In this document: positions 1 through 64,000 of the stretch, piece by piece
Position numbering within the stretch: position 1 is the first letter of the stretch
How the letters are laid out: each line of letters begins with the position of its first letter
Assembly: GCA_020137815.1 (NCBI GenBank)
Contig: CM035358.1
Coordinates: 5,518,001-5,582,000, forward strand
Length of the DNA: 64,000 bases
Reading direction: 5' to 3'
Source of the DNA: Hormiphora californensis
Lineage: Eukaryota > Animalia > Ctenophora
The notes under the pieces: model-generated
What the model was told of the DNA's origin: nothing
Database searches by the model: none
What the model saw: the letters and a program-made list of their open reading frames with translations, nothing else
Translations under genes and position numbers: made by a program

Positions 1-1638
1 GACAGAGAGGTGTAATAGCGTGTTTCCGGGCTAGTTTGTGGGTGTCCATGTGATCATGATGATATCTGACACCTTTTCTGAGCCATGATTAAGGGATTTT
101 CTCAAATTCAAGCATGTGACTTGGTTTTTCTGCGATTAGTACCGTGCAGCAATGTTATGAGATCTCATAACACCTCAAAAATGATGATTATCTCAATGAA
201 ATGAGTTGATTTATGATTGAAAAGATTAAAACCGATGTCAAATTGAACGAAACGAACAATTACATCATAAATCAACTCATTTCATTGAGCTATACTAATC
301 ATCATTTTTGAGGTGTTATGAGATCTCATAACACTAGTAAGCCCGCTCGCCCTACGGGCGAATATGTCGGGGATGGTCAATGGTCATACAGTAAACTAAG
401 CAAATAGTGTAGTATCATTTGAAATTTTTAAAATCAGTAAATTTATCAGGTAAATTAACCACAGCGATTCCTTCGACAGAAAAACCACGGGTCCTCTTTT
501 GCCAGGTCCTGAAGTATTTTATGAAGGAGCACATAAATGCAAAATACTTTCACGTATTACTGCCATTTCTTATTAGTGCCATTGATACTTTGTTATTACG
601 TGTGTTGACAACATTTTTTGAATAATAATCCCCTCTTTTGTAGGATTCTATCACGTATTCTATAGGCGTCAGCGCCAGTTTGGGACATATGGCTCCTCCA
701 AACTCGCTGGCGATTGTGTTGAAGTTGAGTAGTCATGTTCACGAAACATGGTGAACAGGGGGTGAACAGATCAAATCGAGCAAACGATCAATCACACAAC
801 CGGCAGAGAGATGAATCAAGGATGCACGTGCAGTTTAAGGCTCAAGCTGGCAGGTTGCCAGGGTCATTTCCAGGAATGTTGTGCCATATTTGGTAAAAAA
901 AACCATCACCCATCATTTCCCTATTTGCTTTAATAATAGTATGATTGCTGCACGGTACTAATCGCAGAAAAACCAAGTCACATGCTTGAATTTGAGAAAA
1001 TCCCTTAATCATGGCTCAGAAAAGGTGTCAGATATCATCATGATCACATGGACACCCCCAAACTAGCCCGGAAACACGCTATTACACCTCTCTGTCATTG
1101 CAGGACATGGGCGAAACAAAACCCAAACCTTTTCATCACTTTAGGGATGTTGGTTCCTGAATGAACGGAATGAACTAACAAAAATGAAAAATGAACTTTG
1201 ATCTTTGGCCTTGATTTTTCTTGTGAGCAAAGATCTTTGCTTATCCAATGTTTTCCCAAATTTCTAAGAAGATTGAACGAAAGGTAGCTGTGATACAGCT
1301 CGCTGAATGTCGCAAAAAGAGCCAAAATCATGTATGAACATTTTCTCAACTGCTGAGTGACCTGGTGCTTCAATTTCATTTTCATGGTGCCCATTGGAAA
1401 GATAAATTCAAGCCAAAGAAAAATAGCATAATGATGGAAAATTAGGATGCTCACATCATGAATGAACGAGAAATGAATGAAGGAATGAAAAATTAATTTT
1501 CGAATTTTTGACAAAAAATTATGGAAAAAGTTACCAAGGAATTGATCCAGAGTGCTCCCATAATTTTTATTCTCACAACTATCACCGTTTTGACGCACCA
1601 CCTCGCTAACCATGACCAACAATCCGTGGCCCACCTTG
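1..1638. mobile_element. Non-autonomous foldback DNA transposon (Tc1/mariner-like terminus), left arm cut by window edge; same family as 27487-29043
   Basis: 1-152 is the reverse complement of 945-1096; central hairpin at 152-333; right end CCACCTTG followed by TA (1639-40); 945-1638 is a diverged copy of 28352-29043. Confidence 0.85.
334..944 (-). mobile_element. Non-autonomous Helitron (611 bp) inserted in the foldback
   Basis: Minus strand reads A|TCATACTATTATT...CGCCCGTAGGGCG (hairpin)...TTACTAG|T, with no TSD; the empty site (ctcaaca|ttgctgcacg) is visible in the related element at ~28346-28362. Confidence 0.9.
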
Positions 1639-2045
1639 TATAAACGATTCGTGTGTTTTTTCAGAGAATTGGCACACAATCGGTCGATTATATGCAGATG
1701 GAATTATCTGACTCTACTCTCAGGACAATCCGCAGCCTTAAGAGTTTAAGGGTCCTCTAACCTACTGCAACAAATACATGGCCTTAGACAGCGTAGAGTG
1801 ATTCCTTATATTGCCCTGTTAGTTATAGGTATGTTGCAACTTGCATTCATCCACACATTTTTAACTTCACTTTCCTGACATTCACACTAACGTACATTAA
1901 AACTTGCATTTCGTTCAGCAGCTTTGATTATCAACTGTGTATCAAGCTGCTGATGGGTAAATTCCTGCCAGATTAGTGTGTGTATTCGCAGCAAGAACAA
2001 CGTGTATATGTACACGTGTTCCTTTCTAATGGTACTATATCACAC

Positions 2046-2049
<4 letters not shown>

Positions 2050-2128
<79 letters not shown>
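2050..2128. repeat. (CT)n/(GA)n microsatellite, representative of many (also ~3398-3486, 4114-4227, 5003-5110, 8044-8130, 12380-12450, 12590-12910, 16544-16670, 18175-18225, 20000-20042, 51188-51373, 52262-52396, 52625-52870)
   Basis: Direct reading of long dinucleotide tracts. Confidence 0.97.
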
Positions 2129-2135
<7 letters not shown>

Positions 2136-2292
2136 TCCCTATCTCTATCTCTCGCCAATATCTCAATACCTAAGGACATATAGAACCACAGCCTTAGAGA
2201 ATTGTGTGATATAGTCATCTTCTCCATTGCGGCATTGCATCTTGGGAGGAAGAAGATTTGTTGTTGGAGATCTCTGTCTCGACAGAGTTTAT

Positions 2293-2347
2293 ATGGCGTT
2301 TGTCCGAGCAGCGGCAGGAGCAAGCGTCCGAACTCCACCTAGAAGAG
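2293..2347 (+). CDS. Candidate alternative first coding exon of the Kv channel (MAFVRAAAGASVRTPPRR, phase 1)
   Basis: ATG-initiated, open to AG|GTAAGA donor; phase 1 matches the acceptor at 15103. Confidence 0.55.
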
Positions 2348-2599
2348 GTAAGAGTGTGACAGTGTGTGCTTGAATTGAAAAGCGCTGCCTTATCCTACGT
2401 ATGTGTGTGCTGGAACGTCTTTCCACTATAGTGGATATAGTTGCTATTTAAGATGAACAGGAGAATTATCTTCCTCTCTCATTTTGTGTTTTGTAGAATA
2501 TATATATTCGACGCCTTCGTATTATGATAGGCGCCCGAATGAAGTTGTGACTTGTCACTGTAGTCTTGTGGAGTAAATTATGTGACAAGTCACATAATT

Positions 2600-2889
2600 T
2601 AAAGTCAAATTTTTAACAAAGTGAACCGCTTGCGCGCGAAATGGTTTTCCAACGCACCACGGGAAAGTTTTTCCCCGATTGTTTCGAACATATCTCTGGC
2701 TCCTGATAAGATTAAGACTTGATCCCGGTTGCGTTAGAAAGAGAAAAACTGTATCTTTCCAATGCGACCAATGAAAAGTCTCTATGATCTTATCAGGAAC
2801 CGGATTTACCACACGCAAAAACTTTTCGCACACGGTGCGTGGAAAGTTTTTGTGTGCAAGCGGTTCGCTTTATTAAAAATCGGACTTTA
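2600..2889. mobile_element. Degenerate MITE with inverted ends and internal 'ctcctgataagat...atcttatcaggaaccgg' motif
   Basis: taaagtc...aaccgcttgc is inverted relative to gcaagcggtt...ggacttta; internal motif shared with 29395-29970 and 47050-47160. Confidence 0.55.
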
Positions 2890-3393
2890 CTGTGCAATTC
2901 ACAACTTGTTCTTTTTATTCTAACTGAGACTGATCGTTTTTGTGTAACCTCATTTTACTCAAAACTGACTGACGTAGTTGCAGATTCTTTAATCCATCAT
3001 CATCGCATTGAGTTAAAAAAGTGATCTCAAACGACAATCAATTAGTCCAGGTGTTTTAATTGTCGAGGCAGAATTAATGTGTCAGTAGTCGTTGTTGTTA
3101 CAGTTTAGTTTTCGATGTTCCTTGCTTTTCCATTTGAGGCAATGCTTTTATGTAAAAAGTTCAACGCCCTTGATGGGTCAAGTGCTTCACCTATAATAAT
3201 CTTTCTGGCAACATTTTAAAATGTTATGTAATTTCAATTCAGCATAATAATTCGACAACTTACGCTCTCTTACACGTTACAGCACTCTAATATACGTCAC
3301 TACTATTATACAACGTGTTGCTCTTCCCTCTTTTTAGACTTTCTAGACTCTGTATGGACTACAACACGTGTAGTGGAGGGTAGGTGGGGGAGA

Positions 3394-3488
<95 letters not shown>

Positions 3489-3675
3489 AGAGGGAATATA
3501 GTATTTGATAGGGCAAGCGATCAGCACGTGCCTGTACTGCACTGACCTACACTAGACACATACACACCCACACACACCCACACACTTAGTTGTTCTTTCA
3601 CTTTATTGTTTCTTTGTGTATAATTGATATTGAGTCACCCCTAATTACTCGACAAAGATTAACCTCACCGCAGTC

Positions 3676-3754
3676 ATGTGGGGCATGGTTGCGAACCAGC
3701 AGCAACGCCCGGAGGTCTCTCAATCTCACTGGCCACACCACCGCGGTAACGGAG
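3676..3754 (+). CDS. Candidate alternative first coding exon of Kv (MWGMVANQQQRPEVSQSHWPHHRGNG, phase 1)
   Basis: ATG open to GAG|GTAAGG; 79 nt = 26 codons + 1. Confidence 0.5.
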
Positions 3755-4113
3755 GTAAGGAAAAAGAGATGGGATAGAGAAATAGATAAGAAAAAGGAGA
3801 ACTAGATAATAGAAAGAGATGGGATAGAGAAATACAGATAGGAGAAACAGATTAAGTGATAGGTAGAAAGAGACTCTACTACTATATATTAGAGAAAAAA
3901 GAAGGAAAGTCAAATAAGAGGGAAAGTAAGCTGGCTTCAAGCAACTCTCTCAGCTCATGTCGACACCCTTGAATTCTTTGAAGAGACCTATACAAGACGT
4001 TAATTTGAGTATGTTGTGAGAGATGTGTGTACTGCCAAGATTTAGTTACGACTTTTAGGATTATATACTTTCATAATAGTACGGCATACGCAGAAGGGCA
4101 AGGATTTATCCTT

Positions 4114-4180
<67 letters not shown>

Positions 4181-4181
4181 G

Positions 4182-4229
<48 letters not shown>

Positions 4230-5065
4230 CTGGCGACTCCACGTTCATGTGTACCTCGATCGAATAGCCGACTAGAGATTAGAGGTTGCAGAAGCCTAGC
4301 TTGTATTTTACTCTCACTATATCACACGATCTTTTTACTCTCTCAATCCCTACACCTATAATCTATCTTCCTTTCTCTCTTTCGCCCTCCATTCCCATCT
4401 ATCTATCTTCCTTTCTCTCTTTCGCCCTATCTATCTTCCTTTCGCGGTCAGTACAGGAACTCTCTCCCTATTCCTCGCACCAAGGAGTTGACGTGTTCTA
4501 CATTACCTCCAATGACTCTTGGACCCTCTAGAGGATACACAAGCAAGGGGCCGGGGAGCTTGTATAAAAGTCTACAAAACACTGCTCTCTTTCTCCTTAA
4601 TCACTGATCCACTCCCAGCCCTCTCTCATTTTTTGCTTCTCATTGTTAGACGCTTCTTATTCTTCTTTGCCAGTATTATAATCACTTGCCTCTGCATTCA
4701 TCTGGTTCTTTCTACACTCATCTGGATCCCCCTTCGCTGTCCGAGATCAAGGTTCACTACAGCTGCATTAACAGGTAGTTTCAGCGGAAAAAAATAGTAA
4801 TCATCTTCATCAAATTCATGAACTCTGCAAACCCACCCACCTGACCTTCATTTAGCAGGGAGTGGTAAAACACGTAATGACGTGGAAAATTTCTGAGAAA
4901 TGTTTGAGTATCAATCACTCAAACTGTCATGGGCAGGAATGCTCAATCTTCTTTTCTTTCAATCACTATTACTCAGTACAGTTTACTAATTGCAGAAATA
5001 AAAGAGAGAGAGAGATAAGAGAGCGGAGAGAGAGAGAGAGAGAGAGAAGAGAGGACGATCGAGAA

Positions 5066-5103
<38 letters not shown>

Positions 5104-5890
5104 TGAGAGAGCAGCTCAGGGTGAATAGTGATTCTGCTGGTAGTTCAGTAGGTCACGTGCCATTCAACGAGGATTTCAATTGTCTGACATCAATTACTCT
5201 TCCTCTTCTCCACTACACCTCCACCTTCCGCCTCTCTGCATCTTCTTTAACTAAAACTGTACAACCCTCACTTGATTTTCTCCCTTTTTCTCTCTCTCTC
5301 TCTCTCACCATTTTTCTATCTCTATCTCTTTCTTTCTCTCTCTATCTTTATCTCTTTCTCTCTATTTCACTATCTCTTTCTTTCTTATTATCGATCTTTC
5401 CAATTCCATCAAATCCAGCTCTTCCGTCCACGTTTAACAAGATAGCTCATGCAAAATAGTTTGTATTTGCAACAAATATCCCTCCTTCTCCTCCTCCCCG
5501 ATATAATTGCTTTGCAATCCATTAGTGAACCACTTTTTGTTGACAGAACCACTTTTATTCTGGACCATTTCACATGCGTTCAAGATCTGTAATGGAAGCT
5601 GCTGTGCAATACTTCAAATCATCATGTTCATTGTTGAACTACCGCCATAAAAACTATTTCAGTATCTGTTTCAGCCCCAATTAAGATTTCTCATCGACTT
5701 TCTCTCAATCTCTGCACACCATTGTCGCCTGCACTAACTACCATATATTGTTGTCTTGTCTCTTCCGCAAGATTGTAAACGTTATATCCTGCAAACAGCT
5801 TAAAATTGAATTGAAAAAGGTTGAAAGATGTTTTGAGGACAACTGGAGGGAGGAAAAAGAAGAGATTGACTCCAGCTGAAAGTCGATACG

Positions 5891-5990
5891 ATGTTCATTT
5901 ATGCAGATATCAACAATGATGAAAACGATCGACCGGACCCGCTAGCACATCATAATCGCAACCATCAACAAAACCACCATGGAAGAGACA
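5891..5990 (+). CDS. Candidate alternative first coding exon of Kv (MFIYADINNDENDRPDPLAHHNRNHQQNHHGRD, phase 1)
   Basis: ATG open to ACA|GTAAGC; 100 nt = 33 codons + 1 (a phase-0 MEET reading from 5979 is also possible). Confidence 0.5.
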
Positions 5991-7770
5991 GTAAGCAATT
6001 AATTACATTTTAATTAAGAAGCTTAATTATAATCTTTATAAAACAATACGCTGTTTCATGTGACATGAAAGAAATCTCTTTTTTCTGTAAGAAATTGTTA
6101 CTCAACAAGTAATCGTAATAATCGCTTCGTATACTGATATTTGTGTGTCGTGTGACTTGTTAGGCCACAAGACCCGACGCCTTTTCACTGACTGATCGGT
6201 AAGATTCGGTCTCCATGAATGCATATTCGCAGTAGAACTCCATGAATGCCAAACAATTAAAGGTATTTTCAGTTAATTTAGATTCGACGGTGCTTATCTC
6301 TGATGACTTTATGCCGGGGTACCAGGGTCTAGGCAATAACCAATCACGTGACCAATGTTGCCATTTCTAATTTTTATTGATGCGGACTATCAATCAAATA
6401 GGAGGCCTATAAAGTATAGAAGTTCAGTCAGTGTCTTGATAAAATTGTAACAATGAACTGTAAATTACACCGAATTGCGAATCATTCATCAAATATATCG
6501 GTTCGTGTTCTTTTGGACACGATCTGCTTTTGGACACGACTCATAAGCTTTTGAAAAGAGTCCAGAAATGAAAAGATTGGAGCATCTTGGTAAAAATTAC
6601 ACGACAAGATCAATTAGCGGAAATGCACCGGTAGAAAAAGTTAATTACAGGCTGAAAATATAGCCGAAATGACGCCAGCTGCTGCAGATAGCCAACATGC
6701 AACTTTACTAAACCGTAAAATTGCAGGGAAAAATTGAGCAAGATAGGAAATTCCCGGATGAGAGAAGACAGAGAGAAGAGGTAGGATGCAGAGAGAAATG
6801 TAAGATAGAAAGATATAAAAATCGGAAAAGCTAAGGGAGAAAGGAATAATATGGTGATGGAAGTTACAGCCGTGATAAAATTACAAGACATTTGACAGAA
6901 TGGAGGTAGTATGGTTAGCACGAACCACGAGACATAATTACAGCAGCTGGCCTACCATTTTTATCAAGATTTTATTGTCCGAGGTCATTTTTTCTCCAGG
7001 AGGTCCGGAGGTAATACCAAATTTATGACTCTACGTAGACAAATATTAGCTCAGCCTTACTCAACAAGCTCAGCCAGTAGTGTTATCTTGGTGCTGTGTG
7101 GTTGTAAAGGCCGTGTTACTGTGTTAGTGATTCTATAGAAAAACTTGATAGAAACATGATAACCTAAAATCTAGAGGTTATCAAGTCTCTATCAAGACTC
7201 CTATGATCATTCATCCTCAACCTCTTAATATTAAATCCTCAAACTATATCGAACTCCGTACATATATCACCATGTATAATGCTTCTCTCACGGTATGTGA
7301 CATACTGATTCACAGTTCGATAGTTCCCCCTGCACTTCTATTTATATTTGGCCATAGCCCTAGTTTGTGCCCTTTCCAAAAAATTACAGTGAACAACGCA
7401 TTATGAGTTTCTGTTAGAGGAAAAAACTTGGCAGGAAAATTAATTTTGCTTTTACTGTTGATTTTCGTACTTGAGTTTAGCCACCCTCACACGCATACAA
7501 ACATCTGCAGTTTCGTCTTTCCGTCGTCTAAAAAATTTGGTTTGAACCTCTTCTATTCCAGCTTTCCAACTTTACCAAAGTTTCTCTCTAATTGGTCTGG
7601 CTATTATAGGCACCTACCCCGTCATTCACACCCCGCTAAACGCAATCTGCCATGTACAATCCCTCACAAGCAAGACCCGAATTGACTCCTTTCATGAAAC
7701 ATCTTCAGACTGCTCCTTCTCTAGCTATACATGGCTTTGTTCTTTGCGATACTATGATACCATCACAAAG

Positions 7771-7823
<53 letters not shown>

Positions 7824-8040
7824 AGTACTGTTCTGGGTTGATTTATGTGAACACATCCATTCTTTTGTTTGCAATATCACTTCTGAATGAGTTGTATGCG
7901 TGTGAGTGTCCTTTATTGTGAATTATCATGTAAATAAAACGGAAGCTGAAGGCTGGGATCTCTCTCTCTTCCTTTCACTATATTACCGAAGTTCGAACTC
8001 TAGGTCGACTTTGAGTTCAAACTTCGGTAATATAGTGAAA

Positions 8041-8114
<74 letters not shown>

Positions 8115-9005
8115 GAGAGAGTGAGAGAGATTGAATGCCGGAGTGTGATCATAGTGCAAAATGAGATAGAGTTGTAAGAAGAACGATAAGATTGAGGCGG
8201 TAAAAAGAGATAGAAATATATAGAGAGTGTGAGGAGGGCAAAAAGAGAACGAGAGATCAGAGAGAGAGAAAGAGATGGTTGTGTTTCTCATTATCGCTCA
8301 CGTTATATTGTGGACTAGCTGGCCTGACTACCACCATTACCACTAATATAGAGTGCACACACACGCTCTATTCCACACTTCTTCTACCGTAGATCTCGAT
8401 TAAAGCTCTTAATAATATACCTCTGGTACAAGCTCGTTTTTGTGTATATTTGAGTGATAATAAATAATAGTTGTATAGCTGGGAAGTTTTGCTCGGGAAG
8501 AGGATTTTTATCCGGTTTGGTTTTGGGTACTCAAGCTTCTTTTCCTCAACCGTCGATGACCTGAGGGTAAGTCTATGAAATCCAATAGTTTTTTCTTGAA
8601 ATTAAATATTTTGTGCGTTAGGCCATTATCAACTCACTTATACTAAGGATTGACACACGCCAATGTTATGATGAATGCTTGTTTTGAATACCACATGCTT
8701 GTAAAGTTAAAACCCTTCCTTTAAAAGATTTGTCGTGGGGAGAGAGGGTCGAGCAAGTTTACACTGTAGTAGCTGCTAGTAGCAATCAATTACTCATCTT
8801 CAGTCAGGCCAATGCTCTGCCCATCTTCAAATCCACGTACCATTGGTACGTGGATTTGTACGTGGGCTGACGTACATAATTTCCAGTCTTCATGTATTGG
8901 CCCAACTCTAACTAACATTATAATTGCTATAACTAACCAGGATTAGGGCGAGCACGTCCCACCTAGATTTCTCTCTGAATCAGGGTGTTTCTCTCTCCCT
9001 CGCTA

Positions 9006-9036
<31 letters not shown>

Positions 9037-9386
9037 CTCACACTATCTCTCTCTCTCTATCTCTCTCTCTCTCTCTCTGATCGTTCCCACTTTGATCCTG
9101 ACAAATGCTGTGTCTGCACTTCCGGCTCTTCAACTACCCAATGGCATTCACCTAACAATGAAACATACTTCAGTCAAAAGTCACTTCAAGCATCCTTTCT
9201 TCTAATCTTCTATAACACTTCCTTTATTTTGTCGATCCTCATATTTGTATTGATCACTTTCAAAAAATCTCTATAACGGAAAGGAGACTTTCTGAATTTT
9301 TATCCAATCATCCTAATCAAGGTCCGATCTTATAATTGGACATGGGATAATTTTTACCAATCAATCGTTCGTTATCCAGCCATTAA

Positions 9387-10689
9387 GGGTACACCTGGCG
9401 TTTTTCATCATCGAGTGCCCAACCAAATGACTTCACCAGGGTTTAGGCCATACAAAATGGACCTCAAATATGCAATTTTAGCCCTAAAGTCGAATTCATA
9501 TTTTTGCTACAGCCTATTTTCAAAGTGGCGTTTTTTCAATTTTTGTTGAAATTTTTAACCTCAGGACCACTTTTTTTGAGATAGAAACATTAAATTCTTG
9601 GAATTTGAAGAGAATATAAAGGTGAATAAGCCCAAAGAAGGATTTTTGAAATGGAGCTTATTTCTGGCCATGAGAACGGTTTACTTTTTTGCTTCTTTGA
9701 CACGCTGGCTGAGAATGTTCCCATGCTTCATTAGAGATGAAAATCTGGAAATAGTTGCTCAAAACGATTATCTATGTGGCCCAAAAATTTTGGAACTTTC
9801 ACGCCAAAGATGTGGTGTACAGAGCTTGTTTTGTGAAACCCGTCTTTTTGAAAAAGAGGGAAATTCCCTGTATCTCAAAAACGGATGATCGTAGAGACCT
9901 GGGACCAAGCTTAATCGATTCAGAAGGTCCGATTTTGGGGGGGTCTTCTGAGAGACATTTTGCTCCTACTCCAACCGATTTTGCTGTAATTGCAAAAAAC
10001 CAATTCTATGAAAAGGGGAAACAACTCTATTCCAGTAGCCTGCTTCGGGCTGATTTCCCCCTTACTTGCTGATACTTTTTTCGCAATTACAGCAAAAACG
10101 GTTGGAGTAGGAGCAAAATGTCTCTCAGAAGACCCCCCCAAAATCGGACCTTCTGAATCGATTAAGCTTGGTCCCAGGTCTCTACGATCATCCGTTTTTG
10201 AGATACAGGAAATTTCCCTCTTTTTCAAAAAGACGGGTTTCACAAAACAAGCTCTGTACACCATATCTTTGGCGGGAAAGTTCCAAAATTTTTGGGCCAC
10301 ATAGATAATCGTTTTGAGCAACTATTTCCAGATTTTCATCTCTAATGAAGCATGGGAACATTCTCAGCCAGCGTGTCAAAGAAGCAAAAAAGTAAACCGT
10401 TCTCATGGCCAGAAATAAGCTCCATTTCAAAAATCCTTCTTTGGGCTTATTCACCTTTATATTCTCTTCAAATTCCAAGAATTTAATGTTTCTATCTCAA
10501 AAAAAGTGGTCCTGAGGTTAAAAATTTCAACAAAAATTGAAAAAACGCCACTTTGAAAATAGGCTGTAGCAAAAATATGAATTCGACTTTAGGGCTAAAA
10601 TTGCATATTTGAGGTCCATTTTGTATGGCCTAAACCCTGGTGAAGTCATTTGGTTGGGCACTCGATGATGAAAAACGCCAGGTGTACCC
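9387..10689. mobile_element. 1303-bp almost fully palindromic non-autonomous transposon with TTAA TSD (Kolobok-like termini), copy 1
   Basis: TTAA|GGGTACACCTGGCG...CGCCAGGTGTACCC|TTAA; arms of ~610 bp; purine-starting termini argue against piggyBac (which starts CC). Confidence 0.92.
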
Positions 10690-10854
10690 TTAATAACTAC
10701 AGCTGTTATTGCCAGTTATATTCTGCTTAGTGCTTATATATATATATTGAAAATCATATTTACTTGCTGTTGTCTTTTGATAACTTCGATTGGTCCAACC
10801 TCTTTGTTTTGCAAAAACCTTCAACTAACTCCCAGCACACCTTCAACCACAAAG

Positions 10855-10963
10855 CAGGAACCGACCGAAACAAGTAAACAACCAATCAGAACTCGATATT
10901 GAGGTCACGTGACTGGTTATCAGCCAATCAGGGACCAGTATTTCCTGATTCGGTCGGTTCCTA
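10855..10963. mobile_element. Short hAT-type MITE (CAGGAACCGACCG... family), copy 1
   Basis: TIR aggaaccgaccgaa/ttcggtcggttcct; 8-bp flanks ccacaaag/ccataaag; other copies at 36692 and 53073. Confidence 0.8.
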
Positions 10964-12378
10964 CCATAAAGCTAACATAAGAAACTCCTAGCACGTGCAG
11001 CGATCTACACTTGTTGAGATTTAGATCATGTTTGTTAACTACGTATCCAGCACAGTGACTCTGAACAACACTGCCCAAGATCACGAGCCTTTCTACAGTG
11101 GATTTAACAACAACCATCTGAACCCCACCCGAAAAAGGGTGTCCTCTGCTGAGTTTACCAAAGCGGATCCAGGATTAGAAGTGGTCGGAGTGAATAGAGA
11201 AAGATCCGGTTCTGTCATTTGTGACAGTAAAGGTACTATGAATTGAAGTAGTGCTATTATAATGGCTTCCTCTTATGAAGCTCTCATCTCCATCTTTCAA
11301 TCTCTCTTTCTCTCTCTCTCTCCCTCTTTGTCTTGTCTGATGAATCATTCAAATAGTGTACGTCTATAAGGGCCTTTGACCTTTGTATTAAACAAGGCTG
11401 GTATAGAGTGAACACTGAACACTGTTAAGCGTGTGCACTGCAGCAAGCGTACACAGAATTAACAGAAAACCTAGTTGTCTTTGGGCGTTTGCAAATCCGT
11501 TTAGGCGTTACATCAGATGCAGACATTTAAGACCTCGGTCACCAAAGTCGATACTTAATTCCAATATTCAATTATACTTCAGCTCTACGCCTTATTATAC
11601 ATGCCTGTTACAACGTACATTACTGTTCCATATTACTGAACACTATAAACTTTGCAATGAACACTACCTTTGCAATGATCCTCTTTTCGTTGTCTATCTC
11701 TTTCCCTCTGTCTAACTCTCTTTCTCTCTGTCTATCACTCTTTCTCGTCTATCTATCACTCTTTCTGTCTATCACTCTTTCTCGTCTATCTATCACTCTT
11801 TCTCTGTCTATCACTCTTTCTCGTCTATCTATCACTCTTTTCTCTCTGTCTATCAATCTTTCTCTCTGTCTATCAATCTTTCTCTCTGTCTATCCCTATT
11901 TCTTTCTGTCTATCTCTATTTCCCTCTGTCTATCAATCTTTCTCTCTGTCTATTTTCCTCTGCATCTTGTGTGTCTGTGAAAGGAGTCAGAATTTGGCTT
12001 ATGATGATGGTTTCCAGCCGCGACAATAATTGCTCTCTTGATAATCACAGAGAGAGAAGGAGAGAGGGGGATAGTGAAGGAGAGAGAGTTGTGAGCGAGT
12101 GAGTAAGAGCAAATCAAGAAAACTTCCAGCGATAGATCTCTCTTTTTGGACAGCTATCTCCTCTTTTCTTTCTAACTTTCTCTATTTCTTTGATATTTAT
12201 CTATATCTATTTGACTGATCTTTCTTTTTCTGAAGTCCATGATCGTTTCATGTTTGAACTCTCGGTTGAACTGTCTCTCCCGCACAACCATCGGATAGTA
12301 ATGCTAGGCAGCCGAGATTTAAATATACCAAATGAGAGCGAAAGAGATAGAGAGAAATATCGGGAGATAGATAGATAG

Positions 12379-12452
<74 letters not shown>

Positions 12453-12590
12453 GAAGAGAACGATGGATTTGACCTAGAAGGAGAGAGAAGTGAAGATGAT
12501 AATGCTTGATTAGCAATCAGTTAGCGCTTTGCACTTCTCCAGATTTCCTACGTATAACCATGATCCCTAGCAAGGAATAACCGTAATCTT

Positions 12591-12658
<68 letters not shown>

Positions 12659-13158
12659 TCTCTCTCTCGTCTCTTTCTCAATTTATTTGTCTCTCTCTCA
12701 CTTCCACTACCACATACTATCTTTACCTATCTATCTCTCATTCTCTCATTCTCTCTCTATCTCTCATTCTCCATACCCTTTCTCTCTCTATCCTTTCTCG
12801 CTCTCTATCCCTTCTATTTCTCTTTCTCTCTCCCCTCTCTCTGACTCTCTCCCTCTCTGACTCTCTCCCTCTCTGACTCTCTGACTCTCTCCCTCTCTCT
12901 CTCTCTCTTCAATTGCAGAACGATTGAGTTAACCGTTCATTTGCTACTTTAGCTTTCTTTATCTTTTTGCCAACTACTGCATAACTCTACGCACGGTAGT
13001 GTGACGTGTGTTCCTGCAAGTGGGTGTGTGCTGCACTCCCTCCCCCCGATAATAAATTGAAGAGATCTGCAAGCTGGGTGGCAGGAACACACTTGAATAG
13101 AGGAGGAGCACCAGAACACGTTGAATACTACCATCATCATCTCCATCATCTCCTCCTC

Positions 13159-13213
13159 ATGCATTTTTCAATATCATCGGCCTTGCCCGTGCCCCAGCTC
13201 GCCGCACAACAAG
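13159..13213 (+). CDS. Candidate alternative first coding exon of Kv (MHFSISSALPVPQLAAQQ, phase 1)
   Basis: ATG open to AAG|GTAAAG; 55 nt = 18 codons + 1. Confidence 0.45.
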
Positions 13214-13821
13214 GTAAAGTTACCCACTTTTCAGAGTTCATATTATGTAGATCATAGCTGCACATTGTGTGATTGTCCTTGCCTCCTCGTTTTGAACTCA
13301 CATAATGAGCAGTGGAGATGCTGAGTTTAGCCTTCTAGACTAGTTTTATGTCCCGTTTAGACAGCTGTAATATGGTCATATTATTTTCAATTAACTATGA
13401 ATCATATTACTCCTGCCAATTAGTGGTATGATGGGAGAACAGCTGCTGTTGCACGTCTCTAATCGATCCAGCTCCTGAGTACTATCATTTTCTAGACACG
13501 GTTATGCCAGGACTCTTTCTACCAGTAAACTGAGTCTCCATGACCACAGAAGTACAGCTTCCATTATTCAGTGATCTTGAACTATATATTCACTGTTCTT
13601 GAACAATGCTTGAACTATAATACTTTAAGCTGTGCCCGGGTTTTGCTCCAACTATATCTCCTATTCTATCTGTTCACAGATTCCATCTCTCTCACTCCTT
13701 TCAATTTATAAGATAGAGAGGTTTATTTTTCCTTAATTTGGACGCTCAATAACATCTGCTAATTATTCGGCATGAATAGTTAAATTAGTTATATACACAT
13801 ACCCCTCTCTCTCTTACAATT

Positions 13822-13853
<32 letters not shown>

Positions 13854-14005
13854 GTACAGTACTGCAGCAAATACAGGAGGCGTGAATGGTTGAACCAATA
13901 TTGAGTGGTGAAGTTGTTATGAGCTGCTGTAATTCCACTATTTCCGTTCAGTCAGTGTGTCGAAAGTAGATCGATAACAGATCCAGATACCAGTTCTTCC
14001 GTTTG

Positions 14006-14291
14006 ATGAGCTCTTTGAAGGCAAAACAATCCTTAATCTGTATACGGTTTTTGGAAGCTTGCTTCAATCACTGGCGGAAGGCAATACTGATTTTTCTCTG
14101 TGGCCCAGTCTACACGAATTGTTCTCTTGCATATTGTACCACCCTGGCCCTATCTCAAAGCTTGTCATATTCTTCCAACGGGGTCCATTCGTTCAAGGTC
14201 AATAATGGTGGTGCCCCTGGGGTTCTCTCGGGGTACAGCAGCTGTCAGACGGCGCTCCTTGTCCACAGAGCCAAGAACAATTTCCGGAGAG
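14006..14291 (+). CDS. Candidate alternative first coding exon of Kv (95 aa, MSSLKAKQ...KNNFRR, phase 1)
   Basis: 286 nt open frame ending GAG|GTAGTA; weaker donor; a phase-0 reading from ATG 14205 is also open. Confidence 0.4.
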
Positions 14292-14949
14292 GTAGTAATA
14301 GTAGTTTGAATCTGCATGTTATTTGAATGCCAAACCTTCATTTAATTCATTTATCCAGATCCCATTGCTACTTTCGTCTATTTGGTGTTGTATTTAGGAC
14401 AAGCGGTAAAATATAATTAATATCTTTGTTAGAGTTCATTATATTATCTAGTGTCTACTTTTGTCTACATGGCAGGTATCATTTAAAAAGACTTGTTTTA
14501 GTTGCACCTACCAGACATCTTGTCATATCATTTTAGCGGTAGTAGGAGCTGTGTTTGTGTGAAATAATTGGGCAACTTCCATCCACCATGTGGACAAATG
14601 ATGGGGGAATCATACCATTTCAAGAGACTCACTTCCAGTGTCATTTCATGACATATTTCACTCTCACTTTCTTTTTCTTCTCAGATCTTCACCTCCTTAT
14701 TACACTATCTCTCTCTCTCTTCCTGATCTAAACGCTGTTTTTCTCCCATACACCTGAACATATTGTCTCCTCATTGACGCTTCCATCTTTAACCCGTGCT
14801 GTTTGAAATCTTGCACGAGATACCTGAGAATTGTCCTGATAGCAACAATGATCAGCCGCCAGCGTGGCGCCTCGATCAAGGCAAACCTATAATGTTCCTA
14901 ATATCTGCATATTTAATTGGCTTCATTAAATCTTTTAACCTAATTGCTA

Positions 14950-15113
14950 ACACCCGATTCTTTAACACCTGCTCTCTCTTCCTCCCTTGTCCAGGTGTTG
15001 CCATGACACCCGATTCTAACACCTGCTTCCTCTTTCTCCCTTGTTCAGGTGTTGCCATGACACCCGATTCTAACACCTGCTTCCTCTTTCTCCCTTGTTC
15101 AGGTGTTGCCATG
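14950..15113 (+). repeat. Three tandem ~54-bp units, each with a branch-point-like motif, pyrimidine tract and AG acceptor
   Basis: Unit acacccgattctaacacctgcttcctctttctcccttgttcag|gtgttgccatg; exon starts at 14995, 15049, 15103. Confidence 0.9.
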
Positions 15114-15206
15114 GGGACACAGGGGACCGTTCTCGTGTCATCAGCAGTCAATGCCGACAACCAACACTCAGGAAACCTCATCTCACACTCCTGCCGGACT
15201 TTCGAC
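15103..15206 (+). CDS. Kv N-terminal adaptor exon (phase 1 in, phase 0 out; GVAMGTQGTVLVSS...CRTFD)
   Basis: Strong polypyrimidine acceptor and GAC|GTAAGT donor; 104 nt bridges the phase-1 upstream exons to the phase-0 core exon at 22619. Confidence 0.65.
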
Positions 15207-15718
15207 GTAAGTTATATCCGCTGGTTTTAGATCAGGATTGTGGCTTTCTTTGGAATTTTCTAAATTTTGACGACAAAAAATGACCTTAGCGGACAATGAC
15301 TTGACTGTTTAGCGAAGCAATGTTCTTTAGGCCAACTTTCACTAATTACGATTGACGACTAGCAATTGATTTGTATAATGTGTCCCCTTCTTTTCTTTTT
15401 CTCTCGTAATTGAGGATAAGTATACCCCGTATACCCCACCAATTCATTGATAGCTTTTGCCTTTTAGGAAAGTGATCTCACAGCTGACTGCACTAGCCTA
15501 CTATTACACGTGTGCACTGTACGATTATACTGTCTCTTGATCACTTCCATTAACTGGACCCCTCCTCACCCGTGGGCATCACGTGTCATTACTCATTAGT
15601 ACAGATCTCTCTCTCCCTTTCTTCCATTCCATCTTTCTCTCTCTCCCCCTTCTTGACACTTGCATTATCCGATAACCTCTTTCCGTTTTGTCGATTGTTT
15701 TTGCTGTTGCACTGCAAA

Positions 15719-15817
15719 ATGACTTCTGTTGAAGTTGTCACGGCTCGACAGGGCTGTGGCACCGAAGAGGGCTACAGTACAATTATGCATGGTCTTCTTC
15801 TGGTGGGAAATATGATG
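15719..15817 (+). CDS. Candidate alternative first coding exon of Kv (MTSVEVVTARQ...VGNMM, phase 0)
   Basis: AAAATG start, 33 codons, ATG|GTACGT donor, in frame with 22619. Confidence 0.55.
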
Positions 15818-16232
15818 GTACGTATGCAAAATGTATCAAAGGACTGAGGGTCCCCAATTACAGGGGTTCACGCCCATGGCAACCGTTCAAATCATAATAG
15901 GACTGAGAACTCAAGAGAAATACCTAAAGACTATTCTAGGGGGATATGATATTTTATCAGGTGTCTTTGATGGCGAATGGGGTGTAATGATATTGAGTGC
16001 TAGTGTAATTGAATGATCATGCTCATTTGAAGGACTCAACTAAAGTAGTTGAGGAATTTCACCAGTTATTAACTAATAACTTTCCGATGCTGTCCAATTC
16101 TATAATGTTTTTGTGTTGTTCCACTGTAGCAGTTGCCACCGGAGATGCAGAGAGACTAGGATTGAATCAGGTAGGAATTAGTACGTACCCCAGATATCAT
16201 AGCGCCCTGGATATCATATGAAATGAGCCAAC

Positions 16233-16384
16233 ATGAGGCCCCTCGGAAATGTTCATGTCACACACAATCAAGTCACGCCCACCAATCACAGCCCAGAATG
16301 CGCAAAGCACTCCACGGGTTATGAGCTGTGATTGGTGGGCGTGACTTGATTGTGCGCGACATGAAAATTTCCGAGGGGCCTCAT
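16233..16384. mobile_element. Palindromic MITE, possibly PIF/Harbinger-like
   Basis: atgaggcccctcggaaat...atttccgaggggcctcat with ~60-bp arms. Confidence 0.7.
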
Positions 16385-16540
16385 ACCATCAAAACCAGTA
16401 CCAAGTTCATAGGACTCCTTTTAAAAATCAAAAACCAAAAATCAAGTCATGCTTTCGCTGTTGTAGAACTAATCGCCGTGAGCAACCTCGTACTAGGAAT
16501 CCTAGATTTATGCGAATATCCTGCCAACTTAAAGTGTCAA

Positions 16541-16672
<132 letters not shown>

Positions 16673-17497
16673 GAGAACCCAGAGAGCTCTGTCCTTCTAG
16701 AAAACCTTCATAGTAATGCAGCTATTCAAAAGATGACCTATAGAAATACCTTACAAAAGTACATTTAGCATTGCTGCACTTGCCTAGCTAGTTTCGTGGG
16801 CCCCGTAAAGGAGGGTTAGAACATTGCTGCACTGCTACTCGATTTCCTTGTTCAGTAATCGGTAATCTACCATCATATGTACAATGATTTCCATTAGCAT
16901 ATGAACTTTATCTTACTTTCCTTATTTCGCTTCTGACCTCAATCTCTCTTTCAGGCCTTTTTCTGCTTTCTGCATCATAACCTCTTTCCGACCTCTATCT
17001 CTCTTTCAGGCCTTTTTCTGCTTTCTGACCTTTTTCCGACCTCTATCTCTCTCTTTCTCTCATTTGATCATTACCGCCGCCGACTCCCTATGATTATCTG
17101 TAAATGCCTTTAGCAGATTACATAATGGAGTGGACGGTATATTATCTTGTTATGTATACTATATAGCTTGAATGGTATACACACAGTGCAGCACATTGAG
17201 CGCCCTCATTCAGTCATGCACACACATTAAATTATAGGGGAACAACAGACATTTGAATATTACACATGTGTGTGTGTATTCATGTGTGTCTCTTTTGCAT
17301 TCGCGAACAGCTTGACACTGCTTTTTAAGGTTTTCTGTCAACTTTGAGTCTCCCTTGATGAGATTTTGCTTCTTCTGATATTATATCGAGGGTACACATC
17401 TATTTACCTGTCTGTCCTTTATTTCTTTCTCTCTTTTTTTAGGAACCTGGGATACTGCAGGTTCTCCCCCTCATCTTGGTCTTTTCTGATAGCCTGT

Positions 17498-17590
17498 TTG
17501 GTAACGCAATTACCCCTACATTGCGGGCACGCTAAAACGTGCCTTACTATCGCAATGCCCTACAGAGTAGAGGGGTAATTTCGTTACCAA
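17498..17590. mobile_element. 93-bp TIR mini-element flanked by an 18-bp direct repeat
   Basis: ttggtaacgcaattacccct/aggggtaatttcgttaccaa; tcttttctgatagcctgt at 17480-17497 and 17591-17608. Confidence 0.7.
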
Positions 17591-18171
17591 TCTTTTCTGA
17601 TAGCCTGTCTGTCCTTTCATAAGCATATCACTTCCAAGACAATGACGCCTAGAACTCAGTTCATGATATGATTTGTCTATTTTTAGGTAAATGCATATAT
17701 TTAATTTTAAGGAACGGAATTATGAGCTGTTCATTTTATTTTATGGTGCGGCTGATTCATTTAGACCTTCCATAATTATTCAATTGAATTGAAGTAAATA
17801 TCCCAGCTATCATTTAGAGCTCTTCACTCTAAATATATCGCACCAACTTTGAGAAGTCGGAGACGAGGTTACTCCTCCACCCCCCCCCTTTGATCGCACT
17901 AGCTTTTTGCCTCTTCCGACTTCCATCTCTTTATCTCTAGTTGTATTCAAACGTTTGCTTTCTCGAGATAAGATTGACACCTATATCGTGAATGTGTAGC
18001 TAACTCTTGTAACTTTACGAAATAAAAAATGGGATCTTTACTAAAAAAAAGAAGAAATAATTTTAACCACGCTAATTACTCAGAACAGAGATTAAATTGC
18101 AAATTGTGGAAAAGAGAGGAAGAAATCTAGGAGAAATCACCTTCGTAAGACGTGCCACCAGTAGTGCAATT

Positions 18172-18227
<56 letters not shown>

Positions 18228-18505
18228 GGCCATTAGTGGTTGGAACTATATAGTGGTTGGAACAACTTCGCTTGACATGAGTACCTGCTCCTACACACAC
18301 ACACGTACACCCATGCACACACACACCCATAGACTCTCTCAATGTCCCTCTCTCATATCTTTCTCTCTCATATCTTTCTCTCTCTCTCTTCGGGAGTGGA
18401 ACAATCTTGGACAATTTAATCTACATTTTCGTATTACCACCTACAGCTATTCTAGATCGTGATACACCACCTATTTAGCTTGTCCCTTTAGTAGTAGAGT
18501 CGATA

Positions 18506-19415
18506 TTAGGTCATCCAGTATTGATTGTCGTTGGGCTTTTATCGGAAAAATGGTTTGAGATATAGCAAAATGGACTTCACCACTGTTTTTCTCACTCGAT
18601 TTTGGATCGGAATACAATGCCTGATATTGGAATATGGTTGTTCTCGGTTCCCACCAGGCAATTTTCTCTACCCCACTCTTGTTGCCGCTGCAAATGAAAA
18701 ATTGCAATTTTCGAGTTTAAGAACTAAAGCTACTTCTTAAAAATGGTACCAGAGTGATGTTTTGATGCATCAAGCTCGTTCATTGGACAATTATCTATCG
18801 TTTCAGATGTAATAAAACATCCTATTTTTGTTTTTTCACTGAGCAATTGGCTTCCAAAAAGTTTTGGTAAAAATTAGAAACTTTTACTTCCGGGTCTCAT
18901 CAGGATTGGCTTTTAATCAAAAACTCTGCAGTAAAAGATAGTTCTAAGTAAGTTCTAAGACATAGTGAAGCCAATTATGTAATTTGTTGACTTTGAAATT
19001 GACTAATCGATGTTTTCGAACAAACCCCCGAAACGGGCCAGTTTTTTGTTCACTTTTTCGCTTTTTTGTGTAACATTTACTGCTTTAGAGGTTATTAGTG
19101 AACTCGCAGAGACTTAAATCGCATATATAAATCATCCTTGGGCGATTTGCTATCGATTAAGCACCATGGGAGCTTAAAAGAATGTACCAGTTTTCCTAGA
19201 GACTCGTTTTAAAAAGATTGGTAACCCCGTGCAGCGGCAACAAGAGTGGGGTAGATAGAATACCCTGCTGGGAACCGAGAACAACCACATACCAATATCA
19301 GGCATTGTATTCCGATCCAAAATCGAGTGAGAAAAACGGTAGTGAAGTCCATTTTGGTCTATCTCAAACCATTTTCCTATACAAGCCTAACGACAATCAA
19401 TACTGGATGACCTAA
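18506..19415. mobile_element. Mariner-like non-autonomous element
   Basis: TA|TTAGGTCATCCAGTATTG...CAATACTGGATGACCTAA|TA; imperfect arms of ~190 bp. Confidence 0.85.
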
Positions 19416-19997
19416 TATTAGCACACTTGCCCTTTTATAGTTAGCCTTTGCAGTCGAGCCTACTAATTTCAGTCCATGCAGAGCATATTATACTATTCCC
19501 CCATACTCTAAGCGAGGACAGCTTGTCTGACGACCACCACATGCGTGTGTTGATCAGTATGCACATGTTCCAATACGTTTCACTGACCTACCACGTGTAT
19601 TTTGTGATTGATTGGGTACTTCTCCTCTTCTCCGATCTAATCTACTTAGTGCCAAGGTGTGACGCTTTTTCTAGCCGACCATTTCTAATTTGTATACCCC
19701 TTGTTCTCATTCTTTTCGCTTCATATCTCTTCCTTTCTCTCTCTTTATCTCTTCCTTTCTCCCTCTCTATTCATCCTCAAGAGGGCCGATTACCAGTCAA
19801 TGGGTACCTATCATAGGTATCTAAAAGTGTGCATTTTGCGATTCCCTCCTGTTCTTCTTCGCAGTACGAGAGAGAAGGAGGAAGCGTTCAGAACAATCGT
19901 AACGAGTGATATAAGACCCCCAGCAGCAGTAGAGAAAGATGGAGAGAGATGGGAGAGGGAAAGAGAGATCTAGGGGAGATAGATGGAGAGAGAGATA

Positions 19998-20046
<49 letters not shown>

Positions 20047-20506
20047 GCGCTCTACTCTCGCTCCCTCTCATCTCTCTCGCTCCTCCTCTCTAGCGCTCTC
20101 TCGCTCTCTCGCTAGCGATAGATAGATAGCAGAATGTGAATTAATGTGGAGGTCCTCACGGAGATAATGCAGAAATGTATAGTCTTTGGGCGAAGAGACT
20201 ATAGGAGATCTAGTACGAGATAGCGGCTCTCTCGTCTATCTATATCGCGTCTCTAATCTCGTTCGATATATATTCTCTCTTTCTCTCTCTCTCTCTCTTT
20301 TCTCTCTCTCTCGCCCTCTTTTCCTCGTCTAGTAAAAGGGGAGGAGCATTGGGAGTGTGAACATCACAAGACCGTTACGATCGATTCCCCTCTGACTCTG
20401 ACTCTCCCTCTCTCTAGTTCTTGGGACCTTGTATACCACCTGTTTAGTTTGCATTTGTAGGAGCTGTGTAAGCGTTATCGTATAGCAGCAGTTGGCAGAT
20501 AATTAA

Positions 20507-21809
20507 GGGTACACCTGGCGTTTTTCATCATCGAGTGCCCAACCAAATGACTTCACCAGGGTTTAGGCCATACAAAATGGACCTCAAATATGCAATTTTA
20601 GCCCTAAAGTCGAATTCATATTTTTGCTACAGCCTATTTTCAAAGTGGCGTTTTTTCAATTTTTGGTGGAATTTTTAACCTCAGGACCACTTTTTTTGAG
20701 ATAGAAACATTAAATTCTTGGAATTTGAAGAGAATATAAAGGTAAATAAGCCCAAAGAAGGATTTTTGAAATGGAGCTTATTTCTGGCCATGAGAACGGT
20801 TTACTTTTTTGCTTCTTTGACACGCTGGCTGAGAATGTTCCCATGCTTCATTAGAGATGAAAATCTGGAAATAGTTGCTCAAAACGATTATCTATGTGGC
20901 CCAAAAATTTTGGAACTTTCCCGCCAAAGATGTGGTGTACAGGGCTTGTTTTGTGAAACCCATCTTTTTGAAAAAGAGGGAAATTCCCTGTATCTCAAAA
21001 ACGGATGATCGTAGAGACCTGCGACCAAGCTTAATCGATTCAGAAGGTCCGATTTTGGGGGGGTCTTCTGAGAGACATTTTGCTCCTACTCCAACCGTTT
21101 TTGCTGTACTTGCAAAAAACCAATTCTATGAAAAGGGGGAACAACTCTATTCCAGTAGCCTGCTTCGGGCTGATTTCCCCCTTACTTACTGATTCCTTTT
21201 TCGCAATTACAGCAAAAACGGTTGGAGTAGGAGCAAAATGTCTCTCAGAAGACCCCCCCAAAATCGGACCTTCTGAATCGATTAAGCTTGGTCGCAGGTC
21301 TCTACGATCATCCGTTTTTGAGATACAGGGAATTTCCCTCTTTTTCAAAAAGATGGGTTTCACAAAACAAGCCCTGTACACCACATCTTTGGCGGGAAAG
21401 TTCCAAAATTTTTGGGCCACATAGATAATCGTTTTGAGCAACTATTTCCAGATTTTCATCTCTAATGAAGCATGGGAACATTCTCAGCCACCGTGTCAAA
21501 GAAGCAAAAAAGTAAACCGTTCTCATGGCCAGAAATAAGCTCCATTTCAAAAATCCTTCTTTGGGCTTATTTACCTTTATATTCTCTTCAAATTCCAAGA
21601 ATTTAATGTTTCTATCTCAAAAAAAGTGGTCCTGAGGTTAAAAATTCCACCAAAAATTGAAAAAACGCCACTTTGAAAATAGGCTGTAGCAAAAATATGA
21701 ATTCGACTTTAGGGCTAAAATTGCATATTTGAGGTCCATTTTGTATGGCCTAAACCCTGGTGAAGTCATTTGGTTGGGCACTCGATGATGAAAAACGCCA
21801 GGTGTACCC
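20507..21809. mobile_element. TTAA palindromic element, copy 2 (1303 bp)
   Basis: Same termini and TTAA TSD; nearly identical to 9387-10689. Confidence 0.92.
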
Positions 21810-21904
21810 TTAATAGTGTGCACCTCTAGTAAGTTGGGATCAGAGCTACCCAGTGATTCCTCTACTGCAGCAGCTGCCATAGTGCCGCCTCCACCACAGC
21901 CACC

Positions 21905-22021
21905 ATGCGAGTTAGGCTACAAGAGGATGAAGATGTATCGTACAACCCGTTCAGCACTAACACCAGCAGAAGCCGCTCTCCTGCCGCTCACCTAATATGC
22001 CTTGCTCCCTATTCAGAGAAG
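21905..22021 (+). CDS. Proximal alternative first coding exon of Kv (MRVRLQEDEDVSYNPF...APYSEK, phase 0)
   Basis: GCCACCATG context, 39 codons, AAG|GTAGGA donor, in frame with 22619. Confidence 0.65.
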
Positions 22022-22618
22022 GTAGGAGAATGAGAGAATGATTCGTACTATTCGAATATGCTAAGTGTTTATGCAAGCGTGATCCTGTGGGCAGCAGTAA
22101 TTGCGTTTGATTCATACTTTTTTGTTGTTAGTCTCTCTTGAATAAATTGAACTTAAGGAATGAAAGCGTCTTTATTTGTTAAACTTCTCGAAAAAACTGA
22201 GGTACAACTAAATTCTAAAACACAATTTACACCATTATGTCATGACAAATTAAACTATACAGTGTACTAGCAGACTGACTACATATTAGTTTTTAAATTT
22301 GGTATGAATTTGCTGCAGTGGAGACTATTTACAACGAGGTTTACAACCAATAACCATCCGGTTGTTAGCCAAGTGATTGTCTCATAAAAGATTGCCATCT
22401 CCGAACCTGGCCGAATCATGTTGCTGGATTGGAAATAAAGGGCACAAAAAACTTCTTCCCCTGATTGACTGATTCTTAATTGAATTTTAGTGCACTGCTA
22501 AATCGTACTTGAAGTAATTTCCTCCAAACAGCGACAAGAAAAACAATTCTCCCCCTCACTACTTGGTTACCATGGTTACTACTTGGTTACCATGGTACAA
22601 AACAATTCTCCCCCTCAG

Positions 22619-25600
22619 ATGGATGATGACGAAGATGAAGAGCCAGATTTTGATACAATCATAATAAACGTGTCGGGGAAGAAATTCGAAACTTGTCTCA
22701 GGACATTATCACGATTCCCAGACACCAGACTTGGTAGCGTAAAGGTACATATTATACCTTTTTTTAGCGAAGGACAGCCGCCAGGGGAAGGGTGGTAATA
22801 GAATATAGAACCTATTATACTATGTACCTATGTACTACTATACTACTCTGACGGATTTGTGGGGCTGTTAGCCATATCTCAGAACTTGTTTTGTTGAAAC
22901 ATAGAACACCTATCAATTGCAATATAACTCTATTCTCAGACACGGCAACGTTATTGGAACAAATTGAAAAACGAATATTACTTTGACCGGAACCAAGAGG
23001 CGTTTCACGCTGTTTTATATTACTACCAGTCACATGGATCACTCTACATGCCCCCGTCCATACAAGAACACATTTTTTATCAGGTAATTATTATACAGCT
23101 CTGAATTACAATTTAACACAGAGCATTTACTGTAGTATGGTGTTTATTGAAAGGCTGAAGTAGCTAAATAACAATGCGAAGAAGTGTTCAACTAATTACA
23201 GCATACATTTTTCAGGAGTTAGACTTTTGGGGGATACATCCGGAGCATGAAAGAAGAACAGAAAATGGGTTTGCGTTAGTCGACGAAGTTGATCCGCAAA
23301 AGCAGGCACACGACTTTCGCTGGGGCGAAATGCAGAAAACTATGTATATCTTCCTGAATAAACCCAAGTCGAGTTTCGGAGCTCGAATATGGGCTTCCGT
23401 GGACATCTTTGTTATTCTTTGCAGCGTCATTAATTTGGTAAGCAGTCAAACAAATTGATTGGATAAAACCCACACTTTGTTAAACCAAAACGATTTTTTA
23501 AATTACCTCTAGATTTAAGTTTATATTTCTGACCAATATTTTTCCAGGTAGTCGAATCGTATGGGAATAAAAACCGTAGCCCTGGAGATACGACAACGCC
23601 CTACTTCTTTGTCGACGCAACTTGTGTATTATTTTTTAGTACAGATATCATCCTTCGGTGTCTTGTAGCGCCGGTTAGTCAACAAGATTCATATCTCACG
23701 ATATGAGCATATAGATATGATTATTAGTTGGTTTCATTCATTACTTTAAGTGATAAATTTAATTTAACTAATTCTACAATTACTGAACCTTTTATCCTGT
23801 CAGGATATCGGAAATTTTTTCAAAAAGCCTCTAAATTGGTTTGATTTCTTGGCGATTATGCCCTTTTATATGGAACTATCAATGGGAAGTTTTATGCGAT
23901 CGGGAAATCTCAACAACAATATTATTATGCCTTTTAAAATCCTCAGGTATATAAACACACTTGATTTACACACACACTGCACAGTGGTTCTATTTTATAC
24001 ACTACTGTAAATTTCAATTTACCAGGCCCAACAACAGCTTTCTAAGAAAATGGACATTTAACTATTTTATTTTAATAGACTCTTGACTCTCATGTTTCTA
24101 TTGTGACAAGTGAAACAAGGTTTCCGCATCCCCGGATCGAGCACTCTACCAGGATACAAACTTCTAAATCTAACTAGACTCTCATGTTTCGTAATTTTTG
24201 TTCCCTCCAGGATATTCCGGATAACGAGAGTCCTAAAATTAATTCGGCACAGCGGGAGACTTATTCTTATGATCCAGGTATTCATTGCTACCCTACCAGA
24301 AAACTATTGAACGGGTCCCGCGATTAGGGTACACTCAGTCGCATGCTAGATCCATGCTCACCGAAGGGCGAAGGGTGTGAATAAGGGTATCGCGTGGTGA
24401 GCGTGGGGGGATAGAAGCGTAGAGTCTATTTTTGGCCCGAAAAAACAAAAGACGGTTATTAAGCAGTATGCTCCTTTGTCAACAAAAAAAATACGGTTAT
24501 TTAGCCGCCCTCATCAAAAAAAGCAGCATGCTCCTTCATCAAAAAATCTATCTCCAGGTGTTACTGGACTGTGTTTACGAGTTATGTATGTTGCTGGTTA
24601 TCTGGCTAATGGGTGTCTTCATCTTCGGGACAATCATGTTCTACATTGAACATGAACAACCCAACACAGCCTTTAAATCCATCATGCATTCCTGCTGGTG
24701 GAGTGTGGTCTCCATGTCAACGGTATGTGAGTTTTGGCAAATTGCCCACAGTGATTTGTGCATCCATGGTGTTACCATGGTAATAACAATCGACTTTCGT
24801 GTGTGTGACATGATGAGAGTTTTAAGCATTCAAAACAATATCCCCTAACCTGGGGTTTCTTAAGATGTACGTGTGTGCGTGTGAAACTTTCTTCAAAAAG
24901 ATCATTATATCCCCAAAATAAATCAAAGCCTAGAAAATAGAGAATGAAGCGACCATGTGTAATCGAGTGTGTGCGTGTGGGAGCCCTTAAAACATCATCA
25001 TCCAAAATTTCATCCATATCCAGTCCCTCTCTCGTAGAGAGTCCCTGGATAACAAGAATTTACAAATGTTCTCCCCCTCTCTTGCTAACTACTAGGTTGG
25101 CTATGGAGATATGTATCCTACAACAGCCATAGGAAAGGTGGTAACCTCGGTCCTAGTTTTCTGTTCCATGGTATTCCTTGCCCTGCCGATGACCATCATT
25201 GTGTCAAAGTTTAATAAGGCGTTCGAGACTCTGAAAAAGCCCAGGAGAAAGTCCGCCAAACCACCGAGATCGGCGGGGAGTGGAGGACGAGGAGGAGGAG
25301 GAAATCAGTAGATCTAGTGAGGATACATCTCGTCTTTGTATTCTTTAATGTGTTCTAGCTATATAGTCTCCTCTATCTTCCTCTATCTTTCTACTAATCT
25401 CTCTCTTTAGTGGGTGCTATAAAGTATTCTAAACGAACTGATCTGCAATCTCCGAACTTTTCGAAACAAAAAGGAATTTTGAGGGTTTTGAAGATTTCTT
25501 TTTAAAATTAGTATAGGTTGATTTCTCTTCGATAAAACTGAATAAGGTTGATTTCTCTTCAATAAAAACTGAATAACAATCTGACTTCTGACTTCTCTTT

Positions 25601-26424
25601 TACCCCCTCCCTTTGTACAATTGTGATGCTGACAACTGGTCTTGCCATACCTTCAACTTGCAGCTCTGATCTACACAAAAACATCTTCCCTCTTCTTCTA
25701 AGAAGAGAAGAAGAAAATCTTCCCTCTTCTTCTAAGAAAAGATGAAGAAAATCTTTCCTATTCTTTTTAGAATAGAAGAACATCTTCCCTGATAATGTTT
25801 CCTTTATCTTCCTGAACTTCTTTTTTCTGTGAATCAACCTGCGTGTACCACTGATCTTGTGATTGAAGCATGAAAAGAATGAATGTAGTGTGTGTGTTCA
25901 TTAAACAACGTACCCTCTAATAACTGATCCTAATAGTTCTTTAAGCATGACAACCGCACTCCTAAAGACCTTTTTTTCAACTGTTCACCCCCCCCCCTTG
26001 TCGTGCCCAACACGTGCACGAGTTTGGGGTGAATAGTTTTAAAAAAATGGACTTTACACTCACATGACATCTCATCCTAACTCCCCTCTCCCCTCTTCAG
26101 GTGGGATACGGTGATATGTACCCAGAAACCTGGATTGGTAAAATCGTTGCATCTATTCTAGTCTTCGTCTCCATGGTCTACCTGGCCCTTCCAATGACGA
26201 TCATCGTATCCAAATTCAACAAGGCCTTCGAGAAATTCAAACCGGAGAGCGAAAAAAGGGAGCAAGAGGCAGCGATGAGAGAGTCAGCGAAGCAGCGGAT
26301 GCATCATTCCTCACCACAACATCAAAAGACTGAAAATTGTAACAACAGTGTCGGCAGTAGGAGGGCTCCATCATACTCAAAACTGGATAAAATACCCCCG
26401 CCGGGGAGCGAGTTGAACACCTAG
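22619..26424 (+). CDS. Voltage-gated potassium channel, Shaker superfamily (T1/BTB + S1-S6)
   Basis: Exons 22619-22744, 22940-23083, 23216-23437, 23548-23673, 23804-23946, 24211-24277, 24558-24722, then 25096-25311 or 26101-26424; all GT-AG and phase-consistent. Motifs: INVSGKKFET, FPDTRLG, YYFDRN, ELDFWG (T1); S4 KILRIFRITRVLKLIRHS; pore WWSVVSMSTVGYGDMYP. Confidence 0.95.
25096..25311 (+). CDS. Kv alternative terminal exon A (VGYGD filter, S6, short basic C-tail)
   Basis: ctaactactag|GTTGGCTATGGAGAT; VGYGDMYPTTAIGKVVTSVLVFCSMVFLALPMTIIVSKFNKAF...stop. Confidence 0.88.
   Translation, partial: VGYGDMYPTTAIGKVVTSVLVFCSMVFLALPMTIIVSKFNKAFETLKKPRRKSAKPPRSAGSGGRGGGGNQ
26101..26424 (+). CDS. Kv alternative terminal exon B (VGYGD filter, S6, longer C-tail)
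   Basis: ctaac...cctcttcag|GTGGGATACGGTGAT; VGYGDMYPETWIGKIVASILVFVSMVYLALPMTIIVSKFNKAF...stop. Confidence 0.9.
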   Translation: MGYGDMYPETWIGKIVASILVFVSMVYLALPMTIIVSKFNKAFEKFKPESEKREQEAAMRESAKQRMHHSSPQHQKTENCNNSVGSRRAPSYSKLDKIPPPGSELNT

Positions 26425-27486
26425 CGCCCCCGGGAGTTGCAAATTGTAAAATGTATAGGGACCGCATACTCAGCTCTTGTGAATGAATTGTGAATTATAT
26501 TGTAGAAACAAGGGTGAGATCTGATTATTATCATTTTGAGGCATATTGTACATGATGATATAGAAAGGGGTCTAGGATTCATGAATACAATTTATCTGTT
26601 CACTAGATACAGGAAAGCTATAATTCGACCTGATGTTTGAGAAAGCTAGAAATGCTGTTGAATGGCAATAGTTTTATTGGGTCGAGAGAATATATAATGT
26701 GAGATTGTGAGAGAGAATTTCTCTCAGAGAAAAAGGGAGAAAGATCAGGGAGTGAATCCCGCAAAAAATGGACAATATAAAGTGGGACGAGGGAATTACA
26801 TTGAGGGTACAAAACAGTGCATAGTAGTTGTAGAGTCAGAGAGGAGTAAATTGAGAGGTGCTATAGTAATGATTAACGCTATTTCACAATATTTTGAGGT
26901 GAGGTGAGGTGGAGATGAGGATTGAAACGAGAGATATTCGAAGAATGTGAGAGGTTTGCGGAGAAAACTGAGAGAGAGAGGAGGAGGGAGAGAGAAGGAG
27001 GGAGAGTGAGAAAAGAAGTGAGAGAAAGAGATACGAGTGTTTGTGTGAGTGAGAGAGTGAGATTTGTGTACCGCGTTTTTAGTTGCATGAGAATGTAATA
27101 TTCTGTTGCAATCTTATTTCGATTTTTTTGCGCTTTTTACAAAAAGAATTAGCTAGTTTTACTAATCCAGAAAAAGCCGAAAGTAATTGAAAAAACGAGA
27201 GAGGCAGCTCAGCAGACCCCCCCCCCCCCATTAAAAAATGGCAAAACATCATACCTCATATAAACCGGTGATCCGGATTCCAGGGGTTAAAGCAAATGCA
27301 GAAAACAATTGACAAGTAACGATATTCCATCAACACAGCTGTCCGAGTGGCGGTGAACGAGAAAATACACAGCACACACACGAACAACCAAACGAGCAGC
27401 AGAGTGTGAAAATGATAAACTTTTCGCGCGCAAATTCTTGTTACACACGAAACGGAGAAGAATTCTCACGCCTCGGCCTTCTTCTA

Positions 27487-29043
27487 CAAGGTGGCCCATA
27501 AATTATGATAGCGGGGAACGAGCCGTACCTCCGAAACGGTGATAGTTGTGCAAAAACAAACTACGGGAACATGCTGGAACAATTCCTGGACGACTTTTTG
27601 CAAATTATGAAATTTTTAATCAAAAGTTCATTTTTCATTCATGAACGTTCTACTGGTTCATTAATGAATTAAGGACTCTAATTTACCGAGAGTTAGGCAT
27701 TTTGTTTGGGTTGAATTTATCTTTCCAATGAGCACCATAAACATCAAATTGAAGCACCAGGTCACATGGCAGTTGAGAAAATGCACATTCATGATTTTGG
27801 CTCTTCCTGCGACTTTCAATCGGCTGTATCACGGCTAACTTTTGTTCAATCGTTTTAAAAATTTGGGAGAACATCGGAAAAGCAAAGATCTTTCCTCACA
27901 AGAAAAATCAGGGTAAAAACTCAAAGTTCATTTTCAAGTGTTGGTAGTTCATTCCACTCCTTCAGGAACCAACATCCCTAAAGTGATGAAAAGTGATGGT
28001 TTTTGTTTGGCCCATACCCTGCAATGATAGAGAGGTGTAAAATTACGTTTCCGGGCTAGTTAGTGGGTTTCCATGTGATCATGATGATATCTGACACCTT
28101 TTCTGAGCCATAATTAAGGGATTTTCTCAAATTCAAGCATGTGATTTGAGTTTTTGCGATTGGTATCGTGCAGCAATGTTGAGAGATCTCATAGCACCTC
28201 AAAAATGATGATTAGTTGAATGAAATGAGTTGATTTATGATTTAAAATTATCGTTTAGTTCATTTTTACGTCTGTTTTAATCTTTTCTATCATAAATCAA
28301 CTCCTTTCATTGAACTAATCATCATTTTTGAGGTGCTATGAGATCTCTCAACATTGCTGCACGATACCAATCGCAAAAACTCAAATCACATGCTTGAATT
28401 TGAGAAAATCCCTTAATTATGGCTCAGAAAAGGTATCAGATATCATCATGATCACATGGACACCCACTAACTAGCCTGGAAACGTAATTTTACACCTCTC
28501 TATCATTGCAGGGTATGTGCCAAACAAAAACCATCACTTTTCATCACTTTAGGGATGTTGGTTCCTGAAGGAGTGGAATGAACTACCAACACTTGAAAAT
28601 GAACTTTGAGTTTTGACCCTGATTTTTCTTGTGAGGAAAGATCTTTGATTATCCGATGTTCTCCCAAATTTTTAAAACGATTGAACAAAAGGTAGCCGTG
28701 ATACAGCCGATTGAAAGTCGCAGGAAGAGCCAAAATCATGAATGTGCATTTTCTCAACTGCCATGTGACCTGGTGCTTCAATTTGATTTTTATGGTGCTC
28801 ATTGGAAAGATAAATTCAACCCAAACAAAATGCCTAACTCTCGGTAAATTAGAGTCCTTAATTCATTAATGAACGTGTAGAAAGTTCATGAATGAAAAAT
28901 GAACTTTTGAATAAAAATTTCATAATTTGCAAAAAGTCGTCCAGGAATTGTTCCAGCATGTTCCCGTAGTTTGTTTTTGCACAACTATCACCGTTTCGGA
29001 GGTACGGCTCGTCCCCCGCTATCATAATTTATGGGCCACCTTG
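27487..29043. mobile_element. 1557-bp palindromic foldback element with TA TSD (Tc1/mariner-like)
   Basis: TA|CAAGGTGGCCCATAAATT...AATTTATGGGCCACCTTG|TA; arms pair to ~28240/28290. Confidence 0.92.
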
Positions 29044-29394
29044 TAGAAAAAGGAGAGAGAATCTTACACATATTTCAGTTGATGAGCACAAATTCGTTAT
29101 TATTAAAGTATATTATTTAGTGGCATGAATGCCATTACTTATCAATACATTAAAAACTTAAGAACTGAGAGCTGATGTGAGAGAAGTTTACGTAACGCGC
29201 GAAAAATAACTTTTGCTACTACGCGGCTTCAAAATGAGCGCCGTTGTTAAAACACGCCGCGCACAAAAATTTACGTTCGGGTTCGCGTTGCTTGCTCCAT
29301 TTGGCATGCGCTGCAGACCTTGGCATGCGCTGTTGGCATGCGCTGCAGACCCCAAGTGCGCGCGTTTTCCACGGCTTCTATTTAAGGGCATAAT

Positions 29395-29970
29395 GTCGGA
29401 TTTTTTGAAACTGTCACCCCCCTGAAATAACAAAATTTGCCATATCTCCGGTTCCTGATAAGATAGAGACTTGAAATTTGGAGGTTCGGAAGAACTTAGC
29501 AAGATCTTCGTAACCTCCAAATTTCAAGTCTCTATCTCGTCAGGAACCGGATTTATGGTCATTTACGAAGTTTGAAAATACCCAGGGGGGTGACAGTTTC
29601 AAAAAATCCGACTTTAGGCCAATTGCTCCATCTGCTTTTTTTTTGTTTTTGTGCAAGTTTTTAAAAATTTGCTTCAAATATCTGTACTTTGAGGCGAAAT
29701 CATCTTATGCTCCTTAAAATCTCATTCGGAAATGTGTCATTGATGTAAAGTCGGATTTTTTGAAACTGTCACCCCCCTGAAATAACAAAATTTGCCATAT
29801 CTCCGGTTCCTGATAAGATAGAGACTTGAAATTTGGAGGTTCGGAAGAACTTAGCAAGATCTTCGTAACCTCCAAATTTCAAGTCTCTATCTCGTCAGGA
29901 ACCGGATTTATGGTCATTTACGAAGTTTGAAAATACCCAGGGGGGTGACAGTTTCAAAAAATCCGACTTT
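29395..29970. repeat. Two direct copies of a ~220-bp internally palindromic unit
   Basis: gtcggattttttgaaactgtcaccccc...gggggtgacagtttcaaaaaatccgac at ~29395-29615 and ~29750-29970, essentially identical. Confidence 0.85.
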
Positions 29971-30288
29971 ACTTTACATTTCCTACCATCGTGACTAGCC
30001 GTGAAATTAGTTGCCACCTACCAAAATCATTTCTCCGTGCACCACTGTGAACTGTCTCACGACGCCGACCCGATCTTAGGCCTTAGCAGGGAGTTAACTG
30101 ACTAACTGTCATGGGATGAGGTGCCGTCAGACAGGATTTTCAGCAACAGTATTTTCAGCAACCAACTTGTTCTCTGATAATCAAAACATCGTTTAAAACA
30201 TTCGAAATAGTGCGGCGAGCATATATCTGATGGGTAAAAGAAACGCAGTACAAAATAAGTTTGTGATCATACTTCTCTCGGAGTCCTC

Positions 30289-33200
30289 TCAGAGTTCTCT
30301 CAGAGTGTTGATATTCCGATACACCTGATAAACCTCCTTGTTGACCTGAAGGGCGAGAACCACCGCTGCGGCAAACATTGCCAGGGCCACAACGAGAAAC
30401 ACAAATCCCCAACCCCACGTGGTATACTGGAGAATAATGGCACCGAATAATGGTCCAGAGATGGCACCTACAGAGCCAACACCGTCAATGATACCTGCGT
30501 GGTAAAACGAAGGATTTGAGAATTGAGCACGGAAATGGTATAGTGCAATGAAAGAAGTGAATTATAGAAAGTTGGAAAATCTACCAACCTGTGTTTATTT
30601 ATTTATTTACCTGTCGCCATTCCCACAAGTTTGGTGTTGCCCCCTGCACTCTCACGACCTATCCTATTGATCACACTGGGCATGCAGGCACTGCTCAGGG
30701 AGTAGGGAGCCAGTTGGGTAACACCAACCGCAAATACAATCACTGAAACAGGATTGATTATTGAACCTTGAATATAAAGCTGTATTACGGCCCACTTACA
30801 GATTGGAATCCTGACATCAGGAACCTGATGGCTCGTGCCCACCCCCTACGCTGTATAGCGTGGTAAACCACGTGAAGCAGCCGCGCGACCCAACTTTGCA
30901 TGTGAAATAAGTAGAGAGTTGCGACGCACGCATTGTTAGCATAGGGGGTGTGCACAAGCCATCAGGTTCCCGATGCCAGGATTCCAATTTGTAGCTGGTC
31001 CCTGACGGATTGTACTCTAATTAGTTTAGAATCATAGACTTGACCTCTCTTAACCGGTCGGAAAACACCGTCAAATGGTAACTATAGCTCCGTGGTCAAC
31101 AATTAAACTTACGCAAGAAGACAGCGATAACACTAGACTGATAAGTACTGTAGGAGTATAAAACTAGGATTATAACACCAGCCGCCAAAGAATAGAGACT
31201 GGAGTAGACACCGTACAGGGTTTGTAGATAAACGCACCACCCAATCAAGAGGGTACCTGGCAAAAGGGAATTGTGGTATATGGTTGATTTCATTATCCTA
31301 TAAATATCATTCAGTAATACCCATGTCCAACAAACACATATGCTTCATTTGCCTAGCTAGACTGTGTTTCGTGCCCCCCCCCCCCCCCCCGAAACACAAA
31401 TGTAAACTAAGGGAAGGTTAGAGCATAACAATGCTGCATTACTTACCCACTATACCGCCAGCACCCCACAGTGCTGTGTAATAACACGCATAAACATAAG
31501 TGATGGCCTTGCCGCCGATGGTCACTGAAACGAACCATGTCGGGATCCAGTAGTAGAAAATGTAAACACCTAGGGGATAGTTCTCGGGTAATGCTAAACT
31601 GATGTATGTACTGTGAAGTGTGAACCTGGTAGATTGTCTAGTAGACATTGTCTACTCTCATCTGGTTTCAGGTAGTGGTCTAGAAAATGATTAAAAACGG
31701 TGAACTTACTCAATTTAACAAAGAACAAATGAACCGAGTAATCGATAATTCCAGGCATCTTTAATGCTTGCCAGAACACTTCTCGTTGTGTTATGGGCAT
31801 TTCCACAGTATTTAGATCTTTGCTTGGCTTTCCAGGTCCAGCTAGAATTGGTGTAGCTTCTGATAGGGTAGAAGTTTTTGTTACAATCTCGTGCTGGCAT
31901 GGCAATAGTTATCCAATATCTACCATGTAATGCATCAAGCTGACCACTGGTCGTAATTGGCAATACCAATTTGGCATGGTAATTGGTCAGGCTTGTGCTT
32001 ACAGTCCAGTGTCAAAATCTCATCTCCCATTTGCAAAAATAGCACGCTTGCTATGTTTTTCTCCCTCAATTCAACTAACCATCCTCACTTGGGTTACCAA
32101 GTTAGACTGTTATTCGCACACCCCAAAATAAAAGAGTTGAACAAAACAACACTTGGGCACGCAAAAATCCTCACCTTCAATGTTTGATACAGTAGGAGGT
32201 AGATTTGGTAAGAAGAATGCATCCACGATACCAATTGCTATGACGACACAACCACAATAGATAAACGCATAGCCCCATGTGTCGAAGGAGAGGCTAAAGC
32301 TTGAGATAAGTGACCCCACGACAATTCCTATGAAATAGATTGTTGATTAACATTTTCAATTGGACTAAATTTTAGGGGGTATCAACAGACAGTTATGTAC
32401 ATCTAACTCATCAAAAAGTACATACAGTGTACATGAAAACCTACGAGCTTAAGGGTACACCTGGCGTTTTTCATCATCGAGTGCCCAACCAAATGACTTC
32501 ACCAGGGTTTAGGCCATACAAAATGGACCTCAAATATGCAATTTTAGCCCTAAATTCGAATTCATATTTTTGCTACAGCCTATTTTCAAAGTGGCATTTT
32601 TTCAATTTTTGTTAGAATTTTTAACCTCAGGACCACTTTTTTTGAGCTAGAAACATTAAATTCTTGGAATTTGAAGAAAATATAAAGGTGAATTAGCCCA
32701 AAGAAGGATTTTTGAAATGAAGCTTGTTTCTGGCCATGAGAACGGTTTATTATTTTGCTTCTTTGACATGCTGGCTGAGAATGTTCCCATGCTTCATTAG
32801 AGATGAAAATCTGGAAATAGTTGCTCAAAACGATTATCTATGTGGCCCAAAAATTTTGGAACTTTCCCGCCAAAGATGTGGTGTACAGAGCTTGTTTTGT
32901 GAAACCCGTCTTTTTGAAAAAGAGGGAAATTCCCTGTATCTCAAAAACGGATGATCGTAGAGACCTGCGACCAAGCTTAATCGATTCAGAAGGTCCGATT
33001 TTGGGGGGGGGGGGGGGGTCTTCTGAGAGACATTTTGCTCCTACTCCAACCGTTTTTGCTGTAATTGCGAAAAACCTATTCTATGAAAAGGGGGAACAAC
33101 TCTATTCCAGTAGCCTGCTTCGGGCCACATAGATAATCGTTTTGAGCAACTATTTCCAGATTTTCATCTCTAATGAAGCATGGAAACATTCTCAGCCAGC

Positions 33201-35516
33201 GTGTCAAAGAAGCAAAAAAATAAACCGTTCTCATGGCCAGAAACAAGCTTCATTTCAAAAATCCTTCTTTGGGCTTATTCACCTTTATATTCTCTTCAAA
33301 TTCCAAGAATTTAATGTTTCTAGCTCAAAAAAGTGGTCCTGAGGTTAAAAATTCCAACAAAAATTGAAAAAACGCCACTTTGAAAATAGGCTGTAGCAAA
33401 AATATGAATTCGAATTTAGGGCTAAAATTGCATTATATTTGAGGTCCATTTTGTATGGCCTAAACCCTGGTGAAGTCATTTGGTTGGGCACTCGATGATG
33501 AAAAACGCCAGGTGTACCCTTAAAACCGTGAATGAACTGTTTACTCACCAAGGAATTTGCACGTTGCATACGCAGTAAGAATAAAATCCCTCTTATCTTC
33601 GTTACAGAAATGGTGGTCCAGCATTTTGATGAGGGGTGGCCAACCGAACGCCTCAGCGAAGCCGTTTAGAATTCGTAGTACTACAAAGTACCTTGGGTGG
33701 TGGATATATAAGTTAAAGCAGTTTATGTAAATAAGAAAGTGTAAATCTTTACTTAAATCTTCCTTTCAATCTAAACTTTCAAATTTCATTCATACAGTCA
33801 GAGTTGTTTTGTCCATTCGGGGCTCGTTGAGACAGTGTCGATCACGGTAAACTGTCAGGCACTAATTCAGCTTCATTGGACTACTATAGTCCTGGTTCCT
33901 GGCAAATTTAACTACCTATACGACTCAGTGTGTTCAGGGGGTTGGACTCACCAATAGTTATGTATGTTCCAAAAGTTTGCCATTCCATAAAGTATAGTAG
34001 TGACCCCTGCACCGATTGACCCGGCTACAACTATGTGCAATGAGTCGTATATCTCACATAGGTATCCAACTACCATGATTCCTATTGCGTACGCCGCTGA
34101 AGGAGAAGACTTTATCTAATCTAGAGCTACCTGATCGAGTCTTAATTCGGAACAGCTAGCTTATAATTCATAATTATTCTCGTCAAATTAAACTTAAAGT
34201 ACTTCAAGTATTCTCGACAAACCAACTTCAAGTACTCACTGAGGGAGAGTGTATCCAATATTCCCAGCAGAAGCCATCCATTCTCCCCATTAAAGGGCTC
34301 CCACGTGGCCATGAGGGTCGATTTTACGAGGCTGTAGGGCTCTCTCGACACATAGAAGCCAAAGTAGGTGATGTACGCTAACGTGTAGACACGTACCTGT
34401 ATAAACAAGGGGAGGGTTACACACTCACAAAATTGAAAATGCCATGAAAGTTGAAAGATTTATGGTTTTTATTGATAACAACGAACCAGCATGAGCATGG
34501 CCTCGGATTGCCTTGCTCGACCCTGTTTCACCGTGCCCCGCAGTCCGCACGGCCTCTTTTACAAATGTAACACAACAAGCCTCGAACAGTTCATACACTT
34601 CAGTTTATCAAAGGAAAGGTACAAGATGGGTGTTTGGTGACGCAGCCACCCTTACAACTCGCACGTGTAGCGGGCTGAGTTGTAAGAGAGGTGACGGCGC
34701 CACCATAGGTATGTTTTCTTCAACTTAAATGCTAGTACATGCTTAAGTTATAAATACAGTGTGCTATGCTGCAAGACAAACAATATCCACATTAGCCGAT
34801 GAGGTAGAGTAGAGAATAGTTCTCAGAAATGGTGGGTGTGAGAGACTGGAAGATTGCTTTACACACGTGTGTGAAAGAGACTCTGAAAAAGAGAAAGATG
34901 TAGTAAAGTGAGAAGTGATCTACTAGTGGTCCCTAATCACACGGAAACGAGCCTGATGAAATGAGAGAGGCCCTCACTACGTAGTGTGTGTAAACCACTT
35001 CAGATCTCTATGTATATTGTTCCAAGATAGTAGGACTAGGAAGACACGCCCAACCTTCAAGGTTCACAGTTCTGCCTTGTTGAGTAAGGCCAAGGGGTAC
35101 CAGTAACTTATGACAATTTGATGAAGCCGACTTTTGGTAGAAATCAGTTTAACAGTTTTGGGCAAGGCGTCTTGTTTTAGGGAAGGCATCTGGTTTTAAG
35201 AAAGGCATCTGGTTGAAGGCGTGCTATGAAATATTCGGTGGAAAAACAACAAATAACACAGACACACGTCGTATGAGGCTGTCAATCCTGTGGATAATTA
35301 AATGCACACTAATATGTCGTAACGTCTCTGATACTCTGTAACTTATCTCTCTCAGTCACTCTCTCTCAGTCACTCTCCAGGATGTATGAAAACAAAGCTA
35401 TGTTAGCTGCAATCTAGCTCTTGCGAATGGCATGGACAATAGAAAAAGCAATAAAGTATAACTAAGCATCTTGAAGTATATCATAAAATATAACAAACCT
35501 GCAATTGAGTTGGCAT
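30289..35516 (-). CDS. SLC37A: MFS sugar-phosphate/glycerol-3-phosphate exchanger, SLC37 family (~456 aa)
   Basis: Exons 35516-35499 (least certain), 34396-34240, 34096-33952, 33691-33549, 32327-32175, 31859-31710, 31569-31447, 31256-31113, 30742-30611, 30494-30289; phases consistent. Motifs SREPYSLVKS, WEPF, GWP, ALKMPG, FYYWIP, GIIDGVGSVGA. Confidence 0.88.
30799..30991. mobile_element. Intronic MITE with TA TSD
   Basis: TA|CAGATTGGAATCCTG...CAGGATTCCAATTTG|TA; ~40-bp imperfect TIRs. Confidence 0.75.
32453..33519. mobile_element. TTAA palindromic element, copy 3 (internally deleted), in an SLC37 intron
   Basis: Same termini and TTAA; right arm lacks ~250 bp, junction cttcGGGCcacatag at ~33122. 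Confidence 0.9.
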
Positions 35517-36691
35517 CCTAGTGTCCTCAGCGAATGATAAACAACTCTACATTATAAATCTGGGCAGCAGATACTGTATAAGGATAGCAAGCTTGAGCGG
35601 ACAAACATACACGATCAATGGAAATGTGCAAGCAAGTCAAAAAGATTTTTTATCGTGTAACAGTTTGTACTCTGTACTTCCGATTGAATATTAGCATAAT
35701 AATTTTAGCTTTATATTATAGAACGCAACAAGCTGTGTTTATATACTACAATTTGGTACAACATGCTTGTGTCCCAGTGCTGTACAAGAATTGCGACCGA
35801 TATGTCGCAAGACTGGTCTATTAGAAAAAGGAAGGGTAAGCTGGTATTGATATTGTCTTTCATAGAAAAAGGGAGTTAGAATAGTGAGGCGTGATTTATA
35901 AAGTTAAGGCAAATGAATACATGTGTACAAATACCGCTGTACAAGAACAAAAAAAACAAAACAATGATACTGTTCAAATGAAATAAATTGTGTGATTTCT
36001 TCTGAGTAGATTCACATGGTGACTAAATAATTTGAAAATCAGGATTTGAGTAGCTGAAATGTTGTAACAGAAAGTTGTAACAAAACAGCAATGAACAGTG
36101 GCCAGCTGGGGAGTGGCGACAAAATTGAGACCGGAAAGTATTTGTTTTGTGGTCACTATTCTGTGGTTGCTTAGTATCGATTATCTGTCTAGAAGGCAGC
36201 TGTTCTAGAGATGATCTAAGCATGCTACGCTATAACTATTATATATAAGTACACTGTTCATGATAAACATAAAATATTAATAGAGAGCTAGAGGGCGACG
36301 GTTCGAGTCCAGGCGCCTGATGCGGCGACAAGTTCGAAATATGAGGGAAGTGTATTGATATTCAGAGAAGAGGATTATTTTTGTTGATTCAGAGGACAGA
36401 GATTACCAAGAATACCAAGCTATTTACTTTTCCTGACTGCTTTCTTTCTCGGACAAAGAAGAGAAGTAATAGTGTCTGACTGCATGTGGTCTGTACTGGA
36501 ATTTTTCAGGGAAGAAAAGAATTCAGCGACGTTGAAATCTCTAGGAGATTCGTGGAATATATAAACATTTACTCATACAAGAGAGCGTGAGATCGAATGA
36601 TATTCACTAGTTACGTCTCGTCAGACATCAACTTTGTAGACTTAAGCTGGGCCCGGTGAATAACGAATAATCCTCAGGTGCAACTTTAGAG

Positions 36692-36783
36692 CAGGAACCG
36701 ACCGAATTAAGTAAATACCAATCAGAACTCGGTATTTAGGTCACGTGACTGATTATCAACCAATCAGGGGCCAGTATTTCCTG
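36692..36783. mobile_element. hAT-type MITE (CAGGAACC family), copy 2
   Basis: CAGGAA...TTCCTG flanked by a perfect 8-bp TSD CTTTAGAG. Confidence 0.85.
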
Positions 36784-37067
36784 CTTTAGAGTCGGCACAG
36801 ACTGATCGTGTACTGGTCAAGATCTTGATCAACTCACACAGACTACGCAGTACACACTGAGTAGTACACAGGTAAGGTGAGAATCCTTGCTACGCCTTTT
36901 ATAGTTTGGGCCGGGGCTTATGTCTCCCTTCAAAAGGAGCATTAGTGTCTAAAGACTGCAGTATGCGGAGAACTATACCTGGAAGTCAGTGGAGTTGGTC
37001 TCGAGCATGGTCCCGTAGTGTCCCCAGCAACGGAGATGTCCCCTGGGCGACCAAGCTGGCACCAGGT

Positions 37068-38017
37068 CTCCTCCCTCTAGAGCAAGGATTCAGTGAGTAC
37101 CCCTCACAGGAACACTGGCAATAGAGGGGGGGGCCAGGAGCCACAAGTGAAGCCAGGGGGACAGATCTGAGGCAGGTGCACGCTGCGGGGCCGGTGAGAG
37201 GCTGACCCCCACAGGCATACCAACAACTATACCTGGAAGTCAGTGGAGTTGGTCTCGAGCATGGTCCCGTAGTGTCCCCAGCAACGGAGATGTTCCCTCA
37301 GGCCTCCAAGTGGGCACCAGGTCTCCTCCCTCTAGAGCAAGGATTCAGTGAGTACCCCTCACAGGAACACTGGCAATAGAGGGGGGGCCAGGAGCCCCAA
37401 GAGAGGCCAGAGGGGACAAATCTGAGGCAGGGGCGTACTGTAGGGCCGGTGAGAGACAGACCACCACTGCAGGCACTCCACAAACCGACACTGTGGGCGT
37501 GGCCAGTGGAGATGGCCCCGGGACGAGGCCCAGTGGCGGCACCTGCGCAGAGAAGGCACCCTCAGGCGACCAAGTGGGATACCAGGACTCCGTGAGAGAT
37601 CAGGTACCCCCAGTGACGCCAGTGGGAGCAATCTTGGCGCGGGAGCATACCACGGGGTCAGTCCAGGGAACCGTCAACACAGGTACACGCCCAAAACCCA
37701 TTAAAACAATATAGTTATGGCTAGAGCAAGGATCCAGTGAGAATCTCTCACAGGAACACTGGCAATAGACTCAACTAAAACTAACGACTAGAGCAAGAAT
37801 TCAGTGAGAATCTCTCACAGGAACGCTGGCAATAGTCATGACCAAAACCAACGTCACCCGGTACACAACAAGGATCCAATGTGAAGTTACATTCACATAG
37901 GAACACTGGTTGCTACCGGAATGACAAAACCACCCCCTCTTGGCCAGTAACAAGGATCCAGAGTAATGCCACCCAGTGGTACACGCTCGTGGAACACTAG
38001 TTACAAACCAAACGAGG
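37068..38017 (+). ncRNA. Array of six copies of a conserved structured RNA motif in the LINE 5' UTR (function unknown)
   Basis: Near-invariant CAAGGAUYCA and GGAACACUG strands, with covarying closing stem and inner hairpin in each copy. Confidence 0.65.
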
Positions 38018-38507
38018 TAGAACCAATAGTGAATTATCACGACAGGAGGGTTCGTGCAGTAACGCGCCATGACCGCCCTACTACCAAATAGGATTGGTTA
38101 TGGCGCTAGCTGAGCGCGCACTACATTGATAACACCATGTCACCTTGTCTGATCCTCTCCTCTATCTCTCTAACCTGTCCCCTCCTCCAGAGGGGAGAGC
38201 AATAAAGAGTGAAGGAGGAGAAGGATAAGGAGAAGGCACGATCTCTCAAGCTTTAGCTCTATACCGGTCTCTACACATCTCAACACCACCATCCCCGCTA
38301 TCTGCCCCATGGGAAGATAGTGGGAAGGAGGAGTAGAAATATGGTAGCCACCGGACAGTCAGTATTACTACTTATACTTTTAGGCTGTAGGGGTGATTTA
38401 CTGTCGTCCCCCAGGTCACGGAGCCTTAATACCATGACCATGAGGCAGTTCATATTTCCATTTTATGTTAGGGCATTTCATTACTGCTCCTGCTCCCACC
38501 GTATTCT

Positions 38508-41500
38508 ATGGGTGATCATTGTTTCTCATTTATTTCCACTCCGAGTGAGAACTCTCACTCTACTCAACATCAAGATACAGGTGGAGCACTCTCCCCACAA
38601 CCTCAAACACAACCCCTCCGTTCAGCCCAAAACCCACTTAAGAATTCCGTCCACAACGGAAACGCTAAAGCAGGTAATGGCGCTCATAATGGAAACCCAG
38701 CCCAAATCCTAATTAAGAATTCCGTCCAAAACGGAAACGCTGAAGCAGGAAATGGTGCTCGGAAAGGGAAAACAACACAAAATCGTCTAGCCCGCAAACC
38801 GAAAGAGAATTCCGCCCCAACCGGAAACGCTCAAAAGGGAAACGGTGCAAAAACGGTAGAAACAAATCCTCCGCCAAAGACTTCCTCTGACACCCGGAAA
38901 CGGGGACAGATTAGGGTGACTCAAATCAACCTAAACAAAAGTCCTGACGCGTGGGATGACATCATATCCTCAAAACTAACCCAATCCGAAGTGATTCTGG
39001 TCCAAGAACCACCTTTGATTGGAAAACAAAAGAGAATAAAATCTAGCAATGGGTACACGGCGGTCTATGACAAGACCGCTGAAAGGCCCAGAGCAGGGAT
39101 TATGATTCACAAAAACATATCTAAGCATGTGTTCCTCCTAAACAGTCTAACTGATGGAGACACAGTCACAATTCTCCTGAAATTGGGAAATAAGGCCTCT
39201 ATTCTCAGCTCCATTTATATGGGCAGAGGAATGGAATGCCCTCCTCCTAAGTTCAAAGAGATAGTTGATTACGCAAAGATAAACAACCACGCCCTAGTCC
39301 TAGGATCAGACGTAAATGCCCACAGCACAGCCTGGGGGAGTGTACGATTCGATCCAGAAGGAACAACTAGAGGTGAAGCTCTCCTAGACAAAATAATACA
39401 AGAAGATTTGCATATCTCGAATGTAAATAATGCAATAACGTTTGATAATGGCAGATGGGAGAACGTAATCGACCTAACCATAACAAACAACTCAGCAGTC
39501 GACTCTATAAGAGAATGGCAAACCATCAAAGGAGCATGTCGGTCAGACCACGTCCCCATCACATTCGTTATGGGCGACATGGACGGCAGAGACATTCGCA
39601 CCTTTCAAAACATAAAGAAAACAAATTGGGGCCAATATCGTGATATAGCAATCAGTGAAATGGAGAAAAGTAAAACTCTAAATTCAGAAATCAATACGAT
39701 GGAAGAATTAGAAGAGGCTACCAAAACCATAACTGAAATCATGATAACGGCATACCAAAAAACCACTCCGACAACATACGTTTCATCTCAAATTAAAGAC
39801 CCGCCGTGGCTCACGGAGGAGGTCGAAAAGGCGAGACTAGAAATGCTAGAAAAACTAGAGATAGCTCAAGACACCAAAATGCAAAAAGACTGGGCCCTTG
39901 CCAGAGCTGCTAGAAACAGCCACAGTAAGATACGAGTATATTCCAAGAGAAAATGCTGGAAAGCATGGACGGAAGAACTCGACGCCTTCTCTGATGCACA
40001 AAAAATAAGCCATGTCATTAAAACCAGTGAAGGTTGTAAACTGAACTGTGTAAACGACAAAGACGGCAACATAACAAGCTCTCCGAAGGAAACACTGCTA
40101 GCAATGGCAGACGTCCACTTCGGAGACCACAACATCACAAGACCATCAACCCAAGACTATGATAAGATTGGTCGCGGGAAATGGTCTAATGAAAGAACAT
40201 TCTCAACAACACGCATCATTAAAGCCCTACGCGAATTCAGGCCCCTAACCGCAGCGGGCCCGGATAGCATAAGGCCAATAATGATGCAGAAAATAGCCGA
40301 TACTTTTGCGAAATACTTCGCAAAAATCGTAACAGCATCGTATGAACTAGGAAAAACTCCAACACTATGGCAGGAAGCGGAAGCAATCTACCTACCCAAA
40401 CCAGGGAAAGGAGATTACCGCCAGCCAAAATCATTCCGAACGATAACCCTGGCATCCAACCTTCAGAAACTTGCTGAAAGGTTGGTGCTTTGGCACATCG
40501 AAGCGGATCAAAAAGTCCACAAAAAACTCAATAAATCCCAATACGGCTTCAAGAGGGGAGTCTCCACCGAGACAGCCCTCCACAAAGTAGTAAGGAAAAT
40601 TGAGAAGACCCTAATGAACCAAGGCATAGCGTTGGGCACTTTCCTCGATATCGAGGGAGCGTTCGACAACGTTGCCTTTAAAGCTATCGAAAGAGCACTC
40701 CACGCCAAACTCCGTGATAAACGGACAGTTGACTGGATAATGTTCACAATCACCAACCGAAAGGTAACAACAAAACTGCTGGGAGAATCGTTAACGATCA
40801 TGGTAACGAGAGGGTGCCCCCAAGGCGGCATACTCTCTCCATTCTTATGGAACCTAGTCATGGATGATCTCCTCAACCACAGTAAAAAGGAAATACCAGG
40901 TGACCTACAGGGATTCGCCGATGACCTAAGTCTCCTGGTAACAACAACAATGCCCCCTTCCAAGGCAGGCCCCTCGGTGGATATTCTTCCACTAAGGGAC
41001 GCTACTCAAAAGGGCTTGACGGCAATCAATAAGTGGTGCAAGACAGTGGGACTAAAGCTTAGTGCTCTAAAGTCCCATATTGTTATCTTCACCCATCGGC
41101 AAAACGTTAAAATCAATGACCCGATTAAAATCGGGGGAAACTCCATAAACACCGTGAGCTCCACCAAATTCCTTGGTCTTACCCTAGGACAGCAAGTTGA
41201 ATTGGAACGAGCACATAGTGAAACAAATAAAGAAATGCAAAAACATCCTAATGCAGTGTAGAAGAGTTGTAGGCCCCACGTGGGGACTTAACCCAAAGAC
41301 CGCATCCTGGATATACACAACAATAGTCCGACCAGCTCTTTCCTATGGAGCAATGGTATGGGCAAACGCCATGCTTACAAAAACCAACCAAGACAATATG
41401 ATCAAACTCCAAAGAATGGCGCTTAAGATGGTTACGGGGGCCCTCCCCACGACCCCAGCGTCAGCATTGGACAAGATTACAAACACGACACCAATAACAG

Positions 41501-42597
41501 AACATCTTAGATTCTGTGCGGTGAAAACAGCATACACTCTGATGGCCACTGGGCAGTGGGAAGGCCCAGTAAAATCAGACCTGAAAAACCCCAAGAAGTT
41601 CACATCCCACGCCAACACTGTGAACAAAACACTAAGAACCTTACCGTCTGAGTGGACACACGATCTAACCACCCCTGTGCTTTCCCTAGACAGGGATTTC
41701 CTAACGGAGATCCCGGACAGGGGGAGTTACAAGGAGATGGAAAGTGAGTTTACCACTGTTATATACACGGATGGATCTAAAATAAACGACAATGCGGGAG
41801 CTGGACTCACCATCTGGAAAGATGGAGAAGAAACAACCCAAAAGTCATTTAACCTAGGCCCGCACATATCAGTGCCAGCCTCAGAAATGTTTGCCATACA
41901 ACAAGCAACACAAACCCTGCTGGACAGTGGAACTGCAAATGAGCGGGTCCTAATAAACTGCGACAGCCAGGGTACCATAAAAAGCCTAGACACCACCACG
42001 TCCAGGTCAAAAACCACTCTGAAAACAATATCAAACCTCAACACCCTATCAATTTGGAACAACGTCACAGTAAGATGGATCCCAGCCCACCAAGGGCATC
42101 ACGGGAACGAACTTGCTGACGCTCTGGCCAAAAAAGGTGCTCAAAATACTTCAGAAGAAACCCTAATCCCAATCCCCAAAGCTGCAGCATACGCAGCCCT
42201 AAGGAACAAGATTAAAACCGGTAACAGGAAAATATCAAACCACATGGATATGATATGGGCTGACCGATTTGGGAAATCTCTGAAAAACATGACTAGAAGT
42301 AATCTAAGAGCTGCCACGCACCTTCTCACGGGACATGGCAATCTAAACTACCATATGAAAAAACTGAAAAAAGTCAAAACCACAACCTGCAACCTGTGTG
42401 GGATGGAGGACGAAACTGTCAAACACGTACTCACAGAATGCCCACTACTGTGGAAACTTCGACAAGAAGTATTCGATAAACTGTGCGTGACTTTGGACGA
42501 CATAAGACACCACCTGCCCTTCCAAAAAACCGTCACGTTTTACCGAAGGGCGGAGAAACTACTACACCCCGAGGACCCTCACCCGTCCTCTAGGTAG
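38508..42597 (+). pseudogene. LINE ORF2 polyprotein (AP endonuclease, reverse transcriptase, RNase H, CCHC-type finger) split by one +1 frameshift
   Basis: QINL, VQEP, SDVNAH, IDLT, SDH (APE); FLDIEGAFD, GCPQGGILSP, FADD (RT); YTDGS, DSQ, WIPAH, GNELADALAK (RNase H); LTGH, CxxC...H...C. An extra G at ~41187 breaks GLTL-D-SKLNW (ORFs 38508-41261 and 41197-42597). Confidence 0.93.
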
Positions 42598-42877
42598 AAA
42601 ACACCACGACTCCAAGAAGTACACCCCAGGAATCTAGAATTTCTGGTCGGGGTACCTCAAGGCTGGGGAACGTAACCATTGTGCTACATCCCTTCATCTC
42701 AGCCCCTCACGGGGCTGAGACAGCCTCTACGAAGAAGAAGAAGAAGAAGTACACAGATTGATCAAGATTGATCAAGATATGATCATGTGATCAAAAATCA
42801 GGCCAAATTAAACTGTATATATTGGTCTGATAAAACACTACAATATTGGTCCAATAATATCAATCCTTGCTTATAGA

Positions 42878-45800
42878 ATGTCCGACGAGTTTACTGAATA
42901 TTTGACAGAGCTCGAGACACCTAACACAGAGGGATACGATTTCTTTACCCGTAATGAGGGAACGGGATATAACTTGGAGATTTTCCGGCAATTCAACAAG
43001 GTAACGAACATTAATGTACAGGGTGTCCCATATATTCTCCGGGTCGGTTGGCAAGCTGTCACACAAAAAACGGTGATAGTTGTGTGAAAACTAACTATAA
43101 TGCTCTGTTTTTGTCTGTAAACAGATAGAAACGGTCTGTAAATTATGCAACTTCATAGCAGACTTCACGTGTTTACTAGGGTAGTAGTATGTATCAATAT
43201 CCGGAGATATCGAGGATATTATCAGACCATCCCTTTTTCATGGCCCACGCGTTAGTTTGACTATTATTCTCTCACATTTCTTTGCATCACTTTTCTTTGC
43301 ATCACTTTTCAACTCACACCTCGTCAGAGGTGCCTCTACAGGGTGTCCCACTGTCTTTGCGTGACCTATGATTTTGGGTGATGAGTGGGTTCCATTCAAA
43401 TGCTCATAACTCATCGAAAAATTGGTCAAAACGGCTCAACCAAAACCAGTGTTGTAGAGAATTGTCAGGCGAACATTTGGGTACAAAATTGATGTTCCAA
43501 GTCTTACCAACCGTCAGATATATCGTCTTAAAGTCAAAAATACGTGTTCATGAAATCCGACCGGGGTTCACGTTTTGAAAAATTCACAAATGCAAAGTTG
43601 CTCGGATCACATTGCATGCCTCATAAAAGTTGTAGGAAATTGTCTGGCGGTCATTTTGGTACCCGAGTTTTTGTCCTAGCTCAATGTTTAGAGTGTCTTA
43701 TGACTGTCAGAACTGGAATTTTCACAAAAGTGGTCTCAGGTATCGCATTACATTTTGCCCTGTTATGAAGCTCATTGCTGCTTGAATAACATCTTAGTGC
43801 ATGATAGGGTTGAGATAGACCACTTGCGTATCCTACACATTAACAGGGGCCTTGCCAAATCGTCATAACAACCCTGTCAAGTGTCTAGATGAAATTGAGA
43901 CGATATGTGCTGATTATCATGGGATTACACACGACACCGAGCCACCTAATTAGGCGTTGTGAGCCGATACCAACTAAGACTCAGCGTAGACACATCTTTA
44001 TGTTCCTACAGTCATAACGCAACTAAAACGTAGAGCTATGGATAAAATCATGGTATCAAAATGAACCTTAGATGATTCCAATGAAGCTCTTATAAATTTC
44101 AAACCATTTTACCCATTTGTTGATGACACGTGATCCCCTCAAAAATGTTGGTTGAATTTCGGGTAATATGGTAGTTCTGGGCTGAACATATTCGACCGCT
44201 TTAAAGCGCTTTAAAGCGTTCGAGAAAGCGCTTTATAGCGCTTTAAAGCGCTTTAAAGCGATACCGCTTTAAAGCGCACCGCTTTAAAGCGTTTTTAAAG
44301 CGCTAAAAGCGCTTTATAGCGGTTTCTGAAGCAATATAAAGCGCTTTCGAAAGCGCTATAAAGCGCTTTTAAAAGCGCTTTAAAGCGCCACCGATTTAAA
44401 GCGCTTTATTTTCAAAATTTAGCGCTTTAAAGCGTTTAGCAAGCGCTTTAAAAAGCGCTATGAAGCGCTATAAAGCGCTTCATCAGATCGCTTTCGAAAG
44501 CGCTTTTAAAAGCGCTATAAAGCGCTAAATAGCGCTAGAAAGCGCTTTTAAAAGCGCTATAAAGCGCTTTATAGCGCTTTTAAAAGCGCTAGAAATCGCT
44601 TTCAATAGCGCTATAAAGCGCTACAAAGCGCTTTATAGCGCTTTTTAAAGCGCTTTATATAGCATATTTGAAAGCGCTTTATAGCGCTATACAGCGCTTT
44701 TAAAAGCGCTTTTTAGCGCTTTAAAAAGCACTTTAAAGCGCTTTAAAGAGCGCTTTAAAGCGCTTTTTATAGCGCTAAAAAGCGCTTTTAAAAGCGCTTT
44801 TTAAAGCGCTAAAAAGCGCTTTTTAAAGCACTTTAAAGCGATATAAAATGTGCTACTTCAACCGCTAAAAAGCGCTATAAAGCGCTTTGAAAAGCGCTTT
44901 AAAAAGCGCTAGGAAGCGCTTTCTAGCGCTTTATAAAGCGCTTTTCAAAGCGCTTCTTAAAGAGCTTTTAGAGGCGCTATAAAGCGCTATTTAGAGCGCT
45001 TTATAGAGCTTTTTAAAGGGCTTTTAAAAGCGCTATTTAAGGCGCTTGAAAGCGCTTTTTATAGTAAAACGAGCTCATCACATGAAGCTTTCATAGTTTC
45101 CCACGGCCGTGGGAAAATTTGCACTAAAAAACTCGGCATATGTCCAAATAAGCTGTGCTCCGTTTTGTACCCTCTCTTTCACTCCCTCTCTCCTAACCCC
45201 TTCCCAAAAAGAGAGGGTGCACCGTACCCAAGGAACATGCCCGTTCAGACTCAAATATAAGTTGGCAGTGAATTCATTTCTTTGTTTTCACTTACTTCTG
45301 CCGAGTGCCGTCTGCGGTCTGCCGTTGAGTCTTGAGAGTTGAGATTCTCGACTTGCTCTCATGACTCAGCACTTGCCACTTGTATTCGTATTTGTCAATC
45401 AATTGACTTGATACCAGCTACACACACGTCTGACGTCACCATTGACTATTCAAGTCTCACAACTAACATCTTTACACTGTTTTAGCTGTAGACTGTGTCT
45501 CAACCAGCCGGAGGCACCAGCCAGATTACGGCGTAAAAATTACACCCCCTATAGAGATTCCGAAAAGCATCATGATATGGCTGTGAAACTCACAAGGCGC
45601 CCGCCACACCCGAAAACGCCGCACCTATTAAAATCCTCCGTGGTAATGGTATACCCTCTTTCTCTATCCCTCACTCGCCCCCATCCCGAACTAAACGTAG
45701 CGCACGAGAGAACATGAGACTGAGAGAGACAGCGCGGGAGGATAGAAGAAAGAGGGGATATCATACCCAACTGTGCTCCGTGGTGTACCCTCTCTTTCAC

Positions 45801-48800
45801 TCCCTCTCTCCCAAAAAGAGACTTTAGTTAACTCAAATTGGCCTTGTGGTTGCATGACTATAGACATTTGAAAAACTCGGTCTAAGTGTACTCTTTTGGT
45901 AGCGCACACCTGTACACAGGCTGCAAGGCACCCAAATTATAACGGAAACCACCCAACGGAAACGCAGTTTAATCTGAAAAGGAGTGGAAGTGATCACGAA
46001 AAAGTGGGATTTACAATAATAAATAATAATATTCAAAAACCGAATAGAATGCTTTAAAAAGCGATTTATAGCGCTTCATAAAGCGCTTTAAAGAGCTTTT
46101 TATAGCGCTTTCTAGCGCTTTATAAAGCGCTATAAAAAGCGCTTTAAGAGGCGCTTTAAAGCGCTTTTTATAGCGCTCTATAAAGCGCTTCATAAAGCGC
46201 TTTAAAGCGCTTTTTATGGCTATAGAAAGCGCCATAAAAAGCGCTTTAAAGCGCTTTATGAAGCGCTATAAATCGCTTTTTAAAGCGCTTTCTAGCGCTT
46301 TAAGAGGCGCTTTAAAGCGCTTTATAGCGCTATAAAAAGCGCTTTATAGCTTTAAAGCGCTTTATAGCGCTATAAAAAGCGCTTTATAGCGCTTTTTATA
46401 GCGCTATAAAGCGCTTTATAGCGCTTGATATAGCGCTTTTTATAGCGCTTTAAAGCGCTATAAAGCGCTATGAAGCACTATTTAAAGCGCTATAACAAGC
46501 GCTTTAAAGCGCTTTATAGTGCATTTAAAAGCGCTTTTAAAAGCGCTTTAAAGCGCTTTAAAGCGCTCTAGAAAGCGCTTTTTAAAGCGCTTTATAGCGC
46601 TTTTAAAAGCGCTTTAAAGCGCTTTAAAGCGTTTTTAGAAACGCTGTCTGAAGCGATATAAAGCGCTTTTTAAAGCGCTGTACAGCGCTTTTAAAAGCGC
46701 TATAAAGCGCTTTTTTAAGCGCTTTAAAAAGCGCTTTTTAAAGCGCTTTATAGCGCTTTTAAAAGCGCTGTAAAGCGCTTTAAAAAGTGCTTTTTCAACA
46801 CCGCTTTTAAAAGCGCTTTTTATAGCGCTTTAAAGCGATATTCACCGCTTTAAAGCGCTTAAAAGCGCTTGAAAGCGCTAAAAGCGCTTTAAAGGTTGAC
46901 AAGATACCTAAAACTTTTCGTATATCGTCTTATTTTGATTTATCATTAATTTTCAGCATTTTTTTAGAATTTTTTGTCGGCTAGAAATATGTGCAAAATA
47001 GGGGGTCTACTGACAAATGAGTGTGCCTTTTTTAAAATTGATAACGTAATATCTCCGGTTCCTGATGAGATACAGAAACCGTTTTGGTAGCATTGGAAAG
47101 GTCTTATTGAGACCAATCCAACGCAACCAAGATCAAGTCTTTATCTTTTGAGGAACCGGAAACGTGAATTTCAATTTGCGAGACGCAGTGAGTGTGCCCA
47201 GTAAAACCAGTGCTGACAATATCGGTAGACCCCCTATTTCGAATTTTTTTCTAGCCGACAAAAAATTCTGAAAAAATGCTGAAAATTAATGATAAATCAA
47301 AATAAGACGATATACGAAAAGTTTTAGGTATCTTGTCAACCTTTAAAGCGCTATAAAGCGTTTTGAAAAGCGCTTTATAGCGCTTTTAAAAGCGCTTTTA
47401 AAGCGCTTTAAAGCGCTTTATTTCTTCTCACCATCAAAAAAAGCGCTTTAAATCGGTGGCGCTTTAAAGCGCTTTTGAAAGCGCTTTAAAGCGCTTTCGG
47501 AAGCGCTTTATATCGCTACAAAAACCGCTTTAAAGCGGTGTGCTTTAAAGCGGTATCGCTTTAAAGCGCTTTATAGCGCTTTCTCAAACGCTTTAAAGCG
47601 CTTTAAAGCGGTCGAAAGTGTTCAGCCCAGAACTACCATATTACCGAATTTCGTCTTTAGACAGTCATAAGACAGTCTAAACATTGAGCTAGGACAAAAA
47701 CCCGGGTACCAAAGTGACCGCCAGACAATTTCCTACAACTCTTATGAGGCATGCAATGTGATCCGAGCAACTTTGCATATGTGAATTTTTCAAAACGTGA
47801 ACCCCGGTCGGATTTCATGAACTCGTATTTTTGACTTTAAGACGATATATCTGACGGTTGGTAAGACTTGGAACATCAATTTTGTACCCAAATGTTCGCC
47901 TGACAATTCTCTACAACACTGTTTTTGGTTGAGCCGTTTTGACCAATTTTTCGATGAGTTATGAGCATTTGAATGGAACCCACTCATCACCCAAAATCAT
48001 AGGTCACGCAAAGACAGTGGGACACCCTGTATATTCCAATTTAAAACGCGTGTCCCAGGCGACGGGACGAAGGTTTAATTGTGAACATGCCTCAGGAGAC
48101 AGGTTTATATAGATACAAGGGGTATGGAGAATTAACGACAGTTGATTTAGAGACTGCTAAGAAAGTATATTGTGACCTAGACTACAGAAAGAAATGGGAC
48201 TCCTACTGCAACGGTGATTAGATACAAAAATACAGATTATTTTCTACCGATTGAAAACTAGAATTGCTATCAATATAGTCATCAAAGAGGTTCCCCCGTC
48301 CTCACTAGCAGCTGAACCACATAACCTGAAACACAATTCTCCTTGACAGATCTGCGGGTACTAACAGAAAATGATGAGCGGCAGATAATTTATTGGAGGG
48401 TGGCATATCCCTGGCCGATGAGTCATCGTGATTATGTGTTTCTGAGGAAAACTAAACTAATTTCTGAACCTGACCGGTGGTGTATCATCGGTAAGTTGTG
48501 ATACAACTGTAATATTAATTAATTAATTAGTTGATACAACTTGTATAAGCTGTTTATAATTAATTAATTAGTTGATACAACTTGTATAAGCTGTTTATGT
48601 TCTCTGTTGTATCTAGTACTAGATCTGGTTGTTCTCTTGATCATATAATAAAGTTTTCTCAATCTACTGCTGCAGACTCATATGATTTAAATTGTCCAGG
48701 GAAAAGTGACACTAGTGAGTCGGTTGACGCTGTGAAGAGTGTGGTTAGGGTAGACCAGTATGAGCAGACCATTGCCTTTCAACGCAACGAGAGTGGAACT

Positions 48801-50211
48801 GGAACTAAAGGTGAGTGTTGTTGAGAGATGTTAGTTGCTATGGTAACCAAAGTAGTTGCTATGGAACGAGAGTGGAACTGGAACTAAAGGTGAGTGTTGT
48901 TGAGAGATGTTAGTTGCTATGGTAACCAAAGTAGTTGCTATGGAACGAGAGTGGAACTGGAACTAAAGATGAGTGTTGTTGAGAGATGTTAGTTGCTATG
49001 GTAACCAAAGTAGTTGCTATGGAACGAGAGTGGAACTGGAACTAAAGGTGAGTGTTGTTGAGAGATGTTAGTTGCTATGGTAACCAAAGTAGTTGCTATG
49101 GAACGAGAGTGGAACTGGAACTAAAGGTAAATGTTGTTGAGAGATGTTAGTTGCTATGGTAACCAAAGTAGTTGCTATGGAACGAGAGTGGAACTGGAAC
49201 TAAAGGTGAGTGTTGTTGAGAGATGTTAGTTGCTATGGTAACCAAAGTAGTTGCTATGGAACGAGAGTGGAACTGGAACTAAAGGTGAGTGTTGTTGAGA
49301 GATGTTAGTTGCTATGGTAACCAAATTAGTTGCTATGAAACGAGAGTGGAACTGGAACTAAAGGTGAGCGTAACGGTGAGGTGAACTATTGAGTGAGTGT
49401 ACTGTAATTGTTGAGAGATATTGGAGTAGCCAAATTATTTTATGCATGATTACGGCCTCCCTTGCACCTCCGGAGATCTCCTGGAGACGTCCCCGGGAGT
49501 AATCTCCGGAGGTGCAAGGGAGGCCGTTAGGATTATTAATCCTAATCATGTATAAATCCTAATTTAGGATTGTGATAGAGTATAGTGTTTCAAAATAAGA
49601 TGCGATGTAGTTGATCAATGCCTCACACATTTCAGTGTTTATGTACTACTTCGACAACCCGGGAGGATCATTACCAACCTGGGTTATTAACTGGGGAGCC
49701 AAGGTAATTGTGTTATATTTGTTATAGTCTTCAATGTAGATAATTTTACTATGTTTTATTCCCCCCCTCCATTTTCCACGCTTATCATGTTATCATTTTT
49801 TATAAGTTCCAAGCATCTAGATTTAGAGCTTGCCTAACTTGACCCTGTTTCTTTACAAATGTAGGGAGGGTTAGAACATAACCAATATAACAATTTAGAG
49901 CTAGGCAGCATATGTTACTGGCTCCTCAAGTACGCCACCTTATCTAATAACAGCTTATCTTATATTGCTACTGCAGAAATGCAATTTCAAGCATACTGTC
50001 TCCCTGTGCAATAGCAAATTATCTTCATCCAAATACCTGTGAAACATGCTGTCTGGCGGGGCCACACCCCGTACTTTCTCAATGTGTAGATCAGCTGTCG
50101 GGTCAGCCAGACAGAGAATTTGAAAGTAGTGACATTAATAACCTTCTGCAGACTGGCGTGCCTCAGTTTATGACAACATTGAAGAACGCATGTGAAAAGT
50201 ATGAACAGTGA
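42878..50211 (+). CDS. PCTP: Phosphatidylcholine transfer protein / START domain (STARD2-like), ~206 aa
   Basis: Exons 42878-43000, 48096-48213, 48350-48490, 48700-48810, 49636-49703, 50152-50211. Motifs TGLYRYK, DLDYRKKWD, YWRVAYPWPMSHRDYV, VFMYYFDNPGG, WVINW, GVPQF. Confidence 0.92.
44195..45060. repeat. AGCGCT-core palindromic satellite, ~10-11-bp period (also 46050-46892 and 47343-47610)
   Basis: Many (A/T)3-6-AGCGCT units read directly. Confidence 0.95.
46893..47342. mobile_element. 450-bp MITE with TTAA TSD (Kolobok-like) inserted in the AGCGCT array
   Basis: TTAA|AGGTTGACAAGATACC...GGTATCTTGTCAACCT|TTAA; TIRs of ~120 bp. Confidence 0.88.
48786..49368 (+). repeat. 79-bp minisatellite (7 full units + partial) spanning the PCTP exon-4 end and donor site
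   Basis: Unit aacgagagtggaactggaactaaag|gtgagtgttgttgagagatgttagttgctatggtaaccaaagtagttgctatgg. Confidence 0.95.
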
Positions 50212-50913
50212 ATTGAATATTGAAATCATCGCCTAGATGTTGGACAATGTTATTGACTGATTTTGGTTTGTTAAGTTAGCTAAAAGTATATATGGGGACA
50301 TTTCAGAACCTTTTTGTGTTTGTTTTTCAGTGATTCGTTTACAAAAAAAAAGTGTGTTTACATTTTTCACTCGGCCCACAATGACGGAAGGCGCACGGTC
50401 TGCTTTGTAATGTGTACCGCGCGCTCTATGACATCACAAGTCACGTGATCTCGGTCGATCCTGAGTTTCGCGCGCCGGCCCGCGCTTCACGCGGATGGAG
50501 TCTTGAGTTGAACTCTCTACAGGTAGCAGACTTCGCGCCTTCCGTACAATACGCATGAATCAATATCACGGAAATTCGTTGAGATAAGGAATTCAGTTAT
50601 TAAAAAAGGGAACAAGAAACACCACACTGCAGCAGCAACAATGCTATTCATCCGTCCGGCGGGTCTTCTTTGAATCTGGAAGATCTTCCTCTCCCTTCGT
50701 ACCACGCACACTGTAAATTCCAAATGATAGAATTTTGGGGGAGAAATCAGAACAAACGATGTATCTTTTTTTTGACGAAGAAGAGAGTAATATAAACAAA
50801 AAAAACTATTTATAGTAGAGTTTATCACATGTAAAACTATGTGTGTGTAAGTAGATTGAATAAATTAATCAAGTAGAATATTGTCCCTCTCTCTCTCTCT
50901 CAATATTTTGTGT

Positions 50914-62011
<11,098 letters not shown>

Positions 62012-62173
62012 GATGAGCTGATACTTCTACAGGAAATATTATCATTATTAAATCTGTTTACAATAATTTGAGATTGTCAATATTGCCCACGTACAGGAAA
62101 ATATGTTTTCGTTAAGGGTGATCTTTAGAAGCTTCCTAGTTTCTAGCCCACGGCTCTTTCTATCGTGTGGATA

Positions 62174-62832
62174 TCCTTATTATAATTTGCAAATGAACGT
62201 CGTGATGATGGTGACCTATCATCACGTGCAAATGGTGGGGGGTTGCCAAGGAGGTGCTTTGGGAGGGGTATGGGAGGTTGCACGTGCGGGTTGGTGCAGC
62301 GAGTGAGAGGGGTGCTCCTGGGTGAGGAAGAGTGTGGGGATTCGGGTCAACGGGTGCTCTACTTCAATGGGCTTTCTAGTCCTTATTATAATAAGCAAAT
62401 GCGTGGCGTGATGAGTATGGTGATGTAGTATCCACACGTGCAAATAGAGGGGGTTGCCCTGGGAGGTGGCTTGGGAGGGGTATTGGAGGGGGGATACTGC
62501 ACGTGCATGTTGTTGGTTGTTTGTTGTGTGTTTCTTGCGTGTTCCTGTGGTGTTTTGGGATCTACTACTGCCGCCCCCATGATTGCCAAAGCTTTTCTAC
62601 CTACGTACCCCATTGATTCTCTTCACACCTACAATTCTACGGATCTTTATCACCTGATTCTACATGTTATTCAGCGGGATTTCCCTTGATGTTTATCACC
62701 AGCGCTCTACCACTCTACCAACCTCCGTATTCTTTACCCCGACATGGAGAGACGAAGAGTGAGAGGGGGAGAGACACATAGACGGGTGGGGTGGGGGGGG
62801 GGGGGTTTGAGGGACTTCAATGGGCTTTCTAG
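62174..62832 (+). mobile_element. Head-to-tail pair of short Helitron-like units
   Basis: A|TCCTTATTATAAT...acttcaatgggcttTCTAG (62379) TCCTTATTATAAT...acttcaatgggcttTCTAG|T. Confidence 0.65.
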
Positions 62833-63501
62833 TACAAAATAAACTCGGGTTGACGGTGAAATTTGAGGACGAGGGTTGAGGACAACCGCAACTAAAGGAG
62901 AAATGGAATATCAAAATTGTGAGTGACAAAATTTTGATTTGAGTTGAACTCAGTTGCAGCAACTGAGTTCCTCTTGATTTTTGAAGCAGATTTGCAGTGC
63001 AACACGTTAGTCGTTAAACATCAGGTGCGAATCATCCCACTTTGTGAGAGCCGAGATTATGTTGGTACTTGGTAGTGGCCATCGCATTCGTTAATGACCC
63101 CTGTCCCCTTGGTAGAGACAGTGCTGATAAGGCAGATTTTAGAGGTTATTGGCAAACGCTGCTGGCCCCCGATAGCGCGGGATAAGGCAAACAATAAATG
63201 ACGGAATAAGGCAGCGCTTTTCAAGAGAGGTTAACCGTTTTAAAATTTAAAGTTTAAATTTTAAAGCAAATTCGAAAACGTGTTGGAAATTTGAAAAGTC
63301 TTGATTTTTAAAAACTCAAGGAAATTGAAATCTGTCAGATGAGTGCGCGTGTCAATGCCGCGTTGAAGCTTATATTTTCTGCGCCGCGCCATCCGCGCCA
63401 TCCGCGGTTAGGTCAGTCGTCTCGAAACTTTTCAAGATGGCCGTTTTTTATTTTTACAAGAATGAGAAGAGCTTCTCGTCTGCAACTCTTGTTGCCTCCT
63501 G

Positions 63502-63854
63502 ATAAGGAACCATAATAAAGTTCAAGAGCCTCCAAGAGCGCACCACAATCAAGAGAGACCAAAATCAAGAGCACACCACAATCAAGAGAGACCAAAATCA
63601 AGAGCACAACACAATCAAGAGAGACCAAATCAAGAGCGCACCCCAATCAAGAGAGACCAAATCAAGAGCGCGCCTCATCCAAGAGAGCTCCCTATCCAGA
63701 AGATACCAGATGTGGTGCGCTCTTGAATTTGGTCTCTCTTGATTGTGGTGCGCTCTTGATTTGGTCTCTCTTGATTGTGGTGTGCTCTTGATTTTGGTCT
63801 CTCTTGATTGTGGTGCGCTCTTGGAGGCTCTTGAACTTTATTATGGTTCCTTAT
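63502..63854. mobile_element. Palindromic MITE with ~33-bp internal sub-repeats
   Basis: ataaggaaccataataaagttcaagagcc/ggctcttgaactttattatggttccttat; repeated caatcaagagagaccaaaatcaagagc units. Confidence 0.8.
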
Positions 63855-64000
63855 GAGTTGACTACTTTATTCTGGTTGTACAAAAAGATCTCATTGAGTA
63901 TTTTTTTACTGTCAATTTATTTGATTTAGTACCATTATATCGTTGTCTATCTTGTTAATTTTTTTAAATGTTGCTTTAACTTCAAGTCTCTATCTCATCT

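Follow-up and report, generated by a model that had tools for sequence, protein, structure and literature searches.

The locus studied here raises two questions: whether six short, similarly built units lying upstream of the reading frame of a ctenophore LINE represent a selected RNA structure, and what such a structure might do in an element showing no recognisable ORF1. The window—i.e. the whole stretch of 64,000 nucleotides taken from contig CM035358.1 of Hormiphora californensis (assembly GCA_020137815.1; positions 5,518,001 to 5,582,000)—had previously been described from its letters alone, and this initial annotation proposed a covarying and probably undescribed RNA motif, serving as a ribozyme, an IRES module or a protein-binding array and perhaps substituting for the missing ORF1.

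The host LINE and its leader

The element extends from 36872 to about 42749 and is a 5.9-kb LINE with a single ORF of the APE-RT-RNase H type. Its main parts, except for the two RNA structures described below, are as follows:

36863..36871, + strand: 5' copy of the 9-bp target-site duplication (the same 9 bases are found at 42748-42756, overlapping the end of the tail)
36971..37479, + strand: two tandem 254-bp monomers, continued by a partial third one to ~37591 (82% over 369 columns), with one motif copy per monomer
38043..38126, + strand: long leader hairpin (z -2.9), directly 3' of the ~200-nt gap of the window copy
38143..38236, + strand: long pyrimidine/purine leader hairpin (z -4.8)
38508..42597, + strand: single ORF with a low-complexity N-terminus, APE, reverse transcriptase, RNase H and a Cys/His motif (domain search)
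42731..42756, + strand: (GAA)6 tail with the 3' copy of the target-site duplication (sequence reading)

The APE and RT domains, the short-repeat tail and the target-site duplication identify the element as a non-LTR retrotransposon. In contigs of the runs X5 and X8, the element gives way to unrelated flanks at 36872, and in one further X5 contig at 36870; taken together with the target-site duplication, these insertions fix the first base at G36872. A frame change near 41190-41260 disrupts the ORF of the window copy; in an intact relative (P0003; 1361 amino acids, 90-95% identical), the frame begins at the same methionine and reads through. Near-identical fragments of the element were found under Pleurobrachia bachei accessions, the closest relatives at the protein level are other ctenophore and marine-metagenome proteins, relatives of 95, 64, 57 and 43% protein identity being on record, and the best match of the endonuclease among solved structures is the TRAS1 ORF2p. 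The domain order and the TRAS1-like endonuclease are in line with the R1/LOA group, a tentative placement based on these two features; LINEs of that group with RNase H share with the element both this order and the short-repeat tail, the difference being that no ORF1 is seen here.

The element had been called ORF1-less, and upstream of the ORF on the + strand the longest ATG frame indeed covers only 123 amino acids and gives no Pfam match. The statement should be limited to the window copy, since about 200 nt or more, present in X5, are absent from it at 38038/38039. Extra sequence at the same place is also found in a diverged version of the element, designated here organism B, which is represented by contigs of the runs X8 and X12 (a second organism) and of the seawater run X13. 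The leader is 1.6 kb long and contains 20 upstream AUGs, the distance between the end of the array and the AUG being about 490 nt in the window copy and about 700 in intact copies.

Several further observations concern this part of the element and its surroundings. The segments 38039-38161—which forms a long hairpin—and 38334-38426 seem to be common to other subfamilies, as indicated by a higher contig depth and by a separate 1878-nt contig that is 90% identical; they are considered candidate sites of the true initiation element, close to the AUG. The N-terminal 135 residues of the protein vary among the relatives and had no match anywhere searched, nothing exceeding 0.79 in the ESM Atlas. A 75-bp tandem repeat at 38623-38848 encodes a repeated Asn-Gly-Asn-Ala together with basic patches in this N-terminus, and the relatives of 1334 and 1361 amino acids may differ by approximately one such unit. 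The X5 depth on the 254-bp monomers is ~3x that of the downstream leader, hinting at more monomers per element in that run, although depth does not equal copy number. In the flank, at 36717-36779, there are two 21-nt repeats of CCAAT-box-like sequence, 42 bp apart; they are situated 90-150 bp upstream of the insertion and represent a possible upstream promoter for the window copy. Finally, the junction at 36869-36877 resembles a 5' splice site (CAG/GTAAG), a likeness that may be due to chance since the flanks of other insertions end in A.

The six-copy array and its conservation

All six units of the array could be located in the window on the + strand, exactly where they had been placed originally:

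37068..37133, + strand: motif copy 1, inside the first 254-bp monomer (fold, model match)
37323..37387, + strand: motif copy 2, a duplicate of copy 1 (self-repeat comparison, fold, model match)
37712..37777, + strand: motif copy 3; inner pair 37738-37750 is U-A in the window and G-U in organism B
37786..37837, + strand: motif copy 4, whose core has A at 37798 and G at 37825, two variants found also in organism B
37858..37919, + strand: motif copy 5, representing the second of the stem designs; U-A at pair 37862-37915 in the window, C-G in organism B
37936..38017, + strand: motif copy 6, third stem design with a longer apical arm (fold, organism B comparison)

Each unit consists of an outer stem, an invariant C-G pair, a 5x6 internal loop, a 3-bp UYC/GGA helix, an A without a partner and, among the window copies, an apical arm of variable length (14-29 nt). 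The loop is purine-rich, with AAGGA opposite ACACUR, the exception being copy 4 with its two core changes (AAGAA opposite ACGCUG). The central strands, regarded initially as unpaired throughout, are thus unpaired in the 5x6 loop, whereas their UYC/GGA portion forms the 3-bp helix in all six copies, its variable pair being C-G in three of them and U-G in the other three. The stems quoted for the individual copies are present in the sequence, and the linkers between the last units, described as A-rich, are composed of 80-88% A+C. Every unit folds as a single imperfect hairpin (z -2.3 to -5.7), and the exact core pattern occurs in five copies in the window and in none of 100 shuffles. With a model built from the six copies, no seventh copy was detected in the window, the next match reaching 13.5 bits in comparison with 52.8-83.5 bits for the training copies.

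Concerning the covariation between the copies, the six units cannot be counted as six separate examples. Copies 1 and 2 are near-identical within the 254-bp tandem duplication, copies 3 and 4 represent a 67-bp duplication, and copies 1-4 have one common inner stem design, which leaves three independent designs. The copy number of the array is tied to tandem duplication, as revealed by the self-comparison of the window. In the model-fitted alignment of the six copies, 82% of the cells pair (29-44% in the slid controls) and 8 of the 18 pairs change on both sides, it being understood that such an alignment leans towards structure and that its six copies are related by duplication. Folding energy offers no support for the idea that G-U wobbles favour the sense strand, the + strand being lower in two of the six copies, equal in one and higher in three. 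When copies 3 and 4 are folded together, the prediction is a single long rod in which they exchange halves.

A test across organisms was based on 70 pairs predicted from the window alone and compared with organism B, which differs from the window in 27 listed positions over 37712-37982. Both sides have changed in four of the 70 pairs, and three of these four still pair: 37738/37750 (U-A to G-U), 37786/37837 (G-C to A-U) and 37862/37915 (U-A to C-G). If the same changes are placed at random, 0.39 such pairing-preserving cases are obtained on average (P about 0.004). Additional changes were read by hand: the flanking pairs 37784/37839 and 37782/37841 of copy 4 swap cleanly in organism B, the closing pair of copy 6 goes from C-G to U-A if the loose end of the X13 contig is taken as the partner, and copy 6 shows four changes on one side only, each exchanging a G-U pair for a Watson-Crick pair or vice versa. 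It is these changes, along with the two-sided one in copy 3 reaching G-U, on which the assignment to the + strand rests, since the G-U intermediates pair on that strand alone. On the other hand, three to five pairs in all are broken in organism B—the outer two of copy 5 (37858/59), two in the outer stem of copy 6 (37940/41) and perhaps an inner one (37963). The covariation support comprises one divergent lineage and three stem designs.

Between the window and organism B, two of the 70 core-strand bases differ, in comparison with 21 of 140 bases of the adjacent upstream leader (Fisher P 0.009). The variant core of copy 4 is retained in organism B and, therefore, does not reflect simple decay. 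It should be noted that an interpretation of the copy 4 core changes as a G.A-to-A.G swap was weakened by copy 5 of organism B, where the core base at the same place (37873) is C. Copy 5 of organism B also carries a 9-nt insert creating a new 5-bp apical helix, and, with the apical arm varying so freely in length, it is best seen as a scaffold. The change at 37738/37750 breaks both pairs of the swapped fold of copies 3 and 4 and thus favours separate units. In contigs of the run X7, copy-1-type sequence alone was covered.

The array is, based on the pairing kept across organisms, a selected RNA structure, and it belongs to no catalogued family, as the initial annotation had anticipated. The Rfam search that had been suggested as a check returned no family at the gathering threshold for the units, just weak hairpin matches at E 0.1-10. 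Fits to the HDV, hammerhead, twister, kink-turn, FMN- and ATP-aptamer and SRP-loop cores failed on the letters, again with no Rfam match.

Outside the element, scanning with the array-core pattern retrieved 5 viral and 58 metagenome loci, all 63 of them single-copy, scoring 12.8-23.9 bits and giving no tblastn match to LINE proteins; for these reasons they were treated as chance matches. One of the viral contigs (L005:289-349) folds into the outline of an array unit, probably also by chance, given as a single copy with 17 bits. Searches with the LINE protein for a close relative including its leader yielded no such locus; 21 distant LINE-like loci in bacterial bins and 18 viral loci with RNase H only were obtained, the former giving no match at E 1 to either the array model or the hatchet model (see below).

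The hatchet-like fold at the 5' end of the element

A second structure, 200 nt upstream of the array, had escaped the initial annotation, in which the cores tried were those of the HDV and hammerhead ribozymes:

36872..36977, + strand: hatchet-ribozyme-like RNA with P1, L1, P3, L3 and P4; predicted cut between 36871 and 36872

The first base of the element, G36872, is at the same time position +1 of this fold. Hatchet ribozymes are described as cutting just 5' of P1, with any base tolerated at -1 and G cleaved more slowly (PMC6561176, available text), and in the accessible part of the original report their P1 has 3 or 6 bp (Li et al. 2015; PMC4604424). In the window, P1 has 6 bp (36872-77/36885-90; pair probabilities 0.89-0.90) with the cut site at its 5' base, P4 being located at 36924-39. 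The position of the hatchet cut immediately before P1, coinciding here with the target-site junction, supports the predicted cleavage between 36871 and 36872, and the fold would lie wholly downstream of the cut, as is needed for the head of a retroelement.

In comparison with the hatchet family (RF02678), the window fold shares the 6-bp P1, the same 7-nt L1, P3, L3 with its extruded U bases, the variable P4, G29-G31 and G63, so that the docking bases of L1-L3, P3 and P4 are in place; it differs in its setting in an animal LINE and in its lower half, both strands of which carry 13-nt inserts, J1/2, P2 and L2 being rewired. A helix of 7-8 bp (36900-07/36970-77) closes the fold at a probability of 0.5-0.75 and is displaced by these inserts from the place of the canonical P2, directly behind the 3-nt J1/2. 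Among the core positions C20-A22, U28-G31, G63-G66 and A73-A75 (numbered as in PMC6561176), only 5 of the 11 that could be placed match: A21, G29, G30, G31—the proposed general base, corresponding to G36915—and G63 are kept, whereas C20, A22, U28, C64, A65 and G66 are changed and A73-A75 are not placeable. U20 is seen in one of 16 natural hatchets. With five of eleven core bases kept, the fold has to be considered a hatchet variant rather than a member of the family, and the Rfam Hatchet model gave no match to 36872-36977 even at E 10, its gathering threshold being 51 bits.

A three-block pattern taken from the window, found there once and in none of 100 shuffles, retrieved 39 viral loci and one bacterial locus, and all 20 that were tested of these 40 proved to be Rfam Hatchet (70-100 bits). 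The window fold agrees with the invariant letters of 16 phage hatchets at positions 7-13, 32-37, 39 and 57-62, most of them being pattern positions, while outside the pattern a further eight conserved bases agree, too (A3, G6, U7, C14, U17, A21, C40 and G55); its G38-C56 pair occurs in two of the 16. A model made from these hatchets ranks the window fold first in the window (19.6 bits, E 0.06), but since they were fetched with a pattern derived from the window, it leans towards that fold. A pattern written for the window's own variant, with the long spacer and U at position 64, found no viral loci, and a looser two-block pattern was abandoned as too unspecific (120 loci). Two of the phage contigs (L068:290-606 and L101:290-605) contain two hatchet ribozymes ~200 nt apart, the upstream one having a shortened L2 loop.

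The 5' 140 nt of the element exhibit ~3 differences in organism B, and in one X8 contig G30 is changed (36914). In an X5 contig of a second subfamily, with a loose end at 36926, the same core strands enclose another P4 stem. Judged from this comparison of sequences, the 5' fold is hatchet-like and probably hatchet-derived.

Possible roles of the head and the array

The best explanation, to which we give roughly even weight as a whole, is that the array is a selected RNA module in an element whose head likely cuts itself and whose array likely acts as a multivalent protein-binding site. The element would be transcribed from upstream, and its hatchet-like head would cut between 36871 and 36872, leaving an uncapped 5'-OH end. 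This self-cleavage, predicted from the fold and the junction, is rated as fairly probable. An uncapped leader of 1.6 kb with 20 upstream AUGs would not be normally scannable and would need cap-independent initiation, by which the ORF would be translated. The array would then serve as a multivalent module aiding such translation or the loading of the RNP. Its fixed purine-rich loop, free stems, six copies, A/C-rich spacers and expandability correspond to the layout of a multivalent binding site, so that the binding of a protein seems likely. Who the partner would be is a more tentative matter: the translation-initiation machinery, by analogy with cap-independent translation enhancers, is put forward as a possible first candidate, the element's own protein—performing the RNP-loading job of ORF1p—as an unlikely second, and a host localisation factor as a very unlikely third. 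Given its distance from the AUG (see above), the array is far away for the core of an IRES, which argues against that role. Speculatively, RNA modules might take over, in the whole LINE family, the functions of a cap and of the ORF1 protein, with an active, rewired hatchet-derived head and an array recruiting ribosome-loading factors or the element's own enzyme.

As far as the cited sources could be consulted, HDV-like ribozymes head the R2, L1Tc, RTE and baggins LINEs (PMC6765202) and twister T-variants head Perere-3 (PMC8501958); these heads release the RNA and support translation (PMC6765202, PMC13725137, PMC8501958). The present element resembles them in having a fold of the self-cleaving type at the exact 5' junction beside the target-site duplication and a long, presumably uncapped leader for which cap-independent translation would be required; it differs in the class of ribozyme and in the array, the available texts mentioning no six-copy internal-loop array. 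With regard to plant-virus enhancers, the I-shaped (ISS) ones, for which binding of eIF4F via a conserved G of the internal loop is characteristic, also present a conserved internal loop on a short stem-loop and act at a distance on uncapped RNA, and the BTE 17-mer begins with GGAUCC, contained likewise in array copies 3, 5 and 6 (PMC5382211, available text). By the description given there, the array has no stem-loop I and no multi-helix hub, the resemblance to BTE being confined to six letters in three of the six copies; it also differs from both types in its animal retroelement, its 5' position and its six copies.

The suggestion that the array units are self-cleaving, each being a small ribozyme of a previously undescribed class with the two-stem lantern shape of the twister-sister-like kind, has in its favour that a loop with the same strand lengths (5 and 6 nt) separates two stems whose sequence is free, that its longer strand contains a CA step, that the setting is a LINE, and that such a minimal fold is, in the text available, sufficient for cleavage in the twister-sister-like ribozymes of human LINE-1 and OR4K15 (PMC11620745). 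The letters, however, differ: G7-C8-U9-C10-A11-A12 opposite G36-C37-U38-A39-G40 in that class (PMC11620745, as far as consulted) versus ACACUR opposite AAGGA here, with another position of the CA, six copies and an extra fixed 3-bp helix. The array shows no match to G-C-U-C-A-A / G-C-N-A-G with its C10-A11 cut on the + or the - strand, and no Rfam twister-sister match. Moreover, six efficient cuts would remove the 5' end, yet the insertions begin at 36872 and so keep the upstream RNA, and the core is not constant, with base changes in copy 4 and in copy 5 of organism B. The ribozyme role is, on these grounds, quite unlikely. Slightly more doubtful still would it be to regard the units as modules of RNA-RNA docking or oligomerisation that compact or cluster the RNA with no specific protein, an idea to which the predicted exchange of halves between copies 3 and 4 and the ability of multivalent, flexibly linked arrays to self-associate lend some credit; it is made very improbable by the unconserved apical loops, offering no kissing partner, and by the two-sided change at 37738/37750 in organism B, supporting a local fold. 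Least probable of all is that the repeats function at the DNA level, as palindromic transcription-factor sites belonging to an internal promoter, or that local duplication generated them neutrally. It would suit this reading that four of the units are simple duplicates and that the folding energy is similar on both strands; it is contradicted by the two-sided compensatory changes, the G-U intermediates, the insert lengthening a stem and the stronger conservation of the core relative to its surroundings.

The most serious rival of the preferred reading, albeit still a rather improbable one, concerns the head: the hatchet-like fold might be non-catalytic, the 254-bp monomers being an internal promoter, the RNA capped and the upper half kept as a folded end, with the array used for RNP assembly or localisation. 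The monomers of mouse L1 serve as an internal promoter, and exact 5' ends of elements also arise from internal promoters; here, tandem monomers directly follow the fold. Of the 11 core bases placed, six are non-canonical, including C64 and G66, which are needed for cleavage. In the text available, C64U abolished and G66A nearly abolished cleavage of natural hatchets (PMC6561176). What stands against a non-catalytic end is that the junction falls on the exact hatchet +1 base and that G30, G31, G63 and the L1/L3 docking bases are kept in two organisms and a second subfamily.

That a LINE can be headed by a ribozyme is already known in principle; what the sources searched do not contain is a hatchet-type head whose core is rewired, or the six-copy motif. 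The original report, in its accessible part, has hatchets from metagenomic DNA only (PMC4604424), and a later survey places them in viroid-like circular RNAs (bioRxiv 2022.07.19.500677). Neither a hatchet in a eukaryotic genome or retrotransposon nor a description of the array was found in the literature searched, subscription papers, Repbase and supplements lying outside that search. If the proposed cleavage is true, the element would provide the first case of hatchet-type catalysis in an animal genome, and the hatchet would join HDV, hammerhead and twister as a fourth type of ribozyme recruited by retroelements; the latter three are the classes that a 2026 paper, in its available text, links to retrotransposons (PMC13725137). 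No biological role is assigned to hatchet ribozymes in the available texts of PMC4604424 and PMC6561176, and a hatchet-like head at the first base of a LINE would give the class one, i.e. the making of a defined 5' end. With the upper docking half kept and half of the 'essential' core changed, the fold also represents a natural test of the bases doing the hatchet chemistry. The array motif, for its part, is compact (about 50-80 nt), naturally covarying and outside any catalogued family; it offers a direct test of uncapped-RNA translation and of protein loading in ORF1-less LINEs and could yield a portable translation or binding element.

Elsewhere in the window, at 53193-54434, there is an unbroken frame of 413 amino acids encoding an ATP:guanido phosphotransferase (phosphagen kinase).
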